DNA of 64,000 nt from Neophaeotheca triangularis. Its lineage: Eukaryota. How positions within the stretch are numbered: position 1 is the stretch's first letter; each line of letters opens with the position of its first letter. The notes beneath the pieces are model-generated. The model was not told where the DNA came from. It saw nothing but the letters and a program-made list of their open reading frames with translations, and ran no database searches. The position numbers and the translations under genes are program-made. Of the stretch, positions 1 through 64,000 are shown in pieces. Location of the stretch: assembly GCA_054600435.1 (NCBI GenBank), contig BAAIJX010000006.1, forward strand, positions 1 through 64,000, written 5' to 3'.

Positions 1-100
1 CTAACCCTAACCCTAACCCTAACCCTAACCCTAACCCTAACCCTAACCCTAACCCTAACCCTAACCCTAACCCTAACCCTAACCCTACCCTAACCCTAAC
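1..100 (+). repeat. Telomeric repeat (CCCTAA)n, chromosome end
   Basis: About 16 tandem CCCTAA units from base 1, with one 5-nt CCCTA variant at 83-87. This is the C-strand of the TTAGGG telomere typical of filamentous ascomycetes. Confidence 0.99.
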
Positions 101-775
101 TCTAGCTTAGATTCTAGCTCTATAGATATAGACTCTAAGGAAGAGAACCTAACGGCTACTAATATTATAGATCTAAGATCTAATTCTAGTACTAATAGTA
201 GTTATAATCCTACTAGATCTAAAACTAAAGAAAGATCTATCTCTAGATCTAGGAAAGAAAATAGACTAGAGACTAAGAAGCTTAAAGAGCTAGAGAATAC
301 TATAATAAGCCCTTCTAAAAATACACTAATAGAAGGCTATCTTAATAATATTAATAAAGATAAACCTAAAGATACTAGTAATTCTAGAGATATAGACTTA
401 GATCTAGATTTAGATCTAGATTCTTTCTTTACTATAGAGAGTAGTATAGAAGATAATATAAAAGTACCTAGCTCTAATAAAGAGCTAGATAATAGATCTC
501 TAAATCTAGAGAGTAACTTTAATAGATTTAGATTAGGATCTAGTATAGGGGGGCCTACTAGTAGTATTAAAGGACCTAGTAGAGTAGGATCTAAAAGATC
601 TTATAATAATAGAAATAGTAGCTCTAGTAGAGATCTAAGTCTAGAAAATAGAATAGAAGATAACTTTACTAATATAGAGGATGATCTTTCTAATACTAAG
701 ACTAAAGAGAAAAAGAAAGGAGGTAGACCTAAAAAGATTAAAACAGGAAAAAAGGGAAAGCCTAGAAAGGAGTAA
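83..775 (+). other. Start-less, stop-free 230-codon reading frame fused to the telomere (5'-truncated gene or element fragment) with a basic AT-hook-like C-terminus
   Basis: Manual translation from codon 83 gives PYPNPNSSLDSSSIDIDSKEENLTATNIIDLRSNS...EDDLSNTKTKEKKKGGRPKKIKTGKKGKPRKE, then TAA TAA at 773-778. No internal stop, and no Met, Gln, Trp, His or Cys codons. Confidence 0.7.
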
Positions 776-915
776 TAATCTTTTCTAGTCTTAGAATACT
801 TTATACTACTATATTTTAATACTCTTACTCTTTACTAATAGTCTTATTATTCCTTTTTTAATCTAAGTACTTAACTTACTATATCCTAATACTATAAATT
901 CCTAGTAATAATAAA

Positions 916-939
916 TCTTAACTCTAACTCTAACCCTAA
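916..939 (+). repeat. Degenerate interstitial telomere-like tract
   Basis: TCTTAA CTCTAA CTCTAA CCCTAA, in the same orientation as the terminal repeat. Confidence 0.65.
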
Positions 940-1111
940 TTTATGAAATTACTAAGTTTTAGTTTTACTTAAAAGAGTATAGATTTAGGGAGGGTTACTT
1001 CTTAGGAGTAAAGTCTATATTAGTAAAAGATATAGAAGTACTAAGCTTTTAAGATTACTTTATAGTATAAGGTAATTCTAATATATAGAGAATACTAAAG
1101 TAAGTAGGGAA

Positions 1112-2700
1112 GTTAAGATATATATAAAGCTATAGATTTATTAGATTATAACTAGTAGTTTCTATAGATACTATTAGGTCTAGTAAAGTCTACTAAGCTA
1201 GCTAGAAGTCCCTAGAAACTTCCTAGTACCTTTACTAGCCCTAAATTGTTAGAGTCTATAGTAAGTTCTAAGTCGATTTATATAGAGAGCTATAGATTTA
1301 CGACACCTTAGCTAGTAGTTTCTATAGATACTTTTAGGTCTAGTAAAGCCTATAAAACTAGCTAGAAGTCCCTAGAAACTTCCTAGTACCTTTACTAGCC
1401 CTAACTATCTAGAGTCTATAGTAAGTTCTTAGTCGATTTATGTAGAGGGCTATAGATTTACGACACCTTAGCTAGTAGTTTCTATAGATACCTTTAGGTC
1501 TAGTAAAGCCTATAAAACTAGCTAGAAGTCCCTAGGAACTTCCTACTACCTTTACTAATTCTTACTATTCTAGCTCTATAGTAAGTTCTTAGTCGATTTA
1601 TATAGAGAGCTATAGATTCACGACACCTTAGCTAGTAGTTTCTCTAGATACCTTTAGGTCTATTAAAGTCTATAAAACTAGCTAGAAGTCTCTAGAAACT
1701 TCCTACTACCTTTACTAATTCTTATTCTCTTAGGTTTATAGTAAGCTCTTAGTCGATTTATATAGAGAGCTATAGATTTACGACACCTTAGCTAGTAGTT
1801 TCTATAGATACTTTTAGGTCTAGTAAAGCCTATAAAACTAGCTAGAAGTCCCTAGAAACTTCTTAGTACCTTTACTAATACTAAGTTTCTAGAGTCTATA
1901 GTAAGTTCTTAGTCGATTTATGTAGAGGGCTATAGATTTACGACACCTTAGCTAGTAGTTTCTCTAGATACCTTTAGGTCTATTAAAGTCTATAAAACTA
2001 GCTAGAAGTCTCTAGAAACTTCCTACTACCTTTACTAATTCTTATTCTCTTAGGTTTATAGTAAGCTCTTAGTCGATTTATATAGAGAGCTATAGATTTA
2101 CGACACCTTAGCTAGTAGTTTCTATAGATACTTTTAGGTCTAGTAAAGCCTATAAAACTAGCTAGAAGTCCCTAGAAACTTCCTACTTCCTTTACTAATT
2201 CTTACTATTCTAGCTTAACCCTAAGTTCTTAGTCGATTTATATAGAGGGCTATAGATTTACTAGAACTTAGCTAGTAGTTTCTATAGGTCTTCTTAGGTA
2301 TAGTAAAGTCTATAAAGCTAGCTAGAGCTCCCTAGAAACTTTATAGTACTTTTAATAACTCTAAATACTAAGAGTCTATAGTAAGCTCTAAGTCGATTTA
2401 TATAGAAAGCTATAGATTTACTAGACCTTAACTAGTAGTTTCTATAGGTCTCTATAGATATACTAAAGCCTATAAAACTATCTAGAAGTCTATAGAAACT
2501 TCCTAATATCTTTTATATCTAATTCTTCCCCCTACCCTCTTATAAAAAGTATTACTAGGATTTATAGAGAGTTCTATAGATTTACGTTAGATACTAGCTC
2601 ATTTTCTATAGACTCTATAAACTATATAGATCCTAGGAAAACTAACTAGAAGTCCTAGAAAACTTCCTAGCTCTTATAAAAACTAATTTTCTTAATTTTG
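1112..2700. repeat. Subtelomeric tandem array, 160-bp unit, about 10 copies
   Basis: Anchor GTCGATTTA at 1272, 1432, 1592, 1752, 1912, 2072, 2232 and 2392 (exact 160-bp spacing). Degenerate flanking units near 1112 and 2552. Confidence 0.96.
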
Positions 2701-2727
2701 CCGGTAAAATAGAGTTATACCATTAGA

Positions 2728-3490
2728 GTGGTTATACTAGGCGCGATAGACGATAGCGAGGAGACAGAAGTAGGAGACGATATAGATAAGCGCTCCTCGC
2801 GTATCTCTAGTCGTAGTATTAGACGCTACTTAAGGCGCTAATCTCGTCATAATAGACGTAATTCTACTAGTATAGAAGAGAACGCCCTACCTATACCCGG
2901 TCTATATAAGAAGTAGTATATATAGTAGGAGGTTAAGAAGAATAGCGACGCGCCGCCTACCTCTAAGCGGTCTTTAAAGCTTTAGTCTCGCCTTTCGTTT
3001 TCCTGATCCCATCATAGCTCTATAGTGACTATAGACGGTAAAAAGCTACCTATACCTAGCCCTTAAGAGAACCGTCTACTATAGGAAGAGCTTTAGAAGC
3101 GCGCCCCTACTCCTTTTAACGCCGTAGCTACTAGGAATAGTGATTCTAAAGGGATCCGTAAGCGCTATTCGAGGGGCTTTAGACTCTTACGCTTACGCTA
3201 TAACTCTACGGCTATAGAACCCGACACCGCGTTACCCCTAATACCTAGACCCTTCGAACAATAGATGCTAGAAGATTAGCTAAACGAACACGCTCGTACC
3301 TAGTTCGATGTAGAGGAATCTTTACCTAGCCTTAAGGACACGAGTCGCCGTAGAAGGAATGCGAAATAGCGAGCCATTTTACCGCATACCGTTTCTTACA
3401 CAACCTAAGTTATGTAGAGCGAGGAGACTAATACTAGAGGCAAGTCTGGCTTAGCTACTATAGGGGACGTAGAATGTATTATAGAACTTG
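2728..3490 (+). pseudogene. RIP-inactivated gene relic (5'-truncated, unknown product)
   Basis: The frame starting at 2728 reads protein-like if TAG/TAA are restored to Gln (ENRLL*EEL*KRAPTPF; PFEQ*MLED*LNEHART*FDVEESLP). About 15 in-frame stops by manual count. Confidence 0.55.
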
Positions 3491-3566
3491 TAGTTCTTAT
3501 ATCGTGCTTAGATTATCAGCTAATGCCCGGAAAGCGGAATGTACATAGAAGAGAAATGTACCTCTA

Positions 3567-4810
3567 TTAGTTAAACAGTCGGTTCCCCCTCGACACCGTT
3601 TCATTCGTAGGCATCTCATGCCTCTCCTCTACTGTCTCTAGCCTAGTCGACGAAGCGCTCCTACCGAGTTCTACTTGCCCGTGTTTTGCTGGTAAGTCTT
3701 GCGCTTCGTTACCAAGTGGCGCTTCACTAGCTAGCTGTTCCATCTCGTGCCGCTGACCGTCGGTACCCAACATCGCTCCACGATCAAGCTCCTCCCCGTC
3801 AAGCTCAGCTAAGGTCGCCGGTTGGGGAGAAGAACTTGAGTGCTGGCGTCTGCGACGCCGCGGCCGCCACCACAGAAAATACATCAAGGCTACGATTAAG
3901 CCGATGAGGCATGGAACGCCAACACCGAGCCCTACGCCTAGAGCGGTGGAGTCTGCATCGGAGCCATTCGAGGCATCGTTTAGGGGATCTTGGCCGTTGC
4001 CGTTGCCGCTCTCGCTATCGTCTTCTTCGCCGGCATCCTCTTGCGAAGTTCTTTCGCCCAGGAGTACAGCATCCGCAAAGTCGTTAGCTATAGCACATTC
4101 GTATTCCTGTCTGACGGAGCCGCTAGTGTAGAGACCGTTGAGCGGGCTACAGGCCAGTTCGGCAGTTGAGCTTAAGATGAAATTCCCTCCGACAACAGTT
4201 AGAGCCGGGAAAGACGCACTGCAGCTAGCCGTCAGTTGAAAGTTCGATGCGCTTTCCACCTGTCACTCACTGAACACTTACTCGCTAATGGGCCCGTCGA
4301 TCTCAACGTTCCCGCTGACTCTCTCAAGTCGATAGAAAGTTCCAATCGATGTGAGGTTCATGTTGCTAGAGATGATAAAATCGCCATTAATGGTTTGCAG
4401 TTCCGGTAGCGTTTTCGAGAAGTTCCATACCGGTGAGATTGTGGGTATAAATCCCGTCGTAGTATTCGCTTGGTGTTACAAGAGCAATTCCGCCGGCATA
4501 TGTTTGACATCCAGAACCCAGAACGGCAGCTTCTCCGGTGCTTGTCACGGTGTAGGTGAGGCCAGACACCAAGCTGCAGCCTGGCCATCGAGCGACGTTA
4601 GCACCGACTCTATGCACAGGGTCTTTCCCTCAACTGCTCAACAGTTCAAGCGATGGCAGAAGCGAACGTCTCACCGTTAGTGACTACGACAGTCTCGTAC
4701 AAAGTGTCCGCGTAAGTTAGTATCTGCGTTCGCGTGTAGGACGTGCGCGAGGTGGTGCTGGCTACGCCTGTCATTGAGGCTGCTGTCGGGCTGGCCGTTG
4801 AAGCAGACAT
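3567..4810 (-). pseudogene. Ecm33/Sps2-like (receptor L-domain repeat) single-pass membrane protein, apparently frameshifted
   Basis: Segments CSLVSGLTYTV...GCQTYAGGIAL, PELQTINGDFIISSNMNLTSI...RLERVSGNVEIDGPIS and ASFPALTVVGGNFILSST; TM helix GVGLGVGVPCLIGLIVALMYFLWW followed by RPRRRRR; AELDG tail. Intron 4219-4281 (GTAAGT..CTGAC..CAG). The frame changes near 4405 with no convincing intron. Confidence 0.5.
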
Positions 4811-5855
4811 CGTAGTGAACTACTGTCGGGGCTCCTTGCTGAACGTTGATAGCAGCGCGCAAACTCAACAGACACAGAACAAACGCCTGCTGGGCACAAA
4901 CTCGGATAGGTCGGGCCTTAAAGGAAGAGAGAACCTTGGAAGGGAGCCAGTATTAATGCAAAAGGTCTGCAGGCCGTTCAGCTCCCCTCCGCTGCAATCT
5001 ACATTGCCGATGCCAATCGTACGTACATAGCTTCACACCTGATGAAATAGCTGAGCTACATGCGACATGCGGCGGGCGGGACTATGCCAACCAAGGAGGT
5101 TTTCGTCTACATTGTGTCACGACTCACAAGTGGTCTTGATTGCGATGCCCGTCCAGTCTTATTGGCTCTTGCATCGTGAACGGAGGAGGCGAAAATGAAG
5201 CGAATCTAGTGATATACGGCATCCGGGCATCTTGAACGGCCTGTCTTCTGCTACATGGAGGCAATTATCACACCGTGTGCAAGAGCCTGTAAACGAGCGT
5301 GAACGAGGTGGAGGCGCGACCGGTGAAGCGACTACCAAGCTGCAGCTTCGCTCGGCGAGCTCGGCCAAGCACATGTGACAGACGATCGTGGTTTGACACG
5401 TACGTACCGGTATGCGGTTGTCCTCGGGTAATGCAGATTGAATAGGTAGTCGTGTTGTTCAGAGAATAACCTTCGCAATAGTGAATGACACCTAGTGGTC
5501 CGATGGTGCGATGGCCGACAGTGAGGATTCGAATCCCATCGTCTTAAGGGCAGCGGTTGTCGGTAGCAACGTCCCACTATCCCCGGGCCTGAGTACCAAA
5601 CCGATATCCGGTTCTCGAGCATAGCCCCACGTGCCCCGACTCACACGGGAATCCAATCGGCCGTTCCACAGTGAAAGCACCGAGCGTTGATGTCGCATCT
5701 ACTGTATATCTATTGCCGAAGCAATTGCCTCGTAATGGTTAGGTAAAGGTGGCCAGATACCACCATCACCACCACTACCTGTGGCCCAGACAATGATAAG
5801 TAGTGAAGATTCGATCAACCGCACCAGGCTACCCGAGGACGACAACACGCAGACC

Positions 5856-7367
5856 ATGGCAGGAACCACCCACCGAAATGCAGTCCTCATGGTTGCCGAC
5901 GATCTCGGCCTCTCGCTTGGTTGCTACGGCGTCTCAAGCATCGAAACTCCAAATCTAGACAAACTCGCCGCCGACGGCACAAAGTTCACAAACGCATTCG
6001 CCAGCACAGCATCCTGCAGCGGCAGCAGATCAACGATATATTCCGGTCTTCACACCCACCAGAACGGTCAATACGGCCTCGCTCACGGTTGGAACCACTT
6101 CCAGACCCACGACCATGTCCAAACGCTCCCCAAGATTTTCAACTCCGCTGGCTTCCAGACTGGTATCATCGGCAAAGTGCATGTTGGACCCAAGTCAGTC
6201 TACCCATGGGAAGTCTACGAAGCCAGCCAAAGCCGTAATGTAGTGGAGAACGCACGGAGAGCTGGCGCTTTCTTCGACAAGGCGGCGGACACGAAACGGC
6301 CATTCCATCTGACCGTCGGCTTCCGGGATCCTCACAGAGACGGCACGAGAGGCGGGTTCGGCAATGACGAAGAGGACGTCAAGCATCTTGCTGTTCCCTA
6401 TTATCGAGAAAGCGAGGTAGAGATCCCCGAGTACCTTCCCGATGTCCCCGAGGTGCGCAAGGAGCTTGTAGAGTATTACAAGTCGGTTTCGCGATTAGAC
6501 ATCGGCGTCGGTCTCGTGTTGCAGGAGCTGCAAAAACGTGGGCTCGATCAAAACACCATGGTTGTCTTCGTAAGCGATAATGGAGCGCCCTTTGTCAATT
6601 CAAAGACCACGCTGTATGACGCTGGTGTGCGGTTGCCGATGCTCATGAAGATCCCCGGGCAGAAACGAAGCGCCATCAACCCAAATCTCGTCAGCTTTTT
6701 AGATCTCATCCCGTCGTTCATGGACTGGTGCAAGGTACAGAAACCCAGCCAAGAGCCAAACGAAGATGACATGACCTCCCCTGCACGAGAAGGCGACTCG
6801 GTACTCCCCATAGTCGACGCCAGCGATATTCGAGAAGACTGGAAATCCGACATTTTCGGTTCTCATACATTTCACGAAATACAAAACTGCTACCCAACGC
6901 GCTACATGCGCACACATAAGTACAAGTACCACCGCAACATCTTCTGGAAGCTCGACTTTCCCTTCGGAACTGATCTTTACGGCAGCCTTTCGTGGGAGGG
7001 CATTCGAAACTTGCCCCAACCACTGAAGCTGGGAGATCGTCGGATCGAGGATTACCTGCAGAGAGGGCCGGAACAGCTCTTCGACATGGAGAACGACCCG
7101 AAGGAATTGAATGATCTTGCCGGCAAGCCAGAATACGCCGAAATTGTTGACAGTATGCGGAAAGAGCTCGAAGCGTGGCAGTGGCGGACGCAAGATCCGT
7201 GGTTCTTCAGAGATGGCGTATCTCTTATGGCTTCGCGAGGATATCAGCAACAGGGTCTGCAGATGCGGGATCGCTTCGACTTTGATCCAAAGGATACGCA
7301 GACAGTCGGGAAGAGGCTGTGGTCGTCGGAGACTTTGCCGCAGTTTGAGGCTCCCAAGCTGGGCTGA
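5856..7367 (+). CDS. Sulfatase, N-sulfoglucosamine sulfohydrolase (sulfamidase)-like, intronless
   Basis: NAVLMVADDLG, TASCSGSRSTIYSG (sulfatase Cys motif variant), GKVH, DPH, FVSDNG, C-terminal EQLFDMENDPKELNDLA. Alternative upstream ATG at 5793. Confidence 0.88.
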   Translation: MAGTTHRNAVLMVADDLGLSLGCYGVSSIETPNLDKLAADGTKFTNAFASTASCSGSRSTIYSGLHTHQNGQYGLAHGWNHFQTHDHVQTLPKIFNSAGFQTGIIGKVHVGPKSVYPWEVYEASQSRNVVENARRAGAFFDKAADTKRPFHLTVGFRDPHRDGTRGGFGNDEEDVKHLAVPYYRESEVEIPEYLPDVPEVRKELVEYYKSVSRLDIGVGLVLQELQKRGLDQNTMVVFVSDNGAPFVNSKTTLYDAGVRLPMLMKIPGQKRSAINPNLVSFLDLIPSFMDWCKVQKPSQEPNEDDMTSPAREGDSVLPIVDASDIREDWKSDIFGSHTFHEIQNCYPTRYMRTHKYKYHRNIFWKLDFPFGTDLYGSLSWEGIRNLPQPLKLGDRRIEDYLQRGPEQLFDMENDPKELNDLAGKPEYAEIVDSMRKELEAWQWRTQDPWFFRDGVSLMASRGYQQQGLQMRDRFDFDPKDTQTVGKRLWSSETLPQFEAPKLG

Positions 7368-7517
7368 GGGCTACCTGGAGCTCTATTGCGTGATCGGCGG
7401 ATGTGCAGAGCACTAAAGATGATATACAGTGCAATGACTCAGATACAAATATCCTAATCCAAAGAACCTCTTTGGTAGCGCTTGTGACAACCTTGCACCT
7501 GAAGCTTGCTGTCTCCA

Positions 7518-9730
7518 TCAACCAATAGGTCTAGAAAAAGATCCGTAGTCGAAATCGTTCGTCGGGCCAAAGTACGCATCGAATGTGCCGTTGAGTTCAG
7601 ATTGACCAGGGCCCCGCAAAACAGACATGAGCCAAGAGTCGTCTAGTTGCCCCCAATTTTCACCCATTAAATTTGTCTGTGATTGTTGTCCACCTCCACT
7701 AAAGACATTTTGAGGATACTGCTGTTCGACTGGTGCGAGTTGCCCTGTCTGCATGGTCGGCGTAGGCGGGTTGTTGGCGGAGGGCGTGGGTAAGCTGTTA
7801 GGAGTGGCGAAAAAGAGTCCTTCGCCACTGCGGTCCACGTTGGCGGCATCGAGGACATTGTATCTTGAGAACTTGTGGGGCATTGCCGGAGACATGGTGT
7901 CGGGAGTTCCGTGGGAGGTTTCTGGCTGCGGTGACTGTTGGCGCGACTGGGAGACAGGTGGTGCGCCATGGTCCAGGAGTCGTTGGATGTCGCGCTGGAT
8001 GGGACTGACTGCAGGGTTGTATAAACGCAGTTTCTCCACCATGCGAAGGCAGTGTGACACGGCTGTCTTGATCTCCATTGGTGCTGGCGGTGTCTCTTTC
8101 ATGTACACAGATCGAGACACGATGTTAGCGCTTTGATATGCGGAGAGAGCGATGCTCGGCGCTATCAAAGGCGTTTCTGGGTCGAGATCCACAAGATGTC
8201 CCAGAAGGCCCGCAACAGAATAGGCATGAGCAACGCACTGGGACATGCAGTGCTTTGCAAAGTCTTGAGGAATCCGGTAGAGGAGACGAGAGGAGCTCGT
8301 TTCTCGGAAACCAGGTGTGAGAAAGCGGTAGAGGTCGCAGTGGCATTGATGCCAGGTAATGTGTATGAGACAGTAAGGTGATAGCGAGGATGAGCACGAG
8401 CGTAGCGACAAGTTCTTCGAATTGAGCACAATGTTTTCCGGCCACGCTTTTTGTTGCTGGTCTAGCTCGAACTCGAAGCCTTGGATCGCCCGTTGCATTT
8501 CAGAAGCATCTGCTTCGATACCTGTTACGGATTTGGTGTAGCGCAGAATGCGATCCCGTATGTCGACGACTTTCATGAAGAAGCCCAAGATACTTGGCGT
8601 AGCTGATGCGGGTGATAGGTTGGACCGCAGGGTGAGTTTCGTCGGCGGCTGATCCAGTTCGAAGGTTTGCTCGTCCGAGGGCAGCCAGAGACGAATCGAC
8701 GGAGCACGGCAGAGAGTGAGGTCATCTATGCCACCAGACATGAAGGTGTCTGTAACGTAAATGGCCCATACAAGCCGTCTACGTGACTCTTGGGCCAGGA
8801 ACGGAAGTGAAGGGTCCTCGTAGTTCAGCCGCAGCAAAAAGGCCATGCGCGTGCAGAGGGCGAAAAGAGACACAACCCGTCTGGAGTCACCCGTGGCAAG
8901 CCGGTAGAGTACGACTAATTGCAGTGCCTGAACATGCACCACAGAAGGCCGGGTTAGAGATAGCAGGATATCATGCTCCGCCTCATCAGCTCGCCGTGCG
9001 CCTTCTTCTTTGAGATCGGGGTGGTGAAGCGATGCCATGGCACATACAGCGCGCAACAGGCCAGCATCGAGCTGACCGTGCTGCTTTTGGTTCATGAAGA
9101 CGGCTTTGTGCAGAAAATTGCACTCCGGATGTGGATGAACGGCGCGGAAGAAGGTCTGCACGAGCACGCTGATCGGGAAACGTTCGTCTTCGGTAGACGG
9201 CATGCTTGTCCGGTGCGAGGTTGCTGAAGGGGCACCCGTTGTTGCTCTGATCGCAGTCGCATGCTCCCCTCCCGAGGGCGTGAAGGGTGGCGCTGAAGAG
9301 GCGGCGGCAGCGGGCTGGCTCCACGGCTCAGAACTGGACGGCGCAAAGGCCTGAGATCCAAGCCTGGTATCCTCGTAAACGCAAGGCACACCTTTCTCAC
9401 GGCAGCGTAAACAGTCAGGCTGCTGATCGGTGCACCGTGACTTGTGGCGTTGACACGCCTGGCATGCTAGGCGTGTTCGTTTGCGCGGTGGAGGACCGCT
9501 GGGGACAGCGCTAGGACTCCCCGGCGACGCGGCCACCATGAAGTTGCACGCAAACCCTAGACGAACACAGGTCTCACAGCCAGCTCCATTGCCGTCTTGC
9601 GACTGTGGCCGACCGGGGCACCGTACCTGTTGGCGTGGTCAGAATGAACGTTGACAAAGGTATGCAGTGGCAGCTTCGGCGGGGTTCCGCATCTGACCTT
9701 TCTGTGTCTACATTGGATGCAAGTCGTCAT
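7518..9730 (-). CDS. Zn(II)2Cys6 transcription factor with two zinc clusters and a fungal TF middle domain
   Basis: Exon 1 (9698-9730, MTTCIQCRHRK), intron 9627-9697, then VRCPGRPQSQDGNGAGCETCVRLGFAC in frame with ORF 7518-9539. That ORF holds ACQACQRHKSRC..CLRCREKGVPCVY and ESRRRLVWAIYVTD. Confidence 0.9.
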
Positions 9731-10148
9731 CTCGACATGCCGCGACAAACAGCTGGTAATGAATTGAAATGGAAATTTTCAAGTAGGGAATGTCGCGCTC
9801 AACAAGGAAGTTTGAAGGGTCTAAGGTAGGTAGGTAAGTAGGTACTTATGCAGCTTGTGTAACGGTGGTGGACACGATCGCGCCATGGGGTTGCTTCGAA
9901 AGCTTACAGTAGGTAAGTATGTAACAAGCTTGCCCTGCGAGAACGTCCACGGGTGAGACCAGAAAGCTCGGCGTGTGAGGAACGTTCACACTGTCTTTAT
10001 TTTCAACGTCCACTTAAATACAACAAGAAGCCTGTCGGTGAGATATGCTCTTCAAGACGAAACTAGAATGGACGTGGCGTGACGATGGTGAGATTACGAC
10101 AGAGGAACGGAGGAAATTACAGCTACGACTGATCGCTCTTCCACCAAT

Positions 10149-11992
10149 CTACCGCCCCTCTTCATATTGAGAGACAATCCTGTCCTTCTCCAACTCCTTG
10201 TTCCTGTCCAGCGCCTCTGTGTCCCCGCTCTTCTCAATCTCAGCCAATGCCCGAGCAGCACCATGAGTCTGGTAGTTCTTGAACTGCCACGCCCGCAGCT
10301 TAGCGCCAAAAAGCTCGTCGACTTCCTCCAATGTTCGGCCCTGGCAGATGATAAGCACTCGAGAACAAACGACATGCTGGAGACGAGTTCCAAGCCTACC
10401 TTGAGTTCTGGAAAGAACAGCACTGACCATACAACAGAGAATGCAGCAACCGAGCCAAAGATCCATCCTATATTAGAGCCCATGGAGGGCAAAAGGTATG
10501 GTGTGACGAATGTGACGAGGAACGCTGCGACGACATCCATGGCGGTACCAAAAGCCTAGTCAGTAGTCAGTGTATGCCCGGGCACCCGCAGTCACGAAAC
10601 GAGGCCTACCAAAGTCTTCTTACGCAACCGCACACCTCCAATCTCGGCTCCGGTCAGGAAGGCAGTGTTTGAGGCCGAAATACGTGTGAAGGCCGGGAGG
10701 AGGACGAAACAAGCTACCAGAGTGTTTGTCTCGTTTTGGTTGGGGTTGTTTGTCAGACCCACTCCAGATCCCAGATAGAGCAGGAAGGCGCAAGCGGCGC
10801 TCGCGTAGATCATCAGCGGTCGACGGCCAGCGATATCAAAAAGGACGATACCAAGTCCACCGCCAAACACCCCTACTGCTTGGCCAATGATTGTGTAAGT
10901 GAAGGACATGGCTCCGAGGCCTTCCTGAACGTAAAAGGTCGGGGCGTAAGATTGAACAAACTGGTTGCCGTTGGTCTGCTCGAGGATGAAGAGGGTTGTA
11001 GCAATCTGGTGAAGATCATGTCAGCGGAGGCCCTACTCCATCCGATTCTCTCCGTACTCACCCAAGTCTGCCTGATGTGTCCGCGCCGGAAAAGATCCAA
11101 CCAAGAAGCTGTCTCGGTCGCCAGACTCTCCTCAACCACCAACTCCAAAGCATCAGCCTCGGCAGCAGTCGCTCCGTTCGCGACCTCTTCCTTGCGGCGA
11201 ATCTTGTCCAAATTCTTCTTAGCCTCCTGCGGCCTACCCTTGAAAATGAGCCATCGCGGCGACTCCGGTGTCAAGGGTACCAAGGCAAGGATGCCGACGG
11301 CAGGAATGAATTGCATAGCGGTGGGAATCATCCAGCCCTCTCTTCCAAGGTGCGTCGCGTAAGCTCGAGACATTCCCGCTCCCCACAAGTTTCCTAGACC
11401 CGTGAAGAACATGATAGATCCGGACAGAAGACCTCTGCAGGCAGGCGGTGATGTCTCCGCGTTGTACCCGGGAACCACATTTTCCACCAAACCAACGGCG
11501 AAGTAGGCCACAAGGCGGCCGGCAGTGAACTGCCCCCAGTGATAGGCAGTGATTTCAACTGTATTGCGGTCAGCATTCGCAGAGTTTTCAAACTGTTCAA
11601 CGGCGAATGGCAGCCTTACTTATAACACCAATACTCTGGATGATGGCGACAGCGTACATGCTTTTCTTGAAACCAAGTCGCTCGATGAAGGCATCTGCAC
11701 CAAGGCAGCCCAGTAGTTTGCCAATCCATGGTAGGCTGTTCATCAAAGATTTCCTCACAGCCGGCAGAATATACTCATCCCCGTCGAGCTCTCCAAAGCG
11801 GCGGAGGAAAGAAGGTAGAGCTTGCAATGAGCCGAAAGATCCAGTATCACTACGGGCATGTTAGTGTGTGGTCAAGGAACGGCTGCGATGCTAGAGGGGT
11901 CCTCACAGGCCAAAGAGAATGGCGCCCTGCAAGAAGACCAGGCTGTTGAAGATGATATACGGAGTCAACTGGCTCCATGTATCCTTGGCCAT
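10149..11992 (-). CDS. MFS sugar porter family transporter (multi-exon)
   Basis: ATG at 11992 (MAKDTWSQLTPYII). Motifs ERLGFKK, YNAETSPPACRG, PESPRWL, DIAGRRPL, FFPELK/GRTLEEVDELF. GT-AG introns join the ORF fragments. Confidence 0.88.
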
Positions 11993-12704
11993 GGTTTCGG
12001 GTTGCTGAAAGTCTTCAGCCGCTCGCGTCACTTGGGAAAAAGAGTGAAAAAGGCTTCTCTCAAAAGGCTAATGGTCTGATATGGGCTGAGAAGTTGACTT
12101 ATATGCAAGCACTGCTCTCACACAGAGTTATTCAGATCAGTGCGGAGCCCCGCCTGAGAGACATGCTACCTCACGAGGTTTAGGCGAAGGTTGGAGAAAT
12201 ATATGCGAATCGGTGGACGTTTTGGACGCTGGTAGACATGCTTGTCGACGGCAGTGCTTGTAGCTCCAAGCTAAGGTCTGGAAATACAGGGGCCGATGTC
12301 TCATTGTTGGTCGGTTCTTCTACAGCACAAAAAGTTGAGGCGATGAGATGATGAGAGTGGCGTGGCTGGGGCCGAAAATCTCAGGTACCTTCGGTTGTCG
12401 GTCGGGAGTCTGATACCTAGGTAGAGATGTATCCCGGATGTCGGTGCGGGCGAGATCCTGTGCTTCGTCGAGAGACAAAACGCCTGAGGCACAAATACCT
12501 TACCGTATTTGCCGCTGGCTTTGGTGATAGTCTGGCGCTGTTCACGTTCGTTCCATGTTCACGTCCCATCATCGCGCACAACACCCTTCGCAGAGGACGC
12601 CAGGGAGCTTCCTACTGCTATGACACCGTCACTGCACTCGAAACCACCGCTATCAAATATCGCATTGACTTGTAACGTGGAAAACATCATTCATTAAGCG
12701 TTTA

Positions 12705-14169
12705 CTATTCATCAAACCGACGACTTTGAGTAGAAGCATTACTATCACTCTCATACCAAGTAATCTCGGTACCGCGGGTCGCCAAAGAGTCTCGCTTGTG
12801 GTGCGCACGAGACTGACCCCCCATCTCGTTCATTTCATAGCCTGCTCCTTGTGCCTGCGTGGGAGACCAGGGTCTCATGCCAGGGCCATCGAGGTCTGAG
12901 GTTGGGGTGTGAGATCGATCGCCCATTGAAAACTTATCCCGGACATCCAGAGAGATCGGCGTGTGAGATTGATCGCCGGTAGAAGACTTGTCTCGGACAG
13001 TCAGGAAAGCCGCGTCTTCCTTTTCCACATCCAGACAATGGGGGTCTCGATTCCTCGAGTCCTTCTCTGACTTGCTCTGCAAGCTATCTTGCAAAAAGGC
13101 GGGAGACTTCGCTCTCGACGGGCGAGAAGTGGTGTCATATGTCTCTTGCGCGCTCCGTGCCCAGGTGGAGCCTAGATAGTGTTTGAAAAACACACGCAAG
13201 GCAGGAGCGCTGGCGGCCATCATCGCGAGCTGTAACTCCACTTGCGCCCATACAAAAACATCGAAGATGGCGGAACTGACGTCGGCTTTGATAGAGACCT
13301 CTGGGAAAGAAATGAGCGCTTGTCGATCGATCTTGAATGAATGCATGACTTACGTATTGTGTAATAGGTACGGACGCCGCATGCGGCAACGACTACCAAT
13401 CCCAGGGAAAAGACGGCGTTTAGAGCAATCTTCTGGCGTCGAGGCATCTGCAGCTTCCAAGTCATGGCCCAAGGCAAGCCCACGGCGTATAGGTCGCCTG
13501 GTATGGCAAACGCGCCGGAAAGTGCGTTGATGACCGAAGTATCCGCGCAGTTAAAGTCCTTCTGGTAGGTAGGATCGAAAGCCTTCCAGTAAGCCTCAAA
13601 AGGCGTGCAGTTGAGAAACAACGCCAGAATGAAGGCAAGAGTCCATGCCACTGTGAATCCAATGGCGACAAAGACGGCTATCTTCCACCTTTTGGAAAAA
13701 GTGCCCGCGACAAGCCGGCGATAGAACAAGAGAATCGAGATTCTGACCATGCAGCTGCCGAACAGGTAGCCAAACTCCCCGAGCCAGACGAGCAAAGCCA
13801 GCTCTGAGAAATTATCGGGTGGTATATCCCAGAAATGACGCTTAGCCAGAGCGTCTTCAGAGACCAAAATCGCAGTAATCGTGAACATGACCCCAGTCAA
13901 CCAGCCAATGAACAGAAACAGCTTCGTCTAGTTAGCAGCCGGTGTGAGACCGTGTCTGGCTGGGTAAAGCAACGTACATCGTCAAGACCCAGCTCGCCAC
14001 CCACTCGCCTCAGCCTGACCCAGGAACGAAGACCGACCATAATCGTCGCGGCAGCGAACCAAACGGACGCGAAAGCCGGTAAGTAGTCTCGCGTCTCAGG
14101 GTTTTCATAGTTGGGAGTTGGCCATGCGGCGATGTCCTCTGCCGTGAGGTGGATGATGTTGCCAGGCAT
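12705..14169 (-). CDS. PTH11-like (rhodopsin-domain) integral membrane protein, no CFEM
   Basis: WPTPNYENPETR, ELGLDD, RHFWDIP, RISILLFYRRL, LNCTPFEAYW, WKLQMPRRQKIAL, ELQLAMMAASAPALR. Two introns. Confidence 0.88.
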
Positions 14170-15221
14170 ATCGGTGACCACGGGTGAAGGCAATGGATCA
14201 CAGATGGCGAATTCAGAGCGCTGCAGTAGAGGCTGGGCAGAACGGTTGGAAAGAAAGAAAAAGGGAATACCTCCGAAGGTCTCGGCCTAGGGAAGAAGAA
14301 GGCGTGCAGATGTAGTGGAGGTGGATGGGAAGATATAATGGGAACACTGACTCGAGGCTCATGCAAGTGCGTGGCCTGAAACCTGCTCTATCCACCAACT
14401 TCTCACCTTGTCTTTGCAAAAGCGTCTTTCGAAGTAACAATTCAAAGCGGCAACGGAAAGCTTCCACAAGCATTATGATTTACAAGCTTTCCGGTACTGT
14501 AAGTCCAACGCTTATCGCTATTTCAAAGGTATAGGAGAATAACATATGGCTTGTCGTTGATCTGCGAACGGCAACATGGCTTTTTTGGGCCAAAATTACT
14601 GTCCGACGGCAGTTTTATAAGGTTCTCGTTCGGAGTGTCGAACAAGGTTTTTTAAAACGGTCATTTCCAGAACCCTAGCTGAGCGGATGCAATTGGAAGT
14701 GTCCCCGTTTCTAAACCTGCCGCCATTGTCAGAATGGTCCCAGATGCTCAAGAGCATAGCAGTCCGGTATAGCAACGCTGCGCAAGGATGCTATGGGCGC
14801 TCGCTAGAATCTAGTCGAGTTCCTTGAGCAGTGACAATAATAATGTGTCAAGTTCTGTCGACGACCCAAAAACCGTTCTCCGCCCTACAGCAATCTGAGA
14901 CAAGCTCGAAAGCTTGGAGATACCCGTGGTTGGCAGCGAGTCATGCAAAGGTCAAGAGACGCGAGTCAATCACGTCTCGAGGTCTAAAACACTGCCAATC
15001 TGCAAGACGAATGCCTGATTGTTATACTGAAGAACCTTCCCGAGTTGAAAGATTTGTCGAGTCGTGCAGGGTCATCATGAGTGTCGAACCGTCGATCGAA
15101 GGGACCAACAATGTTTGGGGGGTTCAAGGATCACCTTCTTAGTAGTCAAAGCCAACGACCTCGAACAGGTCCGTCGCAGCTATCCCCACAGGCGTTCCCT
15201 CTCTGCTACATACAACCTACC

Positions 15222-16514
15222 TTACCCCCCTTTCCCCAAAAACGTCAGCGCAGCGACAACATACCCCTCAATCCCCGTCTGCAGCGTCGGTCTCAAAACC
15301 GGCGCAAACAGCCCACTATGATTAATCGCAATCTTCTCACTCAGCGTGCCCTCAACCTCACACTGATCCCAAAACCCCTGCTCCACACATCCATACATAA
15401 AGAAGCAACTCGGCCTATCCACAGCACTGGCCAGGATGCTGAAATCTTCGCTAGCGCCCGAGCGCGGGATGTCGGAGTCGTAAGAGTCGAAGTGCGCACC
15501 GAAGGTTGATTCGAGCTTTTCGGTGATCGTGGTGTCGTTGATGGTTAGGGGGAAGGAGCGGGTAGTGATAAAGGTGGGTTCGGCGACAGCGTTGCTAGAC
15601 ATGGCTTCGGCGTTGACGATGCGTTTGATGCTGTCGAGCACTTTTTGTCGCGTTTTGGCGTTGATCGCGCGGACGTCGACAGCTAGGCGCGCATCGTCGC
15701 AGACTATGTTCTCGGCGTCGCCAGCTTGGATTGAAGCAACGGTTACCACTGCGCTGTCGTCGGAGGCGACTTCGCGGCTGACGATGGTTTGAAGCTTCAT
15801 GACGGTGCTAGCAGCCATAACGACAGGATCGATAAGGCGGTCGGGCATGCTGGCGTGACCACCGCGACCATGCAGGGTAAGGCGCATAGAGTCGGCAGAG
15901 TTCATGATGAGGCCGCGTTTAGTGCCGATCGTGCCTGAGCGAAACGGCATAACGTGGGCACCAAGGACGATGTCAGGGATGGGTACGGCGTGGCGTCGAG
16001 GGTCGTAGAGGCCGTCGTCGATCATCGCTTGGGCGCCAGTGCCGCGCTCTTCGGCGGGTTGGAAAATCAGGAGAAGTGTGCCGCTCCAGTGAGCTTTGGC
16101 GGCGATGAGAGTCTCAGCCGCTGCAAGAAGGGAAGTAATGTGCATGTCGTGCCCGCAGGCGTGCATGACTGGTTTCTCTACGCCATCAGCGTCCCGCATG
16201 CGTTTTCTGCTCGCGTAGGGAAGATTGGTGCGCTCTTGAACTGGCAGCGCGTCAAAGTCAGCGCGCAAGAGCACAGTGGGACCGTCGCCCTCGGAGCCAC
16301 TGCCATTGCGGAAGAGAGCTGCAATCCCGTGCCCGCCGATGTCAGGGCGAACGTTGAAGTCTGAAGAAAGACCGAGGAGGTGTTGGACCAAGGTTGCAGC
16401 AGTCTCTTTCTCCTGATTAGAGAGCTCTGGGTTGGCGTGGAAATGTTTGTATAGTTCCTCGTACTGTGCAAGGTCCGGGCGGTACTTGGAGACGACTTCT
16501 GAAATGGAAGGCAT
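15222..16514 (-). CDS. M20 family (Acy1-like / hippurate hydrolase-like) amidohydrolase
   Basis: HANPELSNQE, LRADFDALP, MHACGHDMH, FQPAEE, GRGGHAS, SEDFS. Intronless, 430 aa. Confidence 0.92.
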   Translation of the reverse strand: MPSISEVVSKYRPDLAQYEELYKHFHANPELSNQEKETAATLVQHLLGLSSDFNVRPDIGGHGIAALFRNGSGSEGDGPTVLLRADFDALPVQERTNLPYASRKRMRDADGVEKPVMHACGHDMHITSLLAAAETLIAAKAHWSGTLLLIFQPAEERGTGAQAMIDDGLYDPRRHAVPIPDIVLGAHVMPFRSGTIGTKRGLIMNSADSMRLTLHGRGGHASMPDRLIDPVVMAASTVMKLQTIVSREVASDDSAVVTVASIQAGDAENIVCDDARLAVDVRAINAKTRQKVLDSIKRIVNAEAMSSNAVAEPTFITTRSFPLTINDTTITEKLESTFGAHFDSYDSDIPRSGASEDFSILASAVDRPSCFFMYGCVEQGFWDQCEVEGTLSEKIAINHSGLFAPVLRPTLQTGIEGYVVAALTFLGKGG

Positions 16515-16800
16515 AGTGATGTGAGTGAGATAGAATGACTAAAGAATGCTACGTACGCGTTTCGTGCAGCTGTTTTGCAAGAGACGTGCAAAGACGACTG
16601 ACTTCCAGTGCAATTGGAGGACTCGAAGAAGTGACAGAATGAGCTCCGCCGAAAGTCGGACAGTTGTTGAAGCTGTCCGAAACAGGCAGGAGGAAAGCAC
16701 TCTTGGCATTGTTGCGCCAGCTTGCTCGGATTATGATAGAAACGCCATGGGGTATACCACCTTTGCAAGTTTGCGCCATTGTACGCCATATGACCACCTC

Positions 16801-18057
16801 TCAGACGTCTCCTAAGTCCACTTCGTTCGCGTCGTTCATTGCAACATCCGTCTCATTCTCCACCTCTTCCGCCGTCCCCTCGTCTTTCATCCATACCTTC
16901 CGAGCAACAAGCAGGTCGCGTTGGCCGTACAGGTCGCCTGTGATTGTGATGATCATGTCGAGGACCGTGCGAGTTGCATCTGTGATTGACTTTTGCTCAG
17001 CCGCGTTAGTCACTGGAATGATGTAGTTGCTTTTGACGCTAAGCTTCCAACCGAAAAGGGAAGACGGTACCTCTGAATAACGCGAAGCCGGATCTGCGAC
17101 GTTGTCCGCGAGGCTGAAGTCGTCATCATCCCAAGCCTCTTCACCGTCCAGCGCCGCTGCAGCCTCGGGGTTGTCGAAAGACAGCTGAACGATGATGGCC
17201 TTCCTCGCAAACTCCCTGATGCGTCCCACCTGCTCGCTCTCCATGAAGCCAACGTTGTCGAGTTTGGCGAAAAGCGACCAGATCCAAGCGCACGTGATGG
17301 GGTCAATGTTGGCGCCGCACTTCAGAAAGCGCGATTTTACGAGACCTATGGCCTTGATAGCGGTCATCTGGGTCATCGCTTTGAGCTGACAAGCAACGGG
17401 CGGGCGGGATTGTAACATCCTCTTCCACTTAGCCCAGAGTCTAGGCTCGAAAGAACCCAACTCGCATGGCTGATCGTCGTCGAGGGCCTGGAGGCTGGTT
17501 GCCGTAGGTTGAGACTGCAAGCGCTCGCGGAGCTGCAGAAATTGTTTCTTCAAAGACTGGTAGTAGGCAATTTGAGGTGCAGAAAGGCTGGCGTCTTCAT
17601 CTTGCTGCCGGGATTTGTTGCGTGGAGCCCACGAAGCTTCATGATAGACAGAGGCGACGAGGTCGGGTCCTTCAGGAATTGTAGCGACAGTAGTGTACTG
17701 CTTCATACCCGCTGCCTCGTCTTTGACCTTGCGAAGATACACCTGAAGCTCTTCGTCGGCACCCTCAAGGCCGAAGGCACCGTTCTGGAAATGGACTTCG
17801 TCTTCCTGTGCTGGTTTTTCTGCAAGTTGATCTGGGTTAGCCTGCCGTTGCGCCATCAATGCCCAAACTTTATGTATACTACCTGGCTGTGCTCTCTCTG
17901 GTGAAGGTGCGCGAGGCACTGCGGGCGTGTATGGTTGAGGGGCTGGCGAGGCCTCGTCGTCGGAGTCGTAGCGAAGGAGGGTACGGCCGGAGGGATCGTA
18001 TGGCGTCTCGCGTACGTTCTTTGGACGGTCTCTTTCTCTCCGACGGTATGGTGCCAT
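16801..18057 (-). CDS. Gemin2/SIP1-like (SMN-interacting) protein
   Basis: YLRKVKDEA, CAWIWSLFAKL, IREFARKA and C-terminal LDMIITITGDLYGQRDL resemble Gemin2 family motifs. First ATG at 18057; possible in-frame intron 16990-17070. Confidence 0.7.
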   Translation of the reverse strand: MAPYRRRERDRPKNVRETPYDPSGRTLLRYDSDDEASPAPQPYTPAVPRAPSPERAQPGSIHKVWALMAQRQANPDQLAEKPAQEDEVHFQNGAFGLEGADEELQVYLRKVKDEAAGMKQYTTVATIPEGPDLVASVYHEASWAPRNKSRQQDEDASLSAPQIAYYQSLKKQFLQLRERLQSQPTATSLQALDDDQPCELGSFEPRLWAKWKRMLQSRPPVACQLKAMTQMTAIKAIGLVKSRFLKCGANIDPITCAWIWSLFAKLDNVGFMESEQVGRIREFARKAIIVQLSFDNPEAAAALDGEEAWDDDDFSLADNVADPASRYSEVPSSLFGWKLSVKSNYIIPVTNAAEQKSITDATRTVLDMIITITGDLYGQRDLLVARKVWMKDEGTAEEVENETDVAMNDANEVDLGDV

Positions 18058-19237
18058 GGTAGCGGTGTCGAGGCAGAGTCGGCGTGGTGCCGAAAAGTTG
18101 AGGTGTTGTCGCAAAGAAACCTCGAATGCCATCAAGGTGAACAACCTTGAAAGCTGGAAGCTTGGGTCGCCTTGGCATCGCTATCGATAAGAGTCGGTCT
18201 CCCCCCGCAACCCCTGTCACTTCTTCCTCTTCTTTCTCGAGCGCTAACTTCGCTCAACCAATATCCACCGCTATCAACTTATAAAACGATGCCTCACTGC
18301 TACCGTACTAATAAACCTGCCGTACTGGGCTACCAAACCGGTCGATATGCGCGGCGAAGAAAATGACTGCCTGGTAGAGCGGCGTGAGCGCAAATCTCCT
18401 GGCGGCGATGTCGGGCGCCAATCCAATCACTTTTGACCTGCGTTTATTTGGCGCTACCAGGATTGTTGTGACCTTTCGATCATGAGATGTTGATTTTCGA
18501 GCCTTTGAATGTTACAGCACCAATCGTCACCTCGCCGGGCCATCTCGGTTACCATGTTTCTCCCTCTCAGCTGTACTCGGCGCGATGCGTTCAATGAACG
18601 GCGGAAAGAAGGTGCCGTGGATGATATCTTTGGCATCCGACAGCTAGCGTCAATTGTTATGCCCGCCAGTCAGAGGCCATCTTCACAGTGTTAAGGTATT
18701 ATATCTCCACTAGTACAGTACAGTAGGCTTCCATTGCTACTTCAATGACACTTCTATGTACCTCGTACTCTTCCATCCACTACAATTAAACCTACAACTA
18801 CAACTACAAGTGTTCAAAAGTCATATGCTTCGCACTTTGGAATCGCCACTCGACCCGTCACCCCACGCATGGCCAAGTGAACGGTCAGGTCGACGTGCAG
18901 CAGCAGCCCTCACCTTCTCCGCCTCGGCTTTGAGACGATCCATCCTCAGCGCATGACCTCGAGATCAACACAGCCTATTACCTACAAGTAGGTACCTAAC
19001 TTTGCCCACTTACTGTACCACCCTGCTTGACTAGTACCTACTCTTCCAGACTGCCACACACACACATGACCAAGTAGTAGCGAGCATTAACGACGTAACG
19101 ACTTTGCCCATGACATTCTGACTCCCACCAAAAGGCGCCGCCGAGCGTCTCGAATAGTACGACCAACCAACTAAGTAAATACACTTTGAAAACAACCAAT
19201 CCAACACTACATCCTACATCGTCTCCCATCACCGACC

Positions 19238-21789
19238 ATGCGACCTCTGCGCTTCCTCCTGACCCTCTCCACTTTCGTCCTCGCCTTCGTCCTCACCCTC
19301 TTGCTCAGCCCGTGGCGGCAAGAAGCCCAAGTCTCCATCAGCGACAATAGCGGCCTAACGACATTTTTTAACTGGCGGACTCCATCCTCGCTATTTCCGC
19401 CTTCCGCTATCATCAGTCTGACCGATGATAACTCGACATTCTTCCTCGCGAGACCGGCGGCTTTTGGTCCAGTGCTACCGACCAAGAGCTTAAGCGGGCA
19501 GCTGTGGGTGGGCAGCGGGTTTGGGGAGGATCATCTGGGTGCCGACGCTGAGGGGGAGCTGGGGTGCAGTGATGTCCCCGGATGGGGGGATGGGGTATAT
19601 GGCGTTCCTACTGCGATGGGCTTGAAGAAGGTCACTGAGGATGCTTCTATACTCACTGGTATGAGCAAGGGGTTGACAGGCGGCAAGGCCAAAAGGAGCC
19701 AGGTTGAAGAGGGTATGGGGGCGAAAGAGAAGGACACTGATGGAAAGGACGGGACGGACGATCATCTACATCATCCACTACCGGCCTCTGATGGTTTGAA
19801 GACGAATGGGAGGCCTGCGGGGACTACTCGGAGACCTACCCATGCCGACATCCAGAGTTTGCAGGAGAGCGCAGAGATTGCTGGCAAGGTTGTTTTGCTG
19901 AGTCGAGGAGGCTGCGGGTTTCTGGAAAAGGTCAAGTGGGTGCAACGGCGAGGAGGTGTGGCTCTGATTGTGGGCGACGATATAAGAGGAGGACCGTTGG
20001 TGACCATGTATGCCAGAGGCGACACTTCCAACGTCACGATACCTTCACTATTCACCTCACATACCACAGCGCACCTACTATCGAGCTTGATTCCGTCCGG
20101 CGGCGCGATAGATGATGTCACGGTCGAAGATGCGGCGAGGCTGGGACTTGCTTTTGGAGACAAGAGTAGTAAGACTGAGCAGAAAGAGGTCGACGACGGG
20201 CCAAACTTTACCGCAACCACTGCTGCTGTGAAAGCCACACCCAAATCGAACAGCCGGACAAAAGACGGCGAGAACCCCTCCCCTCTGCGCGATCGCGAAG
20301 CTCCGTTGGAAGAGGAAGAAGCCTCCAAGGCTAGCTGGCTACAGTCCCTGTTCTCAAGCCGGTCAGTTTCGAGCGGCCCTGGCGATAGCAGACGCCCTCC
20401 GAGCAGCGGCAATATTGAGTGGATACAACAGGAAGAGTTTGTCGAGGACGAAGACGAGGGACCAAGTACTAGCACCAGGATTATCCGGCCGACCGCTGCA
20501 TCGAAACAAGGTGATGATTTTGTGATTGGCGTGCAAGATTGGCGGGACCCCGATCTTGTGGCTGCACAAAAAGAGGAAGCTTCAAGTTCGGCAGCGGCTG
20601 CACAAGACACTAAAGCGCCTGGTTGGAAGAGTCTGATTGCCTCTGGCCGCAATAGACATGGCAAATCACGCCACGGGGGTGTCGATCTCGTCACCTCAGG
20701 TGAGGAACTGATGCAAGGCGATGAGGAGTCCACCGAGGAGCCGGAAGAAGGCTGGCTTTCATGGCTCATACATAGCGACGACGACGAGAAAGACGACCAC
20801 CAGGCGATGGACGAGCCCACAATCTCTAAGGACGAAAACAGACACACCGTGCACGACCAACCAACCCACCTTTACCAACCCACCTCGAAATCTACCTCGG
20901 ACCATACCGGGCTTTGGGTTACCATCACCCCGACCTCCATGTCCTCATCCCCTTTCTTCGACACCCTCCTAGTCTTAGTCGTATCCCCACTAGTCACCCT
21001 CACGGTCGTCTACGCCCTACTGCTCCTCCGATCCCGCCTGCGCCGTCGCAGATGGCGCGCCCCAAAATCCGTTGTCGAGCGGCTCCCCGTGCGGACGTAC
21101 CAGACAATGCCTAGCAACACCAGCTCAGGCACCTCACCAACCACATCCTCGATCTCCAGTCCTACGGGCACCAACGCAACCACGCCGCTTCTCCCCTCAA
21201 GCCCGCGTGCTATCACCTCCCGACCACATTCTCGCACCACTTCCGACGTCGGCGCCAGCGCCTCAGTTCCCTCGGTCGCCGAGCCCTCGCTTGAGCAAAT
21301 TGAAGAAAAGCGCGCGGCAGGTCTAGCCGAATGGAGGCGTCGCTACGGCGGGAAACAGCGCGAATGCGTCGTGTGTCTGGAGGAATACGTCGACGGCGTA
21401 AGTCGCGTCATGAGCCTGCCGTGCGGGCATGAGTTTCACGTCGAGTGCATGTAAGCTTTCCAAACTTCCAGACTAAGCCAGTCCTTCTGTACGTTTAGGC
21501 TGACTATGACAGTACCCCCTGGCTAACAACCCGGCGCCGCACGTGCCCGATTTGCAAAGGCGACGTCGTACGCTCGCTATCTCGACACGGGGGGAGCAAC
21601 ACGACAACGGATGCATCCGCTTCGACGACGGGCCCGGCGGTTCTGGAACCTTACTACGATGACGATGGGCCAGACGAGGTTCAGGAAGAGGCGGCGCTGG
21701 CGAGGAACGAGGACCCCGCGGCTGCGAGGCCAGTGTTGAGTAGAGAGGAGGAGGCTTTTGCCGATTTGGAGGGGGGAAGGAGGCGGTGA
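19238..21789 (+). CDS. PA-domain / transmembrane / RING-H2 E3 ubiquitin ligase
   Basis: N-terminal hydrophobic segment, PA domain (GKVVLLSRGGCGFLEKV), TM helix. RING CVVCLEEY..LPCGHEFHVEC is completed after an intron from 21451 by ITPWLTTRRRTCPICK. Stop TGA at 21787-21789. Confidence 0.92.
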
Positions 21790-22153
21790 AGTTGATTTGT
21801 TCTTGCTGCAATGCCCTGATGTGCAGTAGCTGTGTTGGCGTTGCTTTGCAAGCTTTCCTGCGTGCATAGCGAGGGTTCTCGGGCTTTTCACCACCTTACC
21901 TACTTTTTGTGGATGGGAGATTGCTTCTTTTTTTTTGTTTTTGTTCCTGGCTCTAGGAGGGCGTCGCGAGGGATATGCCACGGCACGGTGGCGTTTTACA
22001 CACGGTTGATACCCTACTACTCTCCCTCCTACTCGTCTTCACTTTTTCCCTATTTGGGAGCGCAATCGATTAGCATTCATAGCGCGTGGTTTGGAAGCAA
22101 AAAAAACGCATACAGGTGGCGAGTCGTTGATCTCTATCTCAGCCACAGTACTT

Positions 22154-22410
22154 GCCTACCTACCTACCTACCTACCTACTTACCTGTCTACCTACTTTCC
22201 AGTAGCTTGGGTATGGAACGTGACGTCTTGGGTTTCGGTGAGCACGACTCGAGCCGTGTGGGTGGACTGGACTGGACTGGACTGGACTTGGCAAGAGATA
22301 TGTCATGTCCGTCGGGTGTGAGTAGTGCAGGGCAGATTTGCATGTGACAAAGGGTAACAGCATCGGCCAGTGTGTGTGTGTGTATGTATGTATGTATGTA
22401 TATATGTATG
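22154..22410. repeat. Microsatellite cluster: (CCTA)n, (GGACT)n, (GT)n, (GTAT)n
   Basis: Short tandem repeats visible directly in the intergenic region. Confidence 0.85.
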
Positions 22411-23626
22411 TATAACTTGTGTACCCCTTGTCGAGTCACTTTTCAGAAGGACCAGGATACCTTCCCATCTCGAAGCTTAGCCAGGATTTTGGCAATAGTA
22501 TCGTGTGGTATGTACTAGTATCTATGCAGCGATGCGCGTTGTCCCGCTAAGGTAGGTAGCGTTCTTCTTTTGCAGATCCCGAGAGATCGGGGGGGAAGAG
22601 ATGGGATGAGATGATGCACTGATCTACGCCATGGGTGGGAAACTCGAAATACATACCTTACGCGACTTTGCCTTGATACGTTCTTGTTAACTGGGTGCAT
22701 ACTAGTTATCTGTTCCCCTCTTTCTATCTATAACTAATATTATTCAGATGAATCATTGTCTATTATATTTTATAGCCTCTACGCCTTACCCGCTCTCTTC
22801 GCTGGCTAGACAATCACTAGCTCAACCTACTTATTTCTACTACTAGTAGCCAAGGGCCAATCGAGCCCACATGCAGCCAACGGTCGAGCAAAAGGCTGGG
22901 CTGGTACCACGTAACTTATACCTTCCTTTTCTATTAAGTTAGCTATATTTCCTGCTGATCTCCCATCCCACCCGACCCCTCGCCATCACCACCCGACGTC
23001 ATGAAACTGCCATTAAACGGCTGAGGTCTACGGCTTCCCTGGTGCAGGTGGGCTTTGGAGGGGGGAGACGGGACGGGATGATGAAGGTTATCAATCATCA
23101 TTCCATTCCCGTCATGGATACCTACTGTACCTTCTTCTACCTACCTACCTACCTTACCTGAGTTTGGCTACCTTCCTCAGCCACTTCTCTCTTGCCTACT
23201 ACCTACCTCACCTTACCTTACTCTACCTTTGCTCCTTCCTGTCTCTCACTTCTACACACCCGTGCCACCTTCTCACTCAATCTCACATTATACCTTATTG
23301 TTCCTTTGTTTTGCACCATTGAGCGTCGGTCTTGCCCTGCTATTACTTCCCTCTGTATTTCCTACCTCCTCCCTTTGTTCTTCCTTAAGCTTTTCCGCCA
23401 CGAAACATACCTCTGGAAGACGCGTCGCCCCCACCACCCACCATCTAGAATATCTACAATCCGCCAAACCACCACTAACCCTCCGACTTTCACCTGCTTA
23501 ATCTGCCGCACATCGGCCTCCTACCTCACGGCACTCGAACCTCCACCGCACATTGATACCGCCTTACCTGACCGCGAACCCTGACCTACGCCGAACCATC
23601 CAACTCCCCACCTCGACCTGCCAATC

Positions 23627-25195
23627 ATGAACGTTAACCCGCCCTCCGACTCCTTCATGGCCCTCCCCTTCCTCAAACGCAAGGCCCCCGCCCAGGCCCC
23701 GCCCTCAGACGCCTACCGACCCTCCACAAACGACACAAACCAAACCACGACGAGCGCGGGCGGCAAACGCGTCCCCTTCCTCGGCTTCCTACCCAACAAA
23801 CCCCGCAACCACTTCATCGCCATGCTCGGAGAGTTTGCCGGAACTTTCTTATTCCTCTTCTTTGCTTTCTCCGCCACACAGGTTGCCAATGCTGCTGCGG
23901 CCGGAGCGGAAGGCGAGACGGATGGCTTGGCTCAGGTGCCCAACGCTGGCGTTTTGCTGTATATCAGTTTGGCTTTTGGGTTTAGCTTGGCGGTCAATGC
24001 TTGGATTTTCTTTCGCATTTCGGGGGGTGAGTTGATGAATAATTATTACCTCTCACGTGTTTTGCGGAAATGATTGAGTAGGCGTGGAGATGGAAGGCTA
24101 ACTTGTTGATGTGTAGGTCTCTTCAACCCGGCGGTCACGCTTGGTATGGCGTTGATTGGTGCTGTTGGATGGGTCCGCGCTGGATTGGTCTTCATCTCGC
24201 AGATTCTGGGGTCGATTGCTGCAGCCGGGGTCGTCTCTGGATTGTTCCCCAGCGAGATGAATGTCTCGACCAACTTGAGCGACGGTACTTCAATCGCGAG
24301 GGGTCTTTGTGAGTCCATATTCCTCGAGCGAGGTTTTGTGATCAGACGGATGGCTGACGAGTTGCAGTCATTGAGATGTTTTTGACTGCCGAGCTTGTCT
24401 TTACTATTTTCGTATGTCTTCTGGAGCTGGCTACGCTTTGCTGCCTTGCTAATCATGAGATAGATGCTCGCAGCAGAGAAGCACAAGGGGACCTTTCTTG
24501 GTGAGTCCTGCGTGTCATCTTTAATCGGGGACTCACTTTACTAACATCCTTTGCAGCACCGATAGGGATTGGGTACGGCTCTAATCAAGCTCTTTTTCAT
24601 TGACGCCAAACATACTAATACGACCAAAAGTCTCGCCCTATTCATCGCTGAACTCGCCGGCGTCTACTTCACCGGCGGTTCTCTCAACCCCGCCCGTTCC
24701 TTTGGCCCTTGCGTCGTTCTAGCAAACTTCCCAGGCTACCACTGGATCTACTGGCTAGGCCCAGCCCTCGGCTCCATCCTAGCCGTAGGCTTCTACCGCT
24801 TCGTCAAAGTTCTCGAATACGAGACGGCAAACCCAGGCCAAGATTTCGACGACAAGGAAGACGAAGCATTCGAATTTGACGAAGAAAAAGCCGACACGGG
24901 CGCCCACGTCGCTCGACCAAACGTGGCTCAAGACCCTCGTGCCGCTAGTGGTCCGGATCCGTCGCAGAGGCCTTCTATCGGTGGCTCTGGAGCTGGCGCT
25001 GCTCCTTCTGCCTCGGCACGCTATGACGGGCCTGAAGACAGCCGGAGACCGAGCGCCATGACTGCTGTCGAGAACGGCGGGAAACGCAGATCTGGCAGCG
25101 ACGCTCGTGCGCCCTTTTCCGGGGACCGATACCGTGCGGGAGGCGACGCGGAGAACGGCGAGCTGGGCGGGCATTACCGTGTGTCCGGCCTATGA
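23627..25195 (+). CDS. Aquaporin (MIP family, orthodox AQY-like), about 5 introns
   Basis: AMLGEFAGTFLFLFF, FRISGG|LFNPAVT, TGGSLNPARSFGP, HWIYWLGP. Two NPA motifs; GT-AG introns with short exons. Confidence 0.95.
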
Positions 25196-25734
25196 TCTCC
25201 TCTGCCCGAAAATATACTTTTGAACATACTATCAAACCACCCCTTTCGCAATGGAGGATTGCGTTAGACCTTGTGGCTAATTCAATTTTTTCCGCTTTGT
25301 TACAGGCCGCATGTCCGACGCTCGAATCGTCGTCTGAATCGATACCATTCCCACTACCCGAGCAGCGGTCGCGACCATGAATCGAAGCGTGACTGGGGAT
25401 GACCCCGCCTTGAACACTTTTACCGACTGGGATGACTGGATTTCGCGGCTTCTTGACTACTATGACCGAGCGGAGCACCTGGACGCTTGACAGGGGCGAT
25501 TGATTGCACGCGTGACGAGACGGAGAGATGTGGCTTGTTGGGGGGTCTCCTGCTGCCAGCACCTGGGTTACTGGTTTGGGGTGGAGTAGCTGTTTGTGGG
25601 ATTCTCGACCATCTGCTTGGCAATGGAAGGAATTAGTAGGTTTGCTTCGTTTGATACTCCTATGGGCTGCTTGGTTAGGTTTTTGGGATTCTTTTGTCAC
25701 GTGAACTTGGGTCTTTTGGAGTAGGTGTGGAGGA

Positions 25735-25900
25735 GGGAAGTGAGGTGGGGTGAGCTGAGGTGAGGTGAGGTGAGGTGAGGTGGACTGAGGTGATGTGGAC
25801 TGAGGTGATGTGAGTTGTCTGGAGCGTAGGTATGGATGAGAGTGAGGTTGGGTGAGGTAAGGTGGGTTGCTTGGAGTGTAGGTGGGAGTGAGGTGAGGTA
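25735..25900. repeat. Imperfect (GTGAG)n pentanucleotide tract
   Basis: Repeated GTGAG/GTGGA/GTGAT units. Confidence 0.8.
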
Positions 25901-26258
25901 AAAGTGAAAAGTGAACAAGGAATGATCCATGTCTCGTTTGCTTGCCTTACCCGCTTTCCGTTTGCACTTTTCTGGCGAGCTTTCGTGTAACTTGAGCATT
26001 TTGTCATTCACCGCTCTATTCATTGACAATCGATATTGCACTTCCAGTGTAAGTGTTCAAGTCTGCAACCTCCAAACCTCGTTCCTCGAGCACTCGCAAC
26101 AAGTATTCCCAATACTGCTTTCTCCCGTCGACACGCGATACCACCTTACTCAAAACGATCCGATTATCTATCTACCTACCCGAATATCCCAGCCCTCCAT
26201 ACCGACAGCACTTACTTGACAAACAAGGCAAACCACGACTACCGCCACCGCCCCCGCC

Positions 26259-28541
26259 ATGAAGATCTTCACCCCTACAGCTCTCCTCGTTACCACCCTC
26301 ACAATAGTAAAAGCCAACATCCCCTTCACCTTCGTCCAACCAACCTGCAACGCCACTCTACCCACAAAAGCCAAAAGCTGCCTCGCAGGCCAGTACTGCC
26401 TCGACAACGGCACTTGCATCGCCCGCCAGCACTACTACCAAGCCCACGACGCTAGTGTTGCTACGATTTCATCCCTTTTCCGCCGCGAAGTGCGCCAGGA
26501 TGGACGCTGCGGTTCCGAGTTTGGGGACGCAACGTGTGAGGCTGATGGGGAATTTGGCGGGTGCTGCAGCGGCAGGGGCTGGTGTGGCAGGATGGTGGAG
26601 CATTGTGCGAGGGGCTGGGGGTGCCAGTCTGGTTGCCTGGATGCTGCTGATGGGGTGCAGGAATCTGAAGAGCAAGCTTTCACCATTTCCACCACGGGCG
26701 CCTCAACTTCACTAGGCGAACCTGTCCTAGGCTCTCCCACCGCCTCATCAGCACCCTCCGGTCCCACGACCATCGATGGCACTTGCGGCGCCAACAACAA
26801 TGGCACCCTGTGCGGCGACTTTGAGCGCGGCAGCTGCTGCTCCCTTTACGGTTTCTGCGGCCGCACGAGCGCCTTTTGCGGTCCCGGCTGCCAATCGGGT
26901 CCCTGCGAGCAAGAACCCACGGTCCCGGAATCATCGCCCTCACCCGCCCCTTGGCACTCTAACCCGGGCTCTTTTGACATAGTCGCCGACTCCGGAGTTC
27001 CCGTCATGCACGCCGCGCTCCTACCGAATGGGAAAGTGGCGTTCTTGGACAAAGTGGAAGATTTTACCAAGTTGAGGCTGCCTGGCGGGGGGCTGGCTTA
27101 TAGTGCGGAATACGATGCTGAGACGCGAGAGCTGGTGGCTTTGCGGTATGCGACGAATGCTTTTTGTTCTGGGGGGGCGTTCTTGGCGGATGGCACGTTG
27201 GTTAGTGTTGGGGGGAATGGGCCGCTGGAATGGTTGGATCCGAGCGTGGGGGATGGGTTTGATGGGTTGAGGTTTTTGAAACGGTCGGTGGAGAATGGTG
27301 GACTGGATGGGGAGGATTGGGTCGAGCCTGGGTATAAGCTGGACACTGCTAGGTGGTACGCTTCTGCGCAAACCATGCCCGATGGCAGCGTATTCGTCGC
27401 TTCGGGCAGTCTGAACGGCCTCGATCCCTCCAAACCCGAGAACAACAACCCGACCTACGAAATCCTCGACGCTTCAGGGGTGTCCCAGACCGCGTCCATT
27501 CCCATGGACATCCTCGTCCGCGCGCAGCCCTACTACATGTACCCGGTCCTACACCTCCTACCCGACGGCAACCTCTTCATCCTCGCCTCGACAACTTCCG
27601 AACTCTTCTCCCCCTCCACCAACACAACCCTCCGCACCTACCCTGACCTCCCAGGCCCCTACCGCACCTACCCCAACGCCGGAACCTCAGCACTCCTCCC
27701 CCTCCACCACGCCACAAACTTCACCCCGTCCATCCTCGTCTGCGGCGGCGGCGCCTACCAAGACACGACTTCCCCAACAACACCCAGCTGCGGCCTCCTT
27801 TCCCCGCTCGCGCCAGAACCAAGCTGGGACCTCTCCTCCCCGCTCCCAGCCGGCAGAGGCAGCCCCGACCTCCTCACGCTCCCAGACGGAAACCTCCTCC
27901 TCCTCAACGGCTTCCACACAGGCGCCGACGGCTTCCTCCTAGCCTCCTCACCCGCCACCACAGCCCTCCTCTACACCCCCTCCGCCCCCCCCACTTCCCG
28001 CTGGTCCACAGTCGGCACGAGCCGAATCCCACGCATGTACCACTCCATCGCCCTCGTCCTCCGCGACGGCACCGTCCTCATCGCCGGCAGCAACCCCAAC
28101 GAAATGCCCGTGCTAAACCTCACCGACGCCTCCCCACCCCCGCAAGCCTTCGCCACCGAGTTCCGCATCGAAATCTTCACGCCCCCGTACCTTTCCGGCG
28201 CCCGAGCGGCCCGGAGGCCCGGAAACGTGCGCGTCGCGTCCAAGCACTTGAGCCACGGGCGCGAGTTTGATGTCCGCTTCGTTGTCCCTCCGGAAGCGGT
28301 TGGAGGGCTAGGGGTGTTGGACGTCGTGGTTCATCAGGGGGGGTTTGTCACTCATGCCATGCATATGGGGCAGAGGATGGTGGTATTGGAGTGGGAGGGG
28401 TTTGTGGCTGGGAGGGAGGGGGAGCAGGTCGTGAGGGTGAGGGTGCCGGGGAGTAGGGCCGTCGTGCCCCCGGGGCCGTATGTGGTTTTTGTTGTGTTGG
28501 ATGGGGTGCCTGGGGTTGGGGTGAGTGTTTTGGTAGGGTAG
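26259..28541 (+). CDS. Secreted copper radical oxidase (AA5_1, glyoxal oxidase-like) with two CBM18 hevein-type domains
   Basis: Signal peptide; DGRCG..GCCSGRGWCG..HC..GCQSGC and DGTCG..CCSLYGFCG..FCGPGCQSGPC; catalytic-type motifs NAFCSGG, RWY, RMYHS, GFVTH..MGQR. Confidence 0.92.
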   Translation: MKIFTPTALLVTTLTIVKANIPFTFVQPTCNATLPTKAKSCLAGQYCLDNGTCIARQHYYQAHDASVATISSLFRREVRQDGRCGSEFGDATCEADGEFGGCCSGRGWCGRMVEHCARGWGCQSGCLDAADGVQESEEQAFTISTTGASTSLGEPVLGSPTASSAPSGPTTIDGTCGANNNGTLCGDFERGSCCSLYGFCGRTSAFCGPGCQSGPCEQEPTVPESSPSPAPWHSNPGSFDIVADSGVPVMHAALLPNGKVAFLDKVEDFTKLRLPGGGLAYSAEYDAETRELVALRYATNAFCSGGAFLADGTLVSVGGNGPLEWLDPSVGDGFDGLRFLKRSVENGGLDGEDWVEPGYKLDTARWYASAQTMPDGSVFVASGSLNGLDPSKPENNNPTYEILDASGVSQTASIPMDILVRAQPYYMYPVLHLLPDGNLFILASTTSELFSPSTNTTLRTYPDLPGPYRTYPNAGTSALLPLHHATNFTPSILVCGGGAYQDTTSPTTPSCGLLSPLAPEPSWDLSSPLPAGRGSPDLLTLPDGNLLLLNGFHTGADGFLLASSPATTALLYTPSAPPTSRWSTVGTSRIPRMYHSIALVLRDGTVLIAGSNPNEMPVLNLTDASPPPQAFATEFRIEIFTPPYLSGARAARRPGNVRVASKHLSHGREFDVRFVVPPEAVGGLGVLDVVVHQGGFVTHAMHMGQRMVVLEWEGFVAGREGEQVVRVRVPGSRAVVPPGPYVVFVVLDGVPGVGVSVLVG

Positions 28542-29111
28542 GGTTAGGGGGGTTTGGTGGTTTTGTTCTGTGAAGTGGGATGGGAGGAGAGAGGAGGTAT
28601 TGGTGGACGTGGCTTCTGCGTGGTGTTGAGAGGACACGGGCTGGTTGAGCTGGACTAGCATACTATTCAGTATTCCAATAGTACGTGGTTTTGTTGCCCC
28701 GGGCTTTATCCTACGCTGTTATTCTCGCTACTCTCGTATGAAACGGTCGAGGAGGGGCCCTACAAGCCCTGCTATTTTACCTAGGTAGGCTACTACGGTA
28801 TTGGACTACTTTTGAATGGCTACCGCTGAGAGTAAACAACACTCGAGGCAACTAGCTCCGGTATAAACATCAACGGGAATTTCATAATCCTCTTCTCTTG
28901 AGACTTTACTACAGCTTACAGCTGTGGGGGAGTCCTGTGACTCTTGTAATCACTTGAGTCGATATTGAGAGGTGAGAAGACACAAACGTAGCCGAGAGGC
29001 TGCAATAGCACGGACCGGTTGGATTGCGATTTCTCTACTGCTTTAACCCATCGATTGATCCAAACTTCGTATCAGGAGCTCGTCAAATCATGCGCATTAT
29101 CGTCAGACCCG

Positions 29112-30302
29112 TCAAACCTTCTCGCTCAACCACTCCTTGGGCATCATATCCGGCTTGGGACCAGCGGGAATCGTCTTTTGCTTCGACGCACCAGCATAAC
29201 CCCTTTTGATCTACACGGGGCAAATAAGTATCAGCATCGAATTCCAAGTCGGAAACCAAACAAGAAAAGAAGCAAATTCCAAAAAAGAACGAGGGTCGAA
29301 GAAGAATAAGGATTCCTAAAACTCACATGCCAAAAATCCACCGTCTTCCGGAAAGCCCCCCGGGTAACTTCACTGTCCTCATAAAAGACAAACTGCAACC
29401 AGCGTTGAATATGCGGGTAATCGTGCCGGATCATTTTCAGATTGCACCGGAACATTGTGTGATAACCCACGTCAAACCGGATGATGGTCGTATAGAGCCG
29501 TATATCCGCTTCTGTGAGCTGGGAACCGAAAATGTAAGGGCCGGAATTTTTGATCGAGGGCTGCGAGAGGTGGGCTTCCATTTTGTCGAGAGCGGCGAAG
29601 AGAGTCGTGACGGCGGATTCGTAGGCTTCTTGGGCGGGTGAGAAGCCGGCCTTGGAGGTGAGTGTGGTTAGTTGGTTGTAGAGGGAGGATGGGGCTGGGT
29701 GAACTCACTTTGTAGACGCCGTTGTTGATGTCCGTGTACACCCAGCCGTTCATCTCCTCGATCTCCTTTCGTAGGTTGTCCGGCAACAGGCCGCCATCGG
29801 GTTTATTCGCTTCGCGTAAATTTTCAGGCAAGAGGGAGTCGAACTCGGTGTAGAACATGCGGATGATTTCGGAACTTTCGTTGTTGACGACGGTCTCGTG
29901 CTTCTTGTCCCAAAGCATGGGGACGGTGAAACGACCTTGATAGTTTGGGTCGGCTTTGAGGTAAAGATCTCGGTGTTTGGTGAAACCGTAGAGCGGATCG
30001 CAAGGGGCGGTGCCGTCGCGACCCGTGAAGATCCAGCCGTCGGGCCCCATTTCGCAGTCTTCGATTACCAATTGGATAACATCCTCGAGGCCTTTGAGGA
30101 TGCGGACTAGATGGGCGCGGTGGGCCCATGGACAACCGAGGTTGATGTACAGGACGTAACGGTCTTTTTCCGGAGGGAATTGGGCGTCTGGGGCAGAGGA
30201 GATGGAGGAGCGGAAAGCAGATTCTGGCCTTTTGAAGGTGCCTGATTTGTCTATGATGTCTTTCAAGTCGGTGGCGTCCTTTGATGGAGGAGGAGGAGAC
30301 AT
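29112..30302 (-). CDS. Omega-like glutathione S-transferase / glutathionyl-hydroquinone reductase (Ecm4/Gto family)
   Basis: [50 protein letters not shown]. Two introns; last exon IKRGYAG...SEKV* ends at 29112. Confidence 0.92.
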
Positions 30303-30805
30303 GGCTGCGAGAGTTGGTTGGATGGGTTAGTAGAGGTTTGAATAGATGTTGTGGCAAATACCGAAATGATGGAACAAGGATGGAGTGTTGTCGGAGTATG
30401 AGAAGAGAAAGAGTTGTTGGAGACAGGGTTACTGTATGTATTTGTAGGTATATGTAGCTATAACAGACGAGCTATCGGTCGGTACATACCTCCTACCTAC
30501 CCATGCGAGGCCGGGAAATGGAAGGCTACCTACCTTAGGTATCTCATGACGCTTACATCATCGCTGAGTAAGCTGGAGGTGATTCGCATCAATCATCTTA
30601 TCTTATCTTATCTTCCCACCTCATCTCAACCAAAAAGTTGCCTTCCTCGAGCTCGTCCCGCCGTGTCCAAATGCGCTCCAATCAAAACGCCCAAAGTGCG
30701 ACTACCAACAGAAACAACCTGAGCAATCAACATTAATCCCAATTGTCTGCAAGCTGCCTCGTTCGTTCTTGAGCTACTCGCCAATTCCCAGAGACAACCG
30801 CAACA

Positions 30806-31813
30806 ATGTCCAAACCAATTCGCCTCCCACCGGCACTAGAGCCCTACCTCACCCTTCCGCCAGAGTTGTCGCTATTGCTATTCACCGGAACGCTGGGGTG
30901 TAGTCCGACTTGGTTGGTCGCGAGACATATCGCTGGGATTCTTGGAGAGGGGGGCTCAGGAGGGCGAAAGCAGGAGAAGGGGGCCGAGCAAGGGGAAGAA
31001 GACGAGACGGAAACGGCAGTGGTGCTCGTGAGCTGGATGCGGGATGAGACGTTCTGGCGGACCGAGTTGCGGCGGTCATGTGTAAGTTCCATCTACCCAC
31101 TGAACCCCACTGCGAGAGATCATCTTTTCGCACACCGGAGGAACCAGCCACTCTTGAAGCCACGGCGCAGACCCTTCCCTCAACTCAAGCTAACCATCCC
31201 CCCACCACAGAATCTCGATCCCCCCCGCCTAACCTCTCAAAAGAGGTACACCTTCATCGACGCCCTCTCCCCCTCAACCCCCTTACTAGACCTCTCCTCC
31301 CTCCTCCCCAACCTCCCCTCCCCAACCCCAAAGCGCAAAACGCACCTAATCCTCGACCACCCCGAACCCCTCCTCCACCTCACCCCACCCCCCAGCACCC
31401 CGACGTCGCAAACCCTCCTGACCCAACTCCTCCACCTCCGCTCGACCGTCCACAGCGCCTCGCTCGTCCTCCCCAGCGACGAACCCCTGCTCTCCCCCGC
31501 CACGGCTTCCGCGGGCGAGACTTCCACCCCCCTGGCCACGGAAATCTCGCGCTTCATCGTCGGGGTCGGATGGCAAGCGCGGTTCGTGCTCGGGTGTCGG
31601 GAGCTGGGGACTGGGGCGGCTAGGGATGTTAGTGGGGTTTTGAGGGTTAGCAGGGGTGGGGGGTGGGATCGGGAGGGGGAGGAAGAGGAGGAGCAAGGGG
31701 AAAAGAGGGCAGGGGACGGGGTCGAGGGGTTGGAGGTGTTGTATTTGGTGGCTAGGGATGGGAGAGCGGAGGTTTTTGAGAGGGGGGCCGGTTTTGGCGG
31801 TGGCGGTGGGTAG
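30806..31813 (+). CDS. ELP6: Elongator complex subunit 6-like
   Basis: LPPELSLLLFTGTLG..WLV, VVLVSWMRD..FW, RELGTGAARDVSGVLRV. Probable intron 31082-31210. Confidence 0.75.
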   Translation: MSKPIRLPPALEPYLTLPPELSLLLFTGTLGCSPTWLVARHIAGILGEGGSGGRKQEKGAEQGEEDETETAVVLVSWMRDETFWRTELRRSCVSSIYPLNPTARDHLFAHRRNQPLLKPRRRPFPQLKLTIPPPQNLDPPRLTSQKRYTFIDALSPSTPLLDLSSLLPNLPSPTPKRKTHLILDHPEPLLHLTPPPSTPTSQTLLTQLLHLRSTVHSASLVLPSDEPLLSPATASAGETSTPLATEISRFIVGVGWQARFVLGCRELGTGAARDVSGVLRVSRGGGWDREGEEEEEQGEKRAGDGVEGLEVLYLVARDGRAEVFERGAGFGGGGG

Positions 31814-32497
31814 GAAGCGGGGCTTTTTTGATGCGAGCCTTGAAGGGGACGGGAATGGTGTTGTGGGTCAAGGGGAAGCGCCGTTCGGCTGAGGACCAGA
31901 GATACTTGCGGCTGAAGGTGCAGTAAAGGGAGACGATTGTCGGAAGTTCACGCACCAAGTTGCTTGGAATCGTCAGCGATGAGAACTTTCTCACCTTGCG
32001 TCAGAACTGCGAATCCCTGCTAGTAATTTCACCAGAAGCTGCCACGGTCTACGAGATCCATTCACTGGATATTCCCGAGTCAGGTTCTGGTGACCGACTC
32101 TTGAAGGCCAACGCCCGGGTAATGATACCAGCCGCTCTAGATCCTCACGACCAGCAGTCGGTCTTCCCGCGTCAACGGAGTGCGCCGAGCTTGTTATAGA
32201 GGGCTTGAGTTGTGGCGCTCGCAAGGGCAGAACGCATGGCTCTTTCTGAAACATTGCCAGCTCAGGGTTGGATGCGTCCGAGAGTAACTTTCCACCGTAG
32301 CAGAAACGCTGTAGCAACGTAAATAGCCGCAAAGCAATGTACCGAGTCCTGATTTCTATCGCATTGCTCATATCACACATGTCCACATAGCATTCACGCA
32401 TGTAGTTACGTAGCAGCAGAAACCACATCCACACCATCACCTCTCACATCCGCTCCCTCTCCTACCAATTGCCACCCCTCAGCCACACCCTGTCAAC

Positions 32498-33841
32498 TCA
32501 AACAAACCCCTTCAAAACCGCAGCCTCGGCATTCAAAATCGAACTCCCCGCCGCACCAATCACGGTATTATGACTCAACGCGACAAACTTGACATCAAAG
32601 ATGCCACTCTCATCTTCCCTAACCCTGCCAACGGAAACGGCATACCCGCGATCGGTCTCGCGGTCCAGTCTTGGTTGCGGGCGATCCGGCTCATCCATGA
32701 CGACAATCGCTCTCGAAGGGGCAGAAGGGCAGCCGAGCTTCTGCGCTTCCGAAACGTACTCGCGCATCGCTTGCTGCACTTCCTCGGCACTGGGAGCGGG
32801 ACGGCGGTCAAAGGACAGCGAGACGCAAGCAGTGTGGCCGTCGAGAACGGGAACGCGGTTGCAGGCGGCGGAGATGCGGAGGTCCTGCTGGTCGGTGAAG
32901 GAAGTGTGGGAGTCGTTGATGCCGCCGAGGATCTTTTGCGCTTCCGTTTCCAGCTTGTCTTCCTCGCCGCTGATGAAGGGGACGACGTTGTCGAGCATGT
33001 CCATGCTGCTGACGCCCGGGTAGCCGGCGCCGGAGACGGCTTGTAGGGTCACGACGGAGACGCGGTTGATGGGGCCGAAGCGGGCTTGGAGGGCCGCGAA
33101 GGGGATTACGAGCCCGATGACTGCGCAGTTGGAATTGCAGACTAGGAAGCCCTTGTCTAGCGAGTATTCGCGGCGTTGGTGGGGAATGAGGTCGAGGTGG
33201 GGGAGGTTGACGGTGGGGACGACAAGGGGAACGAGCGGGTTGCGGCGGTAGTTTTTGGCGTTGCTGAAGATGGGGATGTTGTGTTTAATAAAGGCCATTT
33301 CTGCGTAGGTCGCAATGGTTAGTACAACCATTCTCTGCCCTTGACACTCCCTCCAACTGCCCTCTGTACCCTCCCAACCAAAACAGAGCCCCGGTACATG
33401 GAATACGAACTCACCAGTCTCCTCAGCAACATCACTATCCAGCCCACTAAAAACCATATCACACTCCTCAAACTGCTCCGGCACGCACTCCTTGACCACC
33501 AATTCTCCCAACTCCTTGCTCATGGGCATCGACTGCTTCCACTTAACTGCATCGCGGTACTTCTTGCCGGCCGAGCGCGAGCTAGCGCCCACGGCGTGCA
33601 GGGTGAAGTGCGGGTGTAGCGCGAGGAGGAGGATGAAGCGTTGCCCGACTGAGCCTGTGGCGCCTAGAACTCCTATTGCAGGGGAAATGGAGCGTTAGTT
33701 GGGGTCTTATTGCGTGGTAGTAGAAGTGGTGGTGGTTGTGCGGGCCTTGGGGGTTTGGGTATTGGGAGAGAGGAGGAGAGACGGACCGCACCTCTTCTTG
33801 GGGAAGTTGGGCGCTGGGGCTGTGAAGTGTTCTGCGTCCAT
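32498..33841 (-). CDS. HOM2: Aspartate-semialdehyde dehydrogenase
   Basis: [68 protein letters not shown]. Two introns. Confidence 0.96.
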
Positions 33842-34147
33842 TCTGGCCGGTTTGAGTCTGTCGATTTGGTACAGTTTTATTGTGAAAGCAAAGAGCAATT
33901 AATGTTTATTCTGTTTCTAGCTGGACAATTTTTGGGCCAAGCTGTGACGCAGACTCCAGGGTTCCCCCTCCGTCTTCGGAGGGGCTGCTTTGGGGGCCAA
34001 AACAGACGATTGACTACGAGAACAAGGGGCTCAGTTTTGAATGGTTCTTTCAAAGAGCAGCATTTAATACACAATACCCCTATAATTCTCTGGGTATGCC
34101 GTTGCCCATCATAACCTTGAAAGGCTTGCGTCAACTTTCAAACCCAA

Positions 34148-37100
34148 CTACTTCCTCGTAATCGCAGCGAGCTTGTCGAAACCCGAACGCTGCATCCCAA
34201 AGTCGATCTGGACTTGTTCGCCTTCGCCGTCCTCGTCCTTGTCCGTGCTGTCTTCGCCCTCCGCCTCCTCTCCCCCACGGGTCTCCTCTGCGTCCTTCTT
34301 CAACTCAAATTCGCCATGTCCTCCGTCCCCAGTCTCAATTTCCTTTGTTCCACCGCCGCCGCTCTCATCATCTCTTACTGAGATCTCGCCATCAGCCCTA
34401 ATCACAGGCTCCTCCCTCTCACCTCCCCGACCGCGCTCACCCACAACATCGTGCTTGTCAGACCCCGAATGCGATCCACGCACATCTCCTTCCGCCTGTA
34501 CCTCCCCCTCCTCCTCTGCCCCGCCAACCCCAAGCAAATCCACAACATCCCCACCCCTATACGTCTCCTCCCCCAACCTAACCTCCGGCAACTCCTCCAA
34601 CTTGAAATCGAGCCCCAACAAATCATAAGCCCTCTGCCTATCCCTCTGCCCTTTCAATTTGCTCTTCAAACCCGCCGGTTGCGAAGACCCATTCCCCGTT
34701 ACGCCAGCCTCCCAAACCCCGCCTTTGCCCTGACGAGCTAGAATCCCCAAGTCGCGGGCAAAAATCCAGGGGAAGGAGATGAAAGGCATGCTCGTCGGGT
34801 TGAGCTCACGGAGGGGGACTGGGCGGCCGCCGACAGTTTTCGTTTCTTTCGTCTCAGCCAACGCGACTTGCAGCTCTTGCGCAGTGATGGTGTAGCAAGC
34901 CGCGATGAAGGGACCGAGTTTCGTCCAGTCGCGCTCTTTGGGCGTGGTGCCGGCTTTTTCGCAACACAAGTCGATGTGCTGCTTCTTGATGCCGTCGAAT
35001 ATTTCGCCCAGCGTTTCTGCGAACTTGTAGTCGCCGACGTCTTGGCTGTGGTCGAGGACAAAGGCTGTCCAGACTTCGAACTCGGTCTGTACCGCGTATT
35101 GTGCCATTACGCGCTGGATGCTTTCATCGTAGGAAGTTTTGATCTCGCGGGCTGAGGTGAGAAGGTTGGAGGTTAGGTCTGTCGGGGTGTAAGCGTTGAG
35201 GATGCGGTTGTCGAAAGGCAGCTCCCAGGCCGGTACGAAGTCTGCGCGTTGAACGGTGTCGTAGAGTTGGCCCAGGATTGAGCGGGAGTGGTACACCTTT
35301 TTCTTGTTAACGTGAGTGTTTTCGGCCCAGTGCGGCCACGCTTGCGTGCGGAGCTCTTTGTCCATGATGGCGGGTACACCGCTTTTTGCGTAGTCGACGG
35401 CCATGGAGTGGAGGTTGGCGAGCGCGAGGCATTGATCCAGCTTCACTCCTTCGGCATACCGGTCGGCCCAGTAGCGATGAGCGGTGGCGATGCGTGGGAG
35501 GTTGTCATTCTTGAGGTGGTTGACGAAGAATTCGGCCATGTCGGTCACTGTGACGGGTCCATCGGCGACTATGGGGTCGGGGCCGGTGTAGTCCATGGGC
35601 GGATGGTCCCATTCACGAGGCATCATGGCGTTGTCCCACATGACGAGATAGTCGTCTCCATCGAGATCGCCACCGGAGCACATGTTGGCCAAATCGCGAT
35701 CACCAGTCTGAGGCAGTACCACGCAATTCTTGAGGTGATGCAGAGCAGGCACGTCAACAGCCAGGACAACTCTGATGTCGCCAGGGTGGAGGGAAGGATT
35801 ACGCGCAATAGCACAGACTCCATGGACCACCTTGTAAACATTGCGATTGTCCGCCGTGGGCACCTGTAAGAAGATCTGCGGCAGTCTCGAGGGGTCCGTC
35901 ACTTTGCCAACGTTCTTCTTGAAGTGACCCTGAAGAGTGCCAGTTTCATCGGTGCAACCCAACACGAAAGCGCCATCGTCGATGAAAATCTTGGCTTTCT
36001 CCTTTAGGCCTTTGAGTAGCCACGACTTCCACAAACGCAGGCATGAGATGAGGAAAGGCTCTTCAGTCTCCATGAAGCCGTCGTAGATGATACTGGCGAG
36101 GCTTAGCGTCGTCTGGTTGAAGTCGATCGTTTTCTGCAGCAGGGTCAAAGCGAGGTATCGGTCGTGCATCGCCCTTTCGATGTCGGAGATCTGCGACTTC
36201 ATCTTCTGGAGAAATACGTCCCCTCTGACACCCAGAGCAGTGAGTACGAGGATCAGCTGCTGATTGAGGAAAGCTGTTGAATGCTGCGAGAAGCGGATGA
36301 TTTCCAGACCTAAGTACTGGGCAGGGAATTTGTTTTGACTAGGCCGAAACTGGGCAATAGGGCCTCCTTTAATCGAAGGGTCAACGGCCAGCACTCCTTT
36401 GAAGCCTGCCAATCTGAACTGAAACACCGATGGATAGTTGACGATGGGATCGGGAATGTTGAACTCTTCCGCGATCAGTTGAGCCAGGTATGGGGAGATC
36501 TTGCCAACGCCATCCGTGAAGCAGTAGCCATTGCGCTCGACGTCCGGGATGGTTTCTACTTTCACCGATCCCGAATTGATCGGTCTGGTAGTTGAAAAGC
36601 ATTGTCCAACACGAGAACAGTACTTGGCAACGACGTTGATTTTGGCGAAATTGCCCATCCACGCTCGCATATCGGAGGCGTTCAGTGTGGCTGTCGGTGA
36701 GAAGAAGTAAGCGCCTCGCTCGCGGAATTGGGAGTTTCCAAAGGCCAGGAACTCGTAGTGACGGTCGCCTATATCGATGCCTTGTTGCATTGCTCGCTTG
36801 ATATGGGCATAGAGATCGTCCATACTGTTGTCAGTAGAGCCCATCAGGAAGCCTTTGTACCGCTCGTCTGTGAACTTGACGCGCAGGAAGCGGTCTTCGT
36901 GTTCTCGGTATTTGCGGATGACACGGTTTGACGTCTCCAACGTAGGGGAGTTGATGTAAATGGTCGTAGGTGTGAGAGTTGCGGAACGAACTTTCGTGCA
37001 GTGTCTAGGAATTTGCTTGAGCTTTGTAGACTTGCCAAAGAGATGATGTGAGCGGAGCAGATCAGTAGGGTCGGGATATCGCTCCTTGCGGTCGACAGCT

Positions 37101-38770
37101 TTCTCGAGCAGCTTGATCGCTTGCTCTTGATCCATGTTCGTGAGCTGCTGCATGAACTCCGGTCCAGTCACGTTGCATTCGTGGATTACTCCTTGGCTGA
37201 GACAGACTTCGAGCTGGTAGCGAACCGCGAACGTGAGCTGCGAGGAACCATTCTGAAGCAGTCTCAGATCCGAAAGCAGCGAAGAAGAAGGCGCGGTGGT
37301 TGGACTCTCAGCTGGTTGATCCAGCCACGACCACACTTGTGATGCAGTATTAGCTGACACCTCCAGGTCCTCAACTCTTTCGAGCTTGACATTATATTCA
37401 AACATTGCCTCGCGCAGCTCCCTATACGTCGCCGAACCAGAAGATTCCTCGCTCAGATCGACCTTATATGCCAGCCATCTGCCAACGTCCACAATTGATG
37501 TAGAGTCAACCAGCTTGACGGGCTTGTTGTTGGCTGCAGAAGCATAGGGGATGCTTGTGGTCCTTTGCCACGCCATATGGTCGTACCAATCATCGCCCTG
37601 ATGTGTAGCCAGAACATCTTCCAACCGACGGTAGACGAAGGGAGGAGACTCCACGCAGAGCACCAAGCTGCTAGTACCATCGCCGGCTTTTATCTCCAGC
37701 GCGCGTCTGATCTCCGTGAGGCGAATACATATACTGAAAGGTGTTGTTGAGGTGAAGACGTCACCATCCTCCTGGGCTTTATGGATGGGGACCCCAAAGA
37801 CCAGCTCCACATTCCTACGCCTGAGATTCAACGACAAAGAAGGAGGACTGAAGATGCTCGGGCTATCTGTGCATGACTGCATAACCACCAAGGCTTTGTC
37901 GTGCTTGAGCGTGCCAAAAGAGACTTGGTCCACCTCCACGCGCATCTCTTCTTTGAAGTTGCGTCCAGGCCGCGCCGGGTTGGCGTGGATGGCAACTTCG
38001 GTGGAATGCTCATCATATTGACAACGGATCTTAGCAGTGAACCCATTCCCAAGAGGGAAAGTGAATTCCGTTCGCTGAAGAATGCCGTCTCGTGGAGGAG
38101 GCTTGAAAGCCACTTTCGCCTCTCTTTCTCTGCTTCGGCCGCCTCGGGGGGGGAAGAGCTTGATCATCGAGATATCGCCATACGCGCTGAAGATCTTGTA
38201 CAAGTCACCCGTGCCCCAAGCCCTCGGCACACCGTTGAGACGGAAGGCGGCCTCAATGCGGCCTTCCCAGAACCTTTGAGCTCTGAGCATTGAAGGTCCA
38301 CGGGGTATTGGGTCCTGGACCTCTCTTTCCACGTTGGTGAGCCATTGCTGGACTTGCTTGTTGGGGGATCTGCGTGATGGTGAAGGGCTGGTCTCTGTGA
38401 CGTCGGGTTTTGGTTGCGGGGGCGGTTTGCCGTTTGGTAGCTGTCTGAGCATCGGTGGCTTCGTGTCCTGACTTCTTGCTGTGGAGACCGAAGGTGGCTG
38501 CCGCCTTACCGGAAGGGCCATGTTGGGTGGTTGGACTGAGGAAGGTTGGAGGATTGATCGAAAAGGCTTCCTTCCCTTTAATGAAGCCTCTTGAAATAAG
38601 CGACGCTTGAATGAGTCTCGCCGTTGAGGGGAATGCTGGGATTGTAGTCGGGCGTGTGTCTGTGTCTGAGCAGTAGTGGCAGTATCCAGGTTGATTTGCG
38701 CACCCTGCTTAGGTTGGGACGAGGTAACGACTTTGGTCGGTGTGGCTACTTTTGTGGGTACGGATGGCAC
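34148..38770 (-). CDS. Cellular RNA-dependent RNA polymerase (RNAi; SAD-1/Rdp1-like, with RRM-like N-terminal region)
   Basis: SNRVIR, DRFLRVKFTDE, FLAFGNSQFRE, FTDGVGKIS, FQFRLAGFKGVL, RNPSLHPGDIR, catalytic SGGDLDGDDY. True start uncertain (first in-frame ATG at 38521). Confidence 0.95.
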   Translation of the reverse strand: MPSVPTKVATPTKVVTSSQPKQGAQINLDTATTAQTQTHARLQSQHSPQRRDSFKRRLFQEASLKGRKPFRSILQPSSVQPPNMALPVRRQPPSVSTARSQDTKPPMLRQLPNGKPPPQPKPDVTETSPSPSRRSPNKQVQQWLTNVEREVQDPIPRGPSMLRAQRFWEGRIEAAFRLNGVPRAWGTGDLYKIFSAYGDISMIKLFPPRGGRSREREAKVAFKPPPRDGILQRTEFTFPLGNGFTAKIRCQYDEHSTEVAIHANPARPGRNFKEEMRVEVDQVSFGTLKHDKALVVMQSCTDSPSIFSPPSLSLNLRRRNVELVFGVPIHKAQEDGDVFTSTTPFSICIRLTEIRRALEIKAGDGTSSLVLCVESPPFVYRRLEDVLATHQGDDWYDHMAWQRTTSIPYASAANNKPVKLVDSTSIVDVGRWLAYKVDLSEESSGSATYRELREAMFEYNVKLERVEDLEVSANTASQVWSWLDQPAESPTTAPSSSLLSDLRLLQNGSSQLTFAVRYQLEVCLSQGVIHECNVTGPEFMQQLTNMDQEQAIKLLEKAVDRKERYPDPTDLLRSHHLFGKSTKLKQIPRHCTKVRSATLTPTTIYINSPTLETSNRVIRKYREHEDRFLRVKFTDERYKGFLMGSTDNSMDDLYAHIKRAMQQGIDIGDRHYEFLAFGNSQFRERGAYFFSPTATLNASDMRAWMGNFAKINVVAKYCSRVGQCFSTTRPINSGSVKVETIPDVERNGYCFTDGVGKISPYLAQLIAEEFNIPDPIVNYPSVFQFRLAGFKGVLAVDPSIKGGPIAQFRPSQNKFPAQYLGLEIIRFSQHSTAFLNQQLILVLTALGVRGDVFLQKMKSQISDIERAMHDRYLALTLLQKTIDFNQTTLSLASIIYDGFMETEEPFLISCLRLWKSWLLKGLKEKAKIFIDDGAFVLGCTDETGTLQGHFKKNVGKVTDPSRLPQIFLQVPTADNRNVYKVVHGVCAIARNPSLHPGDIRVVLAVDVPALHHLKNCVVLPQTGDRDLANMCSGGDLDGDDYLVMWDNAMMPREWDHPPMDYTGPDPIVADGPVTVTDMAEFFVNHLKNDNLPRIATAHRYWADRYAEGVKLDQCLALANLHSMAVDYAKSGVPAIMDKELRTQAWPHWAENTHVNKKKVYHSRSILGQLYDTVQRADFVPAWELPFDNRILNAYTPTDLTSNLLTSAREIKTSYDESIQRVMAQYAVQTEFEVWTAFVLDHSQDVGDYKFAETLGEIFDGIKKQHIDLCCEKAGTTPKERDWTKLGPFIAACYTITAQELQVALAETKETKTVGGRPVPLRELNPTSMPFISFPWIFARDLGILARQGKGGVWEAGVTGNGSSQPAGLKSKLKGQRDRQRAYDLLGLDFKLEELPEVRLGEETYRGGDVVDLLGVGGAEEEGEVQAEGDVRGSHSGSDKHDVVGERGRGGEREEPVIRADGEISVRDDESGGGGTKEIETGDGGHGEFELKKDAEETRGGEEAEGEDSTDKDEDGEGEQVQIDFGMQRSGFDKLAAITRK

Positions 38771-39461
38771 CTGAGTAGTGGATGTTGGCGAGGCTGGTCG
38801 AGTAGTATCTAATGATGTTGAGTCAGTGCTGCTGAAGACTGTGCTTATTGAAGAAGACGGGAGATGTTGTTGTAAGAGGAAGTTGAAGCTTTCACGGCCC
38901 CAAGCTCAAGTTTCTTATCCATCTAGGCACATGCAAAGGTGCATGTAAACAACTGAAGTGGAAGGTACGCCCTTTTTGCTAAGCTGTGGAAGCAGGATAA
39001 CATCTTTCACAGTGGCCGAGTGAAGTAGCATACACAACAAATAGAGTAGTACCCGACTCACCTATCGCATCTTCCCCCTCTCTCGTCACCCTCATCAATC
39101 TCGTCGCCAAATGTGCCTTCATCGTACTTTCCTTGCCGATATCACGTTCACGTTCACGTTCAAGGAGAACGCATGGATGGGAAATGATAGACCAGAGTAG
39201 TTCCAACGAAAGCCTTTCAACTTGCCAAAACAAGAAACTCTTTTCGCGCCCACCACCCCCGTTTGCCTATCCCAAAACAGCAATCAACGCCAATGCACGC
39301 TTTCCATGCGGGTATCCTTTTCGTGTAACGGGGCCAGCCGAACGAGAGAACACCATGCCCAGTTCCTCGTCCCCAATACCAAAACCCAAATAGTGAACAC
39401 CAAAAAGAAGCTCCAGGCCCAATCTAAATCACAGCGCGTACAACCCGCTTTTTCATGGCCT

Positions 39462-42400
39462 TCACTCCCCTTCAAACCCTTGCCCCAAGTCTAACATCCC
39501 CCTCCCAGGCGTACTAGCGAAAACATCGCTCCCATCCAACGTACTATCGTCAAAAGTGCCTTGGGGAGCAGACTCTCCACCACCGCCGTCGCCGCCCTTC
39601 ACAGGCGACCTCGTCGCCCCCTTACTAGGCGACATATTCACGCTCAAGCCCAACAACGGGTGCCTTTTCCCCGTATCCCTACCAAGCAAACTCTGCCTCG
39701 CACCAGGCCTGGCGACACTCGCTCTCGCCTGCGTCTGCAGCGTCGTCGAAGCTCTGAGCGACTTCCTTGCAGGCCGGGGGCGTTTGGGCGTGGGCCCATT
39801 CTTCGACTCCCCCGAGCTGACGTTGGAAGCGAAAGAGACGTTCTCGTCATCCGCGGTGTCGGCTGGGGCTTCGGTTTCGTCCGTGTCACCGGGTGTCGGG
39901 GGCGAGATGTCCAGTTCGCTGGTTTCGGTGTTGCCGGTGTTGGTCGTAGAGGTTCGCGCGCGGTGGGCGAGGGTGGGTTGCTGGCCGGGGAGTGCGCCAA
40001 TGCCCATGGCTGCCATGAGGTTTGTGCGCATGGCGTTGGCTTGGGCAATTTCGTCGTCTTTGCGGTGGCATCTTTGTTGAAGCTTTTCGATCTTTGAGGG
40101 AATATTAGTTAGGCTGGTGGATTTGTAGGGGGTTCAGGAGTGATTTTACCTTCTTGTAGTAGTCTTGCAACTTGGCATTCCGTTGCGCCAACTCGTTTTT
40201 ATACTGTTGTTGAGCCTGCTTTGCCTCTTCTCGGAACTGCGCAAGATTGTTTCTTAGGTTGTCGACATCGTTGTCGCGCTCTGTTGCAAGCCTTGCTAGA
40301 ACTTCTTCATGTGATACCCGTGCAGCCTCAACCGAATCAGCGGCCTCTTGTCGTATCCTTAGGACTTCGTCACGACCACCATCTTTCGTAGCTGCAAGTT
40401 CATTCTGCAGCTTCTCGATCTGGCCATTAAGATGACTCTGCTGTTCGGTGAGGGCACGCTCGACCTCGTCAAGGGCTGTGATTTCATCTTGTTGTTGCGA
40501 CCGGGCCTTTTGTAAAGTCTCGATTTCTGTGCGCAAGGCGTCCCTATCCGTCTTGGTGTCCTCGAGTTCCTGCTGAGCTTGCTGCAAGGCATTCTGGCCG
40601 CTGGCGACGTCCTCCTGAAGCTGAGCTTGGCGCTCTGCCATCTCCTCGAGCTGTCCTTCCTTGTTGGCGAGTACAGTGGCGTGCTGCAGAGCATCATCCT
40701 CTCTGCCACGACGGGTGTCTCGCAAACGTTCCTCGGCATCTTCTTCTTGGCTGCGGAGTCTTTCCTCCAAATCACTGAGTCTACGAGCAAGACCCTCCAC
40801 TTCCTCGTGGCTCGCCTCCAGTTCAACCTCGCACATCTCCTTTTCGCTTTGTAGAGTATCGAAGCGCATCCCTTCTTCGAGAGTTTTCGCTTCGAGGTCG
40901 GAATAGGCTCTGCTGAGTTCGTCGTATTGCTGTTGCAGACCGTCGTAGCGCTCCTTCTCACTGCGTATGGGCGCTTCAATGTCCTCGCATCGCTTTTCCA
41001 GATCCACGCAGGCTTGCGCAAAGAGATTCGAGATACTGCTGTACTCTTGACGGGCCTTGAGTTGCAGATGCGCGTCGAGTGCTTCCTTCCAGTTGCCGTT
41101 CCCGGGCTGTGTAGGGACAGGCTCCTCAGCAGCAAAAGCAGCAAAAGGTGTCTGCCTTTTTCGGGCGGGTATCTGATGAGTGCATGGCTCTTGAGATGCG
41201 CAAGCAAGGGCATGGAGGTTCAAGAGCTGCTGCACAGTACTTGCCGAAGGGCGACTTTCTTCCGAAGCATATGCGGCGCTGAGTAGCAGGCTACTTAACG
41301 ACCTCGATATCGCACAGCGGGTCGCTCGTAGCGCCGTACCACAAACATGCTCAGAATCTGAACCCGCCTCTGTGCTTCCACAACGAAGCATCTGAGCTAG
41401 CTTGTTGACTCTGTCGGAGAAGTCTGCTCGCACCAGTATCGCTGAGACACCCTCGGTGACTGCAGGCATGTGTACTGTCATTGTGCTGAGCTGGTCCAGA
41501 GCGGTGATTAAGTGCTCGGTAATACTTAGCGAATCCGCAAGGTTGCTGTCGCATACAAAGTCCATTACCTCGGAAGCAAACCGGGTCATCGTTTTCCAGT
41601 CCGCCACTTCTATGCCATGATCTAGCAATGGAAGCCGATCGTACTGCTTCTCGCAATATGGCAGCGACTGAACGTGCAAGACCTTTTGGCCGAGTGTATC
41701 TTTGGCTCTGAGGGGCAGATTATGCACACCAAATACAGAGGCCGCAAAAGACAGGCCATGAAGTTGTACACGCGGGTCAGCCTCGGCTGCCATGAGTTTC
41801 TCGAGCAGCTTTCCCGTAATGGCACCGTTCGCCCCTGTCCAGGCCTTCTTCGTCTCGGTGGGCACGGCATCGACAACCTCATTTGCGATGACGAGATTTT
41901 CGCAGGCCTCGCTGATGGTAGCTTTTGTCGCCGACCGGCATATCCACAACGCCTGGAGAACGACTAATTGCATGGTACGGTGGCCTTTACTGCCATGAAA
42001 GAACTGCTCCATCTCGTCGGAGCGCCACTTTGGCGTGCTGCAGCTTGCACTTGCGAAAAAGTCTTGAGTATCGTAGCGTTGGCTTGAAGATCGAAGCGCC
42101 AGCTCGGGGCTAGTAGTGAGCAGCTTCATGATTGCCAGGCAGTAGATGTTTAGACAATCATCTTGCATGCCTTTTACATGATTTTGAAGGATGCTGAAGA
42201 CGTGCTCTTCGAACTTTGACATGGTCTGGTGCGACAAAAGGTTCACAAGCAGAGGGCCAGCTCCTTTGAGGATTTTGTAAATTGGCTTGACTGTCGCGGC
42301 CGAAGGATGCTTTGCTGCGTGATCGAAGAGCCGAATGAAAAGAGTCTGCACGCCAGCTGGGCACGGCATGTCTCGTGGAAGTGGTTGAGACAATATCGAT

Positions 42401-42843
42401 ATAGCTGGGACGGCGTATTTGGTCACGAGGTCGGTGGGCTTGACGGCCTCTTGAACCAGCCATTCCAGCAAACAAGGCTCTCGTGCCAACATTGCATCAC
42501 GGAGAGCCTTGTTTGAGCCTTGAGCTACGTTAGTCGTTTTCGAATATTATCTTGGCAACTCGTACGTACAGATAGAGGTAACGATATCCAGCACGTATGG
42601 CCATTGCTTCAGGCCCTCGAGGAGAGTGGCCACCAGCGGCTGGATAAGACATGGGTTCGACAAGGTCCATTGGTCGATTTCGGCTTGCGAAGACCTCCGG
42701 CATACGATCTCTTCGAGTTGCTGTTCAGAGTCAGTAAGCCTGCTCCTGGCTACCCATGGGCAGGGGTTGCATACCTGGAGACTTGTCGGGTATGGGCTGC
42801 GGACGATGCGTCGAGCCTCTGCGGCAAGCTCGTCGTACGCCAT
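39462..42843 (-). CDS. Large hypothetical protein with helical N-terminus and long coiled coil (multi-exon)
   Basis: ORFs 42547-42843, 40105-42492 and 39462-40031 can be joined by GT-AG introns. E/Q/L-rich heptad region. No family recognised. Confidence 0.75.
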
Positions 42844-43455
42844 TCTCTGCAGATACCTTGGCCGTCGGAGATTCTTCCAGAACTACACCCTTTCTGACTG
42901 TTCGTGCGTCGACGGGCTTTCTAGGTAAGGTGTGCTATCGCCCTGCTCTCGCCACTGACCGGGCACCTCATGTTCGAGACTTGAAGTTGTAGTTGAAGCT
43001 GAAGCCGAAGCCGACGTTGTCAGGGCAACCAAGCGTGCGACCAGAACATCTACATACAATGCGCGCCAAATACCGGTAGTTCTCCGACGTAGCTCAATTG
43101 TAGGGACCACAAGTCCGACGGTATGGGACATGTAATAATCCCTAGGTACCGTACCTTAGTGATAATATAAAACACTGCCCATCATGTCATCGGCGCAACA
43201 GAGTCCTACGGGCACGGGTAGGTTGGCCGTCGGCAACCGGCTCGGCATGCATTTCCCCAAAGCCGAAGTCGGCTACTCACCAGCACCTCATCTCTACTAC
43301 CTCCTAGTACTACCAAGTATGTACCTTTCAATTAATCAGTCACCTCCATGTGCCCTACCCTCAGTAATAAGGGACTGGCAGTCAATCTCACTGCATGGCA
43401 ATTTGTGCATCCCGCAAAATCGCCTATCTTGGCCAACATGAATGGCCCACCGACA

Positions 43456-45349
43456 ATGAAACTGGCTAGGCGTATGGTTGCCCACGCGTCCAAACTGTCG
43501 ACGCCGAGGCCTATCCCAATTAACAAGAGGTGGCAGTCGACGACAAGCCGAACCACGTCGCAACCCACCCAGAACTTCTGGACGACCGGACGCGTTCTTC
43601 TCCTGAGCGCTTTCACCGGTAGCTTGACATACCTATATGGTGTCAACGACACTTCGTCGTTACTTCGGAAAAGCGACGAGGTTACGGTCAAAAAAGGCCT
43701 CCCGGCCTTTGCCACGCGAGCAGAGCTGGAAAAGGCGATCAAGGAACTACGCGACGCACTGGGCGAAGATGCTATAAGTACCGACGACGAGGATCTGCAC
43801 CGTCATGGTTTCAGCGAATGGTCTTCGATCAACATTGACACGTTGCCCATAGCCGTGGCATATCCTAAAAGCACCGAGGAGGTTAGCCAGATTGCTAAAT
43901 GTTGTCACAAGTACCGCGTGCCTATGATTCCCTATTCTGGCGGCTCCAGTCTTGAGGCTAACTTCTCTTGTCCTCACGGTATGCTCCCGTCTATCGATTT
44001 ACGCATACATCGCATGGCTAATATCACAAAGGCGGTTTCAGCGTTGACTTCACCTTTATGGATAAAATGCTCGAGCTGAGACCCGAGGACATGGACGTCA
44101 CTGTACAGCCGGCCCTGGGATGGATGACTCTTAACGAGCAGATCAAAGACTCTGGCCTTTTCTTCCCGGTAGACCCTGGACCGAGCGCCATGATCGGCGG
44201 AATGGTTGGGACCAGCTGCTCGGGCACCAACGCCGTACGATACGGTACGATGAAGGACTGGGTCGTGAACCTCACCGTTGTCCTGGCTGATGGCACAGTT
44301 GTCAAGACCAGAAGGCGGCCGCGCAAGTCCAGTGCCGGGTACAATCTCACAGGATTGTTCGTGGGCAGCGAGGGCACCTTGGGGCTAGTCACAGAAGCCA
44401 CTTTGAAACTCGCAGTCATTCCGCAGGAAACTTCGGTCGCCGTCGTAGACTTTCCTAGCATCCGAGCGGCTGCCTCTGCCGCATCTGGAGTAATGTACGA
44501 CAACCGTCACCTCTCTCCCCATGCCCACGCTAACCCTGGTAATGTATAGGAGATCTGGCATACCAGTCGCCGCGATGGAAATCATGGACGACGTTCAGAT
44601 GAACGTGGTTAACCAAGCAGGTGCGACGAAGAAGAAATGGAAGGAAGTACCGACGCTCTTCTTCAAATTCTCAGGCACGCCTACAAGCGTCAAAGAGCAC
44701 ATCCAGCAAGTCAAGGAGATCAGCAAGCGCAACTCCAGTGGTGCCTTTGAATTCACCGCGGACCCGGAAGAGCAGAAAGCCCTTTGGTCCGCGCGGAAAG
44801 AGAGCCTATGGTCTATGCTTGCGCTGAGGAAAGAGGGGGAGGATGTATGGAGTACCGACGTCGCCGTGCCATTGTCGCGACTACCGGATATTATCGAAGT
44901 GAGCAAGAAAGAAATGGATGAGCTCGGCTTGTTCGCTAGCATCCTCGGCCACATCGGAGGTAAGTGGTTTGACCTTTTTGACCGCCACCTGTGAACGCCT
45001 TGCTTACATACACCCTTTGTCAGACGGCAACTTCCACGAATCCGTCATGTACAATGCCAAAGACCCGGAAGAGAGAAAGCGTGTCGAAGCCTCCATCTAC
45101 CGGATGGTCGACAGGGCGCTGGAGATGGAAGGCACGTGCACAGGTGAGCATGGCATTGGGTTGGGTAAGAAGGAGAGCTTGGTCAAGGAGCTTGGTCTGG
45201 ACACCATCGGCGTCATGCAGAAGATCAAAGCTGCGCTGGATCCCAGGGGTTTGATGAACCCCGGAAAGGTACGCGCGCTGTTGCCGACCAAAGACGATGC
45301 TGCTGATTTGCTAACTCTACCTTTGCAGGTTTTTGACCCCCCCAGCTGA
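43456..45349 (+). CDS. DLD1: Mitochondrial FAD-dependent D-lactate dehydrogenase (cytochrome)
   Basis: Presequence-like N-terminus, YSGGSSLE, FFPVDPGP, SGTNAVRYGTM, RKSSAGYNLT..GSEGTLG, GHIG|DGNFH, GEHGIG, MNPGK. Four introns; start could be 43348, 43438 or 43456. Confidence 0.93.
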
Positions 45350-45498
45350 GACGGTCTCTGAGTGCTCACGTCTTGGATTTGAATTTGTACGAATTGCAAA
45401 GGGCGCCGTCTTGTTCTGGAAGAAAAGGATCCAACTAAGCCTGACTACAAACAGCTATACCAGTGGAAATCCCAGAATCCTTCTTCATGGCTCGACTC

Positions 45499-47145
45499 TC
45501 AGTCGCTCTCGCTTCTCTCTCCCTCTGCCGGCACGTCATGACCGATTTGCTTGTCGGGCCACTCCACAACAGGTACTCTTACCCGTCTCAAGCTTTCATC
45601 GCCCGCCTCGAGTCTTTTCAACTGCACCCTCGTTCTCAGCTGCGAGCGCCGTTGCATTCTCTGCTTGCGCCCCTCGGCACGCTCGTCCAGATACCGCAGC
45701 TCGTCCAACAGCCGCCGTTCCAAAGCCTCACTGTGCGCTTCATGTGTACTCTGCAACCGCTCGGCCTCTTTATCCTGCGCTATTGTGCGCCTCCTCATCC
45801 TCTGCCCTTGCTCGCCTCTGAGCACGTTAATGGCGCTGGCGTGCTTGCCGTCCATCTGGTCTCGCACCTTTCTCGCTTTTTCCAGCTCTTGCCAATCTTG
45901 CTCCGTGACCGTACGGCTGTGTCGCTCCCCGTTACTCAGAATCCCCGAACAGTAGGCTTCCATGTGCTTCAACGCCGTAGCATTGTCGCGCTTCTCCTGC
46001 GTGTGTGTGACCCGCATTTTTGCTTCCGCCTTGACCTGCTTGTCCTCGGCGTCCGTCACAGCCTCCGAGTGCTTTTCCAGCAGTTCGTCGAGTTCCCGAT
46101 TATGTCGTTGTTGCATTTGCTCTCGCAGCAGACTTTGCTGTTCTTGCAGCACTTGTCTCTGCTTCTCCACCCACCCAAGGAATCTATCACGCTGCTCCTC
46201 TTGACTTGCCCAGAACATGCGGAAGTCGGGCACATCCAGCATTTTTTCCAGCTCTTCTCGCGATGGAGGAGACGCGGGCTGTAACGTCGAGTCTGTGCGA
46301 CTCTTGCGGCCTTCTGTATCCGAGCGGGCGCGCGCAATCGACGCCACCTCGTCCCAGCGCTCCAGTCTGCTCAGCAGATCGCTCTGCTCCTCTTGCGTGG
46401 AAACGTGCTCTAGCAGCTTGGCCGGGATCGGTCTGCCGCAGCAGCAAGGTACCGCGCCTTTCTCCCGCCTACTCGCCGCCTTGATCGTATCCCGCAGTGC
46501 CTGCGTACACAGCCTATGCCCACACGGCAGCTTGTGTACCGCCCTTCTCGCGTCGTTGCTGCCTCGGGGACAATGCGGACAGCCCTCATGAAGCGACGAC
46601 GCCGAAGACGCCCTGTTCAGCTTCAGCAGACTCAGCCCGCGAATGCGGCGGAAATGCTTCTTGGGCGAGGCCTCGGGCGTCGACAACGGCAGCGAAAAGG
46701 CTGATTGCGAGGGCGTCGCCGGCGGCGAAAACGATATCGATGTCCCACCATCTGAAACCCCTCTCGCCACTAACGCATCGTAATCCTTCAGTGACAGCGA
46801 GGCGCGCGAGCGCTGCCCGTCGGGCGTCGTGCGCTGCGCATCCCGCGAGGCCTCGGAGAAATGCGACGTCAGGCCCGTCGACTGGGTGGCACGCGAGCAG
46901 CACGACGTCGACCTTCGAGGCACGTCCGACGACCCGGTCTTGGACGACTGCGACTTGCCTTCCCTCCACGACGATGGCGCTTCTGGCGTAGTTGGGATTT
47001 CGAATCCGAGCTCGCGCGCTTCCGCCCTCAAGGTCTCGTCCAGCTGGTCTTCCGACTCGCCGTCTTGGAGCGCCAGCACGTCGTGTGTATACGAGACATC
47101 GTCGTCGACAGGGTTGCGCTCGCTCGATGCATGCTGGCCGAGCAT
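45499..47145 (-). CDS. Hypothetical protein with RING/IBR-like Cys/His cluster and C-terminal coiled coil
   Basis: CPHC..HKLPCGHRLC..VPCCCG, followed by an E/Q/R-rich helical region with ALKHMEAYC. 548-aa ORF. Confidence 0.72.
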   Translation of the reverse strand: MLGQHASSERNPVDDDVSYTHDVLALQDGESEDQLDETLRAEARELGFEIPTTPEAPSSWREGKSQSSKTGSSDVPRRSTSCCSRATQSTGLTSHFSEASRDAQRTTPDGQRSRASLSLKDYDALVARGVSDGGTSISFSPPATPSQSAFSLPLSTPEASPKKHFRRIRGLSLLKLNRASSASSLHEGCPHCPRGSNDARRAVHKLPCGHRLCTQALRDTIKAASRREKGAVPCCCGRPIPAKLLEHVSTQEEQSDLLSRLERWDEVASIARARSDTEGRKSRTDSTLQPASPPSREELEKMLDVPDFRMFWASQEEQRDRFLGWVEKQRQVLQEQQSLLREQMQQRHNRELDELLEKHSEAVTDAEDKQVKAEAKMRVTHTQEKRDNATALKHMEAYCSGILSNGERHSRTVTEQDWQELEKARKVRDQMDGKHASAINVLRGEQGQRMRRRTIAQDKEAERLQSTHEAHSEALERRLLDELRYLDERAEGRKQRMQRRSQLRTRVQLKRLEAGDESLRRVRVPVVEWPDKQIGHDVPAEGERSESD

Positions 47146-47992
47146 GCTCGAGAAGCAAAGGGGGAGTCCAGAGTGGGAAGAATCCAGCGGCAGGACGAGT
47201 CTCTGCGAAAGAAAAGCAATAATGCAGACGTTCAGACAGGGTCGGGAAAGGGGAGGTTTTGGGGATCGTTAATGCAGCTGTGGAGCGATCATCATCCGGT
47301 CTGCATGTGTGTTTCGTTTAGTAGTGCGGGCCACGGTCTGGTTTGGGTGAAACGCTTGAAAGTCTAAACTGTTTTGGCTTTTGCTGACGCCGCTTGTCTC
47401 GTCTCGTCTTGCTCTTGGGTTTGGGTTTGGAAGACTGTGAGAGTGATTAATTGACTTCTGTCTCGGTTGCAGCGCTAGGACACGAAAGACGACCTACCCT
47501 CCTATTATCATACGAAAGGGAAGAGAGGATTGTTAGCGAGTTGAGTCGAGTCCTGCAGAGTTGGTGACGTTGGCGATGCTGTGCTCGAGTGGACTCGGAC
47601 AGTAAGTAGTCCGACTCCCTTCCAGCTTCCTCCCCTCCCTTCTTCGCTACCGAGAAATGGACCCTTAGAGAGCTCGGGGCTTTGGCCGTTTGAAGCGAAT
47701 CGAATCGACTCGACCACCCGACGTCAAGCAAACCATGACTTCTCTTCTAGCTCCGGCTTTTGTCACACTACTGCCGCTGTTGTTACGCGCGCGTGCGTCG
47801 TACATGTCAAATTGATTCCTACCAAGAAAAAGAAAAGACTCGTCTTCAAACGTTTGATACGAGACGCGAGTGCAGGTGGTAGTACTCACAGATGGATCCA
47901 ACTGCCGTTAAACGACAGGATATGTCGCCCCACAACAAATCAAGCGCGGCTACATACAAGTACATTAGTTGTACATACTAGTATACCTTACA

Positions 47993-48033
<41 letters not shown>
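47993..48033. repeat. (AAT)n microsatellite, about 13 units
   Basis: Perfect AAT run. Confidence 0.95.
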
Positions 48034-48035
<2 letters not shown>

Positions 48036-48827
48036 TAATAATCTTCAAATCACAAGTTCACCTTCTACACCTCCATACCTCCATCTAGCTAATCATCACA
48101 TCGTTAACTTACAAGTCTACCTAGGTACCTACAGTACCTACTTGTTCCACCCTCAATAATGCGGGGCAAGCTTGAAAGAAAGCAATCGACGCTTCCAATC
48201 TTTCTCCCACGTAAATTCAATTCAAATCACCCATCCGGGCAAAGAACTACTGCTACTACTACTTACTACTACTTCCAACTTCGCTGGCATCTGCACCTCT
48301 CAACTGTTCAAGGTTTGCAGCTACCGCTAGGGCGCCGGGCGGGCACGGCGGGGGCCCATGGTTTGGCGTAGGCGAGAACCACGCGGGTTGCTGCTGTGGT
48401 GATTGATTTGCTGCATACGGAAACAATAATGTAATGTTGGTGCTTGTGATGGATGGAGGGGAAGCTGGCTTTGCCTTGGGGAGTGGCTTTATGCGTTGTC
48501 CTTGTGTAAGTGCGACTGAATATGGGTGTGCGACAATGTCGACGGTGATGGTTCGTAGACAACACTCACTACTGAGAAAGATGGGCTCCTGGCGCTGAGG
48601 ATGAATGTCACCGGCGGCTTGCAATGGGCAGCGTGAGTGATGGATCGCCGGTGGCGCACACCGTTGTAGCTACCATTCGCGAGGACCATACGACAGTCCA
48701 AACCGACATCAACAACACTTGAAGCATCTAAGAACGCAAACCATGGATTGATTCATCATCATAATTTCATAACAGGTACCTCTCCTAGGTAGACAGACGG
48801 GCACGCGCGGTAAGCTCGTAAACTCTC

Positions 48828-50171
48828 TCACCGCCCACAACACAGCACCAACCTCCTCAGCCTCCCGCCAAACGAGGCTTTCTCCTCGAACCGCCCTCGC
48901 CTCCTCTCCTTAGCCTCCCTCCCAGCAGCGAGCGACCCCGACCGCTTCCAGCCAAACTTCCTCCGCAGCGCCGCAGCCCCCTCTCCCTCCTCATCATCGT
49001 CCCCATCCTCATCGTCATCATCAAAGAAACAAGCCGGATACTCTCCCCTTCCAAGCAGACTGCTAAAACTACCCCTAACAGCCGTGGGCCTAAAAGTCGC
49101 CGCCGTGGGCGATGTGATGGTGTCATCAGACCAGCGACTACTGACGCTCGCGTGCGGCGGCGTGGCCGTCGCGCTGGACGAAGAGCGATCGGTCGCCGTG
49201 GTGGAGTTGGAGAGGATGCGCATTGGGATGCTGCGGGTGCCGCCGGACGAGGAGCGGAAGGAATGCATGCTGTCTTTGCGGGTTTGGAAGGGTGGGGTTG
49301 GCAGTGATTCTTTTCGCGGGCGGTAGGAGGAGTCGGGGGCGCGGTGGAGGGGGATTGTTACGAGTTTGTCTTCGGCTGTGGTGGGCGAGGATGGATCCGG
49401 GGCGCGGTTTGTGGGAAACGGGTTTGTGGGAAACGGGTTTGTGGGTTTGGAGCTCAGGGGTGGTGGCGGGATCTTGTTGATGGGGGTCGGTTTTGTCGAG
49501 TCGGACGGCTCTCTGACTGCCGGGAAAAGATTGTAGCTTTTCTTCTGCCGGCTTTGTAGGGATGCAAGTTGGGATTCGGTTGGCAAAGGCGGTGAAAGTG
49601 GTACGAGAGCTGGCGGCTTGTCTTGCCTCTCTGCACCAGCCTTTGTGCTGGGCAGCGCTTGCTCACTATCGCCCAGGTTATTACTCGGTGTGGGCTTCGC
49701 TGCGTTCGAATGGATCAACCCGAAGTCGAATTGGTCCATGGCAGGGTCTTTTGGCGTCAGCGGAGGTACGAACGGAGCATCCAAAGAACTTCTATCGCCA
49801 AGGTAAAAGTCCAATACGCCGTAGGACACCTCCGACTGCCGGGTGCTGTACTGAGATGTGGCGCTCGGGGTCACAGTTCGCGCTGGCGTGGCCCCCCGTC
49901 TCGGCCATTCTGATATACAAGCAATGTCGACAACTTGCGGGTCTTTTGGGTTTTCGCATTGGCCGTTGCTCTCGACGCTCGATGGCGACCATTGCGACTT
50001 TACATCAGCTGGTGGCGGTCGCTTGTTCAAATTGAGTGGCGCCGGTCGCATATGGTTAGCTGCATGAGGTATCCTGACGCGCTCATCGCGAGCTTCCCCA
50101 TAAGCCCTGACTTTCCGTTTGGGTACTGGAGCCCAGCCCTCGGGCTGTAGTCGTCTAGGTATCGCGTCCAT
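48828..50171 (-). CDS. Hypothetical Pro/Ser-rich disordered protein
   Basis: 447-aa ATG-initiated ORF with islands VSYGVLDFY, YNLFP, SRWSDDT, YPACFFDDDD and a C-terminal LVLCCGR. Confidence 0.7.
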   Translation of the reverse strand: MDAIPRRLQPEGWAPVPKRKVRAYGEARDERVRIPHAANHMRPAPLNLNKRPPPADVKSQWSPSSVESNGQCENPKDPQVVDIACISEWPRRGATPARTVTPSATSQYSTRQSEVSYGVLDFYLGDRSSLDAPFVPPLTPKDPAMDQFDFGLIHSNAAKPTPSNNLGDSEQALPSTKAGAERQDKPPALVPLSPPLPTESQLASLQSRQKKSYNLFPAVREPSDSTKPTPINKIPPPPLSSKPTNPFPTNPFPTNRAPDPSSPTTAEDKLVTIPLHRAPDSSYRPRKESLPTPPFQTRKDSMHSFRSSSGGTRSIPMRILSNSTTATDRSSSSATATPPHASVSSRWSDDTITSPTAATFRPTAVRGSFSSLLGRGEYPACFFDDDDEDGDDDEEGEGAAALRRKFGWKRSGSLAAGREAKERRRGRFEEKASFGGRLRRLVLCCGR

Positions 50172-51227
50172 GGCTGCTTCCGTGGCTCTTCCAGACTAGC
50201 GACGATACGAAGGGGTGGCCGACGAGAGTATAGAGTATCAGCTGCGCATCCCTCTGCGCTCGCGAGGCATGTCATGATCACCCACCTATATACCACGTCA
50301 GTATCTAGCAAGGCCCGCTGGCCTGGGAGGTGAGGGATGGAATGAAGCGGCAACAACATCTTTTCGAGGCTTCAATGGGCCCACGCACTGAGGCGTCCTT
50401 GCCTGTCACGAGTCACGCTAGGCTCTTGTTGCTCTTTCAGGAGGGTATGCGGCTCCAGCCAGTTGTCTGACCTTTCATGCAAGGGATGTTTGGGAAGTTT
50501 TTTTTGAGCGATGTGAAAGTAAACAGTATTGCAATCCTGTCGGCAGATGACATACTCGAGAAATCTCAATGCTCGTTCAGTAGTCCTGATCTTCCCATGC
50601 CTAGGTTGCCTACCGTTTCCTCCATTATCGAGAGTTTGTTGAAGTTCTAAGTACGAGGGAAGGGGGTCAGCACAGAAAGGGGGGGGGGGTTTCGAGCGGA
50701 GAAAAGGAAGCTCTTCAACGCAGGGAGAATCTCAACAATCCATTCATCGAGAGTTATTCTCCAGGTTGTGATACAGATACCGAACCGACTCTAAAAGAGG
50801 GTGTGAGAAGGCGATACCCAGCGAGTTATTTCAACTTCTTTGATGTGTTGATGTGTCCAAGTGTCAGGGTTTGAGTTGTCCTTTCCGGCACGGGCCAACC
50901 GAGTCCCGGACTGCAACCTGCACCGCAGTCACAATACCAACCTCGACTGTTTGAAGTTTGAACCTAGGCAATTCATTCTCACACGCTCATCGCCGTCATT
51001 TGGTCGGAGACATGGAAGACTTGATAGCTCTCATCACTGCCATGCCCACGAGTAGACATATACCCGTCCAGCAACACCATTGCCGAATCGATAGTATCAC
51101 AGAATCTCCACCAAAACTTAGACAGCCCTTTTCGACCAAGCTCAAACCGTAGGATAGAGGCGTATCACCGTCAAATACACAACGATATATATCAGCCCCC
51201 TCGCCACCAACAGCCGGCGACACAAAC

Positions 51228-52313
51228 ATGAACGGCATCACCCCTGGACAAGCACCAGACATGAGCTACTTCGACGCGAACCCGCGGCCAAACAATCTAG
51301 ACAAACACAGCGACCTCGTGCGCCAATTCATCCAGCGACAAGTCCAACAAAAACGCCGAGTCGCCCTCGTAACCTCAGGCGGCACCACGGTCCCTCTAGA
51401 AAACCAAACCGTCCGCTTCATCGACAACTTCTCGGCCGGCACCCGCGGCGCCACGAGCGCCGAATACTTCCTGGAAAACGACTACGCCGTCATCTTCCTA
51501 CACCGGCAATTCTCTCTCCTGCCCTACTCCCGCCACTACAGCCACAGCACCAACTGCTTCCTCGACTTCATGACCTACGACGCCTCGGGAGCCGTGGTGG
51601 TGGACGACGAGTACCAAGCGCAAATGTCGGGCGTGCTGGAGAAGTACAAGCGCGCGCGCGCCGACGACACGTTGCTGCTACTCCCCTTCACCACCGTCAA
51701 CGAGTACCTCTGGTCGCTGCGAGAGATGGCGATGCTCATGCAGCCGCTCGGCGCCAACGGCGTCTTCTACCTCGCGGCCGCGGTTTCGGACTTTTTCGTC
51801 CCGGCCGAGCGCATGGTCGAGCACAAGATTCAGTCCTCGGAGGACTTTAACAACAGTGCGGCGGCGGCGGCGGCGACTGCGGGGTCGTCGAGCGAAGGCG
51901 GTGGCGGGGAGAGCGCGAAAGCACCTGCTGCTCATATGGAGGGCAAGTCGTTGATGATCGACCTGGATCCGGTGCCCAAGTTTTTGAAATCGCTCGTTGA
52001 TGCCTGGGCGCCGAAGAGCATGATTGTGAGTTTCAAGCTCGAGACGGACCCTTCCATGCTGGCTACCAAGGCGAGGTACGCGCTTGACAAGTACAGTCAC
52101 CATCTTGTCATTGGGAATTTGCTGGCTACGAGGAAGTACGAGGTTTTGTTTGTGTCTGCTGGAGAGGGCGAGCAATGGATCAGAACGCCCGAAGGGGAAG
52201 AGAATGCTGGCGGGAAGATGATGACCGGAGAGCCGACTGTGGAGATTGAGAGCTTGATTGTACCGGAGGTGGCCAAGATGCATTCGAGGCTTATAGAAGC
52301 CGCTTCACAATAA
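51228..52313 (+). CDS. CAB2: Phosphopantothenate--cysteine ligase
   Basis: VTSGGTTVPLE, VRFIDNFSAGTRGA, YLAAAVSDF, VSFKLETD, VIGNLL. Confidence 0.95.
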   Translation: MNGITPGQAPDMSYFDANPRPNNLDKHSDLVRQFIQRQVQQKRRVALVTSGGTTVPLENQTVRFIDNFSAGTRGATSAEYFLENDYAVIFLHRQFSLLPYSRHYSHSTNCFLDFMTYDASGAVVVDDEYQAQMSGVLEKYKRARADDTLLLLPFTTVNEYLWSLREMAMLMQPLGANGVFYLAAAVSDFFVPAERMVEHKIQSSEDFNNSAAAAAATAGSSSEGGGGESAKAPAAHMEGKSLMIDLDPVPKFLKSLVDAWAPKSMIVSFKLETDPSMLATKARYALDKYSHHLVIGNLLATRKYEVLFVSAGEGEQWIRTPEGEENAGGKMMTGEPTVEIESLIVPEVAKMHSRLIEAASQ

Positions 52314-52372
52314 ACTACTTTGATTGTCTCGTGCATGGCCGAAGCTTCTCTTACAAAAAGGTGTCTCGGCTG

Positions 52373-54319
52373 CTACAAAATGATGCGCCATTGCGCCGTG
52401 ATGTGTCTGAGCTTTGCACCGTACAGAACAAGCGGTACACCCAAGCACATGATTGCCGCAAAGACACCAGCTTGAGTGCCAAAAGCATCGACATAGCCCG
52501 CATCCGTGACCCAAGGCACGACCGGTTTCAAGACGCCGAATCCAACAATGTCTGAAAGATCGTTAGCACACGAGCTCTCGCCGTCGTCGAATGGGACGAA
52601 CTCACTCTTCAGCCCATTGACCAAAAGCAACGCATCTGCATTGACAGGAAGGTAGCAGTCCGACACGTAGCCTGGAAAGAGAGAAATCAGCAATTTTATT
52701 CCAAGATCGACGGCGATACACAGCCAGCAGCATCAAGCACATACTCATAGTGATGACGGGCACAGCCGTCAACCCAACCGCCACGAACCCATAGCCCCAA
52801 AACAGCGCCACCCAATGCCAACCGCCCGCGACGCCATAGCCGAAAACCAAACACCCAACCGGCACCAGCAAGCCAGGTACCAGCAGGAAATGCAGCCTCG
52901 TTTCCGGCCGGAAGACGCCCCCGCTCCTCCTACTCCGCCAGTCACAATAGCGATCCACGGCCCAACCGCCGGCGAAGGCTCCAAAGACATTACCAAGGAG
53001 CCCTGGAATGTTGAAGAGGCCGATGATGGCCGGGGCAAAATTGTAGGGCGGGGCGGAGAGCACGAAGGAGGAGAGGATGTTGATGCCGCCGACCCACGAG
53101 AGCGCGACGGCGTAGCCTAGGAAGGCGAAGGTGACGGCTGGGTAGAGCATCAGGGGGAGGGGGCGCAGGAAGAGTTTGAAGAGGTTCGTGTGTGCCGGAG
53201 TGCCGGTCCAGAGGGTCAGGGATTGGAGGTATGTCTGCCGGGGGATGGTGGGTGGATGGGAGGTGAGTGCGTACTCGTGGGGAGGTGTGGGCTTTTCCGC
53301 TGCTTCGTCGTCGGGAGTGGTGGTGTCGAGGGAGGGTGTGCTGGTGGGTGTTGAGAAGCCTGTGGAGAGGTCGTGGTTACGTTCGTATCGTGTTTCCGGG
53401 CAGAAGAATAGGACTAAGATCCAGTTTGCGGTTGTCAGGGCAAAAGCGATCCATTTGTGATAGCGCCATCCCAGGCCTTGCACCACGAAACCGCAAATCA
53501 AGGGTCCAATGGTGTTGCCTCCAGCTATACTGTTGATATAGAAGCTCATAAGAGTGCCTCTTTCGTGGAGAAAATACCTAGCACCACCATAGTCAGCAAT
53601 CGTGAGCGATCATGAAGCCAAATCACCTCAATTCCCACATGCAGCCAATAACCCAAGGGAGACAGGACATACAAATCATTGACGACCGCGGTCCCAACGG
53701 CCTCAGTACTGTCATTGGAGATTAGCAGTAGTTCTTGTCAGGTAAAGAGGCATGTGCGCCTGGGGACTAGCTGGCCCGAGAGGCGCTCGCAAGAGACGAC
53801 TTACGAACTCCCAGCAAAAGCTCCAACAATCCCACTCCACAACAAACTCTCAAAACTCCCCGCCAACGCACCCCAAAGATACGCAACCGCAAGTAGAAGA
53901 TTACAAAAGACAAAAACCGGCCTCTTGCCCACATAGTTCGCGATAGGCACCCAGAGGAAATTAAAGACCCCAAAAACCAAAATCGGCCAGAGCAGCAGAT
54001 TCGACGTCTGGTCTTGGGTTTTGCCGAATTCCTGGCTGATTGTTGCAAAAGCTGGAGCGAGGCCGCCGATGGCGAAGTTGGTCAGGAAGGTGAAGATGCA
54101 GACGGCGGTGAAAGTTGTGTGCTTTTTCCAGCGCGGCCAGCGGAGAGGGTCGTTGGGGTCGAGGGGGTTTGGTTGAGGGTGCAGGATTATTTGCTTTGCG
54201 TCATCTTCTGGATTGCTTCTTTCTAGGCCGCTATCGTCTGGGGAGGAGGGGACTCTGCTGTTGTGGAGTTTGACTGTGCCTTCGGAGCTGTCGAGTTCGG
54301 CGAGGGTATGAAGACGCAT
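52373..54319 (-). CDS. MFS transporter (DHA1/Hol1-like, multi-exon)
   Basis: PQP..DPNDPLRWPRWKK, YVGKRPV, FLHERG, GPLICGF, CPETRY, RPETRL. Several introns. Confidence 0.88.
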
Positions 54320-55067
54320 TGTCTCGAGCTCTGTCGGTCATTAGACTCGAGGCTTTTACTACAAGCTGTGTGTAATCCAGGCCTCGAACCAGGAAGGACG
54401 GGTTGCAGTAGAGGCGGGAGAAGAAGACGTCGTCGATGTCGTCGTGGTCGGCTTAGGAGTGCTGGTGGAATATTCGGGCTTCATCCCTCTTGAACAGGAA
54501 GAGAGGTTACCGATCGATTTCGTAGGGCACGTCTTTGAAATGACACTTTTGACAACAGCAGAGGAAACGGCGCAGTATGTTTGATCAGAAAAAAGATGGA
54601 AAGTGGCAAACAGACGAACGAGAGACATATAAGTTACCTCAACCGCGATAAACGTGCAGAGTAAAGAAAAGTACCCACGGATAAGCAAAACGTTCAAGCA
54701 TCGCACCCACCACGCTTAGCTCTTTGCAGCTGCTTGATTGCAGCTCTTTTGGCTCTAATTCGACAAGAGTAACTAGTACTAGTAGAATACTGTACGTTCG
54801 GAGAGTCCCAGAGGGTGATGTGGGTGGTGGAGATGTTGATCAATCGAAGACAAAAGGTAAACGGGTGAGTGACTCGTGAGCCAAGCGGAGAATGAGGAGC
54901 CGACAAACTCGGACTGCACCTCAAAAAGCTCAGCGCGTGGAGTCGGTCACGTGCCGGGGTATCCAAATATCCAGACTTAGCGAAAAAAGGGGTATCTTAA
55001 ACACACTGCCCCAAACACCACCATCATGCAAAGAAGCTAGACTACCAGCCCACCCTTTCTTTCCACC

Positions 55068-58000
55068 TCACCATTCCAAGTCTTCTCTCCTCGCCTCCAA
55101 CTCCTCCAAGACGCTCACAACCCTGCCAACCCCATTCCTCACCGCGCCCAAAGCCGTCCCAGCCTTGACTCGACTATAGAAAACCGGACAATCTCGACTA
55201 TCACACTTGACCTCCTCACCAAAAGCCAATCCCGCACAACTCCTACAGACCGCCTCTAAATTCCCAAACCGCTCCTCGGCCTTGCCCACCTTCCTCCTGA
55301 GCGCCAAAAGCGTCCGTTGCGTCCTCTGCTCCCTACAACCCTTGCAAAGCGGCAATGCCACACCACCCTCCTGCCGCAATTGTATCTGCTCTCCGCGTGT
55401 CAACGCCGGCACCCGCGCCCTGCAAACCAGACACAGCGAGCTGCCCATATAACTCTCCATCGTCTTCCTCTTCCCTTTAATGCCCCCCACTCCCTCATCC
55501 CCACCGCCACCACCAGCAATCTGCCGGATCCTCACAACCTTAGGCATATCCTCCCACCACCCGCGCACGTTCGCCCCGACAAGGTTAAAAATCCTCTCCA
55601 ACGGCGGAATCAAATTCTTATTGATATAATACTCGGCATCCAGCTCCTTGCCGGCATCTCCCAACAGCACCTCGGGCTCGACGCAGCGTTCAAAAAGCCG
55701 CGCACCCGGACCGCCCGCGATGACCACATACGGCACGCGCTCGCCGTATTGGGGTTCCAGCCGCGGGTCGCGGAGCATGCGTTTCGTGGCAATCAGTGCT
55801 CCTGGAGGAGGGGGGCCGCGATCGGCATAAGTGCCGAGTTTGACCTCTTTGGCGAAGCAAAAGTCTTGGACCGAGTATCTGCCCGTCAGGATCTTGGTGC
55901 ACTGCGCTTGGAAGTAGGCTTTGACTTGCGAGAGGTCAGCGGTTCGGAAGAGCAGCTTGAGCGCCTTTTCTTCAATCTTCTGCTCTGCGGGCGTGCCGTC
56001 GCGGCGGACCGTTTCGATGCCTTTTGCGTCAAAGTCCGGCTCGGTCTGCGAGGGCGACTCGTATTTGAAACCTACGTAGCGCTTTTTGGCGAGCAGGACG
56101 CAGGGGTGGTAGACTTTTTCGAATTTGAGCTTGACGGGGCGGGGATTGGTGGCGGTCACGGCTGAGCTGATTTCTTCACCAATGGCGAAGGCTTGCGCGC
56201 GGCTGCGGTTGGGGAGGTGGATGAAGAGGGAGTCGGTGTCGCCATAGACGACTTCGGCGCCCCAGCGCTCGACACTGTGGATGAGGGCAATGGCCTTTTC
56301 GAGCGTCTCCCGGCCTGTCTGCACAATGCTGTCGGCGATTTCGGAGCATGGCATGCGACCGCTGAAGCTGGCGGAGGTGTAACCATAAGTGACGTTTGCA
56401 ATGAGTTTCAGCGCGAGTTGACGGTTGTTGAGGAGTTGTTGCAGAGTTTTGTCGTCTTTGTCCACTTTCATGCCGCTCTTCACCATGACACGCGTTTCCA
56501 GAATCTCGCCCAACATTTTCGCCAAAAGTGACTTGCGCATCGACGGTTTGACGTACATCATGCCGTTGGGCGCAATGTTTAGGTGGTCCTTGACGAGCTC
56601 GAGTAAGCCCGGTGAGCGTTGGAAGTCGGCGAACCCGAGCTTGTTGGTCCCGCGCCAGTTGACTATCCGACCAAGGCAGGTCGAGTAGCAGTAATTGTAA
56701 GCGATCATGACGCTGGGGTACAGACTCTGAAAGTCCAGCACAAGTACAGGGCTGCTGTAGAAATCCGACTGGGGTTCCATGACTAGCGGCAAGCATTCCA
56801 GCGCGTTTTGACTACCGACCTGTTTCCGCGACGGCGATACCAAGACGAAAGACTCGGGTTTTGCAATGCGGAACATCAGCGACTCCACTTTGAATTGACT
56901 GCCTCGACTAAAGACAGAGAAGAAGTCTACGCCGAGTAGTCTTGCTTGCTCCGAGGTTCGCGGTATGAGCTCATTCGCGGATAAAATCTCGAGATCGAGC
57001 TGGGTGCGCGACAAATGGTAGTCCAATACCTTGGCGAGGTGGCGAGGTGTGCCGCTTCGGTACCATCGCGTGAGTGTCGCAGGCGAGTAGTGCGGGATAC
57101 GACGGTGCAGTAGGTGGAAGGCAACATTCTCCATGGTGTACTGCAGCAGGTTGAGTTCCGACCGCATGGCGCGCCAGATGTTGATTGTATGTCTGCCGGT
57201 GATACTGACAGTCGATGTATGCGTAAAGCCCCAACGATCTGCATCTTTACCAAATCGGCCATGACTCTGCGACTTCATCCGACTGAATTCATCGGGGAGG
57301 TTAAATTCATACTTGAGTCTGGCACGTTCGATCAGATAACCCCAGCTGGCGTTGTGAACTTCGTAGCCAGTGAGTATGTCCGGGTCTAGTTCGCGAACAA
57401 TGTCCACCATCTTGTTGATGAGATCGAGCTCGTCGTCTTCTTCTTCGACTTTGACATCGCCGCCGATTGCTTTGCGGATTCGTTCTGTTTGGCCTTCGGC
57501 ATTGTTGAGGACGAGAATGCCATTCTGCACCGCATCATCGGCTTGCTCGTCTGATAGGCACCAAAAGACTAGAGCTATTTCATCGTGCTCGGGGTCAGGA
57601 GCAAGGTCGGCTCGGCTGTTGACGTGTACTTCCAAACTCATAGTCGACATGTACCCCGTCTCGTGCTGAACGCTCGTACTCGACTTCTTCTGCGAGTATT
57701 TGAAGCCATGCTTGTTCTTCTGGGTCGGTCCATCGATCTGCGAAAGCTCCGCAGCCGGTCGGTTCTTGCGCTTGATGCTAGCTGGGGTGGCGGCGGGAGC
57801 TGCATCGATTTCGAGATCATCCAGCTCGTCTCTCGGGGGCGGTGCTTCCGACTTCATCCAGGCGGCAACTTCGCAAAACGTAGGGGGTGATTTCAGAATC
57901 TCCCAACTTCTCAGCTTGCATTGCCGTCTTCGTCTGCTATCTTGCAAAGCCTCCTTGGCTCTATCGCGTACGACCGCTTTGCTAGTGGTAGTAGTATCAC

Positions 58001-60194
58001 CCGTCGAGTCGAAAGTTGACAAGTACGGCAAAGTAGTGCTCTGGAGTATGAACTCTTGTCCAGCGTATTCCCTCGGTCGTTCCGGCACATCTTTCTCATT
58101 GCTGTAATACGCGTTCTGGTAGAGAACAGGAGGCGAGACTGTCGTCTCAACTTCGGCAGAGGAGGGAGGCTTCGAGTTGAAGATTAATACGTCTTTCTCG
58201 GAAGAAAGATTGAACGTTGAAGCGTAGTGCCTAGTGACTTGCTCGTCAATAGCCCGAGGTGTCCTCTTCTCAGGCGAACCAGCAGTAGAGCCGGAAAATG
58301 CTGACTTGGCTCGTTGACTATCGTTTGTCGAGAGCGACTGCGACAGTGATTTATTAGGCTCGTCAGTCGTATCAGACGCATATTCTTTCTGACTAAGTCG
58401 CAAGCCGGTGTCCGGATCGATGTTGTTCTTGACAGAAGGAAAGCCAAGCTTGCTGTTCTGAGAACCCTGAGATGAGCGCTGAGAAGATGCTGCTGCTTGA
58501 CCGGAAGGTGGCAGAGCAAGTTCGGGCGCTGGGAGTGGGAAATTTTGCTTCGCCGGAACAGCGCGTGGCTTTTCAGGCTTGATGTCCTGTACCCGGAAGG
58601 CAACGTGACGCGACTGCGGTCTTTCGAAGGTAGCTTCCGCTTTTGCTCGCTTTGCTTGCAATTCTTCACCTTGTGCAGACTCGGCACCACGCTTGTTCCT
58701 TTCAACAGCATCAACAGTCTCCGCCGGGACGGACTCTGGATCAAGCGTTTCAGCTTGCTTCTCGATGCTCCCAGTGCTGCCATTGACTTTGCCGTCTCCC
58801 ACCGCACCATCCAATCCGGCATCAGCGAGCTTCTCCCGTTGGGTCAAAGCCCTAAATTTGGCCTCGTCTTCATCGCTGCCATATTCTTCGTCGTCTACAG
58901 CTTGCCGGATGCTGCTTTCATCTACCAACGGTTGCTCTTGCTCCTTATCGTTGCCATCCCCACTGTCCAGCCCGATCACTCCATCCGCTGAACCATCATC
59001 GTTGCCTTCCCCACTCCGACTCTTAAGCCTCGCCATCATACGATCTTGAAACAACTCCTCGATGCTTTCAAAAACAGTCTGTACGCCATCCTCTTCTTTA
59101 GCAGCGCCCCTAGCCCTGAAACTCTCAAAACTGATCCCCTGCCCCCCTCTTGCCGATTTCTCTTGCTTCGACAACTCCTCAACCATGTTCCTGAACTCGT
59201 CCTCGTGGATCCAACCCCCTTTGTCCGCGTTCCTTGGGTCCGCGCTCATACTCACCAACACCTCTGGCGGAAAGGGTGAACTGCTTGGATCCGTGATACC
59301 TTGTCGTAATTTGCGCCGGCGAGTCTCATCCTTCCACAGCCCGGCCATTGAATGCACCAGCTTCTCCTCGGGAGGAAGGTTCTCCAACGAAGCGAGGCGT
59401 TCGATGAAAGAGTGGTGGAGCGGACGCGGAGAAATCTCATGGCGGTTGAGTATGTCTTCAACACGGATGTCGATTTCTAGCGTGCAGTGACTCTGACGAG
59501 GATACCCTTGGGTTTCGTCTAATATCTGTTGCGAGTCGATGCTTCTGTCGTGCCAGAGGTGCGCAAGATCGTCGAGCTCTTCCCACGTAGGGACCGGGAA
59601 GCGGAAGTGCGGGCGTCGGGTCTCGACATATGCGCAGCCGTACATGTTGAAGTCGCACATCCATTGAAGTAGATACTGCTGATGGGCTTCGTAGGGCTGG
59701 AAGACACGCTGGAGAATGGCGCCCTGGTGGAGGAGGTCGGCGAAGCGGGTCATGTGCTGTGGATTGAGGAGGTAGACTTTGAGGTAGTATGCGTAGCCGA
59801 CATTGTAGCCGAAAAAAGGCACGCCTTTGCAGAGGGAGACATGGGCGACAAAGGTGGAATTGCGCGGGTTGTCGTAAGGGTTGCGCCTGTAGGAGAGTGC
59901 CAGGGCATGATCGATGCTGCTTCGGACGTCTCTGATGTAGCGTCTTACCGTCTCTGGCTCGATCGATTCGGTGTATGGGATATAGAGGTAAGGGAAAGCA
60001 CCGTGGATGTGTGCGCAAACCTTTTGCCCCGTTTCTGTAGCCCCGAAGACACGTACTACTGGCACTTGAGGAAGAATTCGCTGGGTGGATAGGCCAACAT
60101 TGCCGAAAATGGGAGGGTCAAGGCTGGTCGGCTGGCTCATATAATGATCCAGACAATTAAGTCGCACCCGGAAGACGTCCCTCTTGTCATCCAT
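55068..60194 (-). CDS. REV3: DNA polymerase zeta catalytic subunit
   Basis: GQKVCAHIHGAFPY, SRGSQFKVES, LDFQSLYPS, KLIANVTYGYTSASFSGRMPC, YGDTDS, C-terminal Cys clusters (CLVC, CKGC, CRSC, CDSRDCPVFY). Confidence 0.97.
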   Translation of the reverse strand: MDDKRDVFRVRLNCLDHYMSQPTSLDPPIFGNVGLSTQRILPQVPVVRVFGATETGQKVCAHIHGAFPYLYIPYTESIEPETVRRYIRDVRSSIDHALALSYRRNPYDNPRNSTFVAHVSLCKGVPFFGYNVGYAYYLKVYLLNPQHMTRFADLLHQGAILQRVFQPYEAHQQYLLQWMCDFNMYGCAYVETRRPHFRFPVPTWEELDDLAHLWHDRSIDSQQILDETQGYPRQSHCTLEIDIRVEDILNRHEISPRPLHHSFIERLASLENLPPEEKLVHSMAGLWKDETRRRKLRQGITDPSSSPFPPEVLVSMSADPRNADKGGWIHEDEFRNMVEELSKQEKSARGGQGISFESFRARGAAKEEDGVQTVFESIEELFQDRMMARLKSRSGEGNDDGSADGVIGLDSGDGNDKEQEQPLVDESSIRQAVDDEEYGSDEDEAKFRALTQREKLADAGLDGAVGDGKVNGSTGSIEKQAETLDPESVPAETVDAVERNKRGAESAQGEELQAKRAKAEATFERPQSRHVAFRVQDIKPEKPRAVPAKQNFPLPAPELALPPSGQAAASSQRSSQGSQNSKLGFPSVKNNIDPDTGLRLSQKEYASDTTDEPNKSLSQSLSTNDSQRAKSAFSGSTAGSPEKRTPRAIDEQVTRHYASTFNLSSEKDVLIFNSKPPSSAEVETTVSPPVLYQNAYYSNEKDVPERPREYAGQEFILQSTTLPYLSTFDSTGDTTTTSKAVVRDRAKEALQDSRRRRQCKLRSWEILKSPPTFCEVAAWMKSEAPPPRDELDDLEIDAAPAATPASIKRKNRPAAELSQIDGPTQKNKHGFKYSQKKSSTSVQHETGYMSTMSLEVHVNSRADLAPDPEHDEIALVFWCLSDEQADDAVQNGILVLNNAEGQTERIRKAIGGDVKVEEEDDELDLINKMVDIVRELDPDILTGYEVHNASWGYLIERARLKYEFNLPDEFSRMKSQSHGRFGKDADRWGFTHTSTVSITGRHTINIWRAMRSELNLLQYTMENVAFHLLHRRIPHYSPATLTRWYRSGTPRHLAKVLDYHLSRTQLDLEILSANELIPRTSEQARLLGVDFFSVFSRGSQFKVESLMFRIAKPESFVLVSPSRKQVGSQNALECLPLVMEPQSDFYSSPVLVLDFQSLYPSVMIAYNYCYSTCLGRIVNWRGTNKLGFADFQRSPGLLELVKDHLNIAPNGMMYVKPSMRKSLLAKMLGEILETRVMVKSGMKVDKDDKTLQQLLNNRQLALKLIANVTYGYTSASFSGRMPCSEIADSIVQTGRETLEKAIALIHSVERWGAEVVYGDTDSLFIHLPNRSRAQAFAIGEEISSAVTATNPRPVKLKFEKVYHPCVLLAKKRYVGFKYESPSQTEPDFDAKGIETVRRDGTPAEQKIEEKALKLLFRTADLSQVKAYFQAQCTKILTGRYSVQDFCFAKEVKLGTYADRGPPPPGALIATKRMLRDPRLEPQYGERVPYVVIAGGPGARLFERCVEPEVLLGDAGKELDAEYYINKNLIPPLERIFNLVGANVRGWWEDMPKVVRIRQIAGGGGGDEGVGGIKGKRKTMESYMGSSLCLVCRARVPALTRGEQIQLRQEGGVALPLCKGCREQRTQRTLLALRRKVGKAEERFGNLEAVCRSCAGLAFGEEVKCDSRDCPVFYSRVKAGTALGAVRNGVGRVVSVLEELEARREDLEW

Positions 60195-60801
60195 GATCGC
60201 GGTAGGGAAGGGCAATTGTCATGGCTGAGTATCATGCCGCTCTTCACCTCAAGAGTTCGAGAGTAACATTAGGTACTGGTGGCGAAGGACTTGGAACGCC
60301 CAGGTGTTGACCCGCGTCGTTCAGAGGCACGCGTCGAGTAATTGTCGGAGATAAAGCGGCGATAAGGAGCAATCGCTCATTGGCCGGAAGTAGGGCAACG
60401 CTAACTAAGGGCCGTGAATGGAGGTATCATTGGCAGTGATGGCCAGCTGTAGGTAACTTAAACCTTGGAAGGCTTCCCATGTTCTCATTTACATGGAGTG
60501 TGCGAGTGACATCTGCAGGTCTATGTAAGAAAGATTGACAAATCAACATCATATATTGCACTGTACCGGACGCATGCGCACCGCGGTGGTTTCACAGAAG
60601 ACGTAGAACATGGTATGATCAAGTGCAACTACCAAACAACGTCTTTCTGATTTCTGAGTATCGTCATTAAGAGCGTCAGTCATATATCGGTAAAACTAGC
60701 AGCCAGCTAACGGACCAACCCGCCGGCAGCATCGAGGCATCCCCCGATGCAAGCTTAACACCGGCTCTAACCAGGCTCTCGTTCGTTAAGAACAGCCGAA
60801 C

Positions 60802-63016
60802 TTAAACCCCAGTACTCGTCGCGACCGCAGGCAAATCTCCTCCAGTGGCCACAGTCTCAGGGTCTGCAACCTCAGTCGGCAGAACAGTAGGAACTGGGGG
60901 CCTGGTAGTGGTCCTAGGCAGCTCAGGCACAGTAGTAGCAACACAAGCACAAGCACTAGAAACCTGGCTAGCGCCCTTGGGGCAAGCCTCGGCGGCATAC
61001 TCAGGGATAATGTTCTCGCGCTTGCACTCGCCGTCGTCGTACTTGCGGGCCAAGAACTCGGAGCAGAACTCCTCGCCGGCTTCGAGGCGGCCCTCGATGT
61101 TGCTGGCGCGGAGAGAGGACAGGCAGGCGTTGGAGTCGCAGACGGCGGGTTTAGGGCAGTCTTTGGAGGTCATCTTAACGATGAAGCTGCCGCGCTCGAT
61201 GGTGTGGATGAGGATAAAGCCGGATTTGAAGAGGGCGTAGCTGGACCAGCTTCCGAGGAAGGCAACTTCGCCACCGCCTTCAAGCTCGTCGTCTTCGGGG
61301 TAGATCTGGGTGGGGTTAGTTTGTGGGGTTGCCAATGTGAGGGTGTTAAATTTCTGCTTACGTCGAAGTAGCCGGCTTCGCAGACGCTGTCGCCGCTGGG
61401 GTCCTTGGGGACGGAACGGATGTCCCAGACGTTCAGACCGTTGCCGTAGTTGGATTGGTAGAGGAATCCGTCGGTGACGTATTGGTTGTGGTCGATGCTG
61501 TACCCCTTATTAGCATTGACAATCGTCCAGGGGCCTCGGGTATCTTGTACTTACGAGCGCTTCCTGCCGGCAAAGTTACCAGAGTAGTAAGGTTGCTCAA
61601 GATCTCGAATATCGAAAATGTGCGTGGTAGGCAGACCTTGGGTCATGGGGCCTACAGTCGCGTCGCGCTCGTCAAACTCGTCGTCGATGAAGATGTACTC
61701 TTGCCAGAACAAGTTGTTAACGACACCTTGGTGCACGTATTCGGCGCCGGGATAGCCCGTCCTCGAGATGATGTTGGTGGTGTTGCCGACCTTGTCAGTG
61801 GCATCGTAGATAGTCATGGTGTCTTCGTTGTACGAGTAGCAGATGTCACGGCCCTCGTACCTCTTGTCAGGGCCGTGGTAGACGACACATCTAGACGCGG
61901 ATGGTTAGCAAGTGAGTGGGAAAGAAAAATCCACAGGAGAAATTTACTCGGCATCTAAACAAGAGGTTAGTGTTGAGTCAACGGTTTATGAATAGGGTAC
62001 GGCGAAATGCTCACCATGTACGTAACCGTCGCCGGCAGCACAGCCAGGGCTAGTCGGGTTCGTAGGGTCGCTGATATCGAGCCAGATGAGACCGCCACGG
62101 CAGGGAAGGTCGCCACGGACACGGACGGTCTCCTAGAAAGTGAGTCAGCAGGCGGTTTTGTACGAGAACGGGTCGAAATGAATGCTCACGTTACCGCCGA
62201 CGGATCCAACAGCAACAGCATAGTTGAGCTCATGGTTGACAACAATGTTGTGCGTACGTCCGATGGGCAGCTCATCCCAGTGGCCAGTAAGATCTTCCTG
62301 GGTAAAAGTGGTAGGGCTCTCTGGGTTAAGATCGAGGACCTTCTTCATGTCGAAGAATTGGACGCCGTGGTGAATAGCCTCAGATCCGACTACCATCAAA
62401 TCGTTGACAATGCGAATCTCCCTCCACCGGGAACCCTCGTCATCGTATTGGGGCAGACGGCCGAGGTAGGACATCTTGCCTTCGCTGGTGATTTCGGCGA
62501 ACGCGGTACCATCGTACTGCCCGATGGCGACAAACTCGCGGCCTGACTCTGGGTCGGTCCATCCCCAGCTGGAGGAGCCTTGTCCTTCTGTGCTGCCCAA
62601 GGCGGAGTGAGGCAAGAAGTGGTACAGGTCGATCTATCCGACCGCGTTAGCTACATTCCAATATGGGTAACTATCAAGGTAATTCGCAGCGCTGCGGCTT
62701 ACGTTGTTGCACTGGAAAGTGTTGTTCTGATCGCCTGGGATGGCCTCTGCAAAGCCATCGATACACTTGGTGTAGCCAAGCTCGGGGTACTGGGAGCTTT
62801 CCATTGTACCAGCCTCGATCTCCGCGTCCCATTGTGCCTGTCGATCTTCGTTAGACCAAGCTTCACGCGAGTACAAGTCAAAAACATTACCATCTTCATT
62901 CCCATGAGCATCTCATGGACCGCACCAGAGTCATACTCCTCCTCAGTGAAGCGGGCTGCATTACTGATACCCGCAAGGGCAGAGCAGGCAGCGACGAAAG
63001 CAACAGACCGAATCAT
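60802..63016 (-). CDS. Secreted choice-of-anchor B / LVIVD-repeat-like protein (multi-exon)
   Basis: Signal peptide MIRSVAFVAACSALAG, GSSSWGWTD..GREF, YLGRLP, SRWREI, HNIVVN, GYVHDAECVVYHGPD, YVHQG, DDEFDE, SIDHNQY, GSWSSY..FKSG..TIERG. C-terminal Cys-rich and Thr/Pro tail. Confidence 0.8.
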
Positions 63017-64000
63017 CTTAACAATGCTTGTTCTGGGGTTTGCAAGCCTGGAGGGATACCAGAAGAACCATCTCTAGTCTTGGGTGGGGACGATGAATTT
63101 ATAATCATTCTATGCGCCTCGCTTTGAGCCTCAAGCAAGGAAGGTACCCGAGGCGGTATCCATACTCGACTATACCTACGTCGTCCAGTTCTTGGAAACA
63201 AATAGCCCGCAGCAACCGGGCACGACCGAATCCTCAAGGTATGGCCAGTGAGGAGTAAGCAGGCACTGATACGCATCACTTGGCTTGTGAATACCCAGGC
63301 CAGCCCACGCGCAAGCAGCGTGGTCCAAGAACTGCGAGGTTGCTGTAGCGGCTGGGTATACAGCTATTGGCAGGGCCCGCGCATGATAGCCATGTGTACG
63401 CCGGTGGGAAGCGATGATAACCTTCGCGAGCGTGCGACCCAAGACCGTGCAAGGTCCACTGCACTCTACTTACCTTCCTAATTCATCAGGTTCTCCAACT
63501 TGCGCGGGCTGCGCCCTCGTTATCGCGAGCCAAGGGAAGGATTTGGCAGATGGAGTTCGCGGTGTTTGGTGTGCTTGGAAGCCTTGGGTCTTTGGCCAAG
63601 GCATTGCCAATGCTGCTGCTGCCGCGCGGGGTAGATAGACTGCAGGTATAACCACGTAGACGGCGGAAGATGGGGAGTACTCTCCCAATGCGCTGGGAGA
63701 GGGGGCGTTTCCTGCTTGCGTGAATCGTGCCGCCTTCGGGGCAGTTCTAGGCCGGGGCAGATTCGCAGATGATGACTTGAGGATGTTGTCGAGGTGATAA
63801 GCTGTATATTCAACCCTCAGCGGCCGGGGTAGCGAAGGATTCTTGGTCAGAATTGTCTTTTTGCTGGCATTACCGTCGCTTGCTCATGTTTCTGTTTGCA
63901 ATCGCTTCCTCGGAGAGCATCAAGTTGCGTGGTAGATATAGAATCATTCCGAGCTTGCCAAGCTGATTGCTGTGTCGCCAACTCCCACGACCACGGCTGC

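Follow-up and report, generated by a model that had tools for sequence, protein, structure and literature searches.

Introduction

RIP is usually seen as the terminal fate of repeats in the Pezizomycotina: it acts only on duplicated DNA, where codons for Gln and Trp are changed into stops. The sequences described in this work have much in common with ordinary RIP-inactivated repeats of this group, including the near disappearance of CpA and TpG, an excess of TpA and a GC content of 0.23-0.32. They differ in what is left of the reading frames. The ordinary relic beside the frame studied here shows 13-30 stops per 254 codons, and simulation leaves at most 140 codons open, whereas the frames of the family presented here run for 700-1200 codons.

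In gene content, the closest described systems are the Cryptons and, among them, CryptonF. The accessible part of their description (PMC3212892) gives one long gene for a protein with a tyrosine-recombinase-like domain and a C-terminal DNA-binding part, and the present family is predicted to have the same organization. It is likewise fungal and multi-copy, its unit of about 3.5-4.5 kb has no room for a reverse transcriptase, and a predicted tyrosine recombinase is its sole enzyme. As far as that part of the source allows the comparison (PMC3212892), the family differs from CryptonF in the absence of GCR1_C, the fungal Crypton domain, and of any Pfam recombinase match. It also differs by its N-terminal OrsD zinc finger, its C-terminal AT-hook-like motifs and its open coding sequence in a RIP-saturated state. 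CryptonF elements are further characterized by short terminal direct repeats of about 6 bp.

Other comparisons concern the chromosome end. Telomere-targeted retrotransposons of the MoTeR type are one, and the members of the present family show no reverse-transcriptase domain in Pfam scans. Healing of chromosomes by de novo telomere addition is another; as in that process, telomere repeat is here joined to formerly coding DNA at a short match, intact longer copies are found elsewhere, and nothing about the junction is unusual. The telomere-linked helicase genes of several fungi share a subtelomeric position with the copy studied here and an OrsD-type N-terminal finger with its family, according to the accessible part of the report (bioRxiv 10.1101/721753), but the family members are without a helicase domain in Pfam scans. 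In Aspergillus flavus, subtelomeric AT-rich repeats of constant polarity are described as being of unknown origin (PMC9910759). These elements (classes A and F-J), which have no recognizable transposon, are telomere-adjacent and RIP-like, as is the locus studied here; they differ in that the source reports no open frames or recombinase in them, and the likeness is one of description alone (PMC9910759).

The DNA analysed in this work, referred to as the window, is a stretch of 64,000 nucleotides from Neophaeotheca triangularis that begins with a telomere repeat. We consider it probable that positions 101-775 are the dead native 3' end of a RIP-hardened, Crypton-like gene, healed by telomere addition. 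For the window itself this is a modest result, a healed chromosome end inside a dead copy. The larger part of this report is about the family to which the copy belongs.

An open frame beside the telomere

An initial annotation of the window had drawn attention to a frame on the plus strand that starts at 83, inside the telomere repeat, runs for 230 codons without a stop and lacks Gln, Trp, Met, His and Cys. All of this was found again in the sequence. The 230 sense codons are followed by a TAA at 773-775; between 83 and 775, the three plus frames hold 1, 30 and 66 in-frame stops, the single one being the terminal TAA, and the three minus frames 16, 4 and 49. The peptide of 83-772 contains none of the five residues and ends in KKKGGRPKKIKTGKKGKPRKE, and there is no ATG among the 230 codons. 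It is the open frame, not the gene, that begins in the repeat: only 101-772 is former gene, and the codons in 83-100 belong to the telomere repeat, which by chance reads open past a one-base slip. The features of this chromosome end are collected in Table 1.

Table 1. Features at the left end of the window
Feature	Positions	Strand	Basis
Telomere repeat (CCCTAA)n that forms the left end of the chromosome; slip of one base near 86	1..100 (repeat tract 1-104)	+	
CTAAC, common to telomere repeat and element; likely telomerase seed (GTTAG on the G strand)	96..100	+	
Last 224 codons, disordered tail, of the RIP-hardened gene of a predicted tyrosine-recombinase-like protein; 5' four fifths absent	101..772	+	
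Basic end with two AT-hook-like cores, GGRPKK and GKPRK; family form GRPKK...GRPxK	704..772	+	alignment
Stop codon native to the gene; the relatives have theirs at the same position	773..775	+	alignment
3' flank, RIP-saturated; duplicated along with the ORF in run X1	776..1118	+	
Degenerate telomere-like tract of three units, CTCTAA CTCTAA CCCTAA, polarity of the terminal repeat	922..939	+	0.00 expected from whole-window shuffles
Tandem array of 160-bp units, 8.7 copies (TRF), degenerate copies to about 2690, RIP-saturated	1119..2513	.	
Relic partly mutated by RIP, grading into the first normal gene; not related to the recombinase-like family	2701..3560	.	

The segment is saturated with RIP, as seen from the two CpA and one TpG left among the 692 dinucleotides of 83-775. 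TpA/ApT is 1.75 and (CpA+TpG)/(ApC+GpT) is 0.07 in 101-772, compared with 0.55-0.70 and 1.17-1.19 (about 1.2) in the normal genes of the window. The usual thresholds for RIP are about 0.89 and about 1.03, and with its high first index and low second index the segment has both marks of RIP-mutated DNA. The 125 TpA of 83-775 are distributed very unevenly, 89 of them across codon positions 3-1 and five at positions 1-2. Such a strong 3-periodicity is the residue of RIP on a C3-rich coding sequence and thus indicates that 101-772 was once a coding frame.

An open frame of this length is not expected from the composition. None of 2000 dinucleotide-preserving shuffles had 224 or more open codons, the maximum being 108. 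The initial annotation had held that ORFs hit by RIP normally collapse, and in simulated saturating RIP of the window's own 21 long ORFs (12135 codons, 5.8% Gln+Trp), not one of 7452 windows of 224 codons stayed free of stops; the longest open run was 140 codons. It had also counted about 15 stops in the neighboring relic, which agrees with the 13-30 stops per frame over the 254 codons of 2728-3490.

A family of long proteins with a common tail

The peptide of 101-772 has no match to a Pfam family or to the Pfam AT_hook model. An exhaustive phmmer search of 1.84 billion representative proteins gave three matches, the best with an E of 1.8e-10, and all three end in GRPKKIKT..GRPxK. Onward searches from these three added sets of 16 and 7 proteins, the longest of 1283 aa. 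Their contigs are either of Mb size or, in many cases, just 3.5-4.5 kb long. Longer proteins did not come up in the search with the window tail, which is weak evidence.

The window peptide aligns with the last 230-290 residues or so of family proteins that are 1100-1280 aa long. It shares with their tails the motifs SSxDSSS, SPSK..I..Y, NLNRF..SSL..PSS and SKRS[FY]SNR and the double AT-hook, and in the alignment its stop codon has the same position as the stop codons of the relatives. From the alignment, the motifs and the stop position taken together, what is present in the window is the gene's native 3' end, in agreement with the earlier suggestion that the frame is the 3' part of a gene. 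This tail is of low complexity and disordered. What had been described as an AT-hook/NLS-like basic tail corresponds to a conserved double AT-hook-like motif, GRPKK...GRPxK, which the alignment also shows in members free of RIP. The Pfam AT_hook model stays below its cut-off in the relatives (15.3 against 17.4 bits in P0010; 10.4 in P0004), and the second core in the window copy reads GKP where the family has GRP.

Full-length members begin with a C2H2 zinc finger of the OrsD type; the OrsD model (PF12013) is above its cut-off in P0017 and P0018. The finger is followed by a large helical region, predicted with confidence, then by a conserved core and finally by the disordered tail.

The predicted tyrosine-recombinase core

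Domain models gave little information on the core. Pfam scans of nine members found no integrase (Phage_integrase), DUF3435 or GCR1_C domain, and the scanned members had no helicase (DEAD/Helicase_C) or reverse-transcriptase domain by Pfam either. A profile search of the PDB with the family returned nothing relevant, only an E above 2 to an unrelated protein.

The predicted structure of the core was more informative. A model of residues 590-880 of P0019 (pLDDT 70.5, pTM 0.70) was compared with 48,161 chains by VIA-align, and each of the 21 best matches is either a tyrosine recombinase or a type IB topoisomerase. An archaeal Xer leads with a Z of 11.3 (rmsd 3.3 over 148 aligned residues), followed by XerA (9.5), XerH (9.4), XerD (9.2) and Cre (8.3), with Flp lower; Ndc10 is also among the fold matches, at a Z of 5.1-5.4. 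Foldseek likewise placed XerA first for the fragment, with a probability of 0.97 and a weak E of 0.045. The recombinase match comes from the isolated catalytic fragment only: with the whole 1130-aa model, Foldseek gave nothing clear, and XerA was found at rank 9 with a probability of 0.44.

Several residues of the core stand out in the alignment. In P0019 numbering, R650, K688, R774 and Y830 show little or no variation across the family, and His 820 is present in most members; the first His of the HxxR box is not conserved. The order R/K/R/H/Y would be the one expected of a recombinase active site, and the spacing from H to Y resembles that of Xer and Cre. The predicted fold and this motif spacing suggest that the catalytic core has a tyrosine-recombinase fold and that the protein may act as a recombinase. 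The His of a short motif written xHS stands just before the putative catalytic Tyr.

Saturated with RIP, yet open

Open frames of 700-1225 codons that are nearly without Gln, Trp, Met, His and Cys occur in most of the relatives. P0017, for instance, has a single Gln, no Trp, five His, four Cys and one Met in 1225 aa. The corresponding counts in P0014 (1018 aa) are 1, 0, 3, 0 and 2, in P0010 (1213 aa) 6, 1, 5, 3 and 1, and in P0003 (739 aa) 3, 0, 2, 0 and 1. Two members, P0009 and P0019, are of normal composition, with 48 and 50 Gln plus Trp. Tyr makes up 4-7% of most AT-rich members as against 2.9% of P0009, a rise that is expected if RIP turns His and Cys codons into Tyr. Of the tail that corresponds to the window peptide, 13 versions were compared: that of P0009 includes 9 Gln and 2 Trp, and in 10 of the other 12 neither residue occurs. 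The ancestor was therefore not naturally free of these residues. An ordinary ancestral segment naturally devoid of Gln and Trp codons, a possibility raised in the initial annotation, was rejected on the basis of the same 9 Gln and 2 Trp.

A comparison at the DNA level was made with 13 related metagenome loci, of which L001-3 are one element in three samples. The homologous spans of the 13 loci have 0.1-3.5 CpA+TpG per 100 dinucleotides, while the flanking genes have 14-15; their GC content is 0.21-0.31 and TpA amounts to about 15-21 per 100 dinucleotides. This dinucleotide profile identifies RIP as the cause of the depletion of Gln, Trp, His, Cys and Met in the family.

Despite this saturation, the aligned spans of 700 columns or more contain just 1-9 stops each, where RIP of a gene like P0009 would give about 48. 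The longest stop-to-stop frames are 1089 codons in L001-3 and at least 1142 codons in L004. The element of L001-3 has one stop in a span of 1118 columns and another in a short N-terminal piece; its two stops come with a frame change near the N-terminus, and its long frame is without an ATG. L004 has two stops, both within the first 90 codons. The spans of the other loci contain 5 and 7 stops (L005), 9 with 6 more in a shorter piece (L006), 2 (L007), 4 (L008), 3 (L010) and 4 (L011). Such decayed copies look like recent casualties of a hardened gene rather than wrecks produced by RIP. In none of the 13 loci was the DNA of a copy found to be fully intact. The intact full-length AT-rich members in this work are proteins predicted in a database that consists of called ORFs only, which brings with it a selection bias toward open frames.

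These data also bear on the simplest account of the window frame, that of an ordinary RIP relic in which the segment happened to be without Gln and Trp and the frame stayed open by luck. A disordered, low-complexity tail can well have a skewed composition, and the frame was singled out as an outlier from many windows. However, luck would have to explain why none of the 7452 simulated windows stays open, it runs into the 9 Gln and 2 Trp of the homologous P0009 tail, and it leaves aside that the relatives are depleted across more than 1000 codons that include structured domains. We regard it as extremely unlikely.

Selection on the last RIP targets

If the coding sequence was under selection while RIP took place, the few targets that survive should tell where. 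L004 has only nine CpA/TpG left in 3426 bases, and all nine are at codon positions 1-2, for which the chance is (1/3)^9, or 5e-5. The sites account for a conserved His that lies upstream, for the C-x2-C...H-x4-H of the finger, for the His of a YRH motif and that of xHS, for a conserved Gln and for one Cys; at least seven of the nine are on zinc-finger or catalytic positions that are conserved family-wide. Six of the 19 sites remaining in L001 are likewise those of the upstream His, the finger Cys/His and the YRH His. In P0003, P0004, P0005 and P0011, the only two His are those of YRH and xHS, as read by eye from the alignment.

The survival of CpA/TpG on conserved His, Cys and Gln points to selection during RIP. 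Moreover, the hardened lineages are 0.5 to more than 2 substitutions per site apart in a quick tree that is flagged for heterogeneous composition, and they have kept both frame and motifs. We conclude that the gene was functional while the family evolved under RIP. The composition is so unequal between the rows of the tree that no conclusion was drawn on the ancestral state. Taken together, the sequence comparisons support the view that the family is a RIP-tolerant gene shaped by purifying selection during RIP. The initial annotation had proposed a gene that lost its RIP targets with its frame kept by selection, and at the level of the family this proposal holds.

The type of element

Each unit has one ORF, 3.3-3.7 kb in length, and the contigs that carry it measure 3.5-5.1 kb; no reverse transcriptase was found in the Pfam scans. 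A Crypton-like element is indicated by this single gene in a unit of about 4.5 kb, by the lack of a reverse transcriptase and by the presence of several copies at a locus.

The same protein could also belong to a host gene family, or to a domesticated one that is not mobile and serves in heterochromatin, much as Ndc10/Cbf2 goes back to a Crypton recombinase. Long-term purifying selection would fit such a role, AT-hooks suit the AT-rich DNA made by RIP, and Ndc10 is, as mentioned above, one of the fold matches. On the other hand, there are several copies per locus or genome (two in L005, at least two in L010, two variants in X1) and many decayed copies, the sequences recur on short contigs of 3.5-4.5 kb as is typical of collapsed repeats, and RIP would not have reached a gene that was never duplicated. 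A host gene family is therefore improbable in our judgment, and we keep to the Crypton-like reading, in which mobility would be a property of the family.

Under the Crypton-like reading, the history of the family may have been as follows. A single-gene Crypton-like repeat family in fungal AT-rich islands, with a protein of about 1100-1280 aa, would have passed through saturating RIP under purifying selection, in the course of which most of its members lost every dispensable CpA/TpG. With these dinucleotides would have gone Gln, Trp, Met and most His and Cys, while the codons for zinc-binding and catalytic residues were kept. The hardened sequence that resulted could no longer acquire stop codons from RIP or from any other transition. 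In the window copy, a break inside the gene would then have been healed by telomerase at a match of five bases, leaving a tail without promoter and ATG, and this tail would since have drifted by a few percent, its frame open by inheritance and not by use.

A proposed adaptation to RIP

The type of element, Crypton-like and with a tyrosine recombinase only, is known. The RIP-hardened coding state, in which the residual RIP targets are confined to essential residues, appears to be new: full-text searches of a literature collection with few subscription journals and without Repbase turned up no recombinase family reported to be saturated with RIP and yet intact. That the state is an adaptation to RIP is suggested by the surviving targets on conserved zinc-binding and catalytic residues. 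By a small margin of belief, we favor a recombinase lineage that has become effectively RIP-immune by evolving, in repeated rounds of RIP, more than 1000 codons free of convertible ones, with CpA/TpG retained only for the His and Cys needed in zinc binding or catalysis, and that lives, and perhaps moves, in AT-rich heterochromatin including subtelomeres, possibly guided by its AT-hooks.

If this is true, a transposon would have answered RIP with a counter-adaptation that is written into its amino-acid composition. Kilobase-long frames after saturating RIP would mean that adaptation to the defence itself is within reach of a gene that is selfish or resident in heterochromatin. A clear prediction follows: a hardened gene that is duplicated in a RIP-proficient cross should stay intact. 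There is a practical side for annotators as well, because what is set aside as RIPed AT-rich junk can hide coding genes that do not have the ATG-rich, Q/W-containing signature.

Truncation and fate of the window copy

That the gene was cut by telomere addition, as the initial annotation had it, agrees with longer copies in two public sequencing runs. The contig from X1 has 929 non-telomeric bases upstream of base 96, with 15 differences over 96-549, and the one from X2 has 2252; both match the window from base 96 on and differ before it. Read by hand, the 30 letters upstream in these contigs are open in the same frame. X1 has two variants over 520-633 and again over 766-879, so there are at least two copies in it. 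It may be the window's own sample and would then not be independent. Run X5, which has the organism label of X1, gives no cover and X3 gives short bits only, neither of which is proof of absence. Among the sequencing runs listed as containing the sequence, none is of RNA.

Since the match starts at 96, the CTAAC of 96-100 belongs to the element and to the telomere repeat alike. We infer from this one junction, with its five bases, a break near base 96-100 that was probably healed by telomerase at a GTTAG 3' end. About 80% of the gene is missing from this copy, which is without an ATG and abuts the telomere directly, with nothing but telomere repeat upstream.

The divergence of this remnant is near neutral. 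Between the window and a sister copy there are 13 transitions and 7 transversions, of which 6 are synonymous, 14 non-synonymous and none creates a stop; 5.4 synonymous changes are expected under neutrality. An intact frame is no surprise after such a history. Of all 672 possible transitions in 101-772, none creates a stop, nor does any of the 197 C>T or G>A changes, and 80 of the 1344 transversions do; the probability that eight random transversions produce no stop is 0.61. As no transition can yield a stop, the frame is expected to be open without selection on the window copy. The copy is dead, and its frame is open passively, through the hardened sequence it inherited. The earlier claim that selection kept the frame open is thus correct for the family and not for this copy, with its 6 synonymous changes against 5.4 and some four fifths of the gene gone.

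One may still ask whether the truncated frame works as a gene for a small telomere-proximal AT-hook protein under selection, given that no stop has arisen and that the SPSK, NRF..SS, SKRSY and AT-hook motifs are all readable. Against this, the 230 codons contain no ATG and have only telomere repeat upstream. The 6 synonymous and 14 non-synonymous differences from the sister are as expected without selection, the second AT-hook core has become GKP instead of GRP, and openness is expected anyway where no transition gives a stop. A working gene at this place is highly improbable, and the dead, healed 3' end remains our reading of 101-775.

Is the family telomere-resident?

The initial annotation had also spoken of a telomere-resident element, and this part was not supported by the relatives: three or more telomere units were found in none of the 13 related loci. 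Even so, the family might be telomere- or subtelomere-resident, targeted there with a fixed polarity, and the terminal position of the window copy would then be no accident of breakage. The gene reads away from the CCCTAA end, and the degenerate tract at 922-939 has the same polarity, as do two (CCCTAA)2 tracts in L002 about 3 kb upstream of the gene. Telomere-like dimers number 6 in the related loci against 0.27 expected. One can add the OrsD domain in subtelomeric helicase genes of several fungi (bioRxiv 10.1101/721753) and the constant polarity of the subtelomeric AT-rich repeats of A. flavus (PMC9910759), both from the accessible parts of the sources. Yet besides the 0 of 13 loci with at least three units, several loci are flanked by ordinary genes of normal GC content, and the junction, inside a coding sequence and at a microhomology, looks like the healing of a break and not like the end of an element. 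Telomere residency is, on balance, doubtful, and we retain the accidental break as the more plausible origin of the terminal position.

Surroundings of the gene remnant

A tblastn search with the family found no further pieces of the gene in the 64-kb window. The array of exact 160-bp units was searched for in the related loci with an nhmmer profile of the units and was not found there (best E 0.07), and no convincing conserved palindrome was seen in the unit; that the array might be the recombinase's site is a guess. The relic at 2700-3560 has no tblastx partner within the window. From 3567 on, the window contains ordinary fungal genes, among them those for a sulfatase, a Zn2Cys6 factor, an M20 peptidase and a glyoxal oxidase.

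Hardened members of the family and their reading frames

The marks of hardening, that is, of a coding sequence which lacks nearly all RIP-convertible CpA and TpG while its frame stays open, may also be seen in a family protein of very different composition. P0015, a protein of 1283 aa recovered by sequence searches and encoded on an 8.4 kb database contig, is rich in Ala, Arg, Glu and Gly and poor in Asn, Ile and Lys; despite this GC-rich composition it has only two Gln, one Met and no Trp, together with 55 Tyr. Its lineage appears to have been RIP-hardened and to have returned to high GC by subsequent drift, with the lost amino acids not regained. In the element shared by three metagenome samples (L001 to L003), the stop-to-stop frame of 1089 codons in L001 contains no ATG at all, and the first ~90 residues lie in a different frame with one stop there; the switch reflects a frameshift or else an intron. 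Hardened copies may have a weak point in the start codon, which is a TpG target of RIP itself.

A more diverged copy of the window's gene was seen over 465-629 in a contig (record 11) of the public sequencing run X2. It shows 23 differences. It lacks one base at 564 and has an extra one behind 575, by which the frame is regained 11 bases on; past 629 it diverges from the window sequence. Two of the related metagenome loci, L005 and L010, each hold two gene copies inside one AT-rich island, which is consistent with a repeat accumulating in RIP-made DNA.

One antisense frame of the window (202-831, minus strand) is also unusually open: it meets only 4 stops over 83-775, and three successive stop-to-stop runs in it measure 44, 87 and 76 codons. 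Such openness probably arises as a side effect of how strictly TpA is placed by codon phase.

Surroundings of the gene

Features of the window and of related loci (L001 to L010)
Feature	Location	Remark
Family element	L001 813-4354	also in L002 and L003
Gene copies	L005 1760-3862 (minus), 8666-11386 (plus)	inverted
Gene copies	L010 4518-7760, 11563-12945	direct
Tandem array	window 1119-2513	unit 160 bp
Tandem array	L003 590-2560	
Tandem arrays	L007 2335-5119, 6692-8430	
Tandem array	L010 2663-3376	
Tandem array	L006 19727-20067	
Telomere-like tract	window 922-939	
Telomere-like tract	L002 353-396	
Telomere-like tract	L003 11389	
Telomere-like tracts	L005 1134, 6017	

Tandem arrays with units of ~160 bp adjoin the gene in several independent loci, those of L003, L007, L010 and L006 having units of 164-175, 161, 140, 162 and 157 bp. 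The window's unit has no detectable sequence in common with these arrays (nhmmer, best E 0.07). The arrays may belong to the element, may be satellites of RIP heterochromatin with a nucleosome-sized unit, or may be there by coincidence.

The AT-rich islands of the family also contain short interstitial telomere-like tracts. Telomere-like dimers gave 6 matches in the related loci, where local shuffles would lead one to expect 0.27, and the polarity of the tracts relative to the gene is identical in the window and L002.

From the window's array into its first gene (2701-4262) the intensity of RIP declines, with CpA+TpG per 100 dinucleotides rising from 2.0 through 5.0 to 10.7 and reaching ~13.5 farther inward. 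The minus-strand ORF at 3567-4262, which matches no Pfam family, still has a TpA/ApT of 1.32, and this value suggests that RIP has leaked into a single-copy gene.

Follow-up and report, generated by a model that had tools for sequence, protein, structure and literature searches.

The stretch of DNA analysed here (the window, 64,000 nt) is the left end of contig C6 of Neophaeotheca triangularis, in an assembly of 25.4 Mb and 136 contigs; coordinates are window positions unless another contig or locus is named. Positions 1-3400 are RIP-saturated, with CA+TG nearly absent (3 CpA/TpG versus 121 TpA in 105-775) and a GC content of 20-45%, as against 54% further in. Telomere repeat, gene content, and mutation pattern would all suit a filamentous fungus. 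The first host genes lie at 3567-4262 (-), a membrane-protein 3' exon with a transmembrane segment and an RRR motif, and at 5736-7367 (+), a sulfatase (Pfam E 6e-38). The contig opens with a telomere array, called at 1-104 (17.5 units), and a stop-free frame of 230 aa reads inward from it at 83-775 (+). Both had been described in a sequence-only reading of this DNA, as had the T-rich tract of about 140 bp that follows the frame, and all three are present. The frame is far longer than chance would give, since no stop-free run exceeded 98 codons when 105-939 was dinucleotide-shuffled 1000 times, and the fragment has no Pfam match at E ≤ 1, in agreement with the earlier statement that it carries no RT. 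Genome-wide, a four-unit telomere pattern gives 615 matches, from which we estimate ∼35-40 telomere arrays at ∼16 matches per array, which is many for 25 Mb. The parts of the window copy are collected in Table 1.

Table 1. Parts of the element copy at the left end of the window and its flank
Feature	Position	Strand	Basis or remark
Terminal telomere (CCCTAA)n	1..99	+	Caps a break inside the element; the C123 copy goes on with element sequence there
CTAA, 4-nt overlap of telomere repeat and element at the healing junction	96..99	+	The C123 alignment begins at window 96 = C123 1021
Recombinase gene 3' remnant, last ∼225 codons (low-complexity Ser/Asn/Lys tail) and stop	100..775	+	Translation, C123 comparison
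Basic C-terminal GRP-type motif, which we take to be AT-hook-like (no Pfam hit)	710..772	+	Found in 12/18 helicase-less clade members
T-rich, G-poor post-stop sequence, likely 3' UTR	776..915	+	46% T and 4% G, versus 27% T in the ORF
Degenerate telomere-like tract, internal to the element and marking no boundary	919..939	+	3.5 units, 2 mismatches in 21 nt
Element spacer common to C123	940..1118	.	Alignment
160-bp tandem array, 8.7 copies, part of the element	1119..2513	.	Repeat search, C123 alignment
Terminal segment	2514..2740	+	Conserved end 2697-2740, last letters TAG, at 9 genome places
Flank outside the element, RIP-affected	2741..3500	.	Matches this contig alone

A longer copy lies on contig C123. 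BLAST of the window against C123 returns a single alignment, 95.4% identical over 96-2740, with 94-100% identity in each 100-nt block over 96-1118. The C123 copy has 525 open codons after its own telomere, and the window tail is 93% identical in amino acid sequence to residues 299-525 of this frame. The tyrosine-recombinase (YR) domain described below is present in the C123 copy and missing from the window copy, which cannot itself make the enzyme. The 4-nt overlap of telomere repeat and element at the window junction would fit the expectation for telomerase healing. The sequence-only reading took 916-939 to be the 3' end of a telomere-inserted element and a former chromosome end. A degenerate telomere tract is indeed there and is nonrandom (equalled in 0/200 Markov simulations and in 0/6 other RIP regions, both strands), but it is not the edge of the element: it is letter-identical in the C123 copy, and the identity runs on beyond it (57/61 over 940-1000), so that homology continues through 939 with no boundary, the outcome by which the sequence-only reading was to be refuted. 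Nor do tandem copies parted by CCCTAA, which that reading named as support, occur in the 32 contig-end and nearby stretches scanned. The tract is best read, by analogy, as an embedded telomere-like motif of the kind described for helicase-associated repeats in the available part of the Magnaporthe paper (PMC1635262). Short internal (CCCTAA)3 runs are also found in other subtelomeres (L048, on C37 at 851-868 from the end; L105:2316-2333, on C99) and are possibly relics of older ends. Arrays with a period of 160-162 bp lie beside genes of this family at unrelated loci (window 1119-2513, L073:1678-4462, L078:321-1034, L084:8402-8870), and no sequence similarity was found among the arrays of these loci. 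A period of 160-162 bp is close to the nucleosome repeat length.

The inner end of the element, which we call A, was found at the base equivalent to 2740. Searches with window 940-3600 and with 2640-2745 place this end at nine sites, with a scored match at the 2740 end in 9/9, and the flanks beyond it are mutually unrelated from the first base; at two of the nine, on C58 and C4, only ∼120 nt are shared, at 84-86%. Four A copies are telomere-capped at different points, namely at C123 coordinates 121, 1021 (the window), 3081, and 3341. What the earlier reading expected, a fixed 3' boundary with variable 5' truncation, is borne out in its pattern, although the boundary lies at 2740 and not at 916-939; it was also right that the window copy is part of a repeated element of chromosome ends, truncated at its 5' side and capped by telomere, of which a longer version (C123) exists and whose truncation points vary. 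Eight further places carry a related end, type B. A and B ends have two short end motifs in common, and B copies likewise show nested truncations capped by telomere (C10, C103, C131, and C135). All 17 ends finish in TAG followed by a purine, and the A end reads CTAG in 9/9, after a short hairpin-like stretch. Each of the 17 lies ≤10 kb from a contig end, nine on ends with a telomere array and eight on contig ends without telomere. That all 17 point inward was rejected as independent evidence, since any copy that has been cut within its body must point inward; at the eight telomere-less contig ends the orientation is attributable to assembly breaks. Type B (L107:2896-5595 on C104, L120 on C131, L103 on C103) is itself RIP-saturated and at least 5.8 kb long, with an inverted repeat near the end, a 62-bp array, and a small intron-containing gene for a Lys/Glu-rich, coiled-coil-like protein. 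No recombinase was found in B; its longest stretch (∼5.8 kb, C104 and C131) is without a YR match.

Several junctions can be read against their targets. The C123 end directly adjoins the 3' part of a sugar-transporter gene in mid-frame (Sugar_tr E 2e-10, L003:3666-4016), the 5' part of which is not among the stretches examined. Because a paralogue has Glu before the break, the overlap at this junction may be AG alone. A locus on C129 (L127, ∼760-1530) was considered as the partner and rejected, as the 5' transporter fragment found there is a different one, ends sooner, and lacks an element end. An empty site at C20, read from another copy of the 160-bp repeat, ends in TAG, and one at C10 ends in CCGG, the pre-RIP form of CTAG. 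The (T)AG overlap with the target is in each case read at single ends. Data from other runs were used selectively: X1 is a possible source of the assembly and was left out as support, as were X3 and X6, which cover small parts, whereas X2 comes from a different study. One X2 contig carries 1,355 nt more 5' of the C123 telomere junction, of which 30 letters continue the frame and look like those of the relatives, and in a second X2 contig an A-type end runs into the A frame at 1373. At C20, at C4, and in X2, a B or A end lies atop an older A copy with the same polarity. Neither a two-ended copy nor an N-terminal stretch of the gene was found in this assembly, which for that reason offers no donor and no empty/filled pair from sister strains. 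Chromosome fission, with A and B flanks as the two halves of one site, was rejected because no pairing appeared among the stretches examined.

The C123 frame has no Pfam matches, and homology searches with it returned 14 long proteins and 237 representatives at E ≤ 0.001. The closest relatives, 45-57% identical, consist of OrsD/C2H2 fingers (where the N-terminus is known), the present domain, and a low-complexity tail; more distant relatives carry DEAD and Helicase_C besides. OrsD/C2H2 matches are found in clade members P0002, P0003, P0021, P0031, P0032, and P0045, and in this genome the zinc fingers have been truncated away. An AlphaFold2 model of residues 1-246, built from 82 sequences, has a pLDDT of 86.6 and a pTM of 0.83. 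In VIA-align the first nine matches (Z 11.4-8.0) come from Xer, Cre, integron, and phage integrases, with 4a8e (Xer) as the best (Z 11.4, rmsd 3.4, 149 aligned); almost every chain at ranks 10-27 belongs to topoisomerase IB, integrase, Flp, or Ndc10, and unrelated rows appear from Z ∼3.4. The top rows in Foldseek are Cre and XerA, with a best E of 7.4e-3 and none at E ≤ 0.001. In the Atlas the top clusters are unnamed (0.94-0.96), and Phage_integrase with NDC10_II at 0.84 serves as a lead. A domain-centred profile search of solved structures gave no recombinase and nothing meaningful, and the full-alignment profile search was discarded, as it recovered helicases alone through the helicase part of the relatives. 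No DUF3435, DUF3504, Phage_integrase, or Crypton-type Pfam match was found in 30 alignment members at E ≤ 0.1. With active-site roles assigned by motif order, R26 is conserved in 72/73 aligned relatives, K64 in 73/73, R151 in 73/73, and Y204 in 72/73; position 195, His in C123, is His in 51 and Arg in 20 of the 73. The His of HxxR is Lys in C123 and varies across the family. By its modelled fold, the C123 frame encodes a YR domain in which R-K-R-H-Y is kept, and catalysis is predicted.

A domain tree, drawn from one domain profile with 73 of the 82 sequences (nine with an incomplete domain left out) and 224 columns, places 18 helicase-less proteins, C123 included, in one clade (SH-like 0.97) nested among helicase-bearing ones. 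The window frame stops at 775 without a RecQ helicase, and 0/18 clade members have one. Eight helicase-less rows fall outside the clade; six of them end 0-84 aa past the domain and look like fragments, and the other two are a single-frame piece from C31 and P0043. In intact relatives the protein runs from C2H2/OrsD zinc fingers through the YR domain and a low-complexity linker to an AT-hook-like tail; neither a helicase nor an RT is encoded. One relative, L071, has the same order of gene, basic tail, T-rich stretch 3' of the stop, tandem repeat, sharp end, and host DNA; its gene is broken by stops and the locus is without a telomere tract. Within one AT-rich block at L071, a TLH-type gene at 1-3643 (-) stands back to back with the helicase-less YR gene at 7943-11676 (+), with arrays between, and this two-gene block is possibly one composite element or the product of nested arrivals. 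Contig C31 holds two un-RIPed TLH-type genes with YR and helicase parts, L065/L095 (C31:255098-256585) and L036 (C31:215357-217422), both with an in-frame TAG within the matches. One of the two reads telomere-ward and is cut by the telomere inside its helicase; the other lies ∼40 kb inward.

The open frame is unusual for sequence so heavily mutated. In C123 it contains 9 CA+TG where ∼157 are expected; Gln and Trp are absent, Cys and Met occur once each, and its two His codons both lie in the YR motifs YRH and GH. All of its 21 in-frame TAx codons are Tyr (21/21), whereas in three RIP neighbours 52-62% of TAx triplets are TAA or TAG. In nine RIP regions nearby, stops make up 6-15% per frame, and the longest open runs reach 46-118 codons, or 170 in the least mutated. 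Un-RIPed clade members have ∼23 Gln+Trp per 525 aa, from which it would follow that neutral RIP should have left many stops. The pattern extends to metagenome loci: frames of 1,142-1,745 codons stay open in 7/23, where CA+TG falls to 0.03-0.47 of the expected number; in the five such frames inspected, His is mostly in zinc-finger, YR, and DExH motifs. Gln+Trp is below 1.2% in 20 of 82 proteins of at least 700 aa. Both this share and the 7/23 are biased upward, the query being itself RIP-type. The tails of C6 and C123, both truncated copies, differ at 6 synonymous and 14 nonsynonymous codons, so that the tail bears no sign of constraint since these copies split. Most likely, judging from sequence, the gene of the YR lineage stayed readable with almost no RIP target left. 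A search of sequencing runs listed no RNA run containing the element sequence, which has no bearing on expression.

Set beside known systems, A comes close to the telomere-linked helicase (TLH) genes of Magnaporthe (TLH1, PMC1635262), Fusarium (TLHcr, 10.1101/2024.02.27.582403), and Botrytis (BcTLH, 10.1101/2022.03.07.483234), insofar as the accessible portions of these papers describe them. It shares with them N-terminal C2H2/OrsD fingers and a conserved ∼250-aa domain; the published layout is fingers, conserved domain, helicase (10.1101/2024.02.27.582403, in the part at hand). Like the TLH subtelomere core, as far as these portions go, it is AT-rich, carries tandem arrays, stops at a distinct inner boundary, and shows nested truncations capped by telomere. 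It differs in having no RecQ helicase, with the basic AT-hook-like tail in its place, and in reading away from the telomere, whereas the 3' end of Magnaporthe TLH faces the telomere in the available text (PMC1635262). The TLH papers, in the portions available, give the "TLH domain" no function, and "recombinase" has 0 occurrences in the two that were searched. The relatives of A are a helicase-less clade inside a TLH-type family, with a putative tie to the published TLH proteins through domain order. With Cryptons and Starships, on the available text of two papers (PMC13465315, PMC10104507), A shares a YR with R-K-x-R-H-Y, the absence of RT, and short homology of end and target, in A at single ends, in place of a true duplication. 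It belongs to a different YR family, as judged by the absent DUF3435, DUF3504, and Phage_integrase Pfam matches, and its copies cluster at contig or chromosome ends, with one end per copy and the 3' end of the gene toward the known terminus. The catalytic-domain fold (Z 11.4 to 8) and residue order are those of Xer, Cre, and phage integrases (PDB 4a8e, 5hxy, 4crx), although identity is 10-18%, the HxxR His is replaced, and zinc fingers and a long tail are added. Most likely A resembles a Crypton/Starship-type YR element in mechanism and is a descendant of the TLH family. As these groups are defined it belongs to neither, because it has no helicase and its YR is of a different family, and it also falls outside the telomeric retroelements.

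We propose, by analogy and with a probability of about 0.7, that window 100-2740 is the eroded inner end of a YR-mobilised DNA element, A, that was joined to new chromosome ends and then telomere-healed. The proposal builds on what is directly established, namely the modelled YR fold with its residues, the base-exact shared end, the unrelated flanks, the nested telomere-healed truncations, and the open frame. The recombinase would bind the conserved end, and a 2-4 bp (T)AG core would serve to join that end to a fresh site close to a chromosome end, a step that we infer from Cryptons and Starships. The outer DNA would then be absent either because a telomere-bearing donor end was swapped in by one crossover or because a two-ended insertion was later eroded; we lean slightly toward the one-crossover end replacement. 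Telomerase would heal successive breaks, as at 96-99, and the lineage may have outlasted repeated RIP through selection against mutations that make stops or remove the key His. A more specific version, possible rather than probable, would make A a one-ended, telomere-capped class of recombinase element in which a single site-specific crossover swaps the capped end and the old tip is discarded. Such a class would be TLH-derived by helicase loss, and its functional gene would be RIP-proof, with nearly no CpA/TpG and, with them, nearly no Gln, Trp, or non-essential His, Cys, and Met. The absence of a two-ended copy, the 5.8 kb of B without YR, and the ends placed atop older A copies in the same polarity point toward this class.

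A sub-case of the same YR-element explanation holds that a single Crypton/Starship-like element of at least 11 kb, with A as its right end and B as its left, is inserted near telomeres either way round and terminally eroded, with no end-replacement step. We regard it as tentative. The common end motifs, the shared TAG and purine, the 9:8 balance of A and B ends, and the nested telomere-capped truncations in B all point toward B as a left end, and Cryptons and Starships have short target homology at both ends in the available text (PMC13465315, PMC10104507). However, 0/17 ends have a partner on the same copy, the longest B stretch has no YR match, tblastx gives no match of B to the 23 metagenome loci, and no A flank and B flank are rejoined as one empty site among the stretches examined. 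Passive spread of a host subtelomere block by ectopic recombination or break-induced replication, with the YR gene as a passenger or a host telomere factor, seems improbable. It has parallels in the portions of two papers available: Magnaporthe TLH ends share distal blocks, a distinct inner boundary, and nested truncations with no claim of mobility in that text (PMC1635262), and the Botrytis paper proposes end-to-end recombination (10.1101/2022.03.07.483234). Homology-driven copying, however, requires shared sequence past the junction, and the nine flanks are unrelated from the first base; one of these flanks consists of the interior of a host gene, and an X2 flank is the frame of the element itself.

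Two further classes of element share features of the locus. Helitrons insert between A and T, whereas at the A end the next base is a purine in 9/9 and never T. The encoded protein is moreover a YR, no RepHel is seen in the part available, and CTAG is also the commonest RIP product here. A Helitron-like element is therefore very unlikely, although CTAG in 9/9 after the hairpin-like stretch would suit the CTRR end rule as quoted in the accessible part of 10.1101/2025.11.13.688278. The telomere-targeting retroelement of the sequence-only reading (MoTeR, FoTeR, or Penelope-like), which would end 3' at 916-939, is rejected as the least credible. The inward gene, the telomere-capped 5' truncation, the T-rich post-stop stretch, and the nonrandom telomere-like tract all suit such an element, and MoTeR and FoTeR non-LTR retrotransposons resemble A, in the available text (PMC8381367, PMC12857005), in chromosome-end location, truncation, and tandem repeats. 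MoTeR and FoTeR, according to the same text, encode RT and insert into telomere repeats, whereas A has no RT and its fixed end adjoins nine unrelated non-telomeric sequences (9/9). That reading anticipated an RT domain in longer copies; the longer copy instead has a tyrosine-recombinase fold, and no RT family was found in the 525-aa C123 frame (from C123 position 121 on) or in 19 longer relatives, 15 of them helicase-less or TLH-type.

We found no literature that joins "telomere-linked helicase" with "tyrosine recombinase" and, by titles and abstract openings in a largely open-access library, none on this element or on RIP-saturated intact recombinase genes. To the extent that no published description was found, three things are new: the helicase-less clade, exact junctions with a core at nine places, and frames that stay intact in spite of RIP saturation. 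They offer a testable mechanism for an old puzzle, the TLH-type blocks that lie at many fungal chromosome ends with one sharp inner boundary: the A boundary is base-exact at nine sites, there is a defined core, and the recombinase comes without a helicase to confound an assay. Mobile genes may outlast RIP by exhausting its targets; as RIP is generally regarded as fatal to repeats, AT-rich "RIP relics" risk being dismissed too soon. If end replacement is true, it would provide a route to the loss of subtelomeric host genes, and one copy adjoins a cut sugar-transporter gene.
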